A stretch of DNA of 64,000 nucleotides, from NCBI GenBank assembly GCA_965217115.1, contig OZ244239.1, positions 1,792,001 to 1,856,000 of the forward strand, given 5' to 3'. Made by a program: the position numbers and the translations under genes. Shown one piece after another: positions 1 to 64,000 of the stretch; positions within the stretch are counted from its first letter, which is position 1; each line of letters opens with the position of its first letter. The notes beneath the pieces are model-generated. The model was not told the DNA's origin. It was given only the letters and a program-made list of their open reading frames with translations, and searched no databases. Origin of the DNA: Bdellovibrionales bacterium (GTDB taxonomy: Bacteria > Bdellovibrionota > Bdellovibrionia > Bdellovibrionales > CAYMLA01).

Positions 1-11
1 CTCTGTTGGGC

Positions 12-42
12 ATCAAAAACCAACACTTTGTTGGTTTTTGAT
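12..42. promoter_or_regulatory. Perfect 14-bp inverted repeat (ATCAAAAACCAACA-ctt-TGTTGGTTTTTGAT), candidate operator or terminator
   Basis: Read directly; ends 35 bp upstream of the HTH gene start. Confidence 0.45.
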
Positions 43-76
43 TGATTAGGCATATTAACTGTTGTAGTAAGTTCTT

Positions 77-841
77 ATGAATCAATCAGAGGTTAACAAT
101 AGGGCATTCAAATTTTTTTTAGAAAATGAACTTGAGAGAAGGCAAGCTAAGAATAGTAGCTATTCATTACGTTCATTTGCTAAATTTTTAGAGATAGATG
201 CCCCAACATTATCTAAAATTTTGAATGGTAAAAAAGTGATTGGTGAGAAACTAATTACTAGACTTAGTGAAAAATTAGGAAGTACTCCAAACAGCTTCCT
301 CTGTAAAGAGTGTAGCTCTGAAGAGGATTTTTCTTTTCACCTTTTAACCAAAGACCAAGCACAGTATCTATCCCATTGGTATTATTATGCGATTTTAGAG
401 GTAATTGAATTAGATGACTTCCAGTATGATTATAAATGGATTAGCAAAAGACTAAATATACCGTATAAGCAAGCTCAGACGGCAATAGAAAGAATGATAC
501 GACTAGGACTTATTGAAAAAAGAAATGGTTGTTTGATAGATAAAACGAGTGGCAAAACTACAAACATTAGTTCTGAGCTGTCATCAAGCTCAAGAAGAGA
601 ACACCAAAAAGAAATTTTAGAGTTAGCTATTGATGCACTTGAAAACACATCTCCATACATAAGAGATCAAAGTTCAATGACTGTATCAATTAACACTGAT
701 GATATCCCTAAAACAAAGGCCCTTATTAAACAATTCAGACGAGATATGTCGAAATTTTTAAATAATTCAAAAAACAAAGATCAAGTTTATAATTTAGGGA
801 TTTCGTTTTATCCCGTAACAAAGGGGATATTCAATGAGTAA
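77..841 (+). CDS. TIGR02147/DUF4423-family protein with N-terminal XRE-like HTH
   Basis: YSLRSFAKFLEIDAPTLSKILNGKK HTH, 'WYYYAILE', 'RDQSSMT' and C-terminal 'VYNLGISFYP' are typical of this Bdellovibrionota-expanded family. Confidence 0.8.
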   Translation: MNQSEVNNRAFKFFLENELERRQAKNSSYSLRSFAKFLEIDAPTLSKILNGKKVIGEKLITRLSEKLGSTPNSFLCKECSSEEDFSFHLLTKDQAQYLSHWYYYAILEVIELDDFQYDYKWISKRLNIPYKQAQTAIERMIRLGLIEKRNGCLIDKTSGKTTNISSELSSSSRREHQKEILELAIDALENTSPYIRDQSSMTVSINTDDIPKTKALIKQFRRDMSKFLNNSKNKDQVYNLGISFYPVTKGIFNE

Positions 842-1778
842 CAAAACTATCATTCTATTACTTTTCATAACATTTTCAATTAATTCATTTTCTGGTGAAC
901 GAGAAGGTGGTGCTGGCAACTTATACATCAAGAATTTTGTACAGGTCGCAAAAGAAACAATAGTAGAGATTGAAAAAAAGTCAGAGAATAATTACTCTAA
1001 TATGCTAAATCAGGCATTAAAGAAAGTTACAAAAAGTGACTCTATTCAATTAGTAAAAGAACTTGTTGATAGAAAAGGTCGCCCTATTGAAGAAAATAAT
1101 CTTTACGCATACTCATGGCCAGGAAAAATTCAACTTCTTGAAGATGTTTGGCTTGGCTGGCTAGAAGACTTAGATATAGCAAGAAAATATAAAGCTGATA
1201 TTATTCATGAGCTTTTTAGAACAATAAAAGTTGATATGGATGATGATTATAGTATCTCCATTGTCGAGCTTCAATTAGGTATTCTTGAGGGGGAAGCGAG
1301 AATAGAAGAACATGAAAATGATTTGCTATCACTTCTTAGAGCTGGGGCGATAGTAATTACAGGGGCAACTGATGGTACAGAAGGCTCCTTCTGGTGGTTA
1401 AGTAACTCAGATGATATCACTGTCCGTAAAGGAAGAAATATTACAAATATTGTGAAAGCTGGAATTAAAGCTGCTAAGAATAAAAAATTAGTACGTTTTA
1501 TGAAAGCATGTTCAAGTGCAGGCGGTTGGGCAAATCAAGGTAAGTGCTTTTCTAAGGGATTAGAAAAAATAAACTTAGACATCTATATCTCTTCTACGAT
1601 GGCAAAACATGTGGTGAAAAAAATGTGTTCAAATGCTCGAATGTATGCTGATGGAGGGAGGTGTCTAAAAAGTGCTGTGCCGCTTATTAACGATCCTATT
1701 TTGCAAGATTCAACGGCTGGGTGCGAGTTTTTGAATAGCGGGGATTCAATTACAAATTGCTATCTCTCAGGACTTTAA
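834..1778 (+). CDS. Hypothetical secreted protein with Cys-containing C-terminal region
   Basis: 314-aa ORF, signal peptide, start overlaps upstream stop, AAGGGG RBS. Confidence 0.7.
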   Translation: MSNKTIILLLFITFSINSFSGEREGGAGNLYIKNFVQVAKETIVEIEKKSENNYSNMLNQALKKVTKSDSIQLVKELVDRKGRPIEENNLYAYSWPGKIQLLEDVWLGWLEDLDIARKYKADIIHELFRTIKVDMDDDYSISIVELQLGILEGEARIEEHENDLLSLLRAGAIVITGATDGTEGSFWWLSNSDDITVRKGRNITNIVKAGIKAAKNKKLVRFMKACSSAGGWANQGKCFSKGLEKINLDIYISSTMAKHVVKKMCSNARMYADGGRCLKSAVPLINDPILQDSTAGCEFLNSGDSITNCYLSGL

Positions 1779-1813
1779 TTTTTAAAACTAACTTCATTTA
1801 CAAAGGAATAATT

Positions 1814-2218
1814 ATGAAAAAAACCATTACAGTAATACTCTTTTTTACCGCTTTAAATTCTCAGGCAAATACAGATATGAGACAAAAAAAATATGCAGAA
1901 TTAATTGATGGTGAACTTTTTAGCCAATGTATTAGTAGAAGTTGGCGTTACAATAGAAAAACATGGTTTGGAGCGACATTTATATATTCAAAAACAATTT
2001 TATTGAAGAAGTGGTTAGTGGATGATTTTGATGACCTAATAGAAGGTAGCCTAGAAAGTATTATTCAAAGAATTGGTATTTCAGAGGCTACTTCAGGAGT
2101 TCATAGAAGTGAAGAAAGCGCAGTAAAAGAATGTGAAACGAGAATGCTACAAAAGAAATACTCTGCAAACACTAAAGAAGAGATTAATGCTGCCATTGAG
2201 CGTTTTTTAAATAACTAA
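1814..2218 (+). CDS. Hypothetical secreted protein
   Basis: AAGGA RBS before ATG 1814; MKKTITVILFFTALNSQA signal peptide. Confidence 0.7.
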   Translation: MKKTITVILFFTALNSQANTDMRQKKYAELIDGELFSQCISRSWRYNRKTWFGATFIYSKTILLKKWLVDDFDDLIEGSLESIIQRIGISEATSGVHRSEESAVKECETRMLQKKYSANTKEEINAAIERFLNN

Positions 2219-2238
2219 ATAAAAAACATTAACTTTCT

Positions 2239-2266
2239 AGGGCATCTTTTTAGATGCCTTGTTTTT
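2239..2266 (+). terminator. Rho-independent terminator
   Basis: GGCATCT-tttt-AGATGCC stem followed by T-rich tail. Confidence 0.6.
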
Positions 2267-2271
2267 GGAAG

Positions 2272-2321
2272 GGCGGTTCCTCCATTAATCTGTAAACTTT
2301 CAATTTGAGTCATGTTGCATT
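2272..2321 (-). repeat. IS-end-like repeat, copy 1
   Basis: GGCGGTTCCTCCATTAATCTGTAAACTTTCAATTTGAGTCATGTTGCAT; near-identical at 3003 and inverted near 29900. Confidence 0.85.
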
Positions 2322-2975
2322 TTGAATTTTTTTAGAATAAAAAAGAAAGAGATAGCCAGTATCAAGGAAAAAGCACATCAAACCCAAAAAGTGAAGGAAT
2401 GTCTTATTTGGATAGTGCAAATAAACTCCAATTGAGATGCCTAAAGTTCCTAACATTTTAAACCAAGCGGCAACTTTTGAAAAATCAGTAGGTCTTGAGT
2501 GCTTAAGATAGAGCAGAATATATGTGGAAGAAATTACTAGATTTAGAATATACCCAGTATGGGCCCCACTAGGAACTTCAAGGCCAGATTTTACAAAGGT
2601 AAAATGAAAAAATAACCAAAACAATATTGAAAGGATGTATAAGATATTAAATTGCCATTTCTTGAAAGTGAATGAAAATTGCTTCCATCCATATTTAAAT
2701 ACAGCATAAATAATAATAAGACTCAAAAAAAACCAAATTTTGTAAGCTATTTCAAAAACCGTTCCCATATCAGTAGGGAAAAGAAAACTAAAGATAAACT
2801 CCCAAGCAATATTCCCCGTCGCTGCGAAAACAGGCATTTCGATAAATTTCTTTCTGTAAATATTAACTGCAAAAGATATATAGACTATCACCCAACAGTA
2901 GGCTCCACAGGCAAAAAAGACTAATTCTAGGGGAGGGTATATTTGTAAATTAACAAGATCATTCAAATGGTTCAC
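2310..2975 (-). CDS. Pyr4/PaxB-like transmembrane terpene cyclase family protein
   Basis: About 7 hydrophobic segments; W-x3-Y, MP-x6-NIAWEF, K-x-LGT and C-terminal FFLD-x2-Y motifs. Confidence 0.7.
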   Translation of the reverse strand: MNHLNDLVNLQIYPPLELVFFACGAYCWVIVYISFAVNIYRKKFIEMPVFAATGNIAWEFIFSFLFPTDMGTVFEIAYKIWFFLSLIIIYAVFKYGWKQFSFTFKKWQFNILYILSILFWLFFHFTFVKSGLEVPSGAHTGYILNLVISSTYILLYLKHSRPTDFSKVAAWFKMLGTLGISIGVYLHYPNKTFLHFLGLMCFFLDTGYLFLFYSKKIQNAT

Positions 2976-3002
2976 CCCTTTTTATAAATTTAACAGAATC
3001 TA

Positions 3003-3083
3003 GGCGGTTCCCCCATTAGTCTGTAAACTTTCAATTTGAGTCATGTTGCATTAAGCACATAGCATAGATTTATCCTTTGATGC
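3003..3083 (-). repeat. IS-end-like repeat, copy 2 (probable right end of the IS3 remnant)
   Basis: Matches 2272-2321 and the reverse complement of 29871-29950; abuts transposase fragment. Confidence 0.8.
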
Positions 3084-3300
3084 AAACTCCATCATCTAGG
3101 TTAAGAAATAAATGCTCATTGAGGCACTCATCTCTAAGGCGGCTGTTGAAAAATTTCGATAACTTGATTAGGTTTTTTGACTCTGGTGAAGTCAAGACGG
3201 ATTTTATTCCAATCGCGAGAGCCTTTTTTAAGTGAGACGGAATCGGGTACAGCATGGAGCCAGATTCCTGATCCAGACTGACCATTTCGTTGATCAAAAA
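3070..3300 (-). pseudogene. Degenerate IS3-family transposase (OrfB integrase core) fragment
   Basis: FNSRLRDECLNEHLFLNLDD in one frame and IRLDFTRVKKPNQ in another; frameshifted and truncated; upstream boundary approximate. Confidence 0.7.
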
Positions 3301-3765
3301 AATAATTAGAGTAGGTGGTATTGAAGGCGAGGCTGCTAGACTCTTCATAAAGAAGATTCGGACCTTGGTATTTATGGGTCATAAAATAAACTTCTTCAGG
3401 AGTTTTCAGGTCGCCGAGAATGAATTTGTCACCAGAGCCCTTCAGGGATATGGTTTTTACCTATAAGAGGAACTGCTTTTAATTCATCGAGATGACTTTT
3501 GGATATGGGGTCGTCAGCTGATAGCGAACCGTAAGGTACTGAAAATACAAGGGAAACAGACATAACACGGAAATAACTCTTCTCTCTCAGAGTTGATCAT
3601 ATTGACTGATGGGTCGATAGGTTTGTCAAGAGGGGAAAAGCGTGACAATGTCTCTTTTTTCCTCTAAATATTTGCAGTGAATGAATGCAAAATTTTAAAG
3701 CGCCTTAAATGGCTACATATAAACCCCCTATATATTCGAACATCTTTAGAGAGGAGAAAGTTTTT

Positions 3766-5157
3766 ATGAAATTACATGCATGGACCTCTTTTTTATTTGC
3801 ACTTACCGTTGTTAATGCTCATGGAGCGTCCAAAAGTTTAGCTAAAATCTCGCTTGAGAAAAGCTCACAATTGCCAGAGATTTCTCTAAAACTAGAGGTG
3901 GAAAAGTACAAATTAAAGAATGGGTTAACTGTTCTGTTACATGAAGATCATTCAGCACCTATCGTCAGTTACCAAACGTGGTTTCGTGTTGGCTCCAAGG
4001 ATGAAAAACCAGGGATAACAGGGATAGCACATTTTTTGGAACATTTAATGTTTAAGGGTGCTAAGCGATACACAGGTAAACTTTTTGATAAATTAATGCA
4101 AGCCAATGGTATTACAAATAATGCTTTTACATCTTTAGATTATACAGGTTATTACGAAAATCTCCCAAGCTCTAAATTGGAGCTTATAGTGGATATGGAA
4201 TCAGATCGTATGGAAAACCTCGCCCTGCGTAAGCAGGATTTTAAGAGCGAAAGAGAGGTTGTAAAAGAGGAGCGTCGCTCTCGTGTGGATAATAGCCCCG
4301 TGGGTAAAATGAGTGAGGTCACTTATCACACGATTTTTAAGGTAGCTCCCTACCGTTGGCCAGTGATTGGCTGGATGAGAGATCTAAATAGCATTAATAT
4401 TAAGAATGTCAGAAATTTTTGGAAAAGATTTTATGCTCCAAACAATGCGGTTCTTGTTATTGCAGGCGACATAGATAAAAAGCGTGTTAAAAAATTGGTT
4501 GAAAAATACTATGGACATATTTCCTCTTCGACTAAAATCACCCGTAACTATGCTAAGGAGCCAAGACAGAGTGGGCAGAGAAATGTTGTTATTCGTAAAA
4601 ACATCAAGAGTCCTTATTTCTCTATTGCTTATAAAATTCCCGGGTCAGGTAAAGAGGACGTTTTTGCTCTGGACCTACTGGCAAGTATTTTGGGCCACGG
4701 TCATTCCAGTCGTTTGTATAAACGCTTAGTCTATAAAGAACAATCAGCGGGAGAAATTGGAGTTTCAAGTTATACACCTAAGGAAGCCGGGATTTTTCGT
4801 ATTAGTGGCTCTATCCCTGTCAGTGATAAATCGAATCAGAAATTAGAAAAAGCTATAAAGGGTGTTTTTGCGGAAATTTTGAGAGTTTCTCAGCAGAAGG
4901 TTTCAGAGAAAGAGCTATTGAAAGCTAAAAATCGGTTAATGAAAACTTATGTAGATTCCTTGACAACGATCAGTGGCAAGGCTGAGGTGCTAGCGTTAAA
5001 TGAAATTATTTTTAATTCTTATCAGGTGTTTTTTACAGATTTACAACGTTACAATTCTGTAAGTTTAGAAAAAATCCGTGAAGTGGCTAGAAAATATCTA
5101 AAACCCTCTCGCCGTTCAGTGATAAGACTTCTCCCTAAGAAAAAAGAGGTACTGTAG
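3766..5157 (+). CDS. M16 family zinc peptidase, catalytic subunit
   Basis: HFLEH (HxxEH), NAFT, 'EREVVKEERR'; GAGGAG RBS before ATG 3766; signal peptide. Confidence 0.92.
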   Translation: MKLHAWTSFLFALTVVNAHGASKSLAKISLEKSSQLPEISLKLEVEKYKLKNGLTVLLHEDHSAPIVSYQTWFRVGSKDEKPGITGIAHFLEHLMFKGAKRYTGKLFDKLMQANGITNNAFTSLDYTGYYENLPSSKLELIVDMESDRMENLALRKQDFKSEREVVKEERRSRVDNSPVGKMSEVTYHTIFKVAPYRWPVIGWMRDLNSINIKNVRNFWKRFYAPNNAVLVIAGDIDKKRVKKLVEKYYGHISSSTKITRNYAKEPRQSGQRNVVIRKNIKSPYFSIAYKIPGSGKEDVFALDLLASILGHGHSSRLYKRLVYKEQSAGEIGVSSYTPKEAGIFRISGSIPVSDKSNQKLEKAIKGVFAEILRVSQQKVSEKELLKAKNRLMKTYVDSLTTISGKAEVLALNEIIFNSYQVFFTDLQRYNSVSLEKIREVARKYLKPSRRSVIRLLPKKKEVL

Positions 5158-6594
5158 ATGAAAATAAAAATGAAGATAAAGATGTTTGGAGTAGGGCTCT
5201 TGGTGAGTATTTCCGGGCTGATACTTTTATCAGGCTGTTCGTCTTTGAATATGGGATCAAGTGGTATTTCCTCTAAAGCACCCTCTTTTAAGCCCTACAA
5301 AGAAAAGAGACTTTCTAATGGGTTGAGATTGATTGTTATTCCTGATCGAACTTTACCACGCTTTAGTATAGGGCTAATGGTATTTACAGGGCTAGTGAAT
5401 GATCCTAAATCTAAAGAGGGTTTGAATTCCTTAACGGCTCAAGTGCTATCTAAAGGAACTAAAAGTAAGAGTGCCATTGAGATGGCTGATGCTTTCGGGG
5501 ATCTAGGAACATCATTTTCTCAACAAGCCGGTGATGAGCACTCTTTTTTTTCAAGCAGTAGTTTATCTTTCCATAAGGAAAAACTTTTTGACCTTTTTTA
5601 TGAAACGTTGATGTCTCCGGTATTCGCAAAATCTGAAATAAGACGTTTAAAAAAACAAATGATAAATCAAATCGAACGGAGATCAGATAACCCTTCTGCA
5701 TTTGCGAGTGTTAGTTTCAAGCGCTTTGTTTACGGAAAGCATTCTGCGGGGAACCCATTTAATGGCTCAATAAAGTCAGTGAAACGTTTGAATAAGCAGG
5801 ATGTGACAGGTCATTATTTGCGTTATTATCGCCCGAACAATGCTGTGATGTATATAACAGGAGATTTTTCTCCTAGCTTCCTTAAGCGTGTAGAAAGAAA
5901 AATGGCTTTGTGGAAGAGTCGAGATCTACCCGCCCTGAATTTATCCTCACCTGTCATTAAAAAAGAGGGTCTAAAAATTCGATTGGTTCATAAGAAAGGG
6001 CTCAAACAAGCTCAAATACGTATGGGCCATTTGAGTGTGAAGCGTAGAGATAGAGACTTTTTCCCCCTTAAAATGTCATCTACTATTTTAGGTGGAGGTT
6101 TTTCTAGCCGACTTAATCAGAAAATTCGCGATGATTTAGGGTTAACATATTCAGTGTACTCTTCTTTAAGAGCTAAAAGACAATGGGGAAGCTTGTCTAT
6201 ATCCACCTTTACGCGTAATGAAAAAACTGGACAGACGATTAGTGAAATTTTGAGTCTTTACAAGAAAATAGCGAACAAGGGAGTGTTATCTAAAGAGTTG
6301 AAAGATAATAAGGCTTTGATGATAGGAAGGTTTCCTCGCCAGATGGAAACGGCTGATGACTTGGCTTTTAATTTGCTGATGTTGAGATTGTATAATGTAA
6401 CCGACAGTTATCTTCATAATTATTTAAGAAATGTGAATAACCTAAGTTTAAGCAAGGTGAATCGTGTTATTAGAAAAAATTTTCGACCTAACGATATGAG
6501 AATACTCGTTTATGGCGATGCCTTTAAAGTTCTCAGGCAGCTTAAAAAAATAGGTGATGTTGAAGTTGTCTCATACAAGAGGTCTCTATTATAG
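5158..6594 (+). CDS. M16 family peptidase partner subunit (non-catalytic), lipoprotein
   Basis: No HxxEH; GGGFSSRL..IR..GLTY motif; LSGC lipobox. Confidence 0.88.
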   Translation: MKIKMKIKMFGVGLLVSISGLILLSGCSSLNMGSSGISSKAPSFKPYKEKRLSNGLRLIVIPDRTLPRFSIGLMVFTGLVNDPKSKEGLNSLTAQVLSKGTKSKSAIEMADAFGDLGTSFSQQAGDEHSFFSSSSLSFHKEKLFDLFYETLMSPVFAKSEIRRLKKQMINQIERRSDNPSAFASVSFKRFVYGKHSAGNPFNGSIKSVKRLNKQDVTGHYLRYYRPNNAVMYITGDFSPSFLKRVERKMALWKSRDLPALNLSSPVIKKEGLKIRLVHKKGLKQAQIRMGHLSVKRRDRDFFPLKMSSTILGGGFSSRLNQKIRDDLGLTYSVYSSLRAKRQWGSLSISTFTRNEKTGQTISEILSLYKKIANKGVLSKELKDNKALMIGRFPRQMETADDLAFNLLMLRLYNVTDSYLHNYLRNVNNLSLSKVNRVIRKNFRPNDMRILVYGDAFKVLRQLKKIGDVEVVSYKRSLL

Positions 6595-6646
6595 ATAATC
6601 GGTTTGGCCCCATAGAAAAGAAAGTTTCCCATGGCCTTGTGATTGG

Positions 6647-7393
6647 TTACTTTCTTTTTTTATAGAAAAGATAACCACCGATAGCGATGAGTAGCAGTGC
6701 TAGCCCTAGTATTAAGTCAGATGTGTTACTTGATGATGAATTGAGATCATTTTCTAAATCACCATCATCTTCTCCCAACTCTTGTCCCATAATATGTCCA
6801 ATGGGTGAGCCAATAGTTTCAGAGCCAGGGCGTATAGAACCTATGGATGGTCGATTTAGTAAGCCTTTGGAGGCGATAACCCGTAGACTTTTAATGGCAC
6901 TAAAAAAATCTTTACTGTAGCGGGTGTAGAATTTCTTATGGGCACTGAAGGTGACAAGAATGGCAATTCTATCCTTTAAGGTTGTCATGTATCGAGTGTA
7001 ATAAGAGGGAAGTTCGCTGCCTAAATGCCAGCCATCAACCCAGGTGTGGTCATTGATTTTCTCTTCTTTTACATGGTAGATTTTTGATTGCGAGTTCTGT
7101 CCTTTATGATTTCTCACCAGACGAGGAGTCTTTAAATGGCGTTTGTAGGCACCAAAAGAGTCACTTGGTCCAACTTCTTTGGCCGTAATGATAATAATAG
7201 CTTCCTTGGCTTGTTTTCTGTATTGGCTACGACAAAGCCATTCGGTTTCCTCTAAATGACATTTCCAATTAGGAGGAAGTTCAAAGGAGATATAGGCGTT
7301 ACGGAATACTTTGGCTTGGGATAAACTAGACATAAGTAAAGAAGAGGTGATGATAAGGAAAGAAAAACACAAGAGCCTCATTTGTTGCTTCAT
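6647..7393 (-). CDS. Hypothetical exported protein with C-terminal membrane anchor
   Basis: Signal peptide, C-terminal TM helix plus KKRK; AAGGAG RBS. Confidence 0.75.
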   Translation of the reverse strand: MKQQMRLLCFSFLIITSSLLMSSLSQAKVFRNAYISFELPPNWKCHLEETEWLCRSQYRKQAKEAIIIITAKEVGPSDSFGAYKRHLKTPRLVRNHKGQNSQSKIYHVKEEKINDHTWVDGWHLGSELPSYYTRYMTTLKDRIAILVTFSAHKKFYTRYSKDFFSAIKSLRVIASKGLLNRPSIGSIRPGSETIGSPIGHIMGQELGEDDGDLENDLNSSSSNTSDLILGLALLLIAIGGYLFYKKRK

Positions 7394-7536
7394 CTATAGT
7401 TCTCCTTGTAGCTAAGGCGTTGCCCGTTTTATAGAGTTTGAGAATCAAAAAAACTTATAGTATCTATTAATTGTAATGAATTATAGATAAAAAACAACCG
7501 ATAGGTTATGTTCACATTAAACATGGAGCATCATAC

Positions 7537-8448
7537 ATGATGAATTTTCATCAATTGACTATATTTTGTACAGTTCTCAATGAAGAGAGTATGACGGCAG
7601 CGGCTGATAGGTTGTGTTTGACTCAACCAGCAGTGAGTCAGCAAATTCGTAACTTAGAAGAGGATGTAGGTGCAGACCTATTGGTTCGTGGAGTGAGGAA
7701 AATAAAACCGACACTTCAGGGGCAGCTTTTGTATGATTATGCAAAGAGAATTCTACAGCTAGGTCAACAGGCAGAGATGGCGATTCAAACCATAGGCGCT
7801 GAACTCCGTGGAAATGTGAGAATGGGGAGCTTAAACTCCATTGGGTTACATTTAATTAGCCCTACTGTAGGAATGTTTTTAAAACATAATACGGAATTAA
7901 AATTGAAATTAGATTACAATAGAGGAGAGGAACTTATTCGTGGTATGAACGAAGGTGAATTGGATGCTATTATTCTTCCAGAGACAGAAGAGGAATATGG
8001 CCGAGAAATTCATGGTTCTGATAAAAAGTTTTTAATGAAAGATGAGATGTGGTTGGTGGCATCAGGCCGAGATACATCGATTCCTAAGCATATTAAAATG
8101 GCGACTTTCTTTGAACGTCCCATGGTGGCTTTCTCTGGAGAATATCCCAAATTCAGCTTACGAATGAGAGAGCAAGTGATTAAGCATAACACATCTTTTG
8201 AACCTGTATTTGAATCTTCTAATGTGGGAACTTTAAAAAGAGCGGTGGAGTCAGGTTTGGGTTGGGGTTTTCTTCCATTTCACTGTATACGTAAACAAGT
8301 TCGTTCGGGAAGAATGGTTCGAATTCATGTAGAAGATTTTTCTTATGCTTCAGATTTAAATTTTTATTTTGTTAAAAGTGCAAAGAGGCAATCGATCATT
8401 GATGTCTTTTTCAGAGCATTACAGCATCAGGTCAATTCTATTATTTAA
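7537..8448 (+). CDS. LysR-family transcriptional regulator
   Basis: SMTAAADRLCLTQPAVSQQIRNLEE HTH; ~300 aa. Confidence 0.93.
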   Translation: MMNFHQLTIFCTVLNEESMTAAADRLCLTQPAVSQQIRNLEEDVGADLLVRGVRKIKPTLQGQLLYDYAKRILQLGQQAEMAIQTIGAELRGNVRMGSLNSIGLHLISPTVGMFLKHNTELKLKLDYNRGEELIRGMNEGELDAIILPETEEEYGREIHGSDKKFLMKDEMWLVASGRDTSIPKHIKMATFFERPMVAFSGEYPKFSLRMREQVIKHNTSFEPVFESSNVGTLKRAVESGLGWGFLPFHCIRKQVRSGRMVRIHVEDFSYASDLNFYFVKSAKRQSIIDVFFRALQHQVNSII

Positions 8449-8461
8449 ATAATTATTCTTC

Positions 8462-9298
8462 TTAGAATATAACACCATCAGGAAGTCCTGTGCGTGAAGA
8501 GACGATACGAGTGATTTCTGTAGCTGTTTCCTCTAGAGCTCTCTCAGTGATGTTAAATACAGGCCATCGGCGGTTTTCCTTAAAGAGAGACATTGAATAG
8601 TCAATTTCTTTGTTAATGTAGTTATAACTAGCATACTCTCCACCAGGGTCTTGTCCAAATTTTTGTAAGCGATTACTACGAAATTTTTTTAAATGATCAG
8701 GCTCGATAATTAAACCAATAATTTTTCTTTGATCCACTGCGAATAGTTCTTCTGGTAATGGCGTGTTCAAGACAATGGGAATATTAACAACCTTCCACCC
8801 TTTGTGACTGAGAAAAATAGATAGGGGTGTTTTGCTTGTACGACTTATTCCGACGAGTATAATATCAGCTTCTTCCAAGTTGGCTAAGCATTTTCCATCA
8901 TCACGTTTAACGGTGAATTCAATGGCTTCGATTCTTTTGTAGTATTTTTCATCTACGGCACGTAGGAGTCCAGCTTGGTGAGGGCTATCGCTATTGCCGA
9001 GATAAGTGTCGAGTCCATTTAATAGAGGGCCAAGAATATCTATAACAACTAAACCCTTTTCAGAACAGGAGGATGTGATATGTTTGCGTAGGCTGGGACT
9101 AACCATTGTGTGTAAGATAAGTGCTTGCTGATCAAAGGCATCGTCAATAATGGAATCTATTTGTGAGTCATTGCGGATATTTTTGTAACGAGTGATGTTA
9201 ATATCCGTTTGGTCATACTGGACAAGCGCTGCACGAATAATAGTGGCAGCTGTTTCTCCCGTGCCGTCTGAAATAATAAAAATAGTTGCTTGAGTCAA
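8462..9298 (-). CDS. PEP synthase/pyruvate phosphate dikinase regulatory kinase-pyrophosphorylase (DUF299)
   Basis: ISDGTGETA, AIEFTV..DDG, GISRTSKTP; TTG start after AAGGA. Confidence 0.92.
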   Translation of the reverse strand: MTQATIFIISDGTGETAATIIRAALVQYDQTDINITRYKNIRNDSQIDSIIDDAFDQQALILHTMVSPSLRKHITSSCSEKGLVVIDILGPLLNGLDTYLGNSDSPHQAGLLRAVDEKYYKRIEAIEFTVKRDDGKCLANLEEADIILVGISRTSKTPLSIFLSHKGWKVVNIPIVLNTPLPEELFAVDQRKIIGLIIEPDHLKKFRSNRLQKFGQDPGGEYASYNYINKEIDYSMSLFKENRRWPVFNITERALEETATEITRIVSSRTGLPDGVIF

Positions 9299-9308
9299 AA
9301 TAATCCTT

Positions 9309-9749
9309 TTATTGGTTAGGGGCAGCGATTGAGACATCAAAAGGGAGGTTTTTGAGGAAAGAGACAGAGTTTTTACTGGTTGCAGTGTCGGGAAGAAAAA
9401 GGCGAACACTCTTAGAGTTTATTTTTTCAACAACTTCTGTTAACTGTTGAAACCATTGGGTTTTTGTTTCGTAGGGAATGATAATTGTCCAACGATTTGG
9501 AAGAAGATCTTGGCTAGCAATCAGCAATGGAGCGGGTGTTTTTAAAGCTGTCTCTTTGAGGTTGAGATCACAGAGAGAGATGGTTTTTTTTAGTGCAGAG
9601 GATTTTTCCCGTGAAGGAAAGGTCTGTCGAATGTGAAAATTGAGATACCAGTTAAGCCTTTGTGTCCACCGTGAGTTGGGGAGGTCCGCTAAAACCCAAA
9701 TATTGTGTCCAGAAGACATGGAGGCAGCATGGGAGAGTTGTTTTAACAT
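9309..9749 (-). CDS. Hypothetical protein
   Basis: 146-aa ORF packed in the nrdR-nusB operon. Confidence 0.65.
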   Translation of the reverse strand: MLKQLSHAASMSSGHNIWVLADLPNSRWTQRLNWYLNFHIRQTFPSREKSSALKKTISLCDLNLKETALKTPAPLLIASQDLLPNRWTIIIPYETKTQWFQQLTEVVEKINSKSVRLFLPDTATSKNSVSFLKNLPFDVSIAAPNQ

Positions 9750-9756
9750 AGAAACT

Positions 9757-10173
9757 CTAGGAGATCATTTCTTTAGCTATGGAGTCAAGCAAGGCATTAA
9801 CAAAGGCCTTAGAATCAGTTGTGCCATATACCTTAGCCAACTCTACGGCCTCGTTAATGGCTATGCTAGGCTTTAAATTTTCATAGAGCATTTCGTAAGT
9901 GGCCAAGCGCATGAGATTAAGATCTATAACGGACATACGCTGAACCTTCCATTTAGGACTCATGGCTTGAATTTTATTATCAATATCGGCTCTGTTTTTT
10001 AAGACACCATCAACAAGTTTTTTGGAGAAGTTCACAGCATCGGCAGAGAGGTCATTATTATTGACGGTTTCCACTAATTGGCTCGAAATCTCATAGTCCG
10101 TATTTTTTATAATTGTTTTTTGGTATAAAGTTTGTAGTGCGAGCCTTCTGCCGAGACTTTTGTGATTCTCCAT
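9757..10173 (-). CDS. nusB: Transcription antitermination factor NusB
   Basis: RRLALQTLY, RLATYEM, AINEAVELAK, FVNALLD. Confidence 0.93.
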   Translation of the reverse strand: MENHKSLGRRLALQTLYQKTIIKNTDYEISSQLVETVNNNDLSADAVNFSKKLVDGVLKNRADIDNKIQAMSPKWKVQRMSVIDLNLMRLATYEMLYENLKPSIAINEAVELAKVYGTTDSKAFVNALLDSIAKEMIS

Positions 10174-10183
10174 GACGAAGCTT

Positions 10184-10681
10184 TTATTGATCTTGTTGTA
10201 GAGAAGGAAGTTGCTGTGGAAACTGAGCTGTTGTTTTTTTCTCTCGTTGCAGACTTTCAACAAACTCGTTCACATCTTGGAAAGTCTTATACACACTAGC
10301 GAAACGAACATAAGCAACACCATCGAGGCGACGAAGTTCGTTCATGACCTGATGTCCAACATCTTGGGAGGATATTTCTTTTTCACCAATATTTAAGGCC
10401 CAGCTAGCAATGTTCTCAACGACTGTTTCCATTTGCGCTAAACTGATGGGTCGTTTTTGACAAGCCATTTGGATTCCTTTATAGATTTTCTCTTTCATAA
10501 AGGGTTCTTTTTCGTTCGTTTTTTTCATGATGTAGGGATAGGCGAGCATTAAAACTTCTTGGGTTGTAAAGCGTCCTTTACATGAAAGACATTCACGGCG
10601 GCGTTTTATTATTCCACCATCTTTCTGTGCCCTTGTATCTAGTACTCTATCTTCGATATGGCCGCAAAATGGACATTTCAT
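10184..10681 (-). CDS. nrdR: Transcriptional repressor NrdR
   Basis: MKCPFC, RRRECxxC, AYVRFASVY. Confidence 0.96.
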   Translation of the reverse strand: MKCPFCGHIEDRVLDTRAQKDGGIIKRRRECLSCKGRFTTQEVLMLAYPYIMKKTNEKEPFMKEKIYKGIQMACQKRPISLAQMETVVENIASWALNIGEKEISSQDVGHQVMNELRRLDGVAYVRFASVYKTFQDVNEFVESLQREKKTTAQFPQQLPSLQQDQ

Positions 10682-10890
10682 GGAATCCTCCCAGGATGAG
10701 CTGTGTCAATTTATGGGATAGGAGCAGACAGGTCAATGCTAAGAACATAATGCATAGAGTTATTTGCTATTCAGGTGATACTCTCAAAGAGAGGTCTGAA
10801 GTATGGAAGCAATAGCATCTAGAGTGTGAACGTGATACCTAAGGAAAGCTGAATAGTTACAATAAAATAATAGGTGGAGAGGTAGGGATC

Positions 10891-11520
10891 TTGAAAAGTT
10901 GTATTCTTTTTATTTTGAGTGCTGTCATGGGAGTTTTCTTTAACGTGTCTGCTGTTGCGGAAAGTAGGAAGCCACTTGTAGGTAAAAAGGCGGCACAGAA
11001 ATATTTTCAAAGCGATGTTCAAGACAGAGAGCGGTTAGGAAATGGAGAGAGATATTTTAATATACATTTAGGAGGGTTTACAGATTCTGTAAGCTATGCT
11101 TGGAATGGGCAAAGAAAGGTTGAGGGGTTAGGTCGAAGGAATTACGGTGTCACTTATCTTTTAGATAATTGGACGCGAGGGATGGACCTCTCTTTGCGTG
11201 TAGAGTTAACTTCTTTCTATCTTGAGGAAGAAGATATTTTAAAGATGTCTCTGTTGCCATTGATAACATTTCCTCAATTTAAAACAGGTTTTCCTCTTTA
11301 TTTAGGGTTTGGAATTGGGCCGGGAGTATTTTTTAAACAACTTTCTGAGTCGTCAAATTTATCTTTAGATTATCAACTAGTATTTGGTGTTCGCATGATT
11401 GATGTTCTAGGGAGTATGGGCTTCTTTGTAGAGTCGGGACTAAAAAATCATCTTCATTTATTGTCTGAAGGGCAATTCAATGGGCTCTTTGTATCAATCG
11501 GGGCCGTATTTACGTTTTGA
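10891..11520 (+). CDS. Putative outer-membrane beta-barrel protein
   Basis: Signal peptide, alternating amphipathic strands, C-terminal Phe. Confidence 0.6.
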   Translation: MKSCILFILSAVMGVFFNVSAVAESRKPLVGKKAAQKYFQSDVQDRERLGNGERYFNIHLGGFTDSVSYAWNGQRKVEGLGRRNYGVTYLLDNWTRGMDLSLRVELTSFYLEEEDILKMSLLPLITFPQFKTGFPLYLGFGIGPGVFFKQLSESSNLSLDYQLVFGVRMIDVLGSMGFFVESGLKNHLHLLSEGQFNGLFVSIGAVFTF

Positions 11521-11532
11521 AGCTATGTTTAG

Positions 11533-12771
11533 TTGGAGGTCATTTTGAGGTTACATCGCCATTTGGTGCGTGAAGTAGCTCAGACTTTGAAAGTTATCTT
11601 TTCAGAGAGAATTTATGCAGATAAGGCTATTGAAAAAGCGTTTTATCAGCATAAAAAATGGGGAGCAAGGGATCGGCGTTTTTTTGCTGAGACAGTTTAT
11701 GAGCTTGTGCGTTGGTGGCGCTACTATTGGGCGATACTTGAGGATCAACTGGATTTAGAAGAAGAAAATTCCTTGGAAGGTGTGTACCGTGTTTTGGCTT
11801 GCTGGTGGTTGTCTAAGGGAAACACACTACCCGATTGGGAAGAGTTTGCCGAGGCTATAAAGTGGGAAAAGATAGATAGTCATGTTCATCAACTAGCTAG
11901 TGAGTTTTCAAGGGCGGATCGAGAGTCTATTCCTCTGTGGCTAGATCAATTGGGTGAGCAGGAGTTAGGAGATCGATGGCCTGATATTTTGCGAAGTATG
12001 AACCGTCCAGCCAAAGTGTATTTGCGTACGAATGAGCTTCGCACAACTCCAGAGATTTTACAGGAAAGGTTGCAGTCGGAAGGAGTTGAAACTGAGAGGC
12101 TTGATGATGTTGCTGGTGGGCTTGTTCTCACTGAGCGCAAGAATGTTTTTATCACTGAGGTATTTAAAAAAGGTTTCTTTGAAGTTCAAGATGGAGCTTC
12201 ACAGATGATAGCACCTTTTTTGCAAGTTTCTCCAGGGATGAGAGTGGTGGATGCTTGCGCGGGTGCGGGTGGAAAGTCATTGCATTTGGCTCAGTTACTA
12301 GAAAATCGAGGTCGATTAATTTGTATGGATATCTATGAAAGAAAACTTGTTGAACTAAGAAGGAGAGTTCGACGCGCAGGTGTGACGGTGAGTGATGTGC
12401 GTTTGATTGATGGCACGAAAGTTATTAAACGATTATATGATTCTGCAGATAGGGTTTTGTTAGATGTGCCCTGCTCGGGCTTGGGGGTTTTACGGCGTAA
12501 TCCTGATAGCAAATGGAAGTTAGAGAAAGAGAGAGTCACAGAGTTGCAAGAGTTACAATCAGATATTTTACGTCGTTATTCAAAGATGGTAAAAAAGGGT
12601 GGGAAGCTAGTTTATGCGACTTGTAGTGTGCTTCCTTCCGAGAATGAGAGACAAATAGAGAGTTTTGTGAAAGAGCAACCAGAATGGGAAGTTGAGGAGT
12701 TTTTAAGACTTGATCCTGATAAGACTGATTTTGATGGTTTCTTTGCCTGTCGCTTGAAGAGAGATTTGTAG
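11533..12771 (+). CDS. RsmB/NOP-family RNA m5C methyltransferase
   Basis: VQDGASQ, DACAGAGGKS, DVPCSG, YATCS. Confidence 0.92.
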   Translation: MEVILRLHRHLVREVAQTLKVIFSERIYADKAIEKAFYQHKKWGARDRRFFAETVYELVRWWRYYWAILEDQLDLEEENSLEGVYRVLACWWLSKGNTLPDWEEFAEAIKWEKIDSHVHQLASEFSRADRESIPLWLDQLGEQELGDRWPDILRSMNRPAKVYLRTNELRTTPEILQERLQSEGVETERLDDVAGGLVLTERKNVFITEVFKKGFFEVQDGASQMIAPFLQVSPGMRVVDACAGAGGKSLHLAQLLENRGRLICMDIYERKLVELRRRVRRAGVTVSDVRLIDGTKVIKRLYDSADRVLLDVPCSGLGVLRRNPDSKWKLEKERVTELQELQSDILRRYSKMVKKGGKLVYATCSVLPSENERQIESFVKEQPEWEVEEFLRLDPDKTDFDGFFACRLKRDL

Positions 12772-12816
12772 CTGATTTTTCTTGCTCTGGTGTCATAAAT
12801 CGGTCACAACCAATTT

Positions 12817-13596
12817 ATGAATATTGAGTATATCAGAGTTATATTCTTTTTAGGTGGTTTCACTGTCTTCTTTTTTTGGGGGTGTTTATTTCCATTTAGA
12901 GAGCCTCAAGCAGAGGACCGCTTACGTTGGTTCAATAATATTTTTTTAACATTGTTTAATACGCTTGTGATTAAGATATTCTTTGGTGTCTTCTTGCTGC
13001 AAACGATCCAATGGAATTTAGAACATAATTTACCTGTTGTGAATCTGTCATCTTTACCAGTGTGGTTGAACGTCATGCTCTCTGTTTTGATTTTTGATTT
13101 TGTTATTTACTGGCAGCATCTATTTTTCCACAGAGTTCCTTGGCTTTGGAAATTGCATCGAGTGCATCATACGGATACAAATTACGACACGACGACAGCA
13201 CTTAGATTCCATACGATTGAAATAATCCTATCTATTTTTGTGAAGGCAGGAGTTGTTTTGTTTTTTGGTATGTCTATGTGGAGTGTCATTGTTTTTGAGG
13301 TTTTATTGAATTTCAGTGCGATGTTTAATCACGGAAACTTTTCTTTAAATATATCTGTAGATAGAATGTTAAGAAAATTAATTGTGACACCTGAATTCCA
13401 TCGAGTTCACCATACAAATCATCCTGAGGAGATAAATTCTAATTATGGATTTTGCCTATCTATATGGGATTATTTATTTATGAGCTATCGTTATAAACCT
13501 TATAAAGAACAATTAAAAATGAAAATGGGGCTCGATTCTTTCCGTAGTCGGAAGAGCCAGGGTTTTTTACGATTACTTCGCCAGCCTTTTGCCTGA
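12817..13596 (+). CDS. Sterol desaturase/fatty acid hydroxylase family protein
   Basis: His boxes YWQH..FH, HRVHH, FNH, HRVHH. Confidence 0.9.
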   Translation: MNIEYIRVIFFLGGFTVFFFWGCLFPFREPQAEDRLRWFNNIFLTLFNTLVIKIFFGVFLLQTIQWNLEHNLPVVNLSSLPVWLNVMLSVLIFDFVIYWQHLFFHRVPWLWKLHRVHHTDTNYDTTTALRFHTIEIILSIFVKAGVVLFFGMSMWSVIVFEVLLNFSAMFNHGNFSLNISVDRMLRKLIVTPEFHRVHHTNHPEEINSNYGFCLSIWDYLFMSYRYKPYKEQLKMKMGLDSFRSRKSQGFLRLLRQPFA

Positions 13597-13716
13597 GTGG
13601 TTTAAGACGATAGGACTATGAAAAAATTACAAAGAAGGGTTGGAGACCTAACGAGGCCTTTTTTATTGATATTCTACCGCAAGAAGATTATTCAGGTTTA
13701 AGTTTACGGGGGGAAA

Positions 13717-14379
13717 ATGAGGGCATCACTCTTTGCGTATTTTTACATAGTGAGCTGTTTTTTCTGTGTTATTCAAACTCAGGGTTATGAGATTAACGGC
13801 ATAGAAAAACGGGATATAAATTCTTTGACTATTAAAAATGGTCAAATTGTTTTGGGTGAGTACAGTGGGGAAGTAGAACGTCACTTTAGCGATAGTTTTA
13901 CGGGTGAAGGACAAATAAAAAAATGCTCCTCTGGAATCAATTTAGATTTTAGTGACGGTTTTATCAATTATTGGTATGGCATATTTTGTGAAGAAGTCAA
14001 TGAGTTAACTTTTCGTTTACAGCAGGTTGGGGAAGATCTATTTCTAGTAAATGAGTTTGATCGTCGAAAGAAACTTGTTGGAAAGAGAGTGGGCTTAAAA
14101 TACGCTATTAGTTTTGACTGGGTTAGGCATCGAGATTTTTCTTGGAATCCAAGAGAGGAGTCTTCTGCTTGTCAAAGTAAGATTGTTAGGGTCGCACTTA
14201 AAGAAAGGGTGTCTTATGTATTTGATTTATCAGTGGAGGGAAAAATTAAGTACGAAAGTTATTTCGAGAAGGAATACCTCCCATATTTACAAATTAACGA
14301 ATGCTGGGATGGCAGTGAAGCTGAACGCTTTGTTTATAAGAAAGGGCAAAAGGATATAGGAGAGTTGTTTAAAAAATGA
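13717..14379 (+). CDS. Hypothetical exported protein
   Basis: 220-aa ORF, GGGGG RBS, N-terminal hydrophobic stretch. Confidence 0.6.
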   Translation: MRASLFAYFYIVSCFFCVIQTQGYEINGIEKRDINSLTIKNGQIVLGEYSGEVERHFSDSFTGEGQIKKCSSGINLDFSDGFINYWYGIFCEEVNELTFRLQQVGEDLFLVNEFDRRKKLVGKRVGLKYAISFDWVRHRDFSWNPREESSACQSKIVRVALKERVSYVFDLSVEGKIKYESYFEKEYLPYLQINECWDGSEAERFVYKKGQKDIGELFKK

Positions 14380-15125
14380 TGGAAGAATCTTATTCCTTTG
14401 ATAGACGTGAAAAGGTGTTTCTTGTTTTAGCAGCTTTTTTTCTTGGCTCAATGACTATGCTAAATGTTGTGGGGATCACACGTTTTATACAGTTGGGCCC
14501 CCTAGCTTTAGCTGTAGGAGTTTTGCCCTATCCTTTGACTTTTTTGTGTACGGATTTAGTGAGTGAACTCTACGGTAGGAAGCGAGCTACCTTTTTAGTT
14601 TGGGTGGGGTTGGCGCTGAATATTTTTGTTATTTTGATGATGTATCTTGGGGATATCTTACCCGATGTTGCTGAGAGCAATATGCCACCATGGCAAAGAA
14701 TCTTTGTTGCCAAGCCTATTGCCCTACCAACGGGAGAGGTGATAGAGGGGCAAACTCAGTTGTTCCATATGATTTATGCCTGTACAGCAGGCTCTATCTT
14801 TGCTTCTATGGTTGCATATTTGACGGCTCAATTTTGTGATGTACAACTATTTCATTTCTGGAAGAGGGTGACAAAGGGAAAACATTTATGGTTGCGAAAT
14901 AATCTAAGCACCTTAGTAAGTCAATTGGTCGACTCCTTTGCAGTTATAAGCATTACCTTTGGAGCGATTTTTTTGCGAGGAGAGATGGAACTAGCTGCTG
15001 TTCTAACACTTATGGGAAGTAATTATTTATTTAAAATGGTGGCCGCGTTACTAGATACTATCCCTTTTTATTTTTGCGTACATTATCTCTCTGGCTACCT
15101 ATCAATTAAAGAAAGTCAGAATTAA
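14376..15125 (+). CDS. Queuosine precursor transporter (YhhQ/Vut_1 family)
   Basis: YPLTFLCTDLVSELYG, WLRNNLSTLVSQLVDS, LDTIPFY. Confidence 0.9.
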   Translation: MMEESYSFDRREKVFLVLAAFFLGSMTMLNVVGITRFIQLGPLALAVGVLPYPLTFLCTDLVSELYGRKRATFLVWVGLALNIFVILMMYLGDILPDVAESNMPPWQRIFVAKPIALPTGEVIEGQTQLFHMIYACTAGSIFASMVAYLTAQFCDVQLFHFWKRVTKGKHLWLRNNLSTLVSQLVDSFAVISITFGAIFLRGEMELAAVLTLMGSNYLFKMVAALLDTIPFYFCVHYLSGYLSIKESQN

Positions 15126-15492
15126 AGGCGTGGGGTAGCAATTTTTGTAAAGAGTATGTTTTTTTATCCCCTTGAGTAGAGTGACAGTGGATGGGAGTGT
15201 CTGGTTGAGCAAACTCTACAATAGTTTGGCGGCACATACCACAGGGAGGCCATGCTTCTTTTCCGTCTGTAACGATGAGGATTTCTACGATATTTTTTTG
15301 TCCCTTAGCCACAGCTTGGCAAATGGCATTGCGTTCGGCACAGATGGTGGCTCCGTAGGAGGCGTTTTCGACATTGCATCCGCTAAAGACACCTCCATCG
15401 TCAGTCCGTACGGCAGCGCCGACAAGACATTGGCTGTAGGGGGCGTGGGCATTTTTTTTGGCTTCGAGGGCTGCTTGGAGTAGATCTTCCAT
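15106..15492 (-). CDS. cdd: Cytidine deaminase
   Basis: APYS, NVENASY, CAE, PCGMCRQ. Confidence 0.95.
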   Translation of the reverse strand: MEDLLQAALEAKKNAHAPYSQCLVGAAVRTDDGGVFSGCNVENASYGATICAERNAICQAVAKGQKNIVEILIVTDGKEAWPPCGMCRQTIVEFAQPDTPIHCHSTQGDKKTYSLQKLLPHAFNSDFL

Positions 15493-15502
15493 GGGGGCTC
15501 CT

Positions 15503-16084
15503 TTAAGGAATTTGATATCCTAAGTTTATAAGAACTTGGGTGAGTTGAATCAGGGGAATACCCATGATCGCCGATTGGTCTTGGCTGTCAATATTTTCAA
15601 AGAGAGTGATGCCTGATTTTTCGAGTTTATAAGATCCAGCACAATTAAAGGGTTGATCGAGATCGAGATACCGTTTTAGAGATGCCTCATCTAAGGGTCT
15701 CATTTTTAGAGATGTTATATCGCTAAAGACTTGCTGATTTTGTGGTGAGAGAACAGCGATGGAGGTGATGAGCTTGTGGGTTTGTCCTGAAAGGAGGAGA
15801 AGCTGTTTTAGAGCTGTTTCTGGGGACATAGGTTTGTCGAGTATTTCATTGTCTATGTGAGCCAGTTGATCACCACCAATGACACAGGAGTTTGGATGAA
15901 GGTGAAAAATTTTTTTAGCCTTGGCCAAGGCGAGTGATTCGGCGATCTCTAGTGGAGAGGTGTGTTTTTTTTTGAAAGAAGACTCTTCGAGATGGGGATT
16001 GACACAGGTAAATGGAATATTAAGCCTCTTGAGAAGTGTTTTTCTGTAGGGAGATTGGCTGGCTAGGATAAGGGAGTAGGACAT
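15503..16084 (-). CDS. maf: Maf-family nucleoside triphosphate pyrophosphatase (YceF-like)
   Basis: LILASQSPYR, GGDQ, KP, CAGSYKLE. Confidence 0.9.
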   Translation of the reverse strand: MSYSLILASQSPYRKTLLKRLNIPFTCVNPHLEESSFKKKHTSPLEIAESLALAKAKKIFHLHPNSCVIGGDQLAHIDNEILDKPMSPETALKQLLLLSGQTHKLITSIAVLSPQNQQVFSDITSLKMRPLDEASLKRYLDLDQPFNCAGSYKLEKSGITLFENIDSQDQSAIMGIPLIQLTQVLINLGYQIP

Positions 16085-16168
16085 ACATTTTCTTATCAAG
16101 TGCCAGGGCTGTTGTCCCTTCTTACATGAAATAACACGCCGCGTAAAAGCATAACACAGTGGCCCAAT

Positions 16169-17134
16169 TTGGTTATCTCTGCTAACGTCTGCGGCTTTAC
16201 AATGGATGTTTGTGCGATGTTGATGGAAATGCCAGATATAGCAAGGCAAAAGGAAGTCGTCCTAGTTGGAGCTTTAGATAAAGTGGGGATGACGAATATA
16301 GAGATCCCTTTGCGTTTTCTTAATAGCTCGAATCAGGAACTATTGACTCCTGCAAGTTGCGATATTTTTGTCTCTTTGGATGATCCTAATGCTAGGGGAA
16401 TTCATATGTCGCGGCTTTACTTGTCTTTGAGTGAAACTCTTGCGGAGAAACCCTTAAGTTTTAAGATTTTAAAAAATCTATTGATTGAGTTTAAGAGGAG
16501 CCATGAGAGCGTTAGTCAGAGTAGTTACATAAAAATTAATTTTAACTTAATGGAGCGTAGGTCTGCATTAAAAAGTAAGAATAGTGGCTGGAGATCCTAC
16601 CCAGTCGAATATAGAGCGAGTTATGAGAAAGGTGTATTTACCTATGAAATTCAGACAGAGGTTATCTATTCTAGCACGTGTCCCTGTTCGGCGGCTCTAT
16701 CTCGCCAAATTATTCAGAAAAATTTCTTGAAGCATTTTACATCAGATCAAGTGAGTATTGAAGATGTTCATCAATGGCTGGGAAGTTCTAAGGGCATTAA
16801 TGCAACACCTCATAGTCAAAGAAGTCATGCGACTGTTCTTATTAAAATTTCTGATGCAGAGGTTGATATCAGACCTATAGATTTGATTAATGTTATTGAG
16901 AAGATTTTGAAGACTCCAGTGCAAACAGTGGTTAAGCGAGAGGATGAGCAAGAATTTGCACGTTTAAATGGAGAGAACCTAATGTTCTGTGAAGATGCTG
17001 GAAGAAGAGTAAAGAAAATGCTCGATCAAGATCAGCGTATTGTTGATTATCGCGTACAAATTAATCATGCTGAGAGTTTACACCCCCATGATGCTGTAAG
17101 TATTGTGACTAAAGGGATTGGCTATCGCTCTTAA
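16169..17134 (+). CDS. folE2: GTP cyclohydrolase IB; true start probably 30-60 nt downstream
   Basis: RGIHMSR, STCPCS, PHSQRS, FCEDA, ESLHPHDA. Confidence 0.93.
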   Translation: MVISANVCGFTMDVCAMLMEMPDIARQKEVVLVGALDKVGMTNIEIPLRFLNSSNQELLTPASCDIFVSLDDPNARGIHMSRLYLSLSETLAEKPLSFKILKNLLIEFKRSHESVSQSSYIKINFNLMERRSALKSKNSGWRSYPVEYRASYEKGVFTYEIQTEVIYSSTCPCSAALSRQIIQKNFLKHFTSDQVSIEDVHQWLGSSKGINATPHSQRSHATVLIKISDAEVDIRPIDLINVIEKILKTPVQTVVKREDEQEFARLNGENLMFCEDAGRRVKKMLDQDQRIVDYRVQINHAESLHPHDAVSIVTKGIGYRS

Positions 17135-17148
17135 ACTCTCGATAATGA

Positions 17149-17191
17149 CTTAAGCGTGTTTCAAAAGAATTTATTTTAAAACACGCCTAAG
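17149..17191. terminator. Imperfect hairpin between convergent genes, possible bidirectional terminator
   Basis: CTTAAGCGTGTTTCAAAA...TTTTAAAACACGCCTAAG. Confidence 0.45.
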
Positions 17192-17221
17192 CTGCTACAA
17201 GAAATGACTGCCTTTGAAAAA

Positions 17222-18499
17222 TCAAATAGTTATAGTTGCGGGAAACAATTCATCTATGTTTATTTTATAGGATTTTATACGATCGTTTAATGTACTCTTA
17301 GGCAGTCCCAATGCTGCGGCTGTTTGTCGCTGGTTTCCTCTGTTGGCTTTAAGGAATTTCAGGATCATTTTTTTCTCCATTTGCTTAATAATGGATAAGC
17401 CGTTCTTCTTATCAAATCCTTCTTTGAGTGATGGGGATTCGATGTTTTCTTTGAAGCATCTGTCAATCAATGAAGGAATGTGTTCTTTGAGGACACGTTT
17501 TTCCTTGTAAAGGGCTGAAGCCCTTAGAATCGTATTTTTTAACTCACGAATGTTTCCGGGCCAAGAGTGTTTTTTTAACTCTTCTATCGCGTCATGTGAA
17601 AAACAGGCGTGGTTATTTTTGCAAAATTGAAATAGCAGAGATTCAAAGTCCTCCATACGTTCGATCAATGATGGAGGCGTGATTTGTAGAATGGCTAAAC
17701 GGTAGTACAGATCTGCACGAAAAGTTCCCTGTTGTACTTTTTTCTGTAGATTCTGATGGGTGGCTGCGAGAATACGAGTGTCTGTTGTAATAGAATGATC
17801 GCTGCCGACGGGTTTGATTTCTTGGTTTTCAAGGGCTCTAAGAAGTTTTGCCTGTAGATTGGGAGAGAGATCACCTATTTCATCGAGAAAAAGAGTGCCG
17901 TTACGAGCCGTTTCAAAAGCTCCTTTGCGATCACCCGTGGCACCAGTGAAGCTTCCCCTAACATGACCAAAGAGTTCGCTTTCGATAAGAGACTCAGATA
18001 AGGCGCAGCAGTTGACGCTGATAAAAGGGCCTTTTTTTCTTGGAGAAAGACGGTGTATTTCATTGGCTAGAATATCTTTTCCTGTCCCAGATGGACCGAG
18101 AAGAAGAATGGAAAAATTATTATCAGCTAATCGTGGCAGGGAGAGTAGCTGCTCCTGCCATTTTTGATTGTGACTAGATAATTGACATTCGGGGAGTTTT
18201 CGAGTGTGAAAGGAGAGAGTTTGTTCTCCTATTTGTATAGAGTCTCCGTGGTGTAGGTGGGCCTCTAAAATTTGAGTTCCATTGACGTAGGTTCCTGTGG
18301 CAGAGCGAAGATCACGAATAATAAAACCCTGGGGTTTTGCCTCAATTCTCGCGTGCCTTGGAGAGACAGAGCTGTCTTCGTCAAAGGACAGTTGATTGAT
18401 GGGGTCTTGCCCGATGGTGAACAATTCAGAGATTGAGAGGCATTCTTTTTTTCTGTCCTGATTCCAGATGAGGACTGGGGTATTACTTTCTTTTTGCAT
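17222..18499 (-). CDS. FHA-domain sigma54-dependent transcriptional activator
   Basis: FHA (SPRH, S..GTYVNG), GPSGTGK, GSFTGA, LFLDEIG, WPGNIREL, Fis-type HTH. Confidence 0.92.
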   Translation of the reverse strand: MQKESNTPVLIWNQDRKKECLSISELFTIGQDPINQLSFDEDSSVSPRHARIEAKPQGFIIRDLRSATGTYVNGTQILEAHLHHGDSIQIGEQTLSFHTRKLPECQLSSHNQKWQEQLLSLPRLADNNFSILLLGPSGTGKDILANEIHRLSPRKKGPFISVNCCALSESLIESELFGHVRGSFTGATGDRKGAFETARNGTLFLDEIGDLSPNLQAKLLRALENQEIKPVGSDHSITTDTRILAATHQNLQKKVQQGTFRADLYYRLAILQITPPSLIERMEDFESLLFQFCKNNHACFSHDAIEELKKHSWPGNIRELKNTILRASALYKEKRVLKEHIPSLIDRCFKENIESPSLKEGFDKKNGLSIIKQMEKKMILKFLKANRGNQRQTAAALGLPKSTLNDRIKSYKINIDELFPATITI

Positions 18500-18735
18500 G
18501 GGATCTCCTTGGTATCAAAAATTAGTAGGTTTTGTGAATGTTCTTAAGGATTGAGCTAACCAAGATTGATGCCAGCCTATTGCCCGCCTTAATAGACTCA
18601 AATGTAAATAAATGCTGTCTCAGAGAGAGGAGGTCATTGTAAAATCTATGTGTCTAGAATGCTGGTCTTAAAATATGGAAAAGATGTTTGAAAAACACTT
18701 TAAGTGTATGTTATATCCAGGAAAATGGGATTTGT

Positions 18736-19314
18736 ATGAAGCTGACTTTTGTAACCAGTGCCACCGATCCTAGGGGTTACCCTGAGGATTCTCGCCCCGA
18801 GATTGCCATTACTGGACGCTCGAATGCGGGGAAGTCTTCTCTGATCAACGCTATTGCAGGAAAGCCTATTGCTAAAGTGAGTTCCACACCAGGAAAGACT
18901 CGTCTGCTTAATTTTTTCAATGTGGGTGAGCATTATCGCCTTGTGGACATGCCAGGTTATGGTTATGCAGCTAGGGAGCAGGGAGAGGTGCACGATTGGC
19001 AGAAAATGATTGAGAGTTTCTTTTCTGTGCGTTTTCAATTAAAAGGCATGGTTTTAGTGATGGATATACGTCGACCTTGGAGTGAGGATGAACAAAATTT
19101 AGTGGATTGGGTGAATCAGTGTGGAGTCTCCACTTATGTGGTTTTGACCAAGATGGATAAATTGAGAAAGGGCCCCATCAAGCAAGCCGTTGAAAAACTA
19201 AAAAATGAAAAGATAAATTATGTGCATGCACTGTCGTCATTAAGTCGAACAGGAGTTGCTGAATTTGAAAAACAAATATTTGAGTTATGGATTAAAGAGG
19301 GGTTAGAGAAGTGA
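18736..19314 (+). CDS. engB: GTP-binding protein EngB/YihA
   Basis: GRSNAGKS, PGKT, DMPGYG, TKMDK. Confidence 0.95.
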   Translation: MKLTFVTSATDPRGYPEDSRPEIAITGRSNAGKSSLINAIAGKPIAKVSSTPGKTRLLNFFNVGEHYRLVDMPGYGYAAREQGEVHDWQKMIESFFSVRFQLKGMVLVMDIRRPWSEDEQNLVDWVNQCGVSTYVVLTKMDKLRKGPIKQAVEKLKNEKINYVHALSSLSRTGVAEFEKQIFELWIKEGLEK

Positions 19315-20078
19315 GTGTGCAAAATAAAAAAGTCATAGGAGTTATTCCCGCTCGTTATGGTTCTACTCGTTTTCCTGGAAAGCCTTTAGCATTAATAAAT
19401 GGCAAACCTCTTTTACAGTGGGTGATCGAAGGAGTGCAGAGCAGTGAGATTATAAAATCATTTATTGTGGCAACAGACGATCAGCGTATTATTCACTTGG
19501 TTGAAGAATTGGGGGGAAATTATAATAATTTAGAAGCAGTTATGACAGATCATGATTTACCGACAGGAACAGATCGAGTGTGGCAAGCAGCTAAAAATAT
19601 TGATTGTGATGTTGTTGTAAACATTCAGGGAGATGAACCTTTAATACGTGGAGACATCATTGATCAGCTCTGCCAGCCTTTTTTGAAAAAAGAAAATTTG
19701 GATATGGCGACATTGGGTCGAGAATTCACAACAGTGGAAGAAGTGGAGTCTGTGAATACGGCAAAAATCGTTTTGAACCAATATGGGGAGGCGGTTTATT
19801 TCAGCCGTTACCCTATTCCCTATTCTCGTGAGAAACTTTCCTCTGACGGAAAACTCGGAGGATGTTTAAAGCATATAGGTATGTATGCTTATAGTAAGAG
19901 TTTTTTACAAAAATTTTGTAAACAAGAACCTGTGGCTATGGAAAAGCTTGAGGGATTAGAACAATTGCGAGCTTTGCACTTAGGAGCTAAAATTGAAGTG
20001 GTTCGTGTAGATTCAGATAGTTGGGGAGTAGATACTCTTGAAGATATAAATAAAATAGAAAATTTAATGTTAACTTAA
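19311..20078 (+). CDS. kdsB: 3-deoxy-manno-octulosonate cytidylyltransferase
   Basis: IPARYGSTRFPGKPL, NIQGDEP, LEQLRAL. Confidence 0.96.
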   Translation: MSVQNKKVIGVIPARYGSTRFPGKPLALINGKPLLQWVIEGVQSSEIIKSFIVATDDQRIIHLVEELGGNYNNLEAVMTDHDLPTGTDRVWQAAKNIDCDVVVNIQGDEPLIRGDIIDQLCQPFLKKENLDMATLGREFTTVEEVESVNTAKIVLNQYGEAVYFSRYPIPYSREKLSSDGKLGGCLKHIGMYAYSKSFLQKFCKQEPVAMEKLEGLEQLRALHLGAKIEVVRVDSDSWGVDTLEDINKIENLMLT

Positions 20079-20116
20079 TTTTTTAGATTTAACTTGAGAA
20101 AGGGAAAAATTCTACT

Positions 20117-21814
20117 GTGGCTAAAAAAGTGAAAAAAACTATTCAAAAAAAATCGGTAAGAACAAAGAAAGCTTCATCTCGAGCAGTAAAAAATTCTTTG
20201 GAGAGGAAGTTTATCTTTGTGACGGGAGGAGTTGTATCCTCCATAGGTAAAGGTTTGGCGGCGGCGAGTCTAGCAACATTGCTAGAGGCGCGTGGGGTGA
20301 ATGTCACCATGATGAAATGTGACCCCTATATCAATGTGGACCCAGGGACGATGTCTCCTCTGCAACATGGAGAGGTTTATGTCACTGAGGATGGTGCGGA
20401 AACGGATTTGGATTTAGGTCATTATGAGAGATTTACATCGGCTCATTTGAGTCGAGCCAACAGTGTTAGCGCAGGGCAGGTTTATGAGAGTGTGATAGCT
20501 AAAGAGCGCCGTGGGGATTACTTGGGAGGAACAGTGCAGATAATTCCTCATATAACTAACGAGATTAAACGCTGTATTTGCAAGGCAAGCGAAGGGTTTG
20601 AAGTGATCATCGTGGAGATCGGCGGTACGGTAGGAGATATTGAAGGGTTGCCTTTTCTGGAAGCTATTCGACAGATGAGGGTGGATGTTGGTATTGAGAA
20701 TTCGCTTCTTATTCATGTAACCTATGTTCCCTATATAGCTGCGGCGGGAGAGTTGAAAAGTAAGCCTACGCAACATTCGGTTAAAGAGTTACAAAAAATT
20801 GGGTTAATTCCAGATTTTTTAGTTTGTCGCACAGAAAAAAAGATATCTAAAGATATTCGTAATAAAATAGGTCTTTTTTGTAACGTTAAAGTAGAGAATG
20901 TTATTGAGGCTGTAGATGCGACAACTATTTATGATGTGCCTTTGATGATGCACGATCAAGGTTTAGATATAAAAGTAACAAATAGATTGAACCTTAAAGT
21001 GAATAAACCTTCTTTGGCAGCTTGGAAAAAGATGGTCAATACGATTAAGAGCCCAAAAAATTCTCTGACCATTGGAATCATAGGTAAATATGTGGGGTTA
21101 AAGGAGAGCTATAAATCTCTACATGAGTCTCTTGTCCACGGAAGCATAGCTAATGAGGTAGAGATCAATATTGTGTATATAGATTCTGAAAAAATCAATA
21201 AGTCTAATGTGTCTCGTGCTTTAAAAGGTTTGCATGGAGTTCTTGTTCCAGGGGGATTTGGTGAGCGAGGTATTGAGGGAAAAATGATAGCTATAGGTTA
21301 TGCCCGTGAGAAGGAAATTCCATTCTTTGGAATTTGTCTAGGTATGCAGTTGGCTGCTATTGAGTTTGCTCGCAATGTGTGTGGTTTTAAAAAAGCTAAC
21401 AGTCGTGAGTTTTCTAAAACTCTTAAAGGGGAAAAGAGTTTTGTAATTGATTTTATGGAGGAACAAAAATCAGTTAAAGACAAAGGTGGAACTATGCGCT
21501 TAGGAGCTTATCCTTGTCATATTTCAGGAAAAACTCGCTTGTCCTCTATTTACAAAAACAAGGTGATTCATGAACGACATCGCCATCGTTTTGAGTTTAA
21601 TAATGATTATAAAGATATTTTTGCAAAAAATGGTATGTTAGCTTCAGGAATATGTCGAGAGAGAAATTTGGTGGAAGTCTTAGAGGTCAGTAAACATCCT
21701 TGGTTTGTGGGAGTGCAGTTTCATCCGGAGTTCAAATCTCGACCGACACAGCCACACCCATTATTTACTAGTTTTGTTAAAGCATCTTTAGCCAAGAAGA
21801 GAGGGCGTTTATGA
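20117..21814 (+). CDS. pyrG: CTP synthase
   Basis: GGVVSSIGKG, DLDLGHYER, GICLGMQ, QFHPEF. Confidence 0.97.
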   Translation: MAKKVKKTIQKKSVRTKKASSRAVKNSLERKFIFVTGGVVSSIGKGLAAASLATLLEARGVNVTMMKCDPYINVDPGTMSPLQHGEVYVTEDGAETDLDLGHYERFTSAHLSRANSVSAGQVYESVIAKERRGDYLGGTVQIIPHITNEIKRCICKASEGFEVIIVEIGGTVGDIEGLPFLEAIRQMRVDVGIENSLLIHVTYVPYIAAAGELKSKPTQHSVKELQKIGLIPDFLVCRTEKKISKDIRNKIGLFCNVKVENVIEAVDATTIYDVPLMMHDQGLDIKVTNRLNLKVNKPSLAAWKKMVNTIKSPKNSLTIGIIGKYVGLKESYKSLHESLVHGSIANEVEINIVYIDSEKINKSNVSRALKGLHGVLVPGGFGERGIEGKMIAIGYAREKEIPFFGICLGMQLAAIEFARNVCGFKKANSREFSKTLKGEKSFVIDFMEEQKSVKDKGGTMRLGAYPCHISGKTRLSSIYKNKVIHERHRHRFEFNNDYKDIFAKNGMLASGICRERNLVEVLEVSKHPWFVGVQFHPEFKSRPTQPHPLFTSFVKASLAKKRGRL

Positions 21815-22797
21815 AGAGTGAAAATATAAGGAAAGAGGCCATTCGAGTTTTAAAAATGGAGGCCGAGGGGGTTTTGTCTCTTATTGATCGGATTGATGAA
21901 AGCTTTGAAAAATCTGTTGAGATGATTTTAAATTGTAAAGGTAAGATTGTTGTTACAGGAATGGGAAAGTCAGGTCAAATTGGGCGTAAAATTTCCAGTA
22001 CAATGAGTTCGACAGGAACGTCGTCTGTGTTCATGCATCCAGCCGAGAGTGTACATGGAGATCTTGGTGTTATTAGCAATCAGGATCTAGTGATTGCTAT
22101 TAGCAACAGTGGTGAATCGTTGGAGCTTGATTACGTCGTGAAGTATGTTGTGCGTAAAGGAATTTCCTTGATTGCAATGACAGGTAATCCGGAGAGCACT
22201 TTGGGTCGGTCTAGTGATGTGGTTCTTAATATAGGTGTCGAAAAAGAGGCGTGCTCTTTGGGATTAGCTCCAACAACGAGTTCCACGGCGACATTGGCTA
22301 TGGGTGACGCATTGGCGATGACGGTCTTAAAGGCAAAGGGATTTCAAGAATCAGATTATGCTGAATTTCACCCTGGCGGAAGTTTAGGACGTCGCTTGCT
22401 AACACATGTGCAGGATGTAATGCATAGTAAAAGGGCGTTGCCATTAGTCCCTTTAGGGACACCCATGCGCGAGGTTTTTTCACTAATGACCTCTAAAGAG
22501 GTGAGGGGTGTTGCGGGAGTTGTTGATGCTCAAGGAGACTTGATTGGAATTGTCACTGATGGAGATGTGCGTCGGCTATTAGATAAGAAGGAAAATTCTT
22601 TTGATTGCAAGGTTGAAGAGATAATGGGACGTAATCCTAAAACCATCGATGTTCTTGAGATGGCAGAGAAGGCTTTGTTTATGATGGAGCAGTTTAAAAT
22701 ACTTCTTCTCTTTGTTGTGGACGGTAAGTCGTCGCAGCCAAGAAGTCCTGTGGGGATTTTGCATTTGCATGATTTGATTGATTCCAAAATACGGTGA
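21811..22797 (+). CDS. kdsD: Arabinose-5-phosphate isomerase (KpsF/GutQ; SIS + CBS domains)
   Basis: GMGKSG, HGDLG, APTTSST, FHPGGSLG. Confidence 0.95.
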   Translation: MKSENIRKEAIRVLKMEAEGVLSLIDRIDESFEKSVEMILNCKGKIVVTGMGKSGQIGRKISSTMSSTGTSSVFMHPAESVHGDLGVISNQDLVIAISNSGESLELDYVVKYVVRKGISLIAMTGNPESTLGRSSDVVLNIGVEKEACSLGLAPTTSSTATLAMGDALAMTVLKAKGFQESDYAEFHPGGSLGRRLLTHVQDVMHSKRALPLVPLGTPMREVFSLMTSKEVRGVAGVVDAQGDLIGIVTDGDVRRLLDKKENSFDCKVEEIMGRNPKTIDVLEMAEKALFMMEQFKILLLFVVDGKSSQPRSPVGILHLHDLIDSKIR

Positions 22798-22817
22798 TTG
22801 ATTTTGGCAGAGAAGGC

Positions 22818-22934
22818 GCTTTTTTAATGGACCTCCATTCTTTAGTTCAGACATGCGTTTGGCAGCGGCGCTCGCCTAAGGCGAGCATCGCACCAAGCCG
22901 AACTCACTAAAGAATAGAGGTCCATGAAAAAAGC
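22818..22934. repeat. 117-nt imperfect palindrome, copy 1
   Basis: GCTTTTTTAATGGACCTCCATTCTTTAGT...GCTCGCCT-A-AGGCGAGC...ACTAAAGAATAGAGGTCCATGAAAAAAGC. Confidence 0.9.
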
Positions 22935-22979
22935 TCTTTTTGAAAATCGCATGGGACTGGGGACAGCGGGGGGTAGAGA

Positions 22980-23154
22980 GGGAACAGCGAGGGGGACAGC
23001 GAGGGGAACAGCGAGGGGGACAGCGAGGGGGACAGCGAGGGGGACAGCGAGGGGGACAGCGAGGGGGACAGCGAGGGGGACAGCGAAGGGGACAGTGAAG
23101 GGGACAGTGAAGGGGACAGTGAAGGGAACAGTGAAGGGAACAGCGTGGGAACAG
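22980..23154 (+). repeat. G-rich 12-bp VNTR (GGGRACAGYGAR), ~15 units
   Basis: Counted 15 ACAG cores. Confidence 0.95.
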
Positions 23155-23404
23155 AAATAATCCTGATTTTACAGGAAAAAATGTTCTTAATGAATGTAAA
23201 GCCAAGTCTGAAGCCTGTAGTCTTGCAAGCACAACGATAATAGGAAGTGGTCTTATTTCTTGTGCCATTAAGAGCACTGCAAGAGTTGAGTAAATCTAAA
23301 ACTCTAGGTAAATAATCAAGCATTCCCCTTTGTAGAACGAAAGCTAGGGATTAACCGCTCAACGCTCCACAACTGGGATAGTTTTTAGCGTGACTCTAAA
23401 AGAA

Positions 23405-23698
23405 TTAGAGACATTCTTCTGGGGTCATCAATTTGTGCGTAAGAAGGAGGAATGATTTTTCCCTTGCATCTTCTTCTGACCTAAAACATCTAGCAAATGC
23501 CTGGCCATCATTAAGAGTAAGGGAAGCATAAACTATGCACGAAGGATCATTAGGTATACTTATATATTTTATCTTACTCTTGCAGATACTCCATTTATCA
23601 ACATCTTCTGATTCACAGCCTCCATTAGATTCAGCTAGGGTGGCTTCTCCAAATGAGAACATTAATCCGAGTACAAGCAGTGATAATGTCTTTTTCAT
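23405..23698 (-). CDS. Small secreted Cys-containing protein (array gene 1a)
   Basis: AGGAG RBS, MKKTLSLLVLGLMFSFGEATLA signal peptide, 5 Cys. Confidence 0.8.
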   Translation of the reverse strand: MKKTLSLLVLGLMFSFGEATLAESNGGCESEDVDKWSICKSKIKYISIPNDPSCIVYASLTLNDGQAFARCFRSEEDAREKSFLLLTHKLMTPEECL

Positions 23699-23929
23699 TT
23701 TTTTTCTCCTAATAATTGAGTATCGTTCTGTTTCCTTGGGAGATTAATTCTCCTAAATCTGACTGATACCGTTAATTTCTAAGGTTCTAGAGTACATATT
23801 CTATGCCATGGAGAAAATAGCTCAGACATCAATCTATCGGTAGTTGAGCTCTTTTGAGGTGTCTAGCCCCTAGCGTAGATTGTCAGTTTGGAGTTTTAAA
23901 AGAGGTTTTTCCTGGGTTCTTTCCCTTTT
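23699..23929 (-). promoter_or_regulatory. Conserved ~230-bp upstream/promoter module, repeated at 25827-26057 and 29357-29587
   Basis: Near-identical upstream of three array genes; contains RBS, TGGCAT-N5-ATGT (sigma54-like) and ACCGATAG (sigma28 -10-like). Confidence 0.6.
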
Positions 23930-23998
23930 TTGTGGATGGGAAATCGTCGCAGCCAAGAGATCTTGTGGGGATTTTGCATTTGTATGATTTGATTGATT
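23930..23998 (+). repeat. Duplicated 3' end of kdsD, copy 2 (with a 20-nt deletion at its end)
   Basis: TTGTGGATGGGAAATCGTCGCAGCCAAGA...GATTTGATTGATT matches ~22715-22783. Confidence 0.9.
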
Positions 23999-24012
23999 TT
24001 GGCAGAGAAGGC

Positions 24013-24129
24013 GCTTTTTTAATGGACCTCCATTCTTTAGTTCAGACATGCGTTTGGCAGCGGTGCTCGCCTAAGGCGAGCATCGCACCAAGCCGAACTC
24101 ACTAAAGAATGGAGGTCCATGAAAAAAGC
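24013..24129. repeat. 117-nt imperfect palindrome, copy 2
   Basis: Near-identical to 22818-22934. Confidence 0.9.
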
Positions 24130-24174
24130 TCTTTTTGAAAATCGCATGGGACTGGGGACAGCGGGGGGTAGAGA

Positions 24175-24287
24175 GGGAACAGCGTGGGAACAGCGAGGGG
24201 GACAGCGAAGGGGACAGCGTGGGGACAGCGAAGGGAACAGCGAAGGGGACAGTGAAGGGGACAGTGAAGGGAACAGCGTGGGAACAG
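24175..24287 (+). repeat. G-rich 12-bp VNTR, ~10 units (some 11-mers)
   Basis: Counted 10 ACAG cores. Confidence 0.9.
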
Positions 24288-24537
24288 AAATAGTCCTGAT
24301 TTTACAGAAAAAAATGTTCTTAATGAATGTAAAGCCAAGTCTGAAGCTTGTAGTCTTGCAAGCACAACGATAATAGGAAGTGGTCTTATTTCTTGTGCCG
24401 TTAAGAGCACTGCAAGAGATGAGTAAATCTAAAACTCTAGGTAAATAATCAAGCATTCCCCTTTGTAGAACGAAAGCTAGGGATTAACCGCTCAACGCTC
24501 CACAACTGGGATAGTTTTTAGCGTGACTCTAAAAGAA

Positions 24538-24828
24538 TTAGAGACATTCTTCTGGGGTCATCAATTTGTGCGTAAGGAGGAATGAATTTTCCCTTGCATC
24601 TTCTTCTGACCTAAAACATTTAGCAAATGTCTGGCCATCATTAAGAGTAAGGGAAGCATAAACTATGCACGAAGGATCATTAGGTATACTTATATATTTT
24701 ATCTTACTCTTACAGATACTCCATTTATCAACATCTTCTGATTCACAGCCTCCATTAGATTCAGCTAGGGTGGCTTCTCCAAATGAGAACATTAATCCGA
24801 GTACAAGCAGTGATAATGTCTTTTTCAT
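24538..24828 (-). CDS. Small secreted Cys-containing protein (array gene 1b, paralog of 23405-23698)
   Basis: Differs by 3 substitutions and one codon deletion. Confidence 0.8.
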   Translation of the reverse strand: MKKTLSLLVLGLMFSFGEATLAESNGGCESEDVDKWSICKSKIKYISIPNDPSCIVYASLTLNDGQTFAKCFRSEEDARENSFLLTHKLMTPEECL

Positions 24829-24916
24829 TTTTTTTCTCCTAATAATTGAGTATCGTTCTGTTTCATAAGTAGGCTATTTAATAATGAACCAATACTCATG
24901 TTCCAATAGATGAAGA

Positions 24917-24947
24917 AGGCAGGTTTTAGATAGTCTAAAACCTGCCT
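24917..24947 (-). terminator. Hairpin terminator downstream of array gene 2a
   Basis: AGGCAGGTTTTAGA-tag-TCTAAAACCTGCCT perfect stem. Confidence 0.75.
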
Positions 24948-24956
24948 ATGATTATT

Positions 24957-25826
24957 TTATTTTTTCCCTACTCTTGCAGCAGTCTTTTTGGGGTCTATCT
25001 TAGTTTGAGAGTTAGTTTTCTGGTTTACTACATTACGCACAACTCTTCCTTCTCCCTTAGCTAGATTAACTATCTTTTTTATAAGAGAAAGATCTCTAAA
25101 ACGTCGTTTAGCGAGGTGGTCCCGCCCTTCTTCATATAGTTCATTTATAATATTAGCATCAGAGTCACGAAATCTAGTCGATATACTCAGAAATCTCTCT
25201 ATTTGTGCCTCTGTTGGCTTTCCATCCACAAATAATTTGAAATACTCTTTCAATATATGCTCCCATACAGCATCTACTTCAACACGCTTTACACGATCGA
25301 TCTCAGTTAGAGCAGGCCAATTTTTTGGTGTTGTTTTAAACTCCTTCTCAGAATTCGTATTCACCATCACTTCTTGCGCTTCTGCTGCTAATCTATGCAT
25401 AATAAGAAACCTAAGTTTACGAAAGTTATGCGATATATCCAGAAATCTTCCCTTTTGTTCTATGTTTGGCGTTGTCATCAAAAATGATCTGAGATTCTCT
25501 TTCAATATATGCTCCCACCCAGCATCTACTTCAGCACGTCTTACACGATTGATCTTAGTTAGAGCGAGCCACTTTTCTGGTGTTGTTCCCAACTTGCTAA
25601 AGACTTCTTGTGCAAATTCTGACATTGCAGAAGTATAAAGCGCGCTCCCGTGGATATACTTAGCTCTTTCACTTCCGAAGAACGAAGAAAATACTGTTTT
25701 AGCCTCTCTCTCATTTGTTACTAGAACCTTATCTTGACCCTCGCCATATGGTATAGATACAGCTAGGGTGGATTCTCCAAATGAAAACATTAATCCGAGT
25801 ACAAGCAGTGATAATGTCTTTTTCAT
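24957..25826 (-). CDS. Secreted protein with internal repeat (array gene 2a)
   Basis: Same signal peptide as 1a/1b; TTP..W.ALT.I.RV.R.EVDA.WEHILKE occurs twice. Confidence 0.8.
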   Translation of the reverse strand: MKKTLSLLVLGLMFSFGESTLAVSIPYGEGQDKVLVTNEREAKTVFSSFFGSERAKYIHGSALYTSAMSEFAQEVFSKLGTTPEKWLALTKINRVRRAEVDAGWEHILKENLRSFLMTTPNIEQKGRFLDISHNFRKLRFLIMHRLAAEAQEVMVNTNSEKEFKTTPKNWPALTEIDRVKRVEVDAVWEHILKEYFKLFVDGKPTEAQIERFLSISTRFRDSDANIINELYEEGRDHLAKRRFRDLSLIKKIVNLAKGEGRVVRNVVNQKTNSQTKIDPKKTAARVGKK

Positions 25827-26057
25827 TTTTTTTCTCCTAATAATTGAGTATTGATCTATTTCCTTGGGAGATTAATTCTCCTAAATCTGACTAATACCGT
25901 TAATTTCTAAGGTTCTAGAGTACATATTCTATGCCATGGAGAAAACAGCTCAGACATCAATCTATCGGTAGTTGAGCTCTTTTGAGGTGTCTAGCCTCTA
26001 GCGTAAATTGTCAGTTTGGAGTTTTAAAAGAGGTTTTTCCTGGGTTCTTTTCCTTTT

Positions 26058-26140
26058 TTGTGGATGGGAAGTCGTCGCAGCCAAGAGATCTTGTGGGGAT
26101 TTTGCATTTGTATGATTTGATTGATTCCAAAATACGGTGA
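26058..26140 (+). repeat. Duplicated 3' end of kdsD, copy 3
   Basis: Matches through the stop codon (…CCAAAATACGGTGA). Confidence 0.9.
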
Positions 26141-26160
26141 TTGATTTTGGCAGAGAAGGC

Positions 26161-26277
26161 GCTTTTTTAATGGACCTCCATTCTTTAGTTCAGACATGCG
26201 TTTGGCAGCGATGCTCGCCTAAGGCGAGCATCGCACCAAGCCGAACTCACTAAAGAATAGAGGTCCATGAAAAAAGC
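26161..26277. repeat. 117-nt imperfect palindrome, copy 3
   Basis: Inner stem perfect here: GCGATGCTCGCCT-A-AGGCGAGCATCGC. Confidence 0.9.
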
Positions 26278-26322
26278 TCTTTTTGAAAATCGCATGGGAC
26301 TGGGGACAACGGGGGGTAGAGA

Positions 26323-26491
26323 GGGAACAGCGTAGGAACAGCGAAGGGGACAGTGAAGGGAACAGTGAAGGGAACAGCGTGGGAACAGCGAGGGGGACAG
26401 CGAAGGGGACAGCGAAGGGAACAGTGAAGGGAACAGTGAAGGGGACAGCGAAGGGAACAGTGAAGGGAACAGTGAAGGGGACAGCGAAGGG
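26323..26491 (+). repeat. G-rich 12-bp VNTR, ~14 units
   Basis: Counted 14 ACAG cores. Confidence 0.9.
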
Positions 26492-26657
26492 TGATTGATT
26501 TTGGTAGAGAAGGTACTTGTTACTTTAGTTACAAATATAGTGATCTCGAAGAGTATTGTTGAAAATGAGTTGACAAGTAATCGAGGTAGTTAGGAAAAGG
26601 GAACCCGCACATTCTCTATTGAACAAGTTCTGAACAAAGCCTCTAAACTACCGTATT

Positions 26658-28202
26658 TTAAGTTTCATTGAGAATATTTAATAGGATCTTTTTTTCAAAG
26701 CCGAATATATAAAATCTATGAAGCATTTTAAGGTAATCTTTTGATTGTTCTTTCTCCAAGGCCATTACCTTAAAAGAGTTAAACACATCTAAGAAATTCT
26801 TAGAGGCATTTATATCATCAAAAATATTTTTTAATATTGGGTATTGAGAAATTTTATCTACGTTGTTGAATTCATTTAAACCTGTTTTAGAAACTGCTGT
26901 TGATAAATATTCATACTCATTTTTATAAAATTTTACAATTTCATCTAATGTGTGTAAAAAAGATTGTTCAAATAAAATCAATTCTTGACGTAGTTCTTCC
27001 GTAGCTACTGTATTTCCTGACTTCTCTCCTAGCTCAATCTTTGCTTTAGTCGATTGAATTATGGATTCTAAGATAAACAGTGTCTCAAAATGTATAGACA
27101 TTATTTTATTTTCTGATTTTGAATTTTTTGGATAATGAAGCATTGGTGGCATAGGTTGATTTTTTTTAATAACAGTACTTGCTATTCTAATAACCTGTTT
27201 TCTTACCTTAAACCCGAAACCCTTAGTGTCGTGTCCAATTCTCCAAAACGCATGCCTAGTTGATTTAATTCCCCTTGTAATTTGATTCTTATATTCGTGA
27301 GGTATAAATAGAGATAAAACTCCACCAGAAACTCCAAACATCATACCTGCAATAGTGCCAGCTCCAGGAAACAATGTCGTTCCAACAACTCCAGCTGTAA
27401 CCATAGAAGTCACTAAAGTAACAAACTCACCAGTGGCAATTCTCTTTCTCCAAGCATTATACAGCCAAAGATTTCTTAATTCATGATTATGCCAAAGAAT
27501 CTTCATCATATTATTAAACACGACCTTAAGAACTCTCCAGTCATCTGCGGAATCAGCTGTGTGTAAAAAAATGCCATATTTAAGTGATCTTCCCAGCAAT
27601 GTCCCTAGCCCTTGAGCTTTCTGATAATCTGATTCATCTTCAATAAGCTCTACTGCCTCAGTATATAATTGCCCACCTAACTCCCAGCCAATAAAAGTGA
27701 CAAAAGTACTAATTCCTGCTTGTAAAAATTTTTTAAGCATTCCATTGGATGTTCCATTTTGTATCAGTGAATTGATAATTTGCAGTGGTTTTGCTGATAT
27801 TCCAGAGACCACTCCAGCTCCGATCAAACTACTCCATATTTCACCAGAATTGACAACATGTCCTGCCGCTTCTTTAATATGAGAAGCAAGAAGGTCCTTA
27901 TCAATTGTTTCAAGTGTTAAATTTGATTGTTCGACATGTTGTCTCACTAAATCAACACCAGTTAATATCATAATAAGCAATATGGCTTGGCCTTGATGGG
28001 CTAACACATTATTTGTATATCTGTTGCTCGCTCTTGTAGATTTACGAGCGGCCTTCTTAGTGAACCTTGCTGCTCTCCAACCACCATAATTCAGAGTAAT
28101 TTTTTCAAGAAAACTTTGACCCTTAGTTGGTGTGTGAATTTGAGCTTGGGACTGATGAGACAGTAAGGTAATAAAAATAAGTATCTTTATAATTATGTTC
28201 AT
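26658..28202 (-). CDS. Hypothetical exported protein with glycine-rich hydrophobic helices (array gene 3)
   Basis: 514 aa, GAGGGG RBS, signal peptide ending SQA, AGVVGTTLFPGAGTIAGMMFGVSGG segment. Confidence 0.8.
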   Translation of the reverse strand: MNIIIKILIFITLLSHQSQAQIHTPTKGQSFLEKITLNYGGWRAARFTKKAARKSTRASNRYTNNVLAHQGQAILLIMILTGVDLVRQHVEQSNLTLETIDKDLLASHIKEAAGHVVNSGEIWSSLIGAGVVSGISAKPLQIINSLIQNGTSNGMLKKFLQAGISTFVTFIGWELGGQLYTEAVELIEDESDYQKAQGLGTLLGRSLKYGIFLHTADSADDWRVLKVVFNNMMKILWHNHELRNLWLYNAWRKRIATGEFVTLVTSMVTAGVVGTTLFPGAGTIAGMMFGVSGGVLSLFIPHEYKNQITRGIKSTRHAFWRIGHDTKGFGFKVRKQVIRIASTVIKKNQPMPPMLHYPKNSKSENKIMSIHFETLFILESIIQSTKAKIELGEKSGNTVATEELRQELILFEQSFLHTLDEIVKFYKNEYEYLSTAVSKTGLNEFNNVDKISQYPILKNIFDDINASKNFLDVFNSFKVMALEKEQSKDYLKMLHRFYIFGFEKKILLNILNET

Positions 28203-28273
28203 TTTTTATCCCCTCAATTTCATAAGTAGGCTATTTAATAATGAACCAATACTCATGTTCCAATAGATGAAGA

Positions 28274-28304
28274 AGGCAGGTTTTAGATAGTCTAAAACCT
28301 GCCT
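28274..28304 (-). terminator. Hairpin terminator, identical to 24917-24947
   Basis: Same perfect stem. Confidence 0.75.
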
Positions 28305-28313
28305 ATGATTATT

Positions 28314-29356
28314 TTATTTTTTCCCTACTCTTGCAGCAGTCTTTTTGGGGTCTATCTTAGTTTGAGAGTTAGTTTTCTGGTTTACTACATTACGCACAAC
28401 TCTTCCTTCTCCCTTAGCTAGATTAACTATCTTTTTTATAAGAGAAAGATCTCTAAAACGTCGTTTAGCGAGGTGTTTCCGCCCTTTTTCATATAGCTCA
28501 TCTATAATATTAGCGTCAGAGTCACGAAATCTAATCGACATATTCAGAAATTTCTCTACTTGTGCCTCTGTTGGCTTTCCATCCACAAATAATTTGAGAT
28601 TCTCTTTCAATATATGCTCCCATCCAGCATCTACTTCAACACGCTTTACACGATCGATCTCAGTTAGAGCAGGCCACTTTTTTGGTGTTGTTCCAAACTT
28701 ATCAAAGACTTTTTTTGCGAATTTTGACATTTCAGAAGAATAAAGCATGCTCCCGTGGATATCCTTAGCTAACTCACCTCCGAAGAACGAAGAAAACACT
28801 CTTTTAGCTTGCGCTATTCTCATTGTGCTGCAATACCAAACTCCTTCTCAGAATAATTCTCAGATTTCGTATTCACCATCACTTCTCCAAGTGATTTTTG
28901 CCCTTCTGCTACTAATCTATTCATAGTAAGAAAATTAGATTCACGAAAGTTATACGGCGATGTATTCAGAAATCTTCTCTTTTGTTCCATGTTTGGCCTT
29001 GTTCATCAAAAATGATCTGAGATTCTCTTTCAATATATGCTCCCACCCAGCATCTACTTCAGCACGCTTACACGATCGATCTCAGTTAGAGCGAGCCACT
29101 TTTCTGGTGTTGTTCCCAACTTACTAAAGACTTCTTGTGCAAATTCTGACATTGCAGAAGTATAAAGCGCGCTCCCGTGGATATACTTAGCTCTGTTACC
29201 TCCGAAGAACGAAGAAAATACGTTTTTAGCCTCTGCCTGATTTGTTACTAGAGCCTTGCCATATGGTATAGCAACTACACCTGGGGTGGGTTCTCCAAAT
29301 AAAGCTCCACCATAAAAGACTAATCCGAGTACAAGCAGTGATAATGTTTTTTTCAT
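28314..29356 (-). pseudogene. Frameshifted paralog of array gene 2a with two fuller repeats (array gene 2b); frameshifts may be sequencing errors
   Basis: ORFs 29054-29356 and 28314-28823 match the N- and C-terminal parts of 2a; several indels between ~28820 and 29070. Confidence 0.75.
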
Positions 29357-29587
29357 TTTTTTTCTCCTAATAATTGGGTATCGATCTATTTCCTTGGGAG
29401 ATTAATTCTCCTAAATCTGACTAATACCGTTAATTTCTAAGGTTCTAGAGTACATATTCTATGCCATGGAGAAAATAGCTCAGACATCAATCTATCGGTA
29501 GTTGAGCTCTTTTGAGGTGTCTAGCCCCTAGCGTAGATTGTCAGTTTGGAGTTTTAAAAGAGGTTTTTCCTGGGTTCTTTTCCTTTT

Positions 29588-29670
29588 TTGTGGATGGGAA
29601 ATCGTCGCAGCCAAGAGATCCTGTGGGGATTTTGCATTTGTATGATTTGATTGATTCCAAAATATGGTGA
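29588..29670 (+). repeat. Duplicated 3' end of kdsD, copy 4
   Basis: Matches ~22715-22797. Confidence 0.9.
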
Positions 29671-29690
29671 TTGATTTTGGCAGAGAAGGC

Positions 29691-29807
29691 GCTTTTTTAA
29701 TGAACCTCCATTCTTTAGTTCAGACATGCGTTTGGCAGCGGTGCTCGCCTAAGGCGAGCATCGCACCAAGCCGAACTCACTAAAGAATAAAGGTCCATGA
29801 AAAAAGC
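29691..29807. repeat. 117-nt imperfect palindrome, copy 4 (no VNTR follows)
   Basis: Near-identical to copy 1. Confidence 0.9.
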
Positions 29808-29859
29808 TCTTTTTGAAAATCGCATGGGACTGGGGACAGCGGGGGGAGGGGGTAGGCGG

Positions 29860-29950
29860 GGGAACCGCCCAGCAAAGGACAACTCTATGCTATGTGCTTA
29901 AAGGCAACATGACTCAAATTGAAAGTTTACAGACTAATGTGGGAACCGCC
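29860..29950 (+). mobile_element. IS-end-like fragment, copy 3, bracketed by GGGAACCGCC direct repeats
   Basis: Reverse complement of 3003-3083. Confidence 0.65.
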
Positions 29951-30012
29951 ACCCTATGGTAACTCCTTTGTGGTTTTGTTGTTTTGGTGGGGTGACTATT
30001 TTGCTAAGGATT

Positions 30013-30495
30013 TTACTTGCAAATACCTCGTCTTCTAAGGTTTACAATTTTGTTTTTAAGGATTTTAGTTGCATCAGCTATCTCCTTAACGTATTCCCTC
30101 TGCACAAAAGGAATATCTCCAAATCCGATCTGGGCAATAGGTATTGGTGAAGAATCTCGCACCTGTTCTGTAACTGTTTCTCGGCCTCGTCCGAAGTGAC
30201 GTGTTTTACGATGATAAATACCAAGCTTATAGTCCCAATAGTCCAGAAAGAGCATCTTCTCTTCCGCGGTCATGACCAACAAAAACGGATGACTTATGAG
30301 AAGAATAGGGTCAATCTTCTCAGGCAACCCGCGAGTCCATGAATAGTCAATAAAGCAATCGACAGCAAGTTGAGTCCCAGGCTGCTTACCAGCAAGGCTT
30401 CTTTTTGTGTCAGCATTTAAAGACTGAATCCTTGTACCCATTCCCGAACAAGCAACAAAACTTAAGCTCAACAAGCACAGCATAATTATTTTCAT
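30013..30495 (-). CDS. Lipoprotein, hypothetical (array gene 4)
   Basis: MKIIMLCLLSLSFVACSG lipobox; AGGAG RBS. Confidence 0.78.
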   Translation of the reverse strand: MKIIMLCLLSLSFVACSGMGTRIQSLNADTKRSLAGKQPGTQLAVDCFIDYSWTRGLPEKIDPILLISHPFLLVMTAEEKMLFLDYWDYKLGIYHRKTRHFGRGRETVTEQVRDSSPIPIAQIGFGDIPFVQREYVKEIADATKILKNKIVNLRRRGICK

Positions 30496-30531
30496 AAACA
30501 AATCTCCTATTTATTTTTATTATCAATAAGT

Positions 30532-30558
30532 GTATCGGACTATTCTCGCTAAAGTTAA
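30532..30558 (-). promoter_or_regulatory. Putative sigma28 (FliA) promoter TTAA-N15-TCCGATAC
   Basis: Spacing matches TAAA-N15-GCCGATAA consensus; ~37 nt upstream of ATG. Confidence 0.55.
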
Positions 30559-30599
30559 GCTAGACTAGACTAAGCTAAACTAAACTAAACTAAACTAAA
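30555..30599. repeat. (CTAAA/CTAGA)n pentanucleotide microsatellite
   Basis: Read directly. Confidence 0.9.
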
Positions 30600-30634
30600 G
30601 GCGATTAAGGAGTCAGCTATTAGATAAATAGCTA

Positions 30635-30970
30635 TTAATCTATACACTCCACAAAGACCCTTTCGCCAGGTCTTATTATAACACTCTCGCCTTTATCTAA
30701 ATTAACAATACGGGTTGGCTTGCAAACAGGTAAGTGAGGATTTATATTACAAGGATCTACGATAGCTAGAACAGAGTTTCTTTTTCCGCAAGTTACTAAA
30801 GTTTCTTTTTCAATGCCTTGGAAAAAAAATGAGGGTTGTGTTAAAATAAATTTATCCTGGAAAGACGACGCGAGTTCCCTTTTATTAACCGTTTTAGATG
30901 TTGTTTTTTGCCTCACTCCAGAGCAGGCAACAAAACTTAAACTTAGCAGAGACAGGATAATTATTTTCAT
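30635..30970 (-). CDS. Lipoprotein, hypothetical (array gene 5)
   Basis: MKIIILSLLSLSFVACSG lipobox; AAGGA RBS. Confidence 0.78.
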   Translation of the reverse strand: MKIIILSLLSLSFVACSGVRQKTTSKTVNKRELASSFQDKFILTQPSFFFQGIEKETLVTCGKRNSVLAIVDPCNINPHLPVCKPTRIVNLDKGESVIIRPGERVFVECID

Positions 30971-31011
30971 AGTAAAATCCTTTCGTTTATATTAGTTAAT
31001 TGTAACAAACC

Positions 31012-31038
31012 TATCGGATTATTTAAGCTAAACTAAAC
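31012..31038 (-). promoter_or_regulatory. Putative sigma28 (FliA) promoter TTTA-N15-TCCGATAG
   Basis: Same arrangement as 30532-30558. Confidence 0.55.
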
Positions 31039-31066
31039 TAAACTAAACTAAACTAAACTAAACTAA
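31028..31066. repeat. (CTAAA)7+ microsatellite
   Basis: Read directly. Confidence 0.92.
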
Positions 31067-31181
31067 GATTGACTCTGATAATCTTGTTTAGCTGTTTCCC
31101 AGAAAGGGTTTGGAAGTAGTGTGAAGCATTTGGAAGCCTGTGAAGCTATAAAGGCCAATGAAAATAGTGGGTTAGTGTTCT

Positions 31182-31262
31182 GGCGGGCATTGCACCAAGT
31201 CGAACTTACTAAGGTCCATTAAAAAAGCTCTTTTTGAAAATGGCATGGGTTGGGAACAGAGG
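31182..31262 (+). repeat. Degenerate right half of the palindrome element plus its flank (copy 5)
   Basis: GGCGGGCATTGCACCAAGTCGAACTTACTAA-GGTCCATTAAAAAAGCTCTTTTTGAAAATGGCATGGG. Confidence 0.8.
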
Positions 31263-31426
31263 AGCAGTGGGGGTCCAGTTAGGAAATGAGAAAATGTGGT
31301 GGAGGAGGGGGGGCTGGCAAATATAGCCATAAGTCCTAAGTTAGAGGACTATGCTTGCAGGTATTGTAAAGTTTCTCGACAATGTACTTTAGAGTAAACA
31401 GCGTCTGATTTTTTTTACAGCTTAGA

Positions 31427-32191
31427 ATGAGAGAGAAAATGAAATTATTTTACAGTGCATTTAGATCAGTCCCTATTTTTTGCCTGTTGTGTGCCGTGAA
31501 TTCCTATGGAGCGGTGATTGAGTTTCCTGATTATGAGTTGGCCCCTGAGTCAGTGCTTCCTCTGTTTGATAAAGCAGTGAGTGTCCGTGATCGGCGTATT
31601 GTGAGTAGGGGTCGAATTGAGATGGGTATCTTTTCTGGTTTTTCATTGCTTGAGTCATTCTATAGTCAATACAGTGTTGGTGTTTCGTCGAGCTATCATT
31701 TTAATGAAATCAATGCTCTTCACGCTTCTTTTTTTTACTGGATACCAGGTTTAACTGAGCAAGCTCACTCGTTAAGAGAGAGGCATAATATTTTTCTAGA
31801 AAAAGCCCCGTCTCCAGAGAGTTACTTGACCTTAGAGTATCAGCACTCATCTTTTTATGGAAAAATGAGTATTTCTAAAAACTACGTCATAAACACTCAT
31901 ATCTATGGCCTACTTGGCGGGGGAGTGCAGCTTACTGGGGAGGCAACTTATCCAACGTTTAATTTTGGTTTGGGACAAAAGCTCTATTTCTCAAAATTAT
32001 TGGCATTGAGAGTTGATTTAAGAGGGGTTTTGTACAGTGGTCCCAATCCTCTCAAAGGACCTGCTTTTGGAGGTGAATCTAATAAGAGAAGGCCTCCACA
32101 TAGGGGATCTAGTAACTTAAGTTCAGAAGATTTTGAATCCCAGTTAATTTTTTCAACTCTTCTCTCTGTGGGTATGGTTTATCGTTTTTAG
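31427..32191 (+). CDS. Outer-membrane beta-barrel protein, GltA/GltB-like
   Basis: YHFNE, FYGKMS, GLGQK, C-terminal Phe; head of the Agl-Glt cluster. Confidence 0.75.
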   Translation: MREKMKLFYSAFRSVPIFCLLCAVNSYGAVIEFPDYELAPESVLPLFDKAVSVRDRRIVSRGRIEMGIFSGFSLLESFYSQYSVGVSSSYHFNEINALHASFFYWIPGLTEQAHSLRERHNIFLEKAPSPESYLTLEYQHSSFYGKMSISKNYVINTHIYGLLGGGVQLTGEATYPTFNFGLGQKLYFSKLLALRVDLRGVLYSGPNPLKGPAFGGESNKRRPPHRGSSNLSSEDFESQLIFSTLLSVGMVYRF

Positions 32192-32198
32192 GTAGGTA

Positions 32199-32888
32199 AT
32201 GACAATGAAGATTTTGCTGAAAATATTTTTTTTACTGAGTCTATCAATTCTATTGAATGTCTCTGCGTTGGGAGCAGAACTGAAGAGATTGGGTGATTTG
32301 GCTCCCTATGAAAACATTGCTGTTTTACAGAAAAAATATCTTCCCAAGACAGAGAGATTTGAACTTTTTGTTGGAGCTTCAAATTTAATGAATGACACAT
32401 TCTTTTTGACGGCTGGGTTATCAGCAAGGATAGCCTATCATTTTTCAGAGCAATATGCCTTAGAGGGAAGTTTAGGGTTCTTTACGAGTGAGAATAGAGA
32501 GGTTGTGGGTGATCTCACAGATGGTGGTGTAGAAACAATCGAATATGTAACAAGTCGTCAGTATTATGGATTGAATGGAAGATGGTCTCCCATATATGGA
32601 AAAATAAGTTATTTAGGACGAAAAATAGTGCCCTATGAAATCTACTTCACAGGGGGGGGTGGGATAACAAAGACAAGCCGGGATTACAATGAGATTTCGG
32701 CGAATATTGGAATAGGGCAGATGTTTGCGATATCCAAGAGATGGGCCATTAAATGGGATTTTAATTACACTGCATATAATGGGCGGTATATTAATGAGAA
32801 AACTTTAGAAAAGAGGTCTCAACTTGTTAATAATGTTTTTCTCTCTGTCGGAGTGAGTGTGTTTTTTCCGGAGGCGACATACAGATGA
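32199..32888 (+). CDS. Outer-membrane beta-barrel protein, GltA/GltB-like
   Basis: VLQKKY..K..RFEL, ND.F, WSPIYGK, GVSVFFP. Confidence 0.8.
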   Translation: MTMKILLKIFFLLSLSILLNVSALGAELKRLGDLAPYENIAVLQKKYLPKTERFELFVGASNLMNDTFFLTAGLSARIAYHFSEQYALEGSLGFFTSENREVVGDLTDGGVETIEYVTSRQYYGLNGRWSPIYGKISYLGRKIVPYEIYFTGGGGITKTSRDYNEISANIGIGQMFAISKRWAIKWDFNYTAYNGRYINEKTLEKRSQLVNNVFLSVGVSVFFPEATYR

Positions 32889-34552
32889 TAAAAATAAATA
32901 TTTTTCTTCTAATTTCATTGATGATTTTACCTTTACGGGCTGAAAAATCGACGTTGTTAGGTGATGATGTCTTTGGTACTAAGATCATCCAATGGGAGAA
33001 AGGTTACGAAGTCGCAAAGAAGAAAATACGTAAAAAGAAGCGCACCTCTCGATCAAAAAAAGTAAAGAGAGCAAGAAGCAGAAAGAAAGGAAAGAAATAC
33101 TCCCGTCTGTTCAGAGTGCATTTGGGAAAAGCTGTTAGATTTGCTAAAGCAGAAAATTACAGTTCGGCCTCTAAGATATTTTTTAGGCTAAGTCGAAATC
33201 CTCGCTATCGTTCTGAACGGATTCAGCTTAAGTACCTACTTGGTTTAATGTTCTATGAAATGGGTCTTAGGCAGACGGCGGCCTTTCAGTTTGTTGAGGT
33301 CGTAAAGGCTGGTGAGAGTAAATATTTAAAACAAAGTTTAGAAAAACTGTCTTTAGCGGCAGGCGCATTAGGTGATAGTACTCTTTTAAATTATGCGATA
33401 TCCAAAGTAAGGGTGAGAAACTTCCCTAAAGAGCATAGAGATATGCTGAATTTCCGTATTGGTGAATACAAAGAGAATGCTAAAAATCATTCGGATGCAG
33501 CCAAGTATTTCTCTAAAGTGAGTTCTAGGAGCCCTTTGTATTTTAAAGCTAAGTACAATCAAGCTTTGTCTTACGCAGAACAGGGCAAGATCAATCAAGC
33601 TATTAAGGTCTTTAATTATATGGGTAATACAAGAGTGAATAAAGGGGGTAATGATCCCATACGAACTCTGGCATTGTTATCTAAGGCACGGTTGTATTAT
33701 CAAGGTAAAAAATGGAATAAAGCTATAGAGGCATACAGAGAGGTGCCTCGTGATACGCCAGAGTGGCATAAAGCCATGTTTGAATCTTCTTGGGCAATGC
33801 TTAGAACAGCTCGTTTTCGTTCAGCTTTGAGTAATTTTCACACGCTCCACTCGCCTTACTACACAGACGTCTACCAACCAGAGTCGTTTCTTCTACGTGC
33901 AATTATCTATTTATATATTTGTAAATATGATGAGATGAAAAAAGTTTTAGTGCAATTTGATGAAATCTACGGTCCGATAAGAAAGAGCATTGCTCGTTTT
34001 TTCAATAATAACAAGATTTCTTCATCTTATTTAGATGAGTTAAAGAGAGCTTATAAAACCCATAAATATCAAAAACTTAAGAAAAATGGATTGCCCTACA
34101 TATTGGGAAAAAAGCTTCTACAAGAGCCTGATATTCAAAAATCTCTAGATTACTTAAATAAAATAGAAGGTGAGGGAGAAAAAATTAAATCCATGACGGC
34201 AAGTTGGGGAAAGTCTTCAGTAGGGGTTTATGCAAAGAAAATATTATCTTTGAGAATAGAAAATGCGAAGAAAAAATTAGGTAAGAAAGTCAGAGCTTAT
34301 CTTATTCGCTATAAGGTAGAGTTAAGGGATTTTGAAGAGCAAGCAGGTTTTATTCGCTATGAAATGATTAATGGCCGTAAAGATTCATTAAAGAAGAGGA
34401 TTGCGGGCAAGGGCATTGGAATCTCTATTGAAAAAGACAAGAAAAGAGATTTTTATGTTCAAAATGGTTATGAATTCTGGCCATTCCAGGGTGAATATTG
34501 GTTAGATGAAATTGGGAACTATCACTATGTAGGAACTCAGAGCTGTGAATAG
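32885..34552 (+). CDS. gltC: TPR protein, GltC-like
   Basis: TPRs; 'HTLHSPYY' and C-terminal WPFQGEYWLDEIGNY. Confidence 0.75.
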   Translation: MIKINIFLLISLMILPLRAEKSTLLGDDVFGTKIIQWEKGYEVAKKKIRKKKRTSRSKKVKRARSRKKGKKYSRLFRVHLGKAVRFAKAENYSSASKIFFRLSRNPRYRSERIQLKYLLGLMFYEMGLRQTAAFQFVEVVKAGESKYLKQSLEKLSLAAGALGDSTLLNYAISKVRVRNFPKEHRDMLNFRIGEYKENAKNHSDAAKYFSKVSSRSPLYFKAKYNQALSYAEQGKINQAIKVFNYMGNTRVNKGGNDPIRTLALLSKARLYYQGKKWNKAIEAYREVPRDTPEWHKAMFESSWAMLRTARFRSALSNFHTLHSPYYTDVYQPESFLLRAIIYLYICKYDEMKKVLVQFDEIYGPIRKSIARFFNNNKISSSYLDELKRAYKTHKYQKLKKNGLPYILGKKLLQEPDIQKSLDYLNKIEGEGEKIKSMTASWGKSSVGVYAKKILSLRIENAKKKLGKKVRAYLIRYKVELRDFEEQAGFIRYEMINGRKDSLKKRIAGKGIGISIEKDKKRDFYVQNGYEFWPFQGEYWLDEIGNYHYVGTQSCE

Positions 34553-37500
34553 CAGGGAGAACGCCTTTCTTATTAAAGGTTCCGTGATTATTTTGTCACT
34601 GATATGCTTTAAGACGACAGCTGCCGTGTCACAGCAAACCGTTGGGGACTTGCTCAGTGGAGTTGGTTATCGAGATAGAGGAGAGCGTTTTAACAAGAAA
34701 TCTGCACGTAAGAGTCGAACGTCAGTGCCAAAATTTCATATTCCTGTAAGAAAAGTGAAGAAATTTAATTTAAGAGCTATTAAGCCACCGAAAACAAATC
34801 ACTTGCGTTATTCGTCTAATAAAAACTTGTTTGAGTTAGAAAAAATTACAGACAGTGGAATCAAAGAATTATTTTTACTAGTGAGAAAGTTTAAGAACAG
34901 TCGTAATCGAGGGGAGTTATGGCTACGTTTAGCTGAGCTTTACAATGAAAAAGCGAAGCTTGTTGAGTTCCGTTTACAGGATGAATACGATCTTAAGTTA
35001 AAAGAGTTTTTTGCAAAAAAAAGGAAAAGAAAACCTCAATTAAATCTTAAATTTTCTAATCAATACTACAAGAAATCAATTAATTTATATGAGCTGCATT
35101 TGAGGGATTTTAAGAAGAGCAAGAAGCGAGATCAGGTTCTTTACTATTTGGGGACAAATTATTTCCAAATGAGTCAGTTTAAAAAGGGTTCTCAATATTA
35201 TAAGCAATTATCAAAAGAACACCCAAAAAGTCTCTATATCTCTGAAGCTCAATTTCATTTAGGAGAGTATCATTTTGAAAACGAAAGCTGGAAGAAGGCA
35301 CTTTATTATTTCAAGAAAGTTCTGAGAAGAAGAAGATCAAGGCTCTATTCCTTTTCTTTATATAAAGCCTCTTGGTGTTTGTTCCGGGAAGGACATATTA
35401 GTAAAGCATTAAAAGGGATGGAAGAGCTCGTTCTTCTCAAAGGACTAAGAAGATCAGTTAAAAAATTACGTTTGAGTAAGGAAGGGCTTAAAGATTTGAT
35501 TGTTTTTTATGCTGAAAGTGGTGATTATCGTCGGGCGATTGAATTTTACAAGATGCATGCAAAAGGGAGAGCGAATAAATATTTGGAGAGGCTGGCTTAT
35601 ATCTACGCAGATAAAGGTTCTAGAAAAGCGGCTCAAAAAGTCTTTAAAACTCTTATTAAGGACAATCCCAATAGCCACAAAGCCTTTGATTATCAGTATC
35701 AAATTGTTTTGGGGTACTCCAATTCATCTAAGTCTAGGCTGTTTCGCGAAGAGCTGTTTTCTTGGATAAAGACCTATGGAAAGAATGAAAGTTGGTATAG
35801 AGCTAATAATAATAATAAAAATAAGGAAATGCTCCAAAGAACAGAGGCACTCATTGAATTAACTTTGAGGAATTATGTTTTAAGGGAGCATCAAGCAGCG
35901 CAAAATTCTCGCACGAGTTTTTCGAAAAAACTTGCAGAAAGTGCTTACAAAAAATACCTGAACCATTATGGGAATTCTAAGTATGGACTTGAAATGTATT
36001 TTTTCTATGGTGAGTTACTTTATGACTCCAAAAAATACGAACAAGCAGCTGAGAAATATGAATATGTTGCTAAGTCTAAGGAGGGGAATAAGTATAACAA
36101 ACAAGCGGCTGACAATTATATTCTCTCTTTGGAGAGAGGACTTCCTTCTGACCAGAAGATTCAATCTAAAGTGGGAGAATCTCTAGAGCCAATAAAGTTT
36201 GATTCTCAAGGCGTGAAATTTGAAAAAGGTTCTAGGTGGTTTTTGAAGAATTATCCCCAGAGCAGAAAACATCAAGGTATTATGTTTCGACTGGGAAGGC
36301 TTTATTATTTACATAACCAGTTTAATCAAGCGATAAAGATGTTTAAACAGATTATAGAAAAATACCCCAAAACAAAATACACTGAGTATTCAGCTAATTT
36401 ATTATTAGATATATATAATTTACGTGGTGATTATAAGGGATTAGAAAAGGTCGGGAAAGAGTTATTGAAAAGCCCTTACCTGAAAAAATCCTCTGTTGGA
36501 GTGGTGGTAAAGCGGATTATTGAGAAAGCTTCTTTTAAAACAGCTCAAAGGTTAGAAGAATCCAAAGAGTATCTAAAGAGTGCGGAAATGTTTTCTAAGT
36601 TTGCACGTAATAATACTAAATCTTCGTTGTCTGTATTTGCTCGATTCAATGCCGGAATTAATTATACGAGAGCAGGTGCATTGCTAGAGGGCGTAGAGAT
36701 GTATCTATTGACCCTTAAAACATCGTCAAAGAAGAAGAATAAAAAGTTAAGACAGAAAGTTCGTCAAGAGTTGGCAATATTGTATTCTGATTTAGGTGAT
36801 TATGAAAGAGCGGCTATGAATTTTGAATACTTGGGAGAAATGATAGAGAAAGTTTCTAGAGACAAGGCCGTTGATTACTATTTTAATGCAGCTGTTATTT
36901 GGGACGGTTTTAAGTATTGGACAAAAGCTTTAAAGAACTATGATGCCTATTTACGCTTGTCTAGAAAAAGCGAGAAAAAACAGGCTTATTATCTCAAGGG
37001 AGAGATATATAGAAAGCGTAGGAGCTGGACTCTAGCTGCTCAGGCTTATGGGAAGTATTTGCGCGTAAAAGCAGAGGGTTTGCCTAAGGCTATGGAGGTT
37101 CAATACAAATTGATGCAAATCTATAAAAAATTAAAAAAAGAGCAAACATGGAAATATTGGAGAAGGCAAGTCGTACAGACACTGAAGGAATCTAATTCTC
37201 AGGCTGATATTGTTTGGGGAGTTAGATCAAAATTAGAAATCAGCAGTGAGAAATTAGCAAAATTAAAAAGTATTAAAATCCCAAGAGGCTCTCGACAGCA
37301 GAAGGTGGTTGGCAAGAAGCTTTCTTTGTTGTCCAGTTTGAACAAGGATTTAGAGCATATTGTGGGGTTGAATCATCCAGAGGGGATTGTTGGGGCATTA
37401 GGGATAGCGGGGGCTGCTCACCAACACATGGCTAAAGCTTTTCAATTGGCTCCGTTACCTAAGGGCTTGACCCGTAAAGAACAAAAACAATATCGTAAGG

Positions 37501-37709
37501 GAATCTATGGTAAATTTGTTCAACCTCAGTTGAATAAATCTATTCAGAGCTTTCGCTCGTCTGTAGATAAAGGGATCTCTTTGGATGAGTTTTCGGAATG
37601 GTATTATTTATCTAAGAGATCTTTGAGTAAATTGGTTCCAAAGGGCAATAGAGCAAATTTTTTAAAGCCTTATTATTTTCCTTTTAAAAAGGACAAGCTG
37701 AAATTATGA
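34545..37709 (+). CDS. gltD: Large TPR protein, GltD/AgmU-like
   Basis: LRLAELY, many TPRs, 'SANLLLD', 'AP.PKGL'; position in cluster. Confidence 0.75.
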   Translation: MNSRENAFLIKGSVIILSLICFKTTAAVSQQTVGDLLSGVGYRDRGERFNKKSARKSRTSVPKFHIPVRKVKKFNLRAIKPPKTNHLRYSSNKNLFELEKITDSGIKELFLLVRKFKNSRNRGELWLRLAELYNEKAKLVEFRLQDEYDLKLKEFFAKKRKRKPQLNLKFSNQYYKKSINLYELHLRDFKKSKKRDQVLYYLGTNYFQMSQFKKGSQYYKQLSKEHPKSLYISEAQFHLGEYHFENESWKKALYYFKKVLRRRRSRLYSFSLYKASWCLFREGHISKALKGMEELVLLKGLRRSVKKLRLSKEGLKDLIVFYAESGDYRRAIEFYKMHAKGRANKYLERLAYIYADKGSRKAAQKVFKTLIKDNPNSHKAFDYQYQIVLGYSNSSKSRLFREELFSWIKTYGKNESWYRANNNNKNKEMLQRTEALIELTLRNYVLREHQAAQNSRTSFSKKLAESAYKKYLNHYGNSKYGLEMYFFYGELLYDSKKYEQAAEKYEYVAKSKEGNKYNKQAADNYILSLERGLPSDQKIQSKVGESLEPIKFDSQGVKFEKGSRWFLKNYPQSRKHQGIMFRLGRLYYLHNQFNQAIKMFKQIIEKYPKTKYTEYSANLLLDIYNLRGDYKGLEKVGKELLKSPYLKKSSVGVVVKRIIEKASFKTAQRLEESKEYLKSAEMFSKFARNNTKSSLSVFARFNAGINYTRAGALLEGVEMYLLTLKTSSKKKNKKLRQKVRQELAILYSDLGDYERAAMNFEYLGEMIEKVSRDKAVDYYFNAAVIWDGFKYWTKALKNYDAYLRLSRKSEKKQAYYLKGEIYRKRRSWTLAAQAYGKYLRVKAEGLPKAMEVQYKLMQIYKKLKKEQTWKYWRRQVVQTLKESNSQADIVWGVRSKLEISSEKLAKLKSIKIPRGSRQQKVVGKKLSLLSSLNKDLEHIVGLNHPEGIVGALGIAGAAHQHMAKAFQLAPLPKGLTRKEQKQYRKGIYGKFVQPQLNKSIQSFRSSVDKGISLDEFSEWYYLSKRSLSKLVPKGNRANFLKPYYFPFKKDKLKL

Positions 37710-38539
37710 AAAAGAAAGTATTTAGGGTTTATTTAAGTTTTTCTATACATTGTTTAGTCATTCTGGGCCTTGTTGGTTGCTCTGGGGTTAAGATTAAAAA
37801 AATCAAGATCGGATTTCAAAAGAGAGCGAAGGTAGTTAGGGATTCATATCAGAAAAAAAGTGGGCATGTTGAGAGAAGATACAAGAAGCTTTCAGAAGCC
37901 TACAATAAGAAAAGTGAAGCTGATTTTATAAAAGAAGTTAGGACTTCATTGAGTAAGAACAAGAAAGACCTGAAAGCACTTAATTTACTAGCAATATATC
38001 ATTTAAATAAAAGAAGGTTTGGACTGGCCAGAACTATTTTTGCCAGGGCTTTAGGGAGTCATCCCAGGTCTTCGGCAATTCACAATAATTTAGGAGTAAT
38101 TAATTTATTAGAAAAAAAACGCAAAAAAGCTATTAAGAGTTTTAAGAAAGCTATTAATGAGGATTCAAATAATTTTTCCGCGATCATGAATTTGGCGACT
38201 ATTTATATACAGAATGATTCCTACGAAAAAGCGGAGAAACTTTTGAAAAGAGCTTATAGAGAAAAACCAAAAAACTTAGAGGTTTTAACCTATTATAGTT
38301 TGGTTTTATCAGAGACCAAGGACTTTAGTCGAGCAAAGAAGATTTATAAAAAGGCTCTTAGTCTAGGAGCAGGTTTAGAAAATCATATTAATTATGCGAT
38401 TTTATTGGTTGATAGTATGTCTGATAGTAAGATGGGGTTAGTGGAGATTAAGAAAATTAAATTAAAAACTCTGAATTCTCGGCAGAGAAAATTATTAAGC
38501 AACTTGGAGAAAAGATCCTTAAGTGGATTGAAGAGGTAA
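37706..38539 (+). CDS. gltE: TPR lipoprotein, GltE/AglT-like
   Basis: LVGC lipobox, NNLGV TPRs. Confidence 0.7.
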   Translation: MKKKVFRVYLSFSIHCLVILGLVGCSGVKIKKIKIGFQKRAKVVRDSYQKKSGHVERRYKKLSEAYNKKSEADFIKEVRTSLSKNKKDLKALNLLAIYHLNKRRFGLARTIFARALGSHPRSSAIHNNLGVINLLEKKRKKAIKSFKKAINEDSNNFSAIMNLATIYIQNDSYEKAEKLLKRAYREKPKNLEVLTYYSLVLSETKDFSRAKKIYKKALSLGAGLENHINYAILLVDSMSDSKMGLVEIKKIKLKTLNSRQRKLLSNLEKRSLSGLKR

Positions 38540-38545
38540 GGAATT

Positions 38546-38803
38546 ATGAAATTTATATTTTATTTAATTTTAATAATGCCCTTTTTTGCAACAGTGTCCT
38601 ATGGGCAAAGTGAGGGAGAGAATGAAGCTCGCAAAGAAGCCCTCTCTTTTGACGATGAATTGATCCAAGGTTCATCGCAAAAACCAGAGTTGTTTTATTT
38701 ATTACAGAAAAAGAGATTTAATTATAAGCGATTGATACGGCTTAGATCAAATTTTTTACCTGAGATGAGAAAAGCAACGGAGAGTGTGAATTTTAAAAAG
38801 TAA
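38546..38803 (+). CDS. gltF: GltF/CglF-like small exported protein
   Basis: FDDELIQG...LIRLRSNF..EM motif. Confidence 0.65.
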   Translation: MKFIFYLILIMPFFATVSYGQSEGENEARKEALSFDDELIQGSSQKPELFYLLQKKRFNYKRLIRLRSNFLPEMRKATESVNFKK

Positions 38804-38854
38804 TGTGATTGAGAGGAACCAACAAAAGAGTGTGCATCTTAGAAGGAAGCGTGA

Positions 38855-40900
38855 TTGAAGAAACCTATTGTAATTAAGATTTTTGATGAAAAAGGTCATC
38901 TTGTCGAAGTTAGACAATTTGATAAGGATCAAATCGTTTTTGGTCATCAGGGTGAAGTTGATCTTGATTTAGAAAGCTCTGAAGTAGCTCCTATTCATGC
39001 GCTTATTGAAAAGAGGGAAGGCAGCTATTTTCTTTGTGATTTAGGGTCTCAGAGTGGAACTCTTCTTAATGGTAAAAATATTCTAGATGAAGCCATACAA
39101 GATGGGGATAAGATACAAATAGGCCCCTATCGGATGGAATTCTACATTGGTTTGTCTAAGAAAACAGAAGCCACGACGCAGAAAGACGATTCTGAAGCAC
39201 TTCCTCCTCCGATACCTCAGTCTGATAGTGAAGCTTATGGTTCTTCTAAAAAAGATTCAAAGGAGAATAAATATAAAGGGGCATTAAAGCTTCCCGGAAA
39301 ATGGGAAGAGCCCCCTAAGGTTGCTTCAGAGCCTCTTGAGAAAGGCCCGAAGTATAAAGAACAGAAACGACACACACCTGGAACTTTTGCTCCGCCGAGC
39401 GCTTACAAGAGTGTGAAAGATTTTATTCGAGGAGAAAAGGGGAGTGTCGTTGAAGTTCTTGTTGTTTGGCAGGAAAGAATCTTAGAGAGTTATCATTTTT
39501 CGAAGAGACAAGTAGTTAGAATAGGAACCTCAGAGAGTAATGATATCGTTGTTCCTTTGGGGAGTGGTAATAAGACACAGCCTTTTTTGAAAGTGAATAA
39601 TGGGGTTGTAGTGTGCTTAACTTCTGACATGAAAGGAGAGGTTGTTAGTGGGAATAAATCCCAGAGTTTACTTGAGTTATCTAAAAGTGAGAAGATAGAT
39701 AAAAGTGGGAAGTATTATCAATTAAATTTGCAGCAAGGGCAGATGGCATGTATTGAGGTTTCTGCAGGGGGAGTTTCTCTTTACGTACGTTACACTGCAG
39801 AAATGCCGACGCCTATTTTAGCTCCACCACTTGCAATGACTCTGAGTGAAATTACAGGAACTGTTTTATCCTTTGTTCTCGTTGGACTGTTGGCTCTCTA
39901 CATGTTGGTTTATAGCCCAGAGAAGATCATAGAAGAAGAAGATAAAAACCAAATTAGGATTGCTAAGTTTATTTATAAAGCACCTGAAAAGCCTCTGCCG
40001 AAGCTTGAAAAAGTTGTTTTAAAAAAGAAGGTAAGAAAAAAGGTTTTAAAAAAGGTACATGTAAAGAAAAGAGCTAAAAAAGTAAAAAGAAAGAAGAAAA
40101 AAATTAAAATATCAGGTCGTTCGAATTCAAAAAGGAAATTGAAGAAGGGCAAGGCCGCTAAAGTTAGGAAATTCAAAACGAAAAGAAAACGGCCTAAGAA
40201 GTTTACTTCATCTAAATCAGGTGGAGGAGTGAAGTTAGGAAAAAAAGCTGGTGCGGGAGCAAAGAGCCGCAAGAAGGATATAAGCAAGCTTGGGTTGTTT
40301 AGTGCTTTTGGTAATAAAGGAACAAGAGAAAAATTGGATAAGAGTTACTCAGGAGCAGGTGGATTATTAGGATTGGCAGATAAAGCAACGGGAGCATCAG
40401 GAAGCTCTGAATCGAGGGCAGGTCAAGATGTGGGGACAAAATTGAAATCAACTGGTGCTGCTGGTAAAGGCATTGCTGTACAGGGTATAGCCAAAGTTGG
40501 AACTAAAGGGCGCTCTAGTGGGCATTCAGGTTATGGCCGTGCATCATTAGGAAGTAAAAAATCGATGCAAATCACGCCTGGAGGACAGGAAGAGAGGTTT
40601 GTTGGTTCCATTGATCGAGAAGCTGTTCGTCGAGTGGTGCGTGCGGGATTGTCGGCGATTCGCTCTTGCTATGAAAGGGCTCTGAACAGAAAGAGTGGAT
40701 TGAGTGGAAAAATTGTTATGCAATGGTCAATTGTGGAGCATGGAAGAGCGACAAAAGCTATTATTAAATCGAGCACTTTGAACGATAAAAAGATGCAGAA
40801 ATGTATGAAGAATAGGCTTTTAACTTGGAAATTCCCATATCCTCCTCAGGGATCATATGCGGAAGTGACATACCCATTTGTGTTTAATAGCTCTAGGTAG
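38855..40900 (+). CDS. gltG: FHA + TM + TonB-C-like (AgmX/PglI C-terminal) protein, GltG-like
   Basis: DLGS..GTLLNG FHA; single TM; IRSCYERAL..SGK...WKFP.P...VTYPFVF. Confidence 0.8.
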   Translation: MKKPIVIKIFDEKGHLVEVRQFDKDQIVFGHQGEVDLDLESSEVAPIHALIEKREGSYFLCDLGSQSGTLLNGKNILDEAIQDGDKIQIGPYRMEFYIGLSKKTEATTQKDDSEALPPPIPQSDSEAYGSSKKDSKENKYKGALKLPGKWEEPPKVASEPLEKGPKYKEQKRHTPGTFAPPSAYKSVKDFIRGEKGSVVEVLVVWQERILESYHFSKRQVVRIGTSESNDIVVPLGSGNKTQPFLKVNNGVVVCLTSDMKGEVVSGNKSQSLLELSKSEKIDKSGKYYQLNLQQGQMACIEVSAGGVSLYVRYTAEMPTPILAPPLAMTLSEITGTVLSFVLVGLLALYMLVYSPEKIIEEEDKNQIRIAKFIYKAPEKPLPKLEKVVLKKKVRKKVLKKVHVKKRAKKVKRKKKKIKISGRSNSKRKLKKGKAAKVRKFKTKRKRPKKFTSSKSGGGVKLGKKAGAGAKSRKKDISKLGLFSAFGNKGTREKLDKSYSGAGGLLGLADKATGASGSSESRAGQDVGTKLKSTGAAGKGIAVQGIAKVGTKGRSSGHSGYGRASLGSKKSMQITPGGQEERFVGSIDREAVRRVVRAGLSAIRSCYERALNRKSGLSGKIVMQWSIVEHGRATKAIIKSSTLNDKKMQKCMKNRLLTWKFPYPPQGSYAEVTYPFVFNSSR

Positions 40901-40943
40901 AGTTAAAATATATGAGTAGGCGTTAACAACAGGGAGAAAAACA

Positions 40944-41606
40944 GTGGAAGAAAATACTATAGAACAAACACATTGGATAGTGAGGTCTTTTGTTGAAGGG
41001 GGACCAGTCATGTATGCGATTGCTCTTTTTGGCATTCTGACGGTGATGCTGATTTTAGAGCGCTTTTTTAAATTGAGAAATTTAACAATTGATAAAGATG
41101 AGTTGAATAATAATATTTATTCGATGATTTTGCGTGGTGATGTTAGACAAGCGATTGCCTATTGTGATGGAAAGCCAGCTCCCCTGACTAATACACTAAA
41201 AGCAGGGATGGTAGCTTTACTTAACAAGCGCCCTGACGAAGAGATTCAGGTGGCTATGGACGCCTGTGTTTTGAGAGAGTCTCCTAAGTTTGAAGGGTGG
41301 TCAGGGTTTCTGGCTGTGTTTGGTAATGTCGCTGTTTTGTCAGGACTGTTAGGGACAATTATGGGTATGATCACTTCATTTAGAGCGGTGGCAACGGCTG
41401 ATCCAGCTCAAAAGGCGGAGGAATTATCAAGAGGTATCTCCCATGCTTTGAACTGTACGGCTTTTGGGTTGTTAGTGGCGATTTTGGCGATCGTTAGCTA
41501 CGGTTGGTTTCAAGTGCAGATATCACGTGGAGAAAATGATCTGCATGAAAGTAGTATGAGTTTAATGAACTTGGTTGCTTCTAATCGAGATAAAATTAAG
41601 GGTTAG
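40944..41606 (+). CDS. aglR: MotA/TolQ/ExbB channel, AglR-like
   Basis: GLLGTIMGMI, GISHALNCTAFGL. Confidence 0.82.
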   Translation: MEENTIEQTHWIVRSFVEGGPVMYAIALFGILTVMLILERFFKLRNLTIDKDELNNNIYSMILRGDVRQAIAYCDGKPAPLTNTLKAGMVALLNKRPDEEIQVAMDACVLRESPKFEGWSGFLAVFGNVAVLSGLLGTIMGMITSFRAVATADPAQKAEELSRGISHALNCTAFGLLVAILAIVSYGWFQVQISRGENDLHESSMSLMNLVASNRDKIKG

Positions 41607-41614
41607 TATTAACG

Positions 41615-42088
41615 ATGGGACAGAATGAAACTGGCGGCAGAGGTCGTCGTAAAGCTAATTTAGAACTTAATTTGATACCTATCATTGATTTAATGAGTGT
41701 GTTGATAACATTCTTGTTAATTACGGCGGTTTGGACACAGGTTTCGATGTTACAAATTGGAAGTTCTGTTTATGGCAAAAGATCAGATACTGAGAAAGTG
41801 AAGCCACCACCTGATGCAGGGATCGTTCTGAGACTAGATATTAAGCGTAAAAGCTATATTTTAACAGTGGGGAAGAAAAAATATTTTCTTGCAAAGGTGA
41901 GTGGCAAATATGATAGAGAGGGTCTAGCAAAAAAATTAGAAGGGGTTAAGAAGCGTTATCCTAAAAAAACTGACGTCGCATTGAGTATGTCTGATGATTT
42001 GGCCTATCATAATTTAATTAATGGAATGGATGTTTTACTGAATTCTGGTTTTGTGCAGATAGCAATTGCTACAGGGGGGCCTGAATAA
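41615..42088 (+). CDS. aglQ: ExbD/TolR family, AglQ-like
   Basis: LNLIPIIDLMSVLITFLL. Confidence 0.75.
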   Translation: MGQNETGGRGRRKANLELNLIPIIDLMSVLITFLLITAVWTQVSMLQIGSSVYGKRSDTEKVKPPPDAGIVLRLDIKRKSYILTVGKKKYFLAKVSGKYDREGLAKKLEGVKKRYPKKTDVALSMSDDLAYHNLINGMDVLLNSGFVQIAIATGGPE

Positions 42089-42699
42089 TGCCAATTCATA
42101 ATCCTGGAATAAAGTTTCGTCGTCATCGGTTATTAAGCAAGAGAAACTCTAAGCGAGAGATGGTAGCCTTATTGTCTTTAACGGCGATGGTAGATATGTT
42201 TACAGTTTTAGTGATATTTCTTTTACAAAATTATAAAACGGACAATGTGATTTTGCATATTCCAAAAGAAGTTGTTTTACCCGTGGCCTCATCAACAAAG
42301 GAGTTAAAGCCATCTCATGTGGTGACAATTTCTCCTGACGGTATATTGCTTGGTAAGGATAAAATAATTTCATTTTTAGATGTAAAAGAACAAAAAGATT
42401 GGATGATCACACCGTTGTTTTTGGCTTTGAAAAGAAATATAAATAGGAAGAAAATTGAGTTAAGGCTGGGCTTAAGAAGATCGTTGAGAGAAGCTGTGCG
42501 TGATGACAATCGTCAAAAGGGGAGTAAATCAACGGAAAAACCTACTAGTCCTGAGTGGAGTAAAGTCACTGTTCAGGCTAGCAAGGATGTGGATTTTTTA
42601 ACAGTGAAAAAAATTATGTTTACAATCACAGAGGCGGGAGCATCGGAGATTAATTTTGCTGTTAGGAAAAAGTCTGAAACGAATACTGAAGGTGGTTAG
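42088..42699 (+). CDS. aglS: ExbD/TolR family, AglS-like
   Basis: LTAMVDMFTVLVIFLL. Confidence 0.75.
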   Translation: MPIHNPGIKFRRHRLLSKRNSKREMVALLSLTAMVDMFTVLVIFLLQNYKTDNVILHIPKEVVLPVASSTKELKPSHVVTISPDGILLGKDKIISFLDVKEQKDWMITPLFLALKRNINRKKIELRLGLRRSLREAVRDDNRQKGSKSTEKPTSPEWSKVTVQASKDVDFLTVKKIMFTITEAGASEINFAVRKKSETNTEGG

Positions 42700-42754
42700 G
42701 AAATATTTTTTTTGTAATCATTTAGCTTGTTCATTTCTGTATTAGGATACAAAA

Positions 42755-43732
42755 ATGATGGTTCTTATAGTTAGATTTTTATTGCCAGCTCTTAGTGTTT
42801 TCGCTGTTATATATTTTTTCATATTACCTCAAGATTTAGAGAACAAAAGTTCTTTTGTAGAAAAAAGTGAAGATTCCAATACAGAGGAACAGCTCATACA
42901 GAAAGTCCACTTAATTGAAAGTAAGGGCCATCGTAAAATTTGGGAATTATGGGCGGACAGGGCTTACGAGTATAAGGGAAAAGACACATGGGAGTTGGAG
43001 GGTGTGCGAGCACACTTTTTATCTGAAGAGGGCGGGAGTTTTAGAGTTCGTGGGGAGAGGGGAACTGTTGAGATAGAGTCAAAAAATATGGGCATTTCAG
43101 GGAAGGTGGTTATTTTATCAGAAAATGGCTATCAGTTTTCAACGAAGGCGATAAAGTATGAGGCAAGTGTTGGGCAGTTATTGTCCTCTAGCAGTGTGCA
43201 AATGCGTGGCCCTGAAGATTCAAAGAAAAAGGGGATGCTCTTAACAGGAGATCAAATGATAATAACAGTTAAGAATAGCTTAATGAGAATCTTAAAAAAT
43301 GTAAAAGCAGAAAAGAGGGTCAATGATAAATACGAAGTCCGTATTAGAAGTCAAGAGGCTGAGTTTAGTGGAAAAGCTCATTCTGCAGATTTTTTTAAGA
43401 AGGTGATTATTAACATTGAGAAGACACGGCTTATGGGTGAGAGAGCCACCTTTAAATATGGTATATTATCAAAAAATACGGGAATAAAAGGCTTGAAATC
43501 GATTCTAGTTTCAGGTGGTGTAAAGGCTGTAGGAACTGATAAATTTGTGACGGCAGGTGAGTTGGATTTTTCTTTTGCAGAGAATAAATTCACTTTCACA
43601 GGTCAGCCTAAGGTTGTAAAAGACAATGATGAATTACGAGGGAATAAAATTATTTTTCTTGATGGTGGTAAGAAGATAAGAGTGTATAAGGCAAGAGCGC
43701 GGGTAGATCGTAAAGTGGGTAGGCAACAGTGA
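42755..43732 (+). CDS. lptC: LPS export protein, LptC-LptA-like multi-jellyroll protein
   Basis: N-terminal TM, WEL.A..A, C-terminal [13 protein letters not shown]; immediately before lptB. Confidence 0.75.
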
Positions 43733-44451
43733 GTCAGTTAAAAATTGTTGAGATTAAAAAAAAGTACAAATCTAAGGAAGTGCTGAAGGGTGTCTCTCTA
43801 TCGGTGGAATCAGGGCAAGTGGTTGGTTTACTTGGGCCTAACGGAGCGGGTAAGACCACATGTTTTTATGGCGTGGTGGGGATTATCTCTTCTGATGAGG
43901 GTGAAATACTTATAGATGACCAGAGTGTAATTGATTTACCTGTCTATGAAAGGGCGCGTAATGGTCTGAGCTACTTACCTCAAGAGTCGAGTATTTTCCA
44001 TAAATTGACAGTGAGAGAGAATATTTTAGTGGCTTTAGAGGCAAATAAGGTTTCACTATTGCGTCGTGAATCAAAGTTGAAGCAATTATTACAGGACTTT
44101 CAAATTCAGGATATTGAAGACAATTATGGCTATAGCTTGTCTGGGGGGGAGAGACGTCGTGTGGAAATAGCTAGATCATTGGCTGGGTCTCCTAAGTTTT
44201 TATTGTTGGATGAACCTTTTGCAGGGATAGACCCTATCGCTGTGGGTGATATTCAGAGTATAATAAGAAAGTTGAAGGAGAAAAATATTGGAATCTTAAT
44301 TACAGATCATAACGTTCGTGAGACTTTGGGTATTTGTGATTATGCATATATTTTAAAAGATGGTAGAATTGAGGTAGAGGGGAGCCCAGAGCAGGTGGCG
44401 GAATCTGATGTGGCGCGTAAATTTTATTTAGGGGAAAACTTTAGTTTGTAG
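43729..44451 (+). CDS. lptB: LPS export ABC ATPase
   Basis: [34 protein letters not shown]. Confidence 0.96.
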
Positions 44452-44467
44452 GTATTAGGAACTTATT

Positions 44468-45910
44468 ATGGCTGGTTTAAAACAATCTTTATCTCTTAAA
44501 CAATCATTGCGTATGACACCGCAATTGCAGCAGGCGATTAAGCTGCTGCAATTGTCACGTATGGAATTGTCAGAGGCAGTTCTTAAGGAGTTAGAAGAAA
44601 ATCCTGTTCTAGAAGAAACCTTAGAAAAGAGTGAGGGCTTATCAGATAAGCAGGAGAATAATAGTGATGAAGGAGACACTTCACCCGATGTTCCAGATTC
44701 TATGGAAGGGACTGATCAGGACCCCCGTAAGCAGGATGAATTTGAGTGGGAGACTTATTTAGAGAGTAATTACAAGCCCCCTTCTTCGTCAGGAGGAGGT
44801 AGCGAAGAGATAATGAATTATGAAAATATTATCTCCAGTGAACAGACATTGAATGAACATTTGATGTGGCAAGTGAAGATGTCTGGCTTTAATGAAGAAG
44901 AGGAGTACTTGGCAGGGTTGCTTGTCTCTTATATTGATGATGATGGTTACTTAAAAAGCCCAATAACTCAAATCGCAGAGGAAGAGCAGATAGACCCAGA
45001 AGAGTTGGAGAGCATGGTTCCATTTATTCATGAGTTTGACCCTCCAGGGGTGGGGGCTAGAAATCTTAAAGAGTGTCTTTTGGTTCAGGCAAAGCATTTA
45101 GAAGAGGACACCCATGACCTTGTTTATTTACTTAAAAATCACCTAAAAGATTTGGAAAAGAAAAATTATCCAGCGATTGCCAAGGCGATGGAGGTGGCCG
45201 TTGAGGATGTTGTGGCTATGTGTCAGATCATTTACTCCATGGACCCTAAACCAGGTCGTCAGTTTGTAACTCATGATACACATTATGTAACCCCCGATGT
45301 GTATGTTTATAAGGTGGGAGATGAGTATGTGGTTTCTCTTAATGAGGATGGGCTTCCTCGGTTAAAAGTATCGAACTTTTACAAAAACATGCTTCAAGGT
45401 GAGGAGTCTAAGGGGGAGACGAAAGATTATATTCAAGAGAAATTAAAATCGGCAGTTTGGTTGATTAAGTCGATCCATCAGAGACAACGTACAATTTACA
45501 AAGTAACCGAGAGTATAGTAAAGAAGCAGAATGATTTTTTTGAAAAGGGTTCTGCTCACATTAAACCGATGATTTTACGTGATGTGGCCAGCGATATTGG
45601 TATGCATGAATCGACGGTGAGTCGAGTGACAACGGCGAAGTATGTTCATACTCCCCAGGGGATCTATGAATTAAAATACTTCTTTAATTCAGCAATTAGT
45701 AAAACAGATGGTGATTCTTTAGCGAGTGAATCTGTAAAATTAAAGATTAAGGATTTAATAGCCAAAGAAGACACTAAGCATCCATTGTCTGATCAGAAAA
45801 TTGTGGATTTGCTAAAAGAAGATGGGCTAAAAATTGCTCGTCGTACGGTGGCTAAGTATCGGGATGTTTTAAAAATACTCCCCTCTAGTAAGCGCAAAAG
45901 ATACCTCTAG
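44468..45910 (+). CDS. rpoN: RNA polymerase sigma-54 factor
   Basis: TPQLQQAIKLLQL, HESTVSR, ARRTVAKYR RpoN box. Confidence 0.97.
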   Translation: MAGLKQSLSLKQSLRMTPQLQQAIKLLQLSRMELSEAVLKELEENPVLEETLEKSEGLSDKQENNSDEGDTSPDVPDSMEGTDQDPRKQDEFEWETYLESNYKPPSSSGGGSEEIMNYENIISSEQTLNEHLMWQVKMSGFNEEEEYLAGLLVSYIDDDGYLKSPITQIAEEEQIDPEELESMVPFIHEFDPPGVGARNLKECLLVQAKHLEEDTHDLVYLLKNHLKDLEKKNYPAIAKAMEVAVEDVVAMCQIIYSMDPKPGRQFVTHDTHYVTPDVYVYKVGDEYVVSLNEDGLPRLKVSNFYKNMLQGEESKGETKDYIQEKLKSAVWLIKSIHQRQRTIYKVTESIVKKQNDFFEKGSAHIKPMILRDVASDIGMHESTVSRVTTAKYVHTPQGIYELKYFFNSAISKTDGDSLASESVKLKIKDLIAKEDTKHPLSDQKIVDLLKEDGLKIARRTVAKYRDVLKILPSSKRKRYL

Positions 45911-46129
45911 TGCGCAAGAAGAGTGACATCTTCTGAACTCTAAATGAAATTAATTAATGGGAATTCCTATGATGTGGTTCATAATGAGATATTTAATATG
46001 ATTTTAATTTTTTTTTAATGGACTGACATTTGAGCTGTTTTTTTTGAGTGTTTTGGGTGATTGGCCTATTCTTTTGTCTAGTTTCGACCGATAAGTTCAA
46101 CTGATAGAAACTTATATTAGGAGGGTTTT

Positions 46130-46474
46130 ATGGAAGTAAATATTCGGTTTAAAAATACGGATCACTGCGAGGTTGTCGCTGATTTTGTGAAGAGTAAGCT
46201 GAATAAACTAAAGCGTTTTGAATCGGAAAAACCACAAATTGTAGATGTTTGTTTCTTTCGCCGTAACCACTCTTATGCCGCGACGTTCCACTACAGTCAG
46301 GGTAAAATGATGTTGGATGCCCAGGCCTTGGGGGGAAGTTTTGCGATGGCTTCGGAGCAGGGAATTAAAAGGATTGTGTCTCAATTGCTCAAAAAGACAA
46401 AAATGTCAAAGTCTCATAAGAAGAAGAGAATCTCTAGTGATGTTCGAGCAAGGGAATTGAAGAAAACAGGATAG
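46130..46474 (+). CDS. Divergent HPF/RaiA-family ribosome-associated protein
   Basis: Position after rpoN, size, 'KLNKLKRF' and beta-alpha pattern. Confidence 0.6.
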   Translation: MEVNIRFKNTDHCEVVADFVKSKLNKLKRFESEKPQIVDVCFFRRNHSYAATFHYSQGKMMLDAQALGGSFAMASEQGIKRIVSQLLKKTKMSKSHKKKRISSDVRARELKKTG

Positions 46475-46496
46475 AGTTAATTAGTAGTAGGATATT

Positions 46497-46525
46497 TTGA
46501 CCTAGTGGCTCTGTTTTGCTAGAAA
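46497..46525 (+). promoter_or_regulatory. Putative sigma70 promoter of metK (TTGACC-N17-TAGAAA)
   Basis: Consensus-like hexamers with 17-nt spacer. Confidence 0.5.
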
Positions 46526-46559
46526 AGGCTTCTCATCTTTAATTTATGGAGCTTTTTTT

Positions 46560-47720
46560 ATGAATCAATTTCTTTTTACCAGTGAATCAGTTTCAGAAGG
46601 TCATCCTGATAAAATAGCGGATCAGATCAGTGATGCCGTTTTGGATGCAGCTTTAGCTGGGGATGAAAAAAGTCGAGTGGCCGCAGAGACGATGATAACG
46701 ACGGGTATGGCTATAGTTTCTGGTGAGATTACGACCAATGCCAAGGTTGATATTCAGGAGACTGTTCGTCGTGTGGTGAAAGATATTGGATATGACAGTA
46801 GTGAAAAGGGTTTTGATTATCAAACATGTGCAATCCTAGCTTCTATAGACAAGCAGAGTTCAGATATTGCGATGGGTGTGGATGACGGAATGAATAAAGA
46901 ACAAGGTGCCGGAGATCAAGGGTTGATGTTTGGTTATGCAACCAATGAGACTCAAGAGCAAATGCCTTTATCAATCTCTTTATCCCATGATTTAGTTAAG
47001 TTCATGGCTGAGCAAAGAAAAAAGGGTTCTCTAGATTTTTTGTGGCCAGATAGCAAAAGTCAGGTCACTGTTGAATATGAGGGCGATAAGCCTAAGCGTG
47101 TGGATACGGTGGTCGTCTCTTCTCAGCACAGTCCAGATGTTTCTCTAGAACAAATTCGCGAGGCGATTATTGAACAAGTGATTAAGAAGGTCATTCCTGA
47201 TTGTTGGGTTGATAGTAAGACAAAGTTTCATATTAATCCTACGGGAAGATTTGTGATTGGAGGTCCACAGGGTGATTGTGGCCTTACTGGTCGTAAAATT
47301 ATTGTGGACACCTACGGTGGACATGGGGCCCACGGTGGTGGGGCTTTTTCGGGAAAAGATGCTTCTAAGGTCGATCGTTCGGCAGCTTATGCGACAAGGC
47401 ATATTGCTAAAAATATTGTCGCCGCAGGTTTGGCTCAGAGATGTTTGGTGCAAGTGGCCTATGCCATTGGTGTTGCTGAGCCAGTGAGTATTAATGTGAA
47501 TCATTATGGAACTGGGCAAGTTGATGAAGCTGTTTTAGCAGAGGCCATTTCTGAGATATGGACGTTGAAGCCTGCAGATATCATCAGAGATTATGATTTA
47601 TTAAAACCTCGTTATAGAAAAACGGCGGCCTATGGTCATTTTGGTCGCAACGAGGAGGAATTCACTTGGGAAAAATTGGATAAAGTCGATGAGCTAAAAG
47701 ATGTTGTTAAAACTCTGTAG
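46560..47720 (+). CDS. metK: S-adenosylmethionine synthetase
   Basis: [25 protein letters not shown]. Confidence 0.98.
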
Positions 47721-47725
47721 GATTT

Positions 47726-47750
47726 AGACTCTTCTCAAGGAGTCTTTTTT
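47726..47750 (+). terminator. Rho-independent terminator after metK
   Basis: AGACTCTT-ctca-AGGAGTCT then T-tract. Confidence 0.55.
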
Positions 47751-47887
47751 GTTATTATTTGAGAGACGGGCGTTGTGTTTCAAGTTATTGTCTTCGGTGA
47801 GTGTTCTTTTTGCCATAAAAAGGCCCTATTTTCCTGAAAGAGGCTTAAACATATTGCAGTATATGGCAGTTTAGGTTAGAAAGCTCT

Positions 47888-48106
47888 ATGCCTAAAAAAG
47901 TGATCACGACGATTTATATTACAGATGAACAACAGAAGCTGCTTAAAGAGCTCAATGGGCGGACGAAGGTGCCTATTGCCGAGTATATTCGCCAGGGAAT
48001 AGACCTTGTTTTGGGAAAGTACGGTGAACATTTACCAGGTCAGTTAGAGTTGGGGTTGTTGCCCGAGAACCAAGAAGACCCCTCAAAGAAAAAGGGACGG
48101 AACTGA
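47888..48106 (+). CDS. Ribbon-helix-helix DNA-binding protein
   Basis: TTIYIT.EQ..LLK.L...TKVPIAEYIRQGID. Confidence 0.8.
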   Translation: MPKKVITTIYITDEQQKLLKELNGRTKVPIAEYIRQGIDLVLGKYGEHLPGQLELGLLPENQEDPSKKKGRN

Positions 48107-48109
48107 TAT

Positions 48110-49912
48110 ATGGAGCCTCGGTATATTCGTAACTTTTCTATTATTGCCCATATTGACCATGGGAAATCCACTTTAGCTGATGGTTTGATGAGCGCGTCGG
48201 GATCGTTGACGGCCCGTGAAGAGAAAGAGCAGTTTTTAGATAATATGGATATTGAACGGGAGCGTGGAATCACAATCAAGGCACAAACTGTGTGCTTAAA
48301 TTACGAGGCTGATGATGGTCACAGCTATTGTTTGAATTTGATAGACACTCCAGGGCATGTGGATTTTAGTTACGAGGTTTCCCGCTCTTTGAATGCTTGT
48401 GAGGGCGCTGTTCTTGTGGTGGATGCGGCTCAAGGTGTGGAGGCGCAGACTTTGGCCAATGTTTACTTGGCCCTTGAGAACGATTTGAAAATTATCCCTG
48501 TTCTCAATAAGATTGATCTTCCAGCGGCCGATCCTGAAGGGGTCAAGCAGCAGATAGAGGATGCGATTGGGCTTGATGCTTCAGATGCCGTGATGGCTAG
48601 TGCAAAGGAGAGAGTGGGAATTCGTGATATTCTGGAACGAGTGGTCAAAGATGTGCCCCCTCCTCAGGGAGATAGGACAGGGAAATTACGTGCATTGATT
48701 TTTGATTCTTGGTTTGATTCCTATCAAGGGGTTGTTATTCTTGTTCGTGTGGTGGACGGGATATTAAGCAAAGGAGACCGTATTCACTTTATGCAAGCTG
48801 GGACTGATTATGAAATTCTAAAGATGGGCGTGTATGCCCCTTTTCCTGATGAAAGAAAAACTTTGTCAGCTGGAGAAGTGGGTTTTGTCGTTTGTGGGAT
48901 CAAGGAAATTCGTGATGTGAATGTGGGAGACACGGTGACTCACTCTCACCCGAAAAAGGCCGATGAGCCTCTGACGGGTTTTCAAAAAATCAAACCCATG
49001 GTTTTCTCAGGTATCTTCCCCATTGAAGCACCTGATTACGAGGATCTCAAAGAGGCTTTAGGAAAATTATCACTCAATGATTCTAGTTTGAGTTTCGAAG
49101 TAGAGAGATCGGCAGCGTTGGGTTTTGGGCTTCGTTGTGGTTTTCTTGGTCTCTTGCATATGGAGATTGTACAAGAGAGGTTGGAGAGGGAATTTGGTTT
49201 AAATCTAATTACAACAGCTCCGACGGTGGTTTATAAAATAATTATGAATGATGGTCAGGAGAAGTTGATAGAGAACCCATCGGAGCTTCCAGATCCGACG
49301 CTGATTGATAAGATGTTTGAACCTTATGTGAAGATGATGATTCACGCTCCTTCGGATTACATTGGCGTTATTTTAAAACTCTGTGAAGAAAAGCGTGGGA
49401 TCCAGTTAAAAATGGAATATGTATCGGATAGTAAGGTGATTATAGAGTATAAATTACCTCTCAATGAGATGGTGATGGATTTCTATGACCGCTTGAAGTC
49501 TATATCTAAAGGGTATGCTTCTTTAGAGTATGAATTAATGGATTATGAAGAGTCTGACTTAGTTAAAATGGATATTTTAATCAATGGTGAACCTGTTGAT
49601 GCGCTATCGATCATTGCCCATCGTTCAAAGGCTCATCCCCGTGGTCGGGCTTTGACAAAGAAGATGAAAGAGTTAATTCCACGACAGCAATATCAAATTG
49701 CTTTGCAAGCGGCCATTGGTGGTAATATTATTTCCAGGGAAACGCTGGGAGCTCTGCGCAAGGATGTCACAGCAAAATGTTATGGGGGAGATATTTCCCG
49801 TAAGAGAAAACTTTTGGAAAAACAAAAAGCAGGAAAAAAGAGAATGAAGCAATTAGGAAAAGTCACAGTGCCACAGGAGGCTTTTTTGGCGGCATTGAGA
49901 ATAGATGAATAA
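48110..49912 (+). CDS. lepA: Elongation factor 4
   Basis: [31 protein letters not shown]. Confidence 0.98.
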
Positions 49913-49944
49913 AAATATTTTAATTTAAATGGAGATGTTAAACA

Positions 49945-50721
49945 ATGAAAGATTTCTTAGGTATTAAAAGTTTATTAAAATTTAATGTTAAAGAAAAAGA
50001 GTTTTGGACAGATGGAAATGGGTCATTATTTTTAGCTGTGTTAGCAGCTTTATTTATTCGTTGGGCTTTTTTGGAAGCCTATGTGATCCCATCGGGGAGT
50101 ATGTTGCCATCGTTGTTAATCAACGATCATATTTTTGTGAATAAGGTCGTCTATGGTGTTCGAGTGCCTTTTAGTGAAAAGTGGTTGGTGAAATTCTCAG
50201 AGCCACAGAGAGGGGAGGTCATTGTGTTTAAGTACCCTCGGGATAAAAGCACGTTTTTTATTAAGCGTGTAGTGGGTCTTCCCGGGGACAAGATATTTTA
50301 CAACAAAGGTTCGATTTATGTGAACGGTCAAGAGGTGGAGAAATTTGAGCCTAAAACGGAGATGGATTTCTCTTGGTTAACAGAAAAAGATTTTTCTCGT
50401 TCAGGCTATTTTGACAGTAAGGGTAATTATACTTATTATCGAGAGAAGTTAGGAGACCATGAACATAGTGTCCTATTGCGTAAAGGAGATATTTACGACA
50501 AGTTTGGTCCAATCACAGTCCCAGAGGGAAATTTATTTGTGATGGGTGATAATCGTAATAACTCTAGTGACAGTCGAGTTTGGGGTTTTGTGCCTGATGA
50601 AAATATTTTGGGTCGTGCGATGTTTGTGTGGTTGAGTTGTAACGAAACTCTTCCAGTTGTTAATTTCCTCTGTAATCCGGCAACGACTCGTTGGAAAAGG
50701 TTCTTTCATTGGATTAATTAA
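49945..50721 (+). CDS. lepB: Signal peptidase I
   Basis: IPSGSM, FIKRVVG, GDNRNNSSDSR. Confidence 0.95.
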   Translation: MKDFLGIKSLLKFNVKEKEFWTDGNGSLFLAVLAALFIRWAFLEAYVIPSGSMLPSLLINDHIFVNKVVYGVRVPFSEKWLVKFSEPQRGEVIVFKYPRDKSTFFIKRVVGLPGDKIFYNKGSIYVNGQEVEKFEPKTEMDFSWLTEKDFSRSGYFDSKGNYTYYREKLGDHEHSVLLRKGDIYDKFGPITVPEGNLFVMGDNRNNSSDSRVWGFVPDENILGRAMFVWLSCNETLPVVNFLCNPATTRWKRFFHWIN

Positions 50722-51461
50722 TGGGTAAAGATAAGAGAGGGACGTGGTGGCAGGCTTTTGGTGCTATTGCTCTGCCCTTATGTATTGTTCTGTCAGTGCG
50801 TTGGTGTTTGTTTGAGCCCTATGTAATTCCTTCGGAAAGCATGGTTCCAACGTTACTGAAAAATGATTTCATACTGGTAAACAAATGGATTTATGGTTTG
50901 AGATGGCCATTTACTCAGAAGTGGGTCTTTAATTGGCAGGCACCACAAGCCGGTGAAGTCGTGGTGTTTCGCTACCCTAAAGATCCAGACATTTTCTTTA
51001 TCAAGCGCGTGGTTGGAGTGCCTGGAGACAAGATATCTTATGAGAGAGATTCAATTTATGTAAATGATCAAGAGGTGGGAAAATTTAAGCCTGAGATGAA
51101 GATGAACTTTCCTTGGTTGCAGAAGAGTGAACCGTCCAATTTGAAACTTTTTGCGAATAGAAATAACTACATTCATTATCGAGAAAAATTACTAAATCGT
51201 GAGTATAGTGTGTTGGTTCGTAAAGGTGAGAGTCTTGATAAATTTGGGCCTGTCACAGTTCCAGAGGGAAATTTATTTGTGATGGGTGATAATCGTAATA
51301 ATTCGAGTGATAGTCGAGTTTGGGGCTTTGTTCCTATAAAGGCTTTGATTGGCCGTGCTGGGTTCATATGGTTGAGTTGTGGGGAGATTTTGCAGGGAAG
51401 TTCTCTCCTCTGTAATTGGAATACAATAAGGGGAAAACGTCTTTTTAAGAGGATTTTATAG
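50721..51461 (+). CDS. lepB: Signal peptidase I, second tandem paralog
   Basis: IPSESM, FIKRVVG, GDNRNNSSDSR. Confidence 0.93.
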   Translation: MGKDKRGTWWQAFGAIALPLCIVLSVRWCLFEPYVIPSESMVPTLLKNDFILVNKWIYGLRWPFTQKWVFNWQAPQAGEVVVFRYPKDPDIFFIKRVVGVPGDKISYERDSIYVNDQEVGKFKPEMKMNFPWLQKSEPSNLKLFANRNNYIHYREKLLNREYSVLVRKGESLDKFGPVTVPEGNLFVMGDNRNNSSDSRVWGFVPIKALIGRAGFIWLSCGEILQGSSLLCNWNTIRGKRLFKRIL

Positions 51462-51491
51462 GTTGCCTGAAGTGTGTCTTTCGATTAGGTT

Positions 51492-52418
51492 ATGTATTTA
51501 ATGTCCCATGAAAGCTCTGTTGTTTATTTTGAGGATTTGAAGAAGCTGGAGATTAGATCTCTGTTTCATCAAGCCTCCGAAATGCGTCGTCAGGATGAAG
51601 CTGGAAATAATATTACAGAGAACAGAAAAAAAGCATCCATTGCTTTAGTGTTTTTAGAAGCGAGCACAAGGACACAATGTAGTTTTGTGCAAGCAGCCCA
51701 TAAATTAGATTTTAAAACTGTTGTTTTGCAAGGAGATGCAAATTCTAGTTTGAGTAAGGGTGAGACTTTGGAAGACACAGTCTTGCAGCTGGCTTCAATG
51801 GCTGTAGATGGTTTGATCGTGAGAGCCCCTGGTGATTTTAAAATTGATGAAGTTTTGAGAAAAGTTTCCTGCCCTGTGATAAACGCAGGTTGGGGAAGTC
51901 ACAATCATCCGACCCAAGGGCTTTTGGATGCATTTACTATTTTTGATGAATTAGGTGAAATAAAGGGAAAGAAAATTCTTATTGTGGGAGATCTGAAACA
52001 CAGTCGTTGTGCTGTTTCACAGATGGAGATATTTCAACATTTAGGTGCTGACGTAGGTATCTCTTGCCCAGAAGAATTTTGTCCTGATGAAGAAAAAGTG
52101 TCCCACATTCAGCGACAGAGATTTTCAAACATGACTGAGGGGCTTGAGTGGGCAGATGTGGTGATCGCATTGCGTGTTCAGAGGGAGAGGCATGGCGGTG
52201 TTGATTGGAATTTGGAATCTTATCGTCAAAAATTTCAAATCTCTAAGGCGATGCTAAAAAATTTCAAACAAGAAGGTTTGATTATGGCTCCTGGGCCTGT
52301 GAATTGGGGAGTGGAGTTAAATTCAGATGTGCAAGAGGATGGGCGGAACCGTATTTTACGTCAGGTGTACAATGGTGTTTTTGTGAGAGCGGCACTTTTA
52401 GAAAGGTTGATAGGATGA
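51492..52418 (+). CDS. pyrB: Aspartate carbamoyltransferase catalytic subunit
   Basis: EASTRT, KGETLEDT, HPTQGLLD, RVQRER. Confidence 0.92.
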   Translation: MYLMSHESSVVYFEDLKKLEIRSLFHQASEMRRQDEAGNNITENRKKASIALVFLEASTRTQCSFVQAAHKLDFKTVVLQGDANSSLSKGETLEDTVLQLASMAVDGLIVRAPGDFKIDEVLRKVSCPVINAGWGSHNHPTQGLLDAFTIFDELGEIKGKKILIVGDLKHSRCAVSQMEIFQHLGADVGISCPEEFCPDEEKVSHIQRQRFSNMTEGLEWADVVIALRVQRERHGGVDWNLESYRQKFQISKAMLKNFKQEGLIMAPGPVNWGVELNSDVQEDGRNRILRQVYNGVFVRAALLERLIG

Positions 52419-53485
52419 AGGGATTCTTAGTTTTAGAAACGGGTGAAGCTTATCAGGGGGATTGGAAATCTGGTCGAGATCGAGCCGGAGAGGTTGTCTT
52501 TAATACATCCCACTGCGGTTATGAGGAGATGGCGACAGATCCATCCTATTTTTCGCAAATATTATTAACAACGGCTCCGATGCAGGGGAATTACGGCGTG
52601 AATAAGGATTTTTGGGAATCTCGTCAGTTGTGGATCGAGGGATTTATTTGTACGGAGGTACAAAACACGAAAGGAAATTCGAGTTGGCTTAAGCGGTTAG
52701 ATGATTTTGGAGTGGGGTGTTTGGATAATTTGGATACTCGCTCGGTGGTCTTGCATTTACGAGAGAGGGGAGCTGCTTGGGGAGCCCTGGTGAAAGAAAG
52801 TAACGAGCAAGAGGCTAAGAAAAAAGCTTTTGCTCTTATTACGGAAAAGAAAAAGGAAGAAAAAGATTGGGTACATAGGGTTTCTATTCAGGAGAGAACC
52901 ACCGTTGCTGGAGATTGCTCTAACGGACCTAAAGTCGCAGTGATGGATTTTGGGTGTAAGGAGAATATATTAAGAAATCTTAAAAAATTCAGTTCAGAGA
53001 TAGCGATTTTTCCTAGTCGCTCGTCGTCTCAGGAGATATTGGATTGGTGTCCAGATGGAATAATGCTTTCTAATGGGCCTGGTGATCCTTCGGAAGTTCA
53101 GGAGGCTGTGGAGACGGTTAAAAATTTGCTAGGTAAGAAATTTATCTTTGGTATCTGTATGGGACATCAAATATTGTCTTTAGCTTTGGGCGCGAAGACG
53201 TTTAAGTTAAAATTTGGTCATCGTGGAGGCAATCATCCTGTGAGAGATAAAGTTCTCCATTTGATTTACATGACCAGTCAAAATCATGGTTATGCGGTGG
53301 AGATGAAATCACTCCCAGAGAGTGTGGAAGTGACCCATGTGAATTTAAATGATGAAACGGTATCGGGAATTCGTTGTCTGGATAAAAAATGTATGGGAGT
53401 GCAGTTTCATCCAGAGAGCCATCCGGGACCAAGGGATGCAGAGGGTTTGTTTGAGTATTTTATTGATCAGTTGCCGAAGCACTGA
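52415..53485 (+). CDS. carA: Carbamoyl-phosphate synthase small chain
   Basis: GEVVFNT, SNGPGDP, GICMGHQ, QFHPE; ATGA overlap with pyrB. Confidence 0.95.
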   Translation: MKGFLVLETGEAYQGDWKSGRDRAGEVVFNTSHCGYEEMATDPSYFSQILLTTAPMQGNYGVNKDFWESRQLWIEGFICTEVQNTKGNSSWLKRLDDFGVGCLDNLDTRSVVLHLRERGAAWGALVKESNEQEAKKKAFALITEKKKEEKDWVHRVSIQERTTVAGDCSNGPKVAVMDFGCKENILRNLKKFSSEIAIFPSRSSSQEILDWCPDGIMLSNGPGDPSEVQEAVETVKNLLGKKFIFGICMGHQILSLALGAKTFKLKFGHRGGNHPVRDKVLHLIYMTSQNHGYAVEMKSLPESVEVTHVNLNDETVSGIRCLDKKCMGVQFHPESHPGPRDAEGLFEYFIDQLPKH

Positions 53486-53495
53486 GAGGTTGTAA

Positions 53496-56400
53496 ATGCC
53501 ATTAAAGCAGAAATTAAAAAAAGTAGTGATTTTAGGAAGTGGCCCTATCGTTATTGGACAGGCCTGTGAGTTTGATTACTCAGGAACACAGGCTTGCAAG
53601 GCTTTAAGAAAAGAGGGCCTCAAAGTTATTCTGATCAATTCTAATCCAGCGACCATACAAACAGATCAGGATGTGGCAGATAAGGTTTACATAGAGCCCT
53701 TAAAGACTGAATTTGTGACTAAAATTCTAGAGAAAGAAAAACCCGATGGTATAATTCCGACTCTTGGTGGTCAAACAGCCCTTAACTTGGCTTTGGAATT
53801 AGATAGCTCGGGAGTTCTTGAGCGCTTGGGAGTTGAACTCTTGGGGACGAGACCAGATGTGATTCGTCGAGCCGAGGATAGGGAGGAGTTCTGTCGAGTT
53901 TTAGACAGCGTGGGCGCGCAGTACCCTAAGAATTTCATGGTGAAAACGATTAAGGATGGAAGAAGTGTGGCGAAGAAATTGGGTTTTCCCGTTGTGCTGC
54001 GGCCAAATTATACGTTGGGGGGAGGTGGCGGAGGGATCGCCTATTTCCAAGAAGAGTTTGAGATGATGATTGCCAAGGGGTTGCATGAGAGTCCGACCTC
54101 GGAGGTTTTGGTTGAAGAGAGTATTTTGGGCTGGAAAGAGTTTGAGTTGGAAGTGATGCGCGATTGCAAAGGGACTTTTGTGGTGGTTTGTGGCATTGAA
54201 AATTTTGATCCCTGTGGTGTTCACACGGGAGACAGTATTACGGTGGCTCCGATACAGACTCTCACGGAGCCTGAGTATCAGGAGATGCGTGCGGAAGGTT
54301 ATAGAATTATTAACGAAGTGGGTGTTGAGACGGGCGGAGCAAATATTCAGTTTGCCGTGTGTCCACAAACAGGAAAACGGGTTGTTATCGAGATGAATCC
54401 ACGGGTGAGTCGTTCGTCGGCTCTGGCGAGCAAGGCGACGGGTTTTCCCATTGCTAAGATAGCGGCGTTATTGTCAGTGGGTTATCAATTAGATGAGATC
54501 ACCAATGATATTACGAAGACGACATTGTCTTGTTATGAACCAGCGTTAGATTATGTGGTGACAAAGGTTCCACGGTTTTCATTTAAAAAATTCCCTGGGG
54601 CGAAAGATATTTTGACGACACAGATGAAAAGTGTGGGTGAGGTGATGGGAATAGGTCGGACTTTTAAAGAGTCGTTGATGAAGGCCCTCGTCTCTTTGGA
54701 AAAGAGTGACGAAGGAGCACCTGAGATTAATTACTTGGAAGAGAAGGTGGCTTATCCCAATAGTGAGAGGGTTTTCCACTTGTTTCAGGGATTGCGCAAC
54801 GGATTGTCTGTAGAGGTCTTGACTAAATTGACGGGTATCACGCCTTGGTTTTTGGAGCAGATGGAGCAGATAGTTCAAGAGGAGAGTGTCTTATCTGAAT
54901 TACCCCAGCTTGATGGGGGGAGTTTATTGCGAGCTAAAAAAGTGGGCTTAACAGACGCTTGCATTGCAAGATTGCGTGGGGTGGAGACGGCCGTGATACG
55001 TGATCATCGTTGGCGAGAGGGAGTGATCCCATCTTATGAGCAAGTAGACACTTGCGCGGGTGAGTTTGTTTCGCAAACGCCTTATTACTATTCGACTTAT
55101 TGGAGTGAGCGAAAAAATAAAAGTCATAGCCAGGGTGGTGAGACAGTTGTTGTTTTGGGCAGTGGCCCCAATCGCATTGGTCAGGGTATTGAGTTTGATT
55201 ATTGTTGTGTACGTGGAGTCAAAAAATTTCAGACAGAAGGTTACAGGGTTGCAATGATTAATTCTAATCCTGAAACGGTGTCGACAGATTACGATACGTC
55301 TAATTTTTTATTTTTTGAACCGTTGAGCTTAGAGTATGTGACAGAGGTTTTACGCTATTTAGAGTTTTCGGATTTTGGTTTTAAGGGTTTTGTATCGCAG
55401 CTGGGTGGGCAGACGCCGCTTAACTTATCCCATGATTTAGTGGCCCAGGGGTTTTCTCTTTTGGGGTCGTCTTTACAGTCCATTGATCTGGCGGAGGATC
55501 GTGGTCAGTTCACTCATATTTGTGAGGAGTTAGGTGTTCAGTTTCCCGCGGCAGGTATGGCGGGGAGTGTGGATCAAGCCAGAGATCTCTTTGCGGGTAT
55601 TGGTTTTCCAATTATATGTCGTCCCAGTTATGTTTTGGGAGGCAGGCGTATGGAGGTTGTGGAGAACGAAACCGAACTGATTTCTTATTTTGATCGACAC
55701 AGAGCTTTTATTTCTCAAGAGACTCCTTGTTTAATGGATCATTTTTTGAGTGGAGCTTTAGAGGTGGATGTTGATTTGGTTCGAGGTAAAGACTGGAATG
55801 TGATTGGAGGAATTGTCGAGCACATAGAAGCTGCGGGAGTTCACAGTGGTGATAGTATGGGAGTGTTGCCTCCCCAGAGATTAAAGCCAGAGACTTGTCG
55901 TCGTATTGAAAAAATGGCAACCCAGTTGGCAGATCGCATGGATGTGTTAGGGCACCTGAATTTACAATTGGCGATTAAGGATGATGAAATATTTATGATT
56001 GAGGCCAACCCCCGTTGTTCGAGATCGGTTCCTTTTGTCTCTAAGGCAACGTCCATTCCTCTTGTGGATTTGGGAGTGGAGGCTGTTTTGGGCGTGAAAA
56101 AAGCCAAGGCGTCTCTGCCTTTACGGCCTTGGCAAGAGGTGGATTTGGTGAGTGTTAAGGGTGTTGTTTTTCCTTTTAAAAAATTTCGTGAGGCAGACTC
56201 TATTTTGGGTCCAGAGATGAAGTCGACAGGGGAGTCTATGGGTCGTGGTGAGGAATATGCCGAGGCTCTTTTGAAGGCTTGTATTTCCAGTGGTTCAACC
56301 CTGCCTTTGGAGGGAGAGATTTTTCTCTCTCTGCGCGAGAAAGATAAGGAACCATTGCTGCCTTTGGTGAAAAAATTAAAAAAGATGGGTTACTCTTTTT

Positions 56401-56699
56401 CGGCAACGACAGGGACAGCGCTTTTTTTAAATGGCCATGGAATTGAGTGTGAGGCTTTGAATAAGGTTCATGAAGGGAGACCCCATTGCGTGGATCGTAT
56501 TCGCTCTCAACAGGTGGCTTTTGTTGTGAACACGACTTCAGGTAGATTATCTATTGAGGCGAGTTTTGGTATTCGTCGTAGCTGTATTGACTATCAAGTG
56601 CCTTGTTTGACGGAGAGTCAAGCGGCAGAGGCTTTTGTGTTGGCACTAGAGAAACACAGACAGGGGCAATTTATGGTTAATCCATTGAGCCAATTTTAG
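53496..56699 (+). CDS. carB: Carbamoyl-phosphate synthase large chain
   Basis: [27 protein letters not shown], second ATP-grasp, MGS domain. Confidence 0.97.
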
Positions 56700-56802
56700 T
56701 TTGAGCTAATAATACCCATGAAAACACTTGATTAAGACATGGTGTTTTGACAATTTGACAGTTTGAGAGTTAAGTGAGCATTGCCTTTAGGAGAGGAAAG
56801 AG

Positions 56803-58575
56803 ATGAAGTGGTCTAAGACACACTTATTTACTTTAAAAGAAGCACCTGCGGATGCGGAAATAGAGAGTCATGTTTTAATGATTCGTTCGGGGTTGATAAA
56901 AAAACACGCACCGGGAATTTATACTTATGGTGTGTTGGCATTGCGTTCCATTCGTAAGTTTGAGGCTATTATTCGTGAAGAGTTGAACGCAAAAAATTGT
57001 CAGGAGGTTTTGATGCCCATGGTGCAACCTGCAGGCTTGTGGCAAGAGTCAGAGCGTTGGGATCAAATGGGCGATATCATGTTGCGATTTAAGAATCGTG
57101 GAGATCAGGATTTTTGTTTGGGAGCGACCCATGAGGAAGTGGTAACAGATTACATCCGCCATGAAATTAAGAGTTATCGAAATTTACCGGTAAATATTTA
57201 TCAAATCCAAACAAAGTATAGAGATGAAATTCGTCCACGCTTTGGTTTGATGCGTGGAAGAGAGTTCATTATGAAGGATGCCTATTCTTTTGATCGAGAT
57301 CAAGAGGGAGCTTTGTCATCCTATGAGGATATGTATGTGGCTTATAAGGCTATTTTTGAAAGATTGGGCTTGGAATTTCGTATTGTTAAGGCGGATACAG
57401 GCGCGATGGGGGGAGATCAATCCCATGAGTTTCAAGTCTTGGCGGAGGCGGGTGAAGATCACTTGATGGTGAGTGATGGAGATGATGGCTTTGCGGCTAA
57501 CATCGAAGTCGCTGAGGCCATTGATTCGCAGCCGTTTGCTTACAATGGTGGTGGTGATGGAGCTGATGAATTGCCTTTGCAAGAGTTTGCCACACCTAAA
57601 CTGCGCACAATCTCTGACCTTGCAAAGTCTTTGTCTGTTGAAGAGAGGTGCCTGGTGAAGACGATGTTCTTTGATGGAAACTCTGGAGAGAATGAGAAGG
57701 ATAGGAGAGTAAAACCTGTGGTCGTCTTGTTGCGGGGAGATGACGAGGTGAACCCCCATAAACTAAAAACTCTCTTAAAACTATCGAACCTTCCGTTGAT
57801 GTTAAATGATAAAGAGGTTTTGAAGTTAACGAGCGCGAGCCCTGGAAGCTGTGGCCCTGTAGGCCTGTTGAAAGTTCCAATTTATATGGACAGAGGGATG
57901 GAGTCCTATAAAAATTATGTGGTTGGTGCGAATAAGGATGATGCCCATTTAAAGAATGTGAATCATGGCCGTGATTTTCAAGTGACGAAAGTGGCGGATT
58001 TGAGAATGGCGCGAGAGGGAGATTTGAGTCCAGACGGTAAGGGACAGTTAAAATCAATCCGAGGTATTGAAGTGGGCCATATTTTTTATTTGGGCAATAA
58101 GTACTCCCAGTCTATGGGAGCGAATTATCTTGATAAGAATGGTAAGCCCCAGTTAGTGGAGATGGGTTGCTATGGAATTGGGGTCACGCGGACGGTTCAG
58201 GCTGCGATTGAGCAGAGTCATGACAAGGATGGGATTGTTTGGCCAGTGTCTATTGCCCCATTTCATTTGCATATGTGTGTGTTGGACCCAGATGATCCTG
58301 ATGTGAGTGGTGTGGCTGAAAGATTTTATCAAGAGTTAAGTCAAAAAGGAGTGGAGGTTTTTATGGATGATCGTAAAGAGCGACCAGGGGTTAAATTTAA
58401 AGATGCTGATTTGTTAGGGTTTCCGTTGCGAGCCGTAATAGGTAAGAGGGGTTTGCAGGGAGATCAAATTGAATTGGTCGAGCGAGCTTCAAAAAATAAA
58501 ACTCTGTTGAATGTAGAGAACTTCGTCAATGGAGTGTCTTCTTGGTTAGAGAGTCGAGGTGGATTATGTCGATAA
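56803..58575 (+). CDS. proS: Proline--tRNA ligase (with editing insertion)
   Basis: RDEIRPRFGLMRGREF, GIEVGHIF, MGCYGIG. Confidence 0.97.
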   Translation: MKWSKTHLFTLKEAPADAEIESHVLMIRSGLIKKHAPGIYTYGVLALRSIRKFEAIIREELNAKNCQEVLMPMVQPAGLWQESERWDQMGDIMLRFKNRGDQDFCLGATHEEVVTDYIRHEIKSYRNLPVNIYQIQTKYRDEIRPRFGLMRGREFIMKDAYSFDRDQEGALSSYEDMYVAYKAIFERLGLEFRIVKADTGAMGGDQSHEFQVLAEAGEDHLMVSDGDDGFAANIEVAEAIDSQPFAYNGGGDGADELPLQEFATPKLRTISDLAKSLSVEERCLVKTMFFDGNSGENEKDRRVKPVVVLLRGDDEVNPHKLKTLLKLSNLPLMLNDKEVLKLTSASPGSCGPVGLLKVPIYMDRGMESYKNYVVGANKDDAHLKNVNHGRDFQVTKVADLRMAREGDLSPDGKGQLKSIRGIEVGHIFYLGNKYSQSMGANYLDKNGKPQLVEMGCYGIGVTRTVQAAIEQSHDKDGIVWPVSIAPFHLHMCVLDPDDPDVSGVAERFYQELSQKGVEVFMDDRKERPGVKFKDADLLGFPLRAVIGKRGLQGDQIELVERASKNKTLLNVENFVNGVSSWLESRGGLCR

Positions 58576-59288
58576 GAGATATTTCTCCCCTTAAGAATCC
58601 TTTAATTACCGCTCTGGATGTGGACAGTCGTGATGAGTGTTTGCGCATTGCTGGGTTAGTAGAGAAATTTGTCGGAGGTTTTAAGTTAGGCCCGAGATTG
58701 GTGGTTCGTTATGGGGCTGATATTATTAAAGAGGTGTCCTCTATAGCCCCGGTGTTTGTGGATCTGAAATTTTTGGATATTCCTAACACGATGGAAACTT
58801 CGGTGAGAGCGTCTTTTGAAGCTGGAGCGAGTTTGGTGACAGTCCATGCATGGGCGGGGATGGATGCCTTAAAGAGGTTGTCAGAAGTTGAGAGAGAGTT
58901 GAATGGGCAGAGGCCGTTTAGGATTTTGGTGGTGACCGTTTTGACGAGTTTCAATAAAGAGAACATGCCTCCGTCTATCTCTTCAAATGTGTCGTTGTTG
59001 GAGCAGGTGGTGAATTTGGCCGATTTTTCCTATGACTGTGGTTTAAAGGGAGTGGTGTGCTCAGCTTTGGAGTCGAGTTTGGTGAGACAGAGACATAATG
59101 ATGGTTTTATCGTGACCCCAGGAATTCGTTTTCCCAGTGAGGCTGTGGGAGATCAAAAACGTGTGGTGGACCCTTGTAAGGCGATTGAAAATGGAGCTTC
59201 GGCGATTGTGGTGGGGCGACCTATTGTGGAGGCGGCCGATCCTGCAGAGCAGGCGGAGCGTTTTTATAATGCGGTGATGGGAAAATGA
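58566..59288 (+). CDS. pyrF: Orotidine-5'-phosphate decarboxylase
   Basis: DLKFLDIPNT, VTPGIR, VVGRPI. Confidence 0.95.
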   Translation: MSIRDISPLKNPLITALDVDSRDECLRIAGLVEKFVGGFKLGPRLVVRYGADIIKEVSSIAPVFVDLKFLDIPNTMETSVRASFEAGASLVTVHAWAGMDALKRLSEVERELNGQRPFRILVVTVLTSFNKENMPPSISSNVSLLEQVVNLADFSYDCGLKGVVCSALESSLVRQRHNDGFIVTPGIRFPSEAVGDQKRVVDPCKAIENGASAIVVGRPIVEAADPAEQAERFYNAVMGK

Positions 59289-60079
59289 AAAAAAAAAGGC
59301 AAAGAGCTGAGGCGGGTTTTTCAGGAACGGCCCAGGCTGTTTTGGGGCTAGCAAAACGTCGCGGACTTCGCGTTGTGGTGGGAGTTCATGCTTGTCGAGA
59401 AGTTCTGAAGATGGGTTCAGGTGACGTTGCTGAAGCCTGGGTAAAGAAGGGTTGGGAACATTCGGATGTCTTAACTCACTTTTATGAAGATATGCGTCGT
59501 TTAAATATAGGAGTGGTTGAAAAGCTTGGAGGTTTTTTAGATAAGGCTGGTTTGGGTCATCAGGGCATTGCTCTACTTGTGAATGGAGCACCAGAGATTG
59601 ATTGGAGTCTTATTGGTCAGGAGGAATCAGAGGTTTTTTTGGGACTTGATGGTATTGAGGACCCCCATAATTTGGGGGCTATCTTACGCACGGCCTGGCT
59701 TTTGGGTGTCAAAGGAGCGGTGGTTCCGTCTGAAAGGAGTGTGGGATTGACGTCAACGGTTCACAAGGTGGCTTGCGGTGGAGTGGAGCATGTGCCAGTG
59801 GATAAGTGCACGAGGTTTTCCGTTCCTTTTGAAGAGTTTAAGGAGAAGGGCTTTTGGATTTACGGTCTGTCTGCCAACGGCGGAAGATCTATTTGGGAGA
59901 CGAAATTTTCAAGGAAAACAGTGCTAGTGGTTGGTTCAGAAGATAAGGGGTTGAGAATCACGACGGAAAATCAGTGTGATGAGCTGGTTCATATTCCCCA
60001 GGCCTGTGCTGAAGGAAGTTACAATGCTTCGGTGGCGACGGCTTTGGCGTTGGCAGAAGTTGTTCGCCAGCAGAGTTAG
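59285..60079 (+). CDS. rlmB: TrmH/SpoU-family RNA methyltransferase (RlmB-like)
   Basis: DPHNLGAILR, GSEDKGL, SYNASVA. Confidence 0.85.
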   Translation: MKKKRQRAEAGFSGTAQAVLGLAKRRGLRVVVGVHACREVLKMGSGDVAEAWVKKGWEHSDVLTHFYEDMRRLNIGVVEKLGGFLDKAGLGHQGIALLVNGAPEIDWSLIGQEESEVFLGLDGIEDPHNLGAILRTAWLLGVKGAVVPSERSVGLTSTVHKVACGGVEHVPVDKCTRFSVPFEEFKEKGFWIYGLSANGGRSIWETKFSRKTVLVVGSEDKGLRITTENQCDELVHIPQACAEGSYNASVATALALAEVVRQQS

Positions 60080-60234
60080 GGTTTGGATAGAAAACGGTCT
60101 ATTTTATTCAAATCCAAGTAAAAACCTTTGACTGAAATCCCTTAATTCAGTTACAAGATTTGGACGCATTATTTTGTTTGAGAAATGTTAAGGGCCTTTT
60201 AGAAGGTTTTTTTCTTCTCTTTGGGGTGATGTGG

Positions 60235-60310
60235 GCTGGTTTAGCTCAGTTGGTAGAGCAGCTGATTTGTAATCAGCAGGTCATCAGTTCGACTCTGGTA
60301 ACCAGCTCCA
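60235..60310 (+). tRNA. tRNA-Thr(TGT)
   Basis: Cloverleaf, anticodon loop TTTGTAA, CCA end. Confidence 0.97.
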
Positions 60311-60387
60311 ATTTTTTGCTCTTTGATATTTGATTGTTTTTTTAGGTTCATCTTTTGTTGGTTCTTGTTTGGCAAAAGATCCCCTGT

Positions 60388-60472
60388 GGAGGAGTGCCCG
60401 AGTGGTTAAAGGGGACGGACTGTAAATCCGTTGGCTCTGCCTACATAGGTTCAAATCCTATCTCCTCCACCA
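60388..60472 (+). tRNA. tRNA-Tyr(GTA)
   Basis: Long variable arm, loop CTGTAAA, CCA end. Confidence 0.97.
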
Positions 60473-60562
60473 TTTATTGAATTCATTATTTGGGTTGAGA
60501 ATTTTTTTTAGAGTGTCGGTTTTTAATTTTTTTAAGCGATGTTGTAAAAATAATTTTTTTGG

Positions 60563-60639
60563 GCGGGAGTAGCTCAATTGGCTAGAGTATTAGCCTTCCA
60601 AGCTGAGGGTTGCGAGTTCGAGTCTCGTCTCCCGCTCCA
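60563..60639 (+). tRNA. tRNA-Gly(TCC)
   Basis: Loop CTTCCAA, CCA end. Confidence 0.97.
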
Positions 60640-60674
60640 TTTTTTGGGTTGTCTGTAATAGTTAGTTTATAGAT

Positions 60675-60749
60675 GCCCATGTGGCTCAGTGGTAGAGCAC
60701 ACCCTTGGTAAGGGTGAGATCGCGGGTTCGATTCTCGCCATGGGCTCCA
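60675..60749 (+). tRNA. tRNA-Thr(GGT)
   Basis: Loop TTGGTAA, CCA end. Confidence 0.97.
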
Positions 60750-60848
60750 TTGTTTGAGTTAGAGTTAGTTAAAGAAGAGTTTTAAATTTATTTTTTAATA
60801 TTAAAGTCCTCTAAAATTGAGGACAACATTTCAGAAGGAGTTTTAAGA

Positions 60849-62039
60849 ATGTCTAAAGAAAAGTTTAATCGAGAGAAGCCCCACGTTAACATCGGAACGA
60901 TTGGTCACGTTGATCATGGAAAGACGACTCTAACGGCAGCTATTTGTACGACTCTTGCTAAGTCAGGAGGGTCAGAGGCGATGGCTTATGATCAAATTGA
61001 TAAAGCGCCTGAAGAGCGTGAGCGTGGGATTACTATTTCAACAGCCCATGTTGAGTATGAAACGGCCAACCGCCATTATGCCCACGTTGATTGTCCAGGA
61101 CATGCGGATTATGTAAAAAACATGATCACTGGTGCGGCTCAAATGGATGGTGCTATTCTTGTTGTTTCGGCGGCAGATGGCCCTATGCCTCAAACCCGTG
61201 AGCATATTCTTTTGGCTCGTCAGGTGGGAGTTCCTGCAGTTGTTGTGTATATGAACAAGGCAGACCAAGTTGATGACGCAGAGCTTCTTGATCTTGTTGA
61301 GTTAGAGATTCGGGAGCTTCTCTCTAAGTATGAGTTTCCTGGCGACGATGTCCCTATTATTAAGGGTTCAGCATTGAAGGCCCTTGAGGGAGATGATTCT
61401 GATATTGGGATGAAGTCAGTTCACGCTTTGATGGCGTCAGTGGATGAGTATATCCCAACTCCTGAGCGTGATGTGGATAAGAAATTCTTGATGCCGATTG
61501 AGGATGTTTTCTCTATTTCTGGTCGTGGTACGGTTGTTACAGGTCGTGTTGAGCGTGGAATCGTGAAAGTCGGTGACGAGATTGAAATTGTTGGTATTCG
61601 CGACACAACCAAAACGATTGTGACGGGTATTGAAATGTTCCGTAAGCTTTTGGATGAGGGGCGCGCGGGGGATAACTGTGGTTGTCTGCTTCGTGGTACT
61701 AAGAAGGAAGAAGTGGAGCGTGGTCAAGTTTTGGCGATTCCAGGAACAATCAAGCCACATAAGAAGTTTAAGGCTGAAGCCTATATTTTGACCAAAGAAG
61801 AGGGTGGTCGTCACACGCCATTTTTTAATGGCTATCGTCCACAATTTTACTTTCGTACAACAGATGTAACTGGTGTTGTGACCCTCAAAGAAGGTGTCGA
61901 GATGGTGATGCCAGGTGACCGTATCGAGATGGAAGGTGATTTGATTGTTCCTATTGCCATGGAAAAAGAACTTCGCTTCGCTATCCGTGAAGGTGGTCGC
62001 ACAGTGGGAGCAGGTGTCGTGACGGAGATTGTTGGGTAA
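60849..62039 (+). CDS. tuf: Elongation factor Tu
   Basis: [29 protein letters not shown]. Confidence 0.99.
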
Positions 62040-62177
62040 TAGTCTCAATATTTCTTAAATTATAGAGTTGACCTTTATTTGAGGGAGCCTTATGTTAGGC
62101 CCCCTTAGTTACATGGGGTTGTTTTGGTGCGTTTTTTGCTCTGTTGCTGAAAAAAATGTTACCTATTTTTTTTTTGC

Positions 62178-62254
62178 AGGGTAGTAGCTCTAATTGGTAG
62201 AGCGAATGACTCCAAATCATTAGGTTGGGGGTTCGAATCCCTCCTGCCCTGCCA
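62178..62254 (+). tRNA. tRNA-Trp(CCA)
   Basis: Loop CTCCAAA, CCA end. Confidence 0.96.
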
Positions 62255-62359
62255 TTTGTACTTTGCTTTGGCGTAGAGGCAGTGGGTATTTAGAGTTTGT
62301 TTAGTTTTAGTTAGTGATTTTAGTTAGTGATTAGAGTTATTTAGGTGAGGTGTCTTAAG

Positions 62360-62737
62360 ATGGATGATAGCAATAAAAAGATTCTCACAATAAGCTTTAT
62401 CATTGTGGCAGCTTTGACGGGCTTTGTGATTTCTGTGATTTTGGAGATTTTGTCGGCCACGTTTGGCATAGTGGTTAAAATGATGGACAGCGTGGCCCTT
62501 CGCCATGGAATACCTTGGACAGTGGCCTTTGTGACCTTTGCTGTTTTACAGTTTAACCCCAAGGTGATGACCTGGGGAGATCAGGTGGTCGGCGAGGTTA
62601 AAAAAGTAGTTTGGCCTTCTAAAAATGACACGACAGCAATGACAGTGGTGGTTTGTTTTGTATTGTTGTTATCGGGTTTGATTTTAGGCTCTTTTGATTT
62701 TATTTCTAGTTACCTTATCAATATAATGGTGAAGTAA
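62360..62737 (+). CDS. secE: Preprotein translocase SecE (multi-TM form)
   Basis: EVKKVVWPS motif; between tRNA-Trp and nusG. Confidence 0.92.
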   Translation: MDDSNKKILTISFIIVAALTGFVISVILEILSATFGIVVKMMDSVALRHGIPWTVAFVTFAVLQFNPKVMTWGDQVVGEVKKVVWPSKNDTTAMTVVVCFVLLLSGLILGSFDFISSYLINIMVK

Positions 62738-62739
62738 AG

Positions 62740-63276
62740 ATGTCAGACGATAAAAAATGGTACATAGTAAATGTTCAGACGAGTTGTGAGGCAATCGCAA
62801 AGACGTCTATTGAAAATAATGCTATTCGCAATGGAGTCGGAGATCAGATTGGCGATGTTTTAATTCCTAGTGAGTCAGTGATCGAGATGGTAAAAGGTCA
62901 AAAGAAAACCCGGTCACGCAAGTTTTTCCCAGGATATGTTTTTGTCAAAATGAATATGAGTGATGAGACTTGGCACTCGGTGAGAGGGTCGAATAAGGTC
63001 ACAGGTTTTGTGGGGTCAAAGATTCCTCCAATGGCAGTTCCAGAAGAAGAAGTGATGCGCGTGACAAAACAAATGGAAGAAGGGGCTGAGAAGCCCCGTC
63101 CTCGGATTAATTTTGAAGTTGGTGAGGATGTCATGGTGATTGATGGTCCGTTTAGTAACTTCACTGGTTCAGTGGAAAATATTAATGAGGATAAGGCGAA
63201 GGTGAAGGTTTTAGTGAGTATTTTTGGCCGCCCGACGCCCGTTGAATTGGATTTTACTCAGGTGAGAAAAGATTAG
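62740..63276 (+). CDS. nusG: Transcription factor NusG
   Basis: FFPGYV, DGPFSNF, SIFGRPTPVEL. Confidence 0.97.
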   Translation: MSDDKKWYIVNVQTSCEAIAKTSIENNAIRNGVGDQIGDVLIPSESVIEMVKGQKKTRSRKFFPGYVFVKMNMSDETWHSVRGSNKVTGFVGSKIPPMAVPEEEVMRVTKQMEEGAEKPRPRINFEVGEDVMVIDGPFSNFTGSVENINEDKAKVKVLVSIFGRPTPVELDFTQVRKD

Positions 63277-63349
63277 AATTTAAAAATAAGAGAAGTTTAA
63301 AGCGTAGAAGTTTTTAAATCTTTTGCGCCCTAAGTGATAGGAGTGGGAA

Positions 63350-63778
63350 ATGGTAAAAAAGGTAGCTGGAATGATTAAGCTACAGATACCGGCAGGGAAG
63401 GCAAATCCAGCGCCTCCCGTTGGACCGGCGCTCGGTCAGCATGGGGTCAACATAATGGATTTCTGTAAGCAGTTCAACGCCAAGACCCAGAAGATGGGCA
63501 ATACGGTTGTACCCGTGGTGATCACTGTTTATGCGGATCGGTCATTTGGCTTTATCACCAAGACGCCCCCGGCATCTGTTTTGTTGCAACAAGCGGCAAA
63601 GTTGAAAAAAGGATCTTCGATGCCCCAGAAGGACAAAGTGGGAAAAATCTCTCTGGCTGAAGTGACGAAGATTGCGGAGACAAAATTGCCTGATTTGAAT
63701 TGTCTCACTCTTGAGAGTGCCGTTTCTCAAGTGATAGGTACGGCTAAGAGTATGGGCCTCGAAGTTGAGGGAGTGTAG
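63350..63778 (+). CDS. rplK: 50S ribosomal protein L11
   Basis: [15 protein letters not shown]. Confidence 0.98.
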
Positions 63779-63782
63779 AGTT

Positions 63783-64000
63783 ATGGCGAGAGAAGCGAAG
63801 AGATTAAAAGATGCTCGATCTAAAATTGATAAACACACGAAGTACAGTGTAAGTGAAGCTTTTAAGTTGGTTGTCGAAGGTGCGACGGCGAAGTTTGATG
63901 AGTCTGTAGAGGTGGCGATGAATTTAGGTGTCGATCCTAAACAGTCAGATCAGCAGGTTCGTGGAGCGGTGTCTCTGCCCCATGGCTTGGGTAAAAAAAT
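63783..64000 (+). CDS. rplA: 50S ribosomal protein L1 (partial, runs off window)
   Basis: Translated by hand: ...[36 protein letters not shown]. Confidence 0.95.

Follow-up and report, generated by a model that had tools for sequence, protein, structure and literature searches.

The 8.6-kb stretch behind kdsD in this Bdellovibrio-like bacterium was found to be a tandem array of exported-protein genes. It lies in a window of 64,000 nt (the whole stretch of DNA analysed) in a genome consisting of a single 2.17-Mb contig. On balance, we consider that the array arose in situ by unequal and illegitimate recombination around hairpins, without a new gene-capturing machine. The array mechanism is ordinary; the hairpin family (P) and a putative promoter/leader module (U) are the less ordinary items.

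Layout of the array

The features between the two anchor genes were as follows (k, kdsD 3'-end piece; P, hairpin; V, G-rich tail; U, upstream module).

21811..22797, plus strand: kdsD, KpsF/GutQ-family arabinose-5-phosphate isomerase, anchor gene (Pfam SIS and CBS; NCBIfam TIGR00393, 306.8 bits, above cut-off)
22703-22797: native k, the last ~95 nt of kdsD
22809..22953, plus strand: hairpin P1 with a ~20-nt left extension starting directly after the kdsD stop codon (fold; covariance-model match)
22959..23149, plus strand: V1, G-rich 12-mer array of 16.2 copies (TRF); cargo-sense strand C-rich and G-poor
23150..23404: t1, tail of 255 nt lying between V and X; second copy at 24283-24537 (5 differences in 255 nt)
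23405..23698, minus strand: X1, 97 aa, Cys-containing, signal-like N-terminus
23699..23922, minus strand: U1, putative upstream promoter/leader module
23921..24148, plus strand: block 2, k2 (20-nt deletion between TGATTGATT repeats) and hairpin P2
24154..24287, plus strand: V2, ~9 units (TRF)
24538..24828, minus strand: X2, 96 aa, 96% identity to X1
24829-24864: U remnant of 36 bp, the sole part of U preceding X2
24861..24956: spacer j, with a perfect 14-bp-stem palindrome (24917-24947); repeated at 28218-28313
24957..25826, minus strand: Y1, 289 aa, signal-peptide start as in X, two internal ~84-aa repeats
25827..26052, minus strand: U2
26053..26296, plus strand: block 3, k3 and hairpin P3
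26322..26491, plus strand: V3, 14.3 units (TRF)
26493..26516, plus strand: truncated start of a further hairpin, left extension alone (read against the copy alignment)
26658..28202, minus strand: Z, 514 aa, all-helical, signal-like N-terminus, hydrophobic Gly-rich segments; uncharacterised family
28314..29356, minus strand: Y2, Y1 paralogue with a third internal repeat; three ORF pieces in the window
29357..29582, minus strand: U3
29583..29870, plus strand: block 4, k4, hairpin P4 and a degenerate G-rich tail without array
30013..30501, minus strand: L1, 162 aa, lipobox-type N-terminus
30556..30599: (TAAAC) tract upstream of L1, 8.8 units (TRF)
30635..30970, minus strand: L2, 111 aa, lipobox-type N-terminus; 5' region a 79%-identical copy of that of L1
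31024..31066: (TAAAC) tract upstream of L2, 8.6 units (TRF)
31182..31262, plus strand: decayed right hairpin half and tail start, beginning at the hairpin apex (model positions 63-129, E 1.1e-7)
31427..32191, plus strand: first of two OMP_myx_plus beta-barrel genes opening a glt-like gliding cluster, right anchor (domain match; synteny)

The sequence-only reading had claimed four blocks of k, P and V, and these were recovered at 22703, 23921, 26045 and 29575. A BLAST comparison of the array with itself reproduced the repeat layout: 22703-23145 matched 26045-26486 (92%), 22703-22973 matched 29575-29846 (95%), 22706-23734 matched 23921-24864 (89%) and 22880-22969 matched 31182-31262 (80%). A repeat search gave a 280-nt family with four copies (22710, 23905, 26053 and 29583; 77-96% identity to the first), a 300-nt family spanning the signal-peptide start and upstream module with three copies (23647, 25775 and 29305; 96-100%) and a 39-nt piece of the hairpin right arm with five copies, including 31211-31249. 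The decayed half copy reported at 31182 is indeed half a hairpin (31182-31262), and the shared ~230-bp module with signal-peptide start at copies 2-4 corresponds to three 226-bp copies of U abutting blocks 2-4. TRF detected 12-mer arrays at 22959 (16.2 copies), 24174 (8.9 copies) and 26322 (14.3 copies); block 4, where the VNTR had been described as missing, is followed by none. As claimed, the copies differ by SNPs, indels and VNTR length (copy alignment; TRF).

The seven minus-strand genes that had been predicted are X1, X2, Y1, Z, Y2, L1 and L2. Signal peptides or lipoboxes had been ascribed to all of them; judged by eye, their N-termini are Sec-signal-like or lipobox-like. The cargo comprises five distinct families (X, Y, Z, L1 and L2), to none of which a function could be assigned from the searches made, and the statement that the locus accumulates secreted effectors was thus too strong. 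Differences number 5 in 291 nt between X1 and X2 and 17 in 384 nt between the C-terminal parts of Y1 and Y2. A larger unit of j, Y, U, k and P (24861-26316) recurs at 28218-29846, and self-BLAST gave a 109-bp repeat (24756-24864 and 25754-25862). X, Y, Z and L1 had no paralogue elsewhere in the genome. Among the other 200 genomes of the order searched, X had no match, Y had a single marginal match (E 3.3e-4) and Z had patchily distributed homologues (16 genomes).

All four BLAST matches of k (~90 nt) fell at the kdsD locus, making it the only module private to that place. Native k differs from the copies at seven positions in the first ~55 nt (13%) and shows no fixed difference in the next ~205 nt; the last difference (CAT to TAT) changes His to Tyr in the conserved HLHDL stretch of KdsD. 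In the left part, the copies are ~98% alike among themselves. The U|k junction is one identical sequence in all three internal blocks of the copy alignment, which points to a single origin.

Comparison of the kdsD-glt interval across relatives, a check also proposed beforehand, revealed a lineage-specific, repeat-bounded array, since the distance from kdsD to the OMP/glt-like gene was only 0.05-1 kb in most relatives with both genes on one contig. In the only genome of the same family this spacing was ~317 bp, with neither array nor hairpin.

The hairpin and U families in the genome

The array's palindrome, its 226-bp module and the seed of its G-rich tail are present as the sequence-only reading described, but all three are genome-wide repeat families and not array-specific. 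P (~125 nt) has 77 copies, grouped in 19 clusters whose members mostly share one orientation, and the block at kdsD, taken earlier for a locus-specific device, belongs to one of these clusters. The hairpin folds with -70 to -71 kcal/mol (z -5.9 and -8.3; none of 200 shuffles as good). Compensatory changes were seen in 25 of 42 stem pairs, and the core is invariant and asymmetric while the outer stem covaries. The outer stems differ between clusters and are common within a cluster, indicating local copying. No Rfam family matched P, and a covariance model found it in 5 of 60 relatives searched, patchily across the order.

G- or purine-rich tail arrays, which are strand-specific, accompany 22 of the 77 hairpins, and many clusters are bare arrays of P and V at 165-285 bp spacing that carry no cargo. 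Crude ORF calls around the 70 full-length hairpins gave a k-side gene with its 3' end facing the hairpin in 48 cases (at no more than 60 nt in 21 of them) and a convergent tail-side gene in 51. In the mapped clusters, the cargo is convergent on the anchor gene. Other clusters also hold tandem paralogues of exported proteins. More generally, the genome is rich in tandem duplications: among the 112 repeat pairs of at least 400 bp, 82 are direct with less than 10 kb separating the two copies, and these fall in ~20 regions.

U has ~20 copies in the genome, lying directly upstream of a signal-peptide gene in those inspected, and we infer that it is a promoter/leader module heading exported-protein genes. 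At the rlmN-hldA locus, ~45-50 nt of the hldA 3' end together with P are reiterated three times, and the far end of U abuts this combination in two of the three copies. This islet shares with the kdsD array the P family, the U module, a reiterated anchor-gene end and convergent exported-protein cargo, but has another anchor gene, a shorter captured piece, other cargo and a different hairpin variant.

The window holds no recombinase, as had been stated. A search of the genome for further blocks and a linked recombinase yielded the hairpin clusters, but no recombinase gene near any array examined. Besides two Xer-like proteins, the recombinases found in the genome comprise a further tyrosine recombinase, located 1.07 Mb away, a serine-recombinase fragment of 83 aa and one rve protein. 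No protein of the genome reached the integron-integrase cut-offs; the best scores of its three PF00589 proteins were 46-121 bits (cut-offs 265 and 435). Y1_Tnp (PF01797), IS110 and DDE_Tnp_1 gave no genome matches.

Origin of the array

The kdsD-glt interval may be viewed as a lineage-specific accessory islet assembled from three modules that recur genome-wide (P with V, U and the signal-peptide start). A single illegitimate join would have brought the last ~90 nt of kdsD up against the far end of U, giving a head-to-tail unit of k, P, V, cargo and U. The long repeats could then have allowed homologous unequal crossing-over and gene conversion, presumably RecA-type, to multiply and reshuffle the units, with X1/X2 and Y1/Y2 as products. 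Unit 1 would be derivable from a copy of the unit-2 type if the sequence between the two 109-bp signal-peptide repeats were lost; a deletion from U-Y-j-u'-X to U-X would use exactly these repeats. Breaks at hairpins (base at 26516, apex at 31182) may have added further joins. Recombination would keep the hairpin region uniform, and selection on KdsD would set the limit of this uniformity at the His-to-Tyr codon. Another reading of the abrupt change in divergence inside k is that it marks an att-site crossover point.

The sequence-only reading had offered two routes. That the array has changed by recombination between its repeats is clear from the presence of two copies of X, two of Y and three of the U|k junction. 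The other route, in which repeated integration regenerates the kdsD 3' end, fared poorly: it would need independent arrivals, whereas the internal blocks share one junction and overlapping cargo and hence descend from one another, and searches of the genome gave no integron integrase and no Y1 or IS110 transposase. In Salmonella and E. coli, genes are known to be amplified in tandem through unequal crossing-over at REP, IS or rrn copies. The array resembles such amplification in its head-to-tail units, the single novel junction in all internal copies, the divergence at the terminal edge and copies closer to each other than to anything outside. It differs in that the homology is a composite of hairpin, minisatellite, promoter module and captured gene end, and in that the units have since diverged in cargo. 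Several observations count against recombination in situ: the matching scar at rlmN-hldA, since a recurrent junction type is the trace expected of a directed process; the five unrelated cargo families, which duplication does not explain, X, Y, Z and L1 being without paralogues elsewhere in the genome; the patchiness of Z in the order; and the att-site reading of the step inside k.

Units might instead have entered by homologous Campbell-type recombination via k-P and/or U, as linear fragments from other cells or as circles excised there from similar loci, so that the array would mix kdsD hot-spot alleles of different strains. We regard this as unlikely. The left part of the k copies, 13% off native kdsD and 98% alike among themselves, is compatible with a kdsD end of foreign origin; no cargo paralogues occur elsewhere in the genome; the patchiness of Z looks like transfer; and P and U offer portable stretches of homology at many loci. 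However, no donor was found (the best kdsD relative among metagenome contigs had 61% identity), the same-family genome has neither array nor hairpin, no hairpin lies near the Z homologues at five loci of relatives, and the common junction and cargo show the final steps, at least, to have been internal.

A further alternative is a hairpin-directed cassette system, either integron/CALIN-like or accreting like CIMEs, that would use P as its recombination site. The enzyme acting in trans would be either one of the Xer proteins or the lone tyrosine recombinase (at 743 kb), and exported-protein cassettes with promoters of their own would be inserted behind housekeeping genes. The 77 mostly co-oriented hairpins in 19 clusters, the stem kept by compensatory changes around an invariant core, the convergence of cargo on the anchor gene, the anchor-gene ends reiterated beside P at both kdsD and hldA and the patchy occurrence in relatives are all consistent with such a system. 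An attC site is an imperfect palindrome with conserved outer R and L boxes, an R' core GTTRRRY and a variable centre. Conservation in P is the reverse (core conserved, outer stem variable), and none of the 99 GTTRRRY matches in the window lies inside the four hairpins. Integron cassettes are mostly promoterless and co-oriented, each ending in its own site, and IntI is needed for an integron though not for a CALIN. The array genes are co-oriented and each unit ends in P, but three units carry U, their own putative promoter module. With integron cassette arrays that lack an integrase (CALINs; Cury et al. 2016, PMC4889954), the array shares a clustering of two or more structured, co-oriented sites, small intervening genes without assigned function and the absence of a nearby integrase. 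It departs from CALINs in lacking the attC box layout and R' core, in its cluster-specific hairpin variants, in the bare hairpin arrays, in the U carried by its units and in that no IntI-class protein was found in the genome. The cluster-specific variants suggest that units do not move between clusters, which argues against a cassette system, as do the reversed conservation, the R' core missing from all four hairpins, the putative promoter module of the units, the many bare clusters, the failure of every protein to reach the integron-integrase cut-offs and the lack of recombinase genes near the arrays examined.

CIMEs and integrative elements accrete in tandem at a gene 3' end, with direct repeats bounding the units. 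The array likewise has direct repeats containing the target-gene 3' end (k at four boundaries) and an intact gene. Its units, however, are only 1.2-3.5 kb, hold no integrase, relaxase or remnant of either, and share cargo and junction, hence are not of independent origin; the repeat is ~300-600 bp of several modules and not a short att core. A cognate integrase was not found in the window, and the only non-Xer tyrosine recombinase is the distant one. Taken together, a hairpin-directed cassette system seems quite improbable. About as improbable is the specific form in which P serves an undescribed system of Bdellovibrio-like bacteria, its trans enzyme (Xer or orphan tyrosine recombinase) placing self-promoted exported-protein cassettes behind housekeeping genes and copying the anchor-gene end. 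It would be a promoter-carrying counterpart of integron cassettes, with the kdsD and hldA arrays as two of 19 docking sites. A true recombination site would make this a new cassette system, and the evidence leans against it.

Short-read contigs of the sample break at the array repeats, and neither copy-number variation nor a circle was seen. In Y2 these contigs show an open frame of 350 aa, differing from the window by 12 substitutions and 3 indels that jointly open the frame, which indicates imperfect polishing in the repeats. Seven of the ten mappable differences are the letters of Y1, which fits exchange between copies or mis-polishing of the assembly. An assembly artefact, affecting either the whole array or just the number and order of its copies, is very improbable: although Y2 disagrees and no read or contig spans the array, the genome is one contig, the copies differ by SNPs, indels and array length, unique stretches and the Z-to-j join (26567-28247) are reproduced by short-read contigs without any difference, and analogous arrays exist at many other loci.

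With recombination in situ as the preferred reading, the locus illustrates how exported-protein genes arise and diversify in a predator-type genome of only 2.17 Mb. The hairpin with its minisatellite tail and the portable promoter/leader module would supply long homology behind housekeeping genes, from which ordinary recombination builds arrays.

Affinities and possible role of P and U

The P family is of interest for its covarying stem, its invariant core, its absence from Rfam and its patchiness across the order. Like ERIC and REP-BIME elements, P is an imperfect palindrome (~125 nt) with tens of copies outside coding regions, behind gene 3' ends and between convergent genes, also in tandem. 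It differs from them in its invariant, asymmetric core with a covarying outer stem and in its strand-specific tail, which expands into minisatellites. REP proper is further set apart by its RAYT-type (Y1) transposase, PF01797 having no match in this genome. A MITE has conserved terminal inverted repeats and target-site duplications; the ends of P are its variable part, which counts against this class. P and V would probably act where the kdsD and convergent cargo transcripts meet, as a hairpin with a C-rich, G-poor, Rho-site-like tail on the cargo RNA. U may mark a regulon of ~20 exported proteins.

Layout of the array

The window sits in a single-contig genome of 2.17 Mb; positions prefixed C1 or given in kb refer to that contig, bare positions to the window. 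The left anchor kdsD (21811–22797) matched the KpsF/GutQ family above the cut-off, and the right border, from 31427 onward, comprised two OMP_myx_plus barrel genes and, behind them, a GltC-like TPR gene. Repeats filled the 8.6 kb between kdsD and the OMP_myx_plus pair. A repeat search of the window returned a 280-nt family with four copies (22710, 23905, 26053 and 29583) and a 300-nt family, consisting of a signal-peptide start and its upstream module, with three (23647, 25775 and 29305). The arrays of G-rich 12-mers counted 16.2, 8.9 and 14.3 units behind blocks 1, 2 and 3, and none lay behind block 4. The right half of the hairpin recurred at 31182–31262 with 80% identity. The hairpin folded much better than shuffled sequences (z −5.9 and −8.3), with none of 200 shuffles equally good. 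The blocks, upstream modules, VNTRs and decayed half copy described in the sequence-only reading are present at this locus.

Features of the array (k, kdsD 3' end; P, hairpin; V, 12-mer array; t, tail between V and X; U, upstream module; u', U remnant; j, spacer with palindrome)
Unit 1, cargo on the minus strand: kdsD (k), P1, V1, t, X1, U1
Unit 2, cargo on the minus strand: k2, P2, V2, t, X2, u', j, Y1, U2
Unit 3, cargo on the minus strand: k3, P3, V3 (24-nt hairpin start), z, Z, j, Y2, U3
Unit 4, cargo on the minus strand: k4, P4, then L1, (TAAAC)n, L2, (TAAAC)n, half of P, and the glt-like genes
U copies in the window: 23699–23922, 25827–26052, 29357–29582; approximately 17 more in the genome, e.g. 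C1:828931, 845358 and 2119694

The seven cargo genes fell into five families. X1 and X2 differed at 5 of 291 nt, and the segment j-Y-U-k-P at 24861–26316 was found again at 28218–29846. X and Y had U and the first ~32 codons in common (75% amino acid identity) and nothing beyond; u' corresponded to the last 36 bp of U.

A 68-nt piece of t (23310–23377, 24443–24510) was 94% identical to C1:1580477–1580544, 234 kb off, and read contigs passed from this piece into that locus. The U–k junction yielded an ORF of 52 aa that begins at a TTG (25982–26140, 29512–29670), whose C-terminus was the last 26 residues of the KdsD-like end; it is probably not expressed. ORFs across the 12-mer array on either strand were judged spurious; the plus-strand one started at an ATG inside the hairpin arm that was missing in other hairpin variants.

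Of 30 relatives searched, 28 had KdsD and every one had the OMP gene. Where the two were co-oriented on one contig, the gap between them, read by eye from coordinates, was mostly 0.05–1 kb; in the only genome of the same family it was ~317 bp. Exceptions were G023 (~3 kb), G013 (~4 kb), and G009 and G030 (inverted, 7 kb). The array is real and lineage-specific. When metagenomes were scanned with KdsD, 80 loci matched; identity reached 61% at the best of them, and none was a near relative.

Hairpin and upstream-module families

The 163-nt hairpin region had 60 BLAST matches in the genome, and an iterated nhmmer profile gave 144 matches over the two strands, corresponding to 77 loci that form 19 clusters. 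Inside each cluster the hairpins mostly pointed the same way. Some clusters were bare arrays of hairpin and tail with a spacing of 165–285 bp; others were spaced by kilobases, with genes between the hairpins. When 25 of the 77 copies, picked from nine clusters, were aligned, the core was invariant and asymmetric, and the outer stem differed between clusters yet was still paired, with double compensatory changes in 25 of 42 predicted pairs. No Rfam family matched the hairpin. A covariance model built from the alignment, with at most 52 candidates scored per genome, detected it in 5 of 60 relatives (G005, 9 matches; G007, 21; G011, 7; G020, 7; G021, 1) and did not find it in the one same-family genome. 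A literature search found no such repeat family among the papers listed, although an earlier description may exist. This seemingly undescribed family of hairpins and the upstream module U are what most merits further study at this locus.

By crude ORF calls on 70 full-length copies, the k-side gene had its 3' end facing the hairpin in 48 cases; on the tail side the gene was convergent in 51. Tandem arrays, rich in G or in purines on the strand of the hairpin, lay on the tail side of 22 of the 77 hairpins, with units of 8–96 nt (e.g. C1:416421–416942, 881750–881948 and 1355865–1356010); tail expansion is therefore a trait of the hairpin family. At the kdsD locus the tail lay between each cargo stop codon and the hairpin, and on the cargo-sense RNA it was rich in C and poor in G. 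This composition is like that of Rho utilisation sites, and P and V may terminate the convergent transcripts. As to the reiterated kdsD-end, palindrome and VNTR block proposed earlier, further palindrome-and-tail arrays do exist genome-wide; only k is private to the locus, where all four of its BLAST matches in the genome fell.

A second hairpin family was seen just distal to several U copies (C1 ~828.8, 1589.5, 1674.0, 195.7 and 1972.5 kb), with the central stem CCTTCCATTGCA...TGCAATGGAAG and flanks similar to the core of P. In G007, from another family of the order (G007:C39:33000–44000, L133), two hairpin and tail arrays 94% identical to each other (positions 2281–2683 and 8400–8801 of L133), 6.1 kb apart, flanked consecutive genes on the minus strand, of which several encoded hydrophobic N-termini that look like signals. 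This layout was the same as that of the kdsD array, minus the captured gene end.

U had 18 BLAST matches in the genome and approximately 20 copies by nhmmer. The copies, when read, formed a family of ~200 nt lying directly upstream of genes with a signal-peptide-like start. Nearly invariant blocks included TGGCAT-N5-ATGTA and an SD-containing hairpin, AGGAGA...TCTCC, in which AGGAGA was the actual ribosome-binding site in three copies. U looks like a promoter and leader common to ~20 putative exported-protein genes, and may mark a regulon of such proteins. A sigma-70 promoter scan gave 23 sites against 21 expected, i.e. no signal. The Rfam model freshwater-2 matched the last 80 nt of the three U copies of the array below threshold (a score of 28 bits where gathering requires 49.9; E ~0.7) and was rejected. 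The left part of k resembled generic sequence distal to other U copies, a likeness too patchy to use.

Origin of the array

In an alignment of the block copies, the three internal U–k junctions were one identical sequence. They therefore stem from a single join that was copied later and not from three arrivals, which does not support the iterative integration entertained in the sequence-only reading. Its other suggestion, unequal recombination, is favoured as the best explanation: the array probably arose in situ, by unequal as well as illegitimate recombination between repeat modules that occur throughout the genome. Local direct duplications are frequent in this genome: of 112 pairs of repeats with a length of 400 bp or more, 82 were in direct orientation at a distance below 10 kb, in ~20 regions. 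Five other hairpin clusters were mapped; genes for putative exported proteins lay between their hairpins, mostly convergent on the anchor gene, and three of the five contained tandem paralogues (427–430, 527–531 and 1909–1911 kb).

Several steps of such a history can be proposed. Repeats of 109 bp at 24756–24864 and 25754–25862 were 94.5% identical, and a deletion between them in a unit of type 2 (U-Y-j-u'-X) would give unit 1 (U-X). Native k differed from its three copies, themselves 98% alike, at 7 positions in the first ~55 nt, and showed no fixed difference over the next ~205 nt (kdsD end, spacer, hairpin and start of the tail). The last of the differences, CAT to TAT (His to Tyr), fell in a conserved HLHDL stretch. 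The copies would have evolved in concert by crossover and conversion, stopped where KdsD would suffer damage. Two more breakpoints were located on hairpins, one after the 24-nt left extension of a hairpin at 26516 and one at the apex of another at 31182.

Duplication does not account for where the five unrelated cargo families came from. Units may have been imported via homologous recombination through shared modules, which we consider unlikely as the account of the array.

A hairpin-directed cassette system is more doubtful still. Its expected trace, like junctions at two loci, was present: in the rlmN–hldA islet (912–921 kb), a second locus, a piece made up of the hairpin and ~45–50 nt from the end of hldA was reiterated three times, and in two of the three copies the hldA piece was abutted by the far end of U. 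Part of this recurrence has a plainer cause. The left extension of the hairpin starts at or over the stop codon of the anchor gene, and therefore any duplication of a whole hairpin must start inside that gene; one that includes the whole promoter would have to end beyond U. No captured gene piece past the left extension was seen in three other clusters (427, 474 and 1908 kb) or at six loci in relatives. Against a directed system also stands that no integron integrase was found in the genome and that the attC R' core motif was absent from all four hairpins. Three tyrosine recombinases were encoded in the genome: two were Xer-like, and the other lay at 743 kb, at a distance of 1.07 Mb from the array. 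A serine-recombinase fragment of 83 aa and, at 1562 kb, a single protein of the rve family were also present; none of these proteins reached the integron-integrase cut-offs. Y1_Tnp, IS110 and DDE_Tnp_1 had no match in the genome.

An assembly artefact is highly improbable. In the four short-read contig sets found, from one sample, contigs matched unique stretches exactly (e.g. 26567–28247, through Z into j); they broke at repeats and gave no joints.

Cargo genes

In the same contigs, Y2 (28568–29190) departed from its window version in 12 substitutions and three indels: 7 additional nt after 28828, one nt fewer at 29002 and one more after 29066. Combined, these differences turned three ORF pieces into one open frame of 350 aa; Y2 is therefore probably intact, and its breaks in the window reflect either faulty polishing or the presence of a second allele. 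Of the ten mappable differences, seven carried the letters of Y1, which fits either conversion between copies or mis-polishing. Other letters at 24400–24712, 23215, 26211 and 29621 were those of the paralogous copy and thus uninformative. Over their C-terminal 128 codons, Y1 and Y2 differed non-synonymously at 13 codons and synonymously at 2, numbers too small for a conclusion on selection.

The cargo proteins are putatively exported, because their N-termini read that way. In the earlier label of secreted effectors, 'effector' is a guess. Pfam gave nothing credible for six cargo proteins (X1, Y1, Z, the Y2 C-terminal ORF, L1 and L2), its sole match, TRCF on the Y2 C-terminal piece, being below the cut-off. 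NCBIfam had no matches to X1, Y1, L1 or L2, and the ESM Atlas no usable match for Z or Y. Paralogues of X, Y, Z and L1 were not found elsewhere in the genome. Among 200 other genomes of the order, X had no match and Y one marginal match (E 3.3e-4).

Z homologues had a patchy distribution, occurring in 16 of these 200 genomes (best 40% identical), and 16 metagenome relatives shared 33–45% identity. The family is uncharacterised, ~500–640 aa long and all-helical, with an invariant FPGAGT..G..FG around residues 278–290. The AlphaFold model of Z was likewise all-helical (mean pLDDT 66), and Foldseek gave no PDB match at E ≤ 0.001. No hairpin was present within ~1.5 kb on each side of Z homologues at five loci.

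L1 and L2, the two lipoprotein genes, had 5' regions that were copies with 79% identity. (TAAAC) tracts at 30556–30599 (8.8 units) and 31024–31066 (8.6 units) lay 54–100 nt upstream of the two genes, a layout similar to that of slipped-strand phase-variable promoters. Reads appeared to be cut at both tracts.

Follow-up and report, generated by a model that had tools for sequence, protein, structure and literature searches.

How does one export signal come to stand at the head of proteins whose mature parts have nothing in common? We met this question in a 64,000-nucleotide window of a Bdellovibrionales chromosome, in which three minus-strand open reading frames (23405-23698, 24538-24828 and 24957-25826; here genes 1a, 1b and 2a) all begin with MKKTLSLLVLGLMFSFGE(A/S)TLA. 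An earlier note on this DNA had proposed that a portable promoter-RBS-signal module is recombined onto different payloads at the predicted signal-peptide cleavage site. We analyzed the anatomy of the locus, the shared DNA and the gene bodies, and followed each shared element through the 2.17-Mb genome.

The genes lie in an 8.6-kb gap on a single 2.17-Mb chromosome contig, between a kpsF/gutQ-type sugar isomerase gene (21811-22797, plus strand; Pfam SIS 1e-28, CBS 3e-15) and a conserved right-hand neighbor that encodes an outer-membrane beta-barrel protein (31427-32191, plus strand; TIGR04565, 4.7e-26). Because kpsF and the orthologue of 31427-32191 are separated by only ~52-656 nt in 4/4 of the relatives that possess the locus (G001, G005, G008 and G021; tblastn synteny), the 8.6-kb array appears to be specific to this lineage; it holds orphan secreted-protein genes, is made up of dispersed repeats, namely R1, R2 and 12-nt tandem arrays, and is probably prone to recombination. 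Directly behind kpsF lies R1 (22798-22975, no strand assigned), a palindromic dispersed hairpin repeat with inverted arms of 34 nt that are 91% complementary. R1 gives 66 BLAST HSPs genome-wide and recurs locally at 23993-24170, 26141-26318 and 29671-29846, with a partial copy at 31182-31262. Adjoining R1 is a 12-nt tandem repeat (GGGGACAGCGAA-like) at 22944-23186 (no strand assigned; 23 registers, 12-nt spacing), with further arrays at 24161-24295 and 26333-26527.

On the minus strand the array carries gene 1a, a 97-aa orphan (23405-23698, signal-coding part 23633-23698); gene 1b, of 96 aa (24538-24828); gene 2a, a 289-aa orphan (24957-25826, signal-coding part 25761-25826); an orphan gene of 514 aa that encodes a distinct signal peptide and has no Pfam, PHROG or NCBIfam match (26658-28202); gene 2b, a broken paralogue of 2a (28314-29356, with ORF pieces at 29054-29356, 28820-28990 and 28314-28823); and, in the region 30013-30970, two lipoprotein genes with unrelated bodies (30013-30501 and 30635-30970) that share a second 5' module. 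None of five array proteins gave a PHROG match. No recombinase was found within ~135 kb of the array, and the whole genome holds three tyrosine recombinases (PF00589).

The four copies of the leader share one orientation. Over the 66 nt that encode the signal, genes 1a and 1b are 100% identical and gene 2a is 97% identical, and this stretch has no other occurrence in the 2.17-Mb genome outside the locus. What genes 1a, 1b and 2a have in common comprises 5'UTR sequence and ~75-78 nt of coding sequence, identical at 73/75 nt; in the nucleotide alignment the homology between genes 1 and 2a stops ~75-78 nt past the ATG (at ~23621-23626 in gene 1a), where identity drops over a few nucleotides from 97% to the random level. 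A rule-of-thumb script recognized the features of a Sec (SPase I) signal in MKK / TLSLLVLGLMFSF / GEATLA, with T at -3 and A at -1, and MKKTLSLLVLGLMFSFGEATLA contains no cysteine, so that the shared leader has no lipobox. By the -3/-1 rule of thumb, cleavage is likely to follow TLA (A22), and a site after SFG (G17) would fit equally well. The junction between shared and unshared sequence falls 0-3 codons behind the likely cleavage site.

These alignments bear out the core of the earlier note. Genes 1a, 1b and 2a do share upstream DNA and a leader (97-100% identical), and past TLA the bodies of genes 1 and 2 are unrelated; distant homology of their mature regions, one of the findings that the note had said would overturn its reading, was not seen, as BLASTP aligned nothing between them at E ≤ 100. 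The leader of 2a is also closer to that of gene 1 than to that of its paralogue 2b, as had been claimed, and nucleotide alignment confirmed this. The note had, however, let gene 2b share only ~12 codons, whereas we found its leader (29279-29356) homologous along its full length (..TTTGGAGAAyCCACCCyAGsTGTA..), with a 12-nt insertion and several substitutions. Likewise, the upstream DNA said to be shared by genes 1a and 1b is complete in gene 1a, but in gene 1b it amounts to just 36 nt (24829-24864), beyond which lies the 3' flank of gene 2a; the gene 2 flank and the 36-nt stretch are joined through a common TTTC.

Farther upstream, the shared DNA does not end at 23929, as first described, but continues, by way of a duplicated kpsF 3' end and R1, to ~24190-24290. 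The shared block thus comprises the leader, an element of ~205 nt that we term R2, a duplicate of the final ~95 nt of kpsF, and the R1 hairpin. The 5'UTR and R2 of gene 1a occupy 23699-23917 (minus strand), and the other local copies, 96-98% identical, lie at 25827-26044 (gene 2a) and 29357-29574 (gene 2b). The true kpsF end (22703-22797, plus strand) maps as the source of three downstream copies. One of these, at 23918-23992 (plus strand), carries a 20-nt deletion in the alignment and is fused directly to the far end of R2; the two others, at 26045-26140 and 29575-29670, are full-length and have the identical junction with R2. Identity over R2, the kpsF copy and R1 is 95-100% in each of the pairs 1a/2a, 1a/2b and 2a/2b, and all BLAST matches of the kpsF 3' end are local (4/4). 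The R2|kpsF-3' junction is the same in all three copies, which also carry the same derived differences from the true kpsF end, and this identity of junctions argues that the block spread by segmental duplication. The local copies would then have arisen by duplication of a ~0.65-kb block and not by the precise movement of a cassette.

The bodies behind the common leader differ in length (75 residues in gene 1, 267 in gene 2) and in predicted secondary structure. Gene 1b departs from 1a by four substitutions and one in-frame codon (3-nt) deletion. Gene 2a is predicted to be helical and contains an internal repeat of ~84 aa; gene 2b has one additional internal repeat and is broken by three TGA and one TAG codons within the match. 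Applying three read-supported indels to 2b gave a first ORF of at most 135 codons and did not reopen the frame. Identity between 2a and 2b falls to 62-75% over 25680-25790, a dip that reaches into the mature part, and for that stretch gene 1 cannot have been the donor.

Database searches returned little beyond this genome. Gene 1 had homologues in 0/60 relatives at E ≤ 0.01, and gene 2a gave one weak match among them (3.3e-4), which is probably due to chance. A database of 5.8e9 proteins yielded own-genome matches only for genes 1 and 2a, and a HMMER search of 1.84e9 proteins yielded own-genome matches plus two repeat artefacts, P0005 and P0006, which we rejected as spurious since their scores add up across the perfect tandem repeats of CUB and TPR proteins. 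The payload proteins belong to no Pfam, PHROG or NCBIfam family and had no usable match in the protein Atlas. AlphaFold2 (AF2) single-sequence models of genes 1a and 2a were too poor (pLDDT 47.3 and 38.5) for fold searches to be informative. The mature part of gene 1 contains five cysteines and a predicted beta-alpha core. Its codon usage lies at the 5th-8th percentile of real genes, with a score between those of real genes and of antisense open frames; for gene 2a the score is 0.135, where 75-codon windows of real genes average 0.168. With pN/pS ~1 for 2a/2b, and three non-synonymous to one synonymous change between 1a and 1b, the bodies show no sign of purifying selection, so that their function as proteins is only putative. 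The leader probably belonged to gene 2 first, because gene 2 has two diverged leaders with that of gene 1 nested with 2a's, and because the gene 1 body has a low codon-usage score.

R2 has a history of its own. Beyond the locus it has 12 copies (110-224 nt, 71-93% identity), each pointing towards a start codon that lies 0-126 nt downstream, and the proteins behind them are mutually unrelated. Signal peptides head 10/12 of these proteins by heuristic and 11/12 by eye, compared with a background of 24-31% of 1667 long ORFs. The 3' boundary of R2 with unique DNA varies from copy to copy and falls before or at the start codon, never at the cleavage site; the recombination at cleavage sites envisaged for other copies therefore does not hold for R2, all 12 of whose junctions are of this kind, which is a result that the note itself had listed as counting against its reading. 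The wider claim of a portable promoter-RBS-signal module survives insofar as one 5' block heads two unrelated bodies and two other sets behave likewise, but its signal-coding part is local only. R2 has no terminal inverted repeats, and of R1 and R2 only R1 is palindromic, so that R2 lacks the end feature of a MITE. Across 60 relatives we found no R2 except for one 31-nt match in G007, and a degenerate 30-nt pattern of R2 had 0 matches in public metagenome contigs and genome contigs. Since the R2-linked M64 peptidase has no orthologue in 29/30 relatives, insertion of R2 before an old gene could not be shown.

The promoter ascribed to the module by the earlier note was not recognized in R2. Sigma-70-like sites numbered 0 on either strand, against 2.0 expected. 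A sigma-54-like TGGCAT-N5-ATGTA has the correct spacing and a poor -12 element: GGCAT and the spacing are invariant in 14/14 aligned R2 copies, and the -12 'GC' is present in 2/14. The genome encodes rpoN, and its 11 canonical sigma-54 sites read TGGCAY-N5-TTGCT, all with TTGCT. We rejected a sigma-28 site suggested by CCGATA in R2 and in the lipoprotein module, as CCGATA[AG] occurs 374 times against ~463 expected and lacks a consensus upstream; nor did the genome give a flagellin match. A candidate RNA element, Rfam RF02980 (freshwater-2), was also rejected, with 28 bits against a gathering threshold of 49.9 in three local 5'UTRs only, and the 13 other R2 loci scanned gave no match to it. RNAalifold predicted weak structure for R2/5'UTR (-10.4 kcal/mol, covariation term -0.57), and the single-sequence fold of the 5'UTR had z = -0.17. 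On the evidence of its copies and their setting, R2 appears to be a separate, genome-wide portable upstream element, with a presumed promoter or regulatory role for secreted-protein genes.

The pattern of one signal before unrelated bodies recurs independently in two further leader modules. The genes at genome positions 2118840 and 2119900 share only RBS..SMA, ~70 nt that are 95% identical and end abruptly on both sides. At least six lipoprotein genes have a common signal plus ~20-28 residues; the module before the array genes at 30013-30501 and 30635-30970 consists of a (CTAAA)n tract (plus strand; ~30565-30600 and 31023-31070), a motif, an RBS and the signal MKII.L.LLSLSFVACSG, and this neighboring set carries a leader with a lipobox cysteine. 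In an all-ORF control, the only other sharers were frames within repeats, frames that overlap and, at 407-408 kb, a single pair that may be a frameshifted paralogue. Chimeric junctions between residues 48 and 200 were not found. Cases with the junction at the cleavage site number n = 1 at the locus and n = 3 genome-wide, in junction screens sensitive only to ~codons 12 to 30-45, which weakens the statistics. Several repeat families (R1, R2 and a further family of hairpins) combine as mosaics in the intergenic regions of this genome. A second array, between rlmN and hldA, resembles the kpsF array in that its repeat units begin in the terminal 70-95 nt of the adjoining housekeeping gene, and differs in the order of elements (kpsF copy|R2 in the kpsF array, hldA copy|R1 in the rlmN-hldA array).

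The explanation that we favor, and hold to be somewhat more probable than not, is that of a repeat-built array in which one duplicated block came to head two unrelated bodies through a single fusion kept by selection, with R2 portable in its own right. The block [R1 - kpsF 3' copy - R2 - 5'UTR/RBS - signal-peptide codons] would have been copied by segmental duplication or unequal crossing-over, and would now head both copies of gene 1 and both of gene 2, of which 2b is broken. Since the signal-coding part exists at one locus only, a single illegitimate fusion suffices, in which a ~114-nt RBS-plus-leader patch (36 nt before the ATG to ~codon 25) would have been set onto a foreign body. We infer the order of events from the present layout, which on the gene strand reads R2-[patch]-2a-flank-[patch]-1b; loss of the DNA from one patch to the other would yield exactly the arrangement of gene 1a. 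The position of the junction just behind the signal most likely reflects selection rather than a site-specific mechanism, because only fusions with the whole signal and little foreign sequence would give an exported product.

A special case of the favored explanation, doubtful at present, is that gene 1 arose de novo: a ~114-nt patch of gene 2 would have been copied behind the gene 2 terminator onto non-coding DNA, creating an exported tail of 75 residues that was later duplicated and set behind R2 by deletion. The layout 2a-flank-patch-1b agrees with this scenario, as do the failure to find a homologue of gene 1 anywhere searched, its codon score between real genes and antisense open frames, its AF2 single-sequence pLDDT of 47 and the excess of non-synonymous over synonymous changes (3:1) between its copies. 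Yet both copies keep the frame, even through the 3-nt deletion, the mature part has its five cysteines and predicted beta-alpha core, and genes this short give small statistical power. A little less probable still is a site-specific origin, in which cassettes [R1 - payload - R2 - housekeeping 3' copy], circular or excised, would integrate at the 3' end of kpsF or hldA by means of a recombinase acting in trans, with R1 or R2 as the site and the leader as a cassette end. Here direct repeats of a housekeeping 3' end bound the units at two separate arrays, and their start in the last 70-95 nt of the housekeeping gene at both is a regularity more in keeping with site-specific integration than with duplication at random; the hairpin of R1 is conserved, and the payloads are accessory orphans. 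Against such cassettes, the nearest recombinase is ~135 kb away and the genome has just three of the tyrosine type, the three kpsF copies with one junction and the same derived changes point to one event followed by copying, the junctions of R2 with unique DNA vary by copy, and it is kpsF copy|R2 that adjoin here but hldA copy|R1 at the other array.

Two further explanations carry very little weight with us. Repeats could have been mis-joined in assembly, putting the leader on the wrong body, in a locus dense in 95-100% identical repeats and known from one sample only, whose contigs break at repeats; the array structure rests on one assembly, as the contigs of public short-read data are too short to reach across the repeats. 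But a 317-nt contig (23348-23664, 0 differences), from a sample that may itself have been the source of the assembly, runs from the gene 1 body across 32 nt of the leader, no joint is seen at 23632 or 25760, the ORFs of both fusions are intact and in frame, and an independent pair elsewhere shows the same pattern. Scarcely credible, and the least probable of all, is that genes 1 and 2 are old paralogues. In gene families of the conotoxin type the leader is conserved and the mature part hyper-diverged, and the pN/pS of ~1 or more in the bodies here and the locally hypervariable 5' end of the gene 2 body would agree with such a history. Against it stand the fall from 97% identity to random over a few nucleotides, the unlike lengths and predicted secondary structures of the bodies, and flanking non-coding DNA that is 95-100% identical, from which we conclude that the copies are young.

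The repeat-built array that we favor has counterparts among known systems. The Borrelia erp/UHB (upstream homology box) system is described as one promoter/leader unit fused by recombination to bodies of many independent origins, with erp genes thought to be co-expressed through their shared upstream DNA (PMC10016077); in B. burgdorferi the erp genes comprise ospE, ospF and elp genes, the last named Elp (PMC12242104). Near-identical upstream DNA and leader codons before bodies of independent origin are common to Borrelia and to this locus. In Borrelia, however, the unit sits at allelic sites of cp32 prophage plasmids, and its leader is that of a lipoprotein and contains sorting residues, whereas the locus here is chromosomal, its shared signal has no lipobox, the array gave no phage-family match, and only two body families share the leader, R2 also standing alone before 12 other genes. 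For Mycoplasma vsp/vpma, the cited work describes clustered genes that conserve the 5' untranslated region and signal-peptide codons and are otherwise without significant homology (PMC2268961), and the same conserved 5'UTR and signal codons before unrelated coding sequence are found here. The leaders here lie on one strand, three with their own R2, and the nearest PF00589 recombinase is ~135 kb away, unlike in Mycoplasma vsp/vpma. Those loci work by site-specific inversion with a locus-encoded recombinase that moves a single promoter.

Neisseria Correia elements and REP/BIME mosaics are short, scattered intergenic repeats able to supply expression signals. The intergenic mosaics of several repeat families seen here are similar, but R2 differs in having no terminal inverted repeats, 12 copies that all face a gene start, and a variable 3' boundary. 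Like integron arrays and those of the CIME type, which grow by tandem accretion at the 3' end of a gene, the locus has accessory-gene units parted by direct repeats of a housekeeping end, with hairpins between; unlike them, it has no nearby integrase, its units carry their own R2 and are presumably not promoterless, and its three repeat junctions stand for one event. The principle was established earlier, in Borrelia and Mycoplasma, and this case adds breadth and detail rather than a new kind of system.

Speculatively, and with low confidence, this lineage may make new exported proteins by pasting a ~70-115-nt RBS-plus-signal patch or the ~205-nt R2 before arbitrary or new DNA, in hairpin-bounded arrays beside housekeeping genes; gene 1 would then have been born de novo behind the terminator of gene 2, and R2 would be a mobile expression adaptor of a secreted, possibly predation-related regulon. 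At this locus, where every junction can be read, one sees how a bacterium can make exported proteins of unrelated or very young sequences by reusing one front end, and gene 1 is a concrete candidate for the de novo birth of a secreted protein. If R2 is a shared promoter, transcripts would be expected to start ~10-15 nt behind TGGCATAGAATATGTA in all R2 copies. R2 defines a candidate regulon of ~15 genes, mostly for orphan secreted proteins together with hydrolases (M64 peptidase, glucosaminidase and alpha/beta hydrolase).

The source genome, that of a Bdellovibrionales bacterium, is a single contig of 2.17 Mb with a GC content of 39.6%. Between the sugar isomerase gene kpsF and an outer-membrane-protein gene (31427-32191) it carries an 8.6-kb stretch made up of repeats and orphan genes, here called the kpsF array. 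Of five relatives searched, four yielded the locus (G001 from the same family; G005, G008 and G021 from the same order). In all four, ~52-656 nt separate kpsF from the orthologue of 31427-32191 that follows it; as far as these sequences go, the array is lineage-specific. Its genes all lie on the minus strand and all have signal-peptide-like N-termini: the near-identical orphan copies 1a (23405-23698, 97 aa) and 1b (24538-24828, 96 aa), the unrelated orphan 2a (24957-25826, 289 aa), a gene of 514 aa (26658-28202), the broken paralogue 2b in three pieces (28314-29356), and two lipoprotein genes (30013-30501 and 30635-30970). Scans of each protein against its own subset of the Pfam, PHROGs and NCBIfam libraries gave no family above cut-off. 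The array does not stand out in GC content, and a neighbouring gene matches TIGR04565 ("OMP_myx_plus"), consistent with a Bdellovibrio-like label. No tyrosine recombinase lies closer than ~135 kb to the array.

The 66 nt encoding MKKTLSLLVLGLMFSFGEATLA are 100% identical between 1a and 1b and 97% identical in 2a; beyond these genes and a partial match in 2b (nt 31-66), no further copy exists anywhere in the genome. In a four-way nucleotide alignment, homology between gene 1 and gene 2a runs through ..CTAGCTG(A/T)ATCTA, ~78 nt past the ATG, and ends abruptly. The 2b leader is homologous over its full length, with a 12-nt insertion and several substitutions; the earlier note's count of only ~12 shared codons is an artefact of reading the protein without gaps. 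Two of its other observations are borne out: the 2a leader is nearer to gene 1 (73/75 nt) than to 2b, and the mature parts behind it are unrelated (BLASTP, no alignment at E <= 100). The shared leader is real and beyond chance. The -3/-1 rule, on which the predicted sites depend, fits cleavage after TLA and equally after SFG.

We next place the leader within a larger duplicated block, identified by alignment and by BLAST searches in which the region was compared with its own sequence and with the whole genome. Reading upstream from 1a, 2a and 2b, the 5' UTR is preceded by R2 (an element of ~205 nt), a copy of the kpsF 3' end, and R1 (a palindromic dispersed hairpin repeat). The kpsF piece copies the last ~95 nt of the gene (true end, 22703-22797) and abuts R2 directly. 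The R2/kpsF junction is the same in 3/3 copies, and all three kpsF copies have changes in common relative to the real kpsF end; therefore, this junction arose once and was then copied. Block identity is 95-100% in every pair by sliding window. The genes 2a and 2b dip to 62-75% identity over 25680-25790. Beyond R1, the blocks of 1a and 2a continue into a 12-nt tandem array and that of 2b into unique DNA. Upstream of 1b we found just 36 nt of the shared DNA before the ATG, then the 3' flank of gene 2a, joined via a shared TTTC. R1 itself (22798-22975 and ~20 other loci; 66 BLAST HSPs) is often found as tandem copies spaced 150-270 nt, as at 117.9-118.5 kb, 351.5-352.4 kb and 716.9-717.8 kb. The 12-nt arrays (22944-23186, 24161-24295 and 26333-26527; GGGGACAGCGAA-like, up to ~20 units) come immediately after R1 copies and give rise to long ORFs on both strands that are spurious.

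Read along the gene strand, the elements now stand as R2-(UTR36+leader)-2a-flank-(UTR36+leader)-1b, where UTR36 is the 36 nt upstream of the ATG. If the ~114-nt patches underwent homologous deletion with each other, the product would be R2-(UTR36+leader)-1, the exact arrangement of gene 1a, so that a single illegitimate fusion between a leader patch and a foreign body would suffice, with unit duplication accounting for the rest. We infer gene 2 to be the original owner of the leader, because gene 2 has two diverged leader versions with that of gene 1 nested with 2a's, and because 2a has near-normal codon usage compared with a low-scoring gene 1 body (5th-8th percentile among real genes; 88th-93rd among antisense open frames). 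Neither body shows a sign of purifying selection, with pN/pS of ~1.07 for 2a versus 2b, and three non-synonymous and one synonymous difference between 1a and 1b. No search returned a convincing homologue of either body; both are orphans, and genes 1 and 2 are young or fast-evolving. Gene 1 may have been born from non-coding DNA, although this is unproven. That the junction lies just behind the signal is best accounted for by selection in favour of fusions whose products would still be exported, export itself being predicted.

R2 also occurs outside the locus, as 12 substantial copies (one split by a ~190-nt insertion) and two short remnants, with 71-93% identity to the local copy. All 12 are oriented towards a start codon 0-126 nt downstream. 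The proteins behind them (87-609 aa) have no convincing mutual similarity and include an M64 peptidase, a glucosaminidase, an alpha/beta hydrolase, a DUF2145 protein and several orphans; the weakest copy precedes a cytoplasmic-looking HTH-DUF4423 protein. Signal peptides were predicted in 10/12 by a crude script and in 11/12 by eye, since the script missed one lipobox protein. With a background rate of 24-31% among 1667 ORFs that are 150 aa or longer, this enrichment has P ~1e-6 to 2e-5 for 11/12 (script) and ~2e-4 for 10/12 at 31% (hand estimate). The 3' boundary of R2 differs among copies: in most it is ..GAACGATAC, in three it is an internal AGGAGA then used as the RBS, and in one R2 extends through the ATG. 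The earlier note had proposed a portable promoter-RBS-signal module joined to its payloads at the cleavage site. This modular view is correct in part: one 5' block does stand on unrelated bodies, but none of the R2 junctions elsewhere in the genome falls at a cleavage site.

Searches of 60 relatives did not recover R2, and a pattern search of metagenome and genome collections gave no match. It has a sigma-54-like -24 element but a poor -12 element; we found no sigma-70-like promoter and no convincing RNA structure in it. The window holds both an FHA-domain sigma-54 activator gene (17222-18499) and rpoN (44468-45910). Canonical TGGCAY-N5-TTGCT sites number 11 in the genome, which gave no flagellin match. 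Several R2 copies have, immediately upstream, a perfect hairpin of another family, ~145 nt long (TCTAGAGTCTCTCCCAAAAGAATCCAG...; L002:129-275, L011:50-190, L012:395-535), with plant microRNA-like Rfam matches below threshold.

A second array, between rlmN and hldA (~913.5-920 kb; G000:C1:913500-920050), contains the same pieces in the order R1 hairpin, R2 and signal-peptide gene, plus copies of the hldA 3' end. The repeat units of both arrays begin in the terminal 70-95 nt of the adjacent housekeeping gene. Little independent evidence backs the assembly here: short-read contigs from four runs of one sample contain the kpsF array region, and one joins the gene 1 body to the leader; no public contig of that sample bridges the array repeats. 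Source-sample contigs also carry 1-nt and 7-nt indel variants inside 2b (29068, 29132 and 28828 in the window), which do not restore its reading frame and may reflect either strain variation or wrongly placed paralogous repeats.

We screened 843 signal-peptide-like ORFs for a common first 75 nt with an unrelated remainder, and identified three independent groups: genes 1 and 2 of the kpsF array, a tandem pair and a lipoprotein set. The tandem pair (2118840 and 2119900; 145 and 87 aa) has only ~70 nt in common, from the RBS to codons ..SPSMA (95% identical), with abrupt ends and unrelated sequence on both sides; R2 lies upstream of the second gene only. The lipoprotein set, including the 30013-30970 genes, shares a pentanucleotide tract, a motif, an RBS, the signal and ~20-28 further residues. 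In the array pair (30013-31090) these are a (CTAAA)n tract of 5-9 units on the plus strand, the AATAATCCGATA motif, an RBS and the signal MKII.L.LLSLSFVACSG before unrelated bodies; this front end recurs in at least four further genes (near 1402383, 2064142, 2067787 and 2139750). The tract could make the lipoprotein promoter phase-variable. An all-ORF control added only frames within repeats, frames that overlap each other and a pair at 407-408 kb, possibly a frameshifted paralogue. In the 97 pairs whose N-termini align, similarity either ends by residue 47 or extends beyond residue 200. The clustering of junctions behind the signal is only suggestive, because these screens detect junctions over a restricted range and the number of groups, three, is small.

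Among described cases, the erp gene set of Borrelia burgdorferi comes closest. The array also resembles the Mycoplasma vsp and vpma loci, which keep the 5' UTR and signal peptide before a remainder without homology (PMC2268961). The present leader-sharing genes differ in being chromosomal, without a lipobox or a nearby recombinase, and in that their upstream element R2 is also dispersed alone. Among the top titles listed for Bdellovibrio repeats, promoters and secreted proteins, none pointed to an R2-like element. Overall, the sharing of leaders over unrelated bodies was already known; R2 and the arrays are an interesting genome-wide extension of it, and the kpsF array leaves de novo gene birth as a possibility for gene 1.
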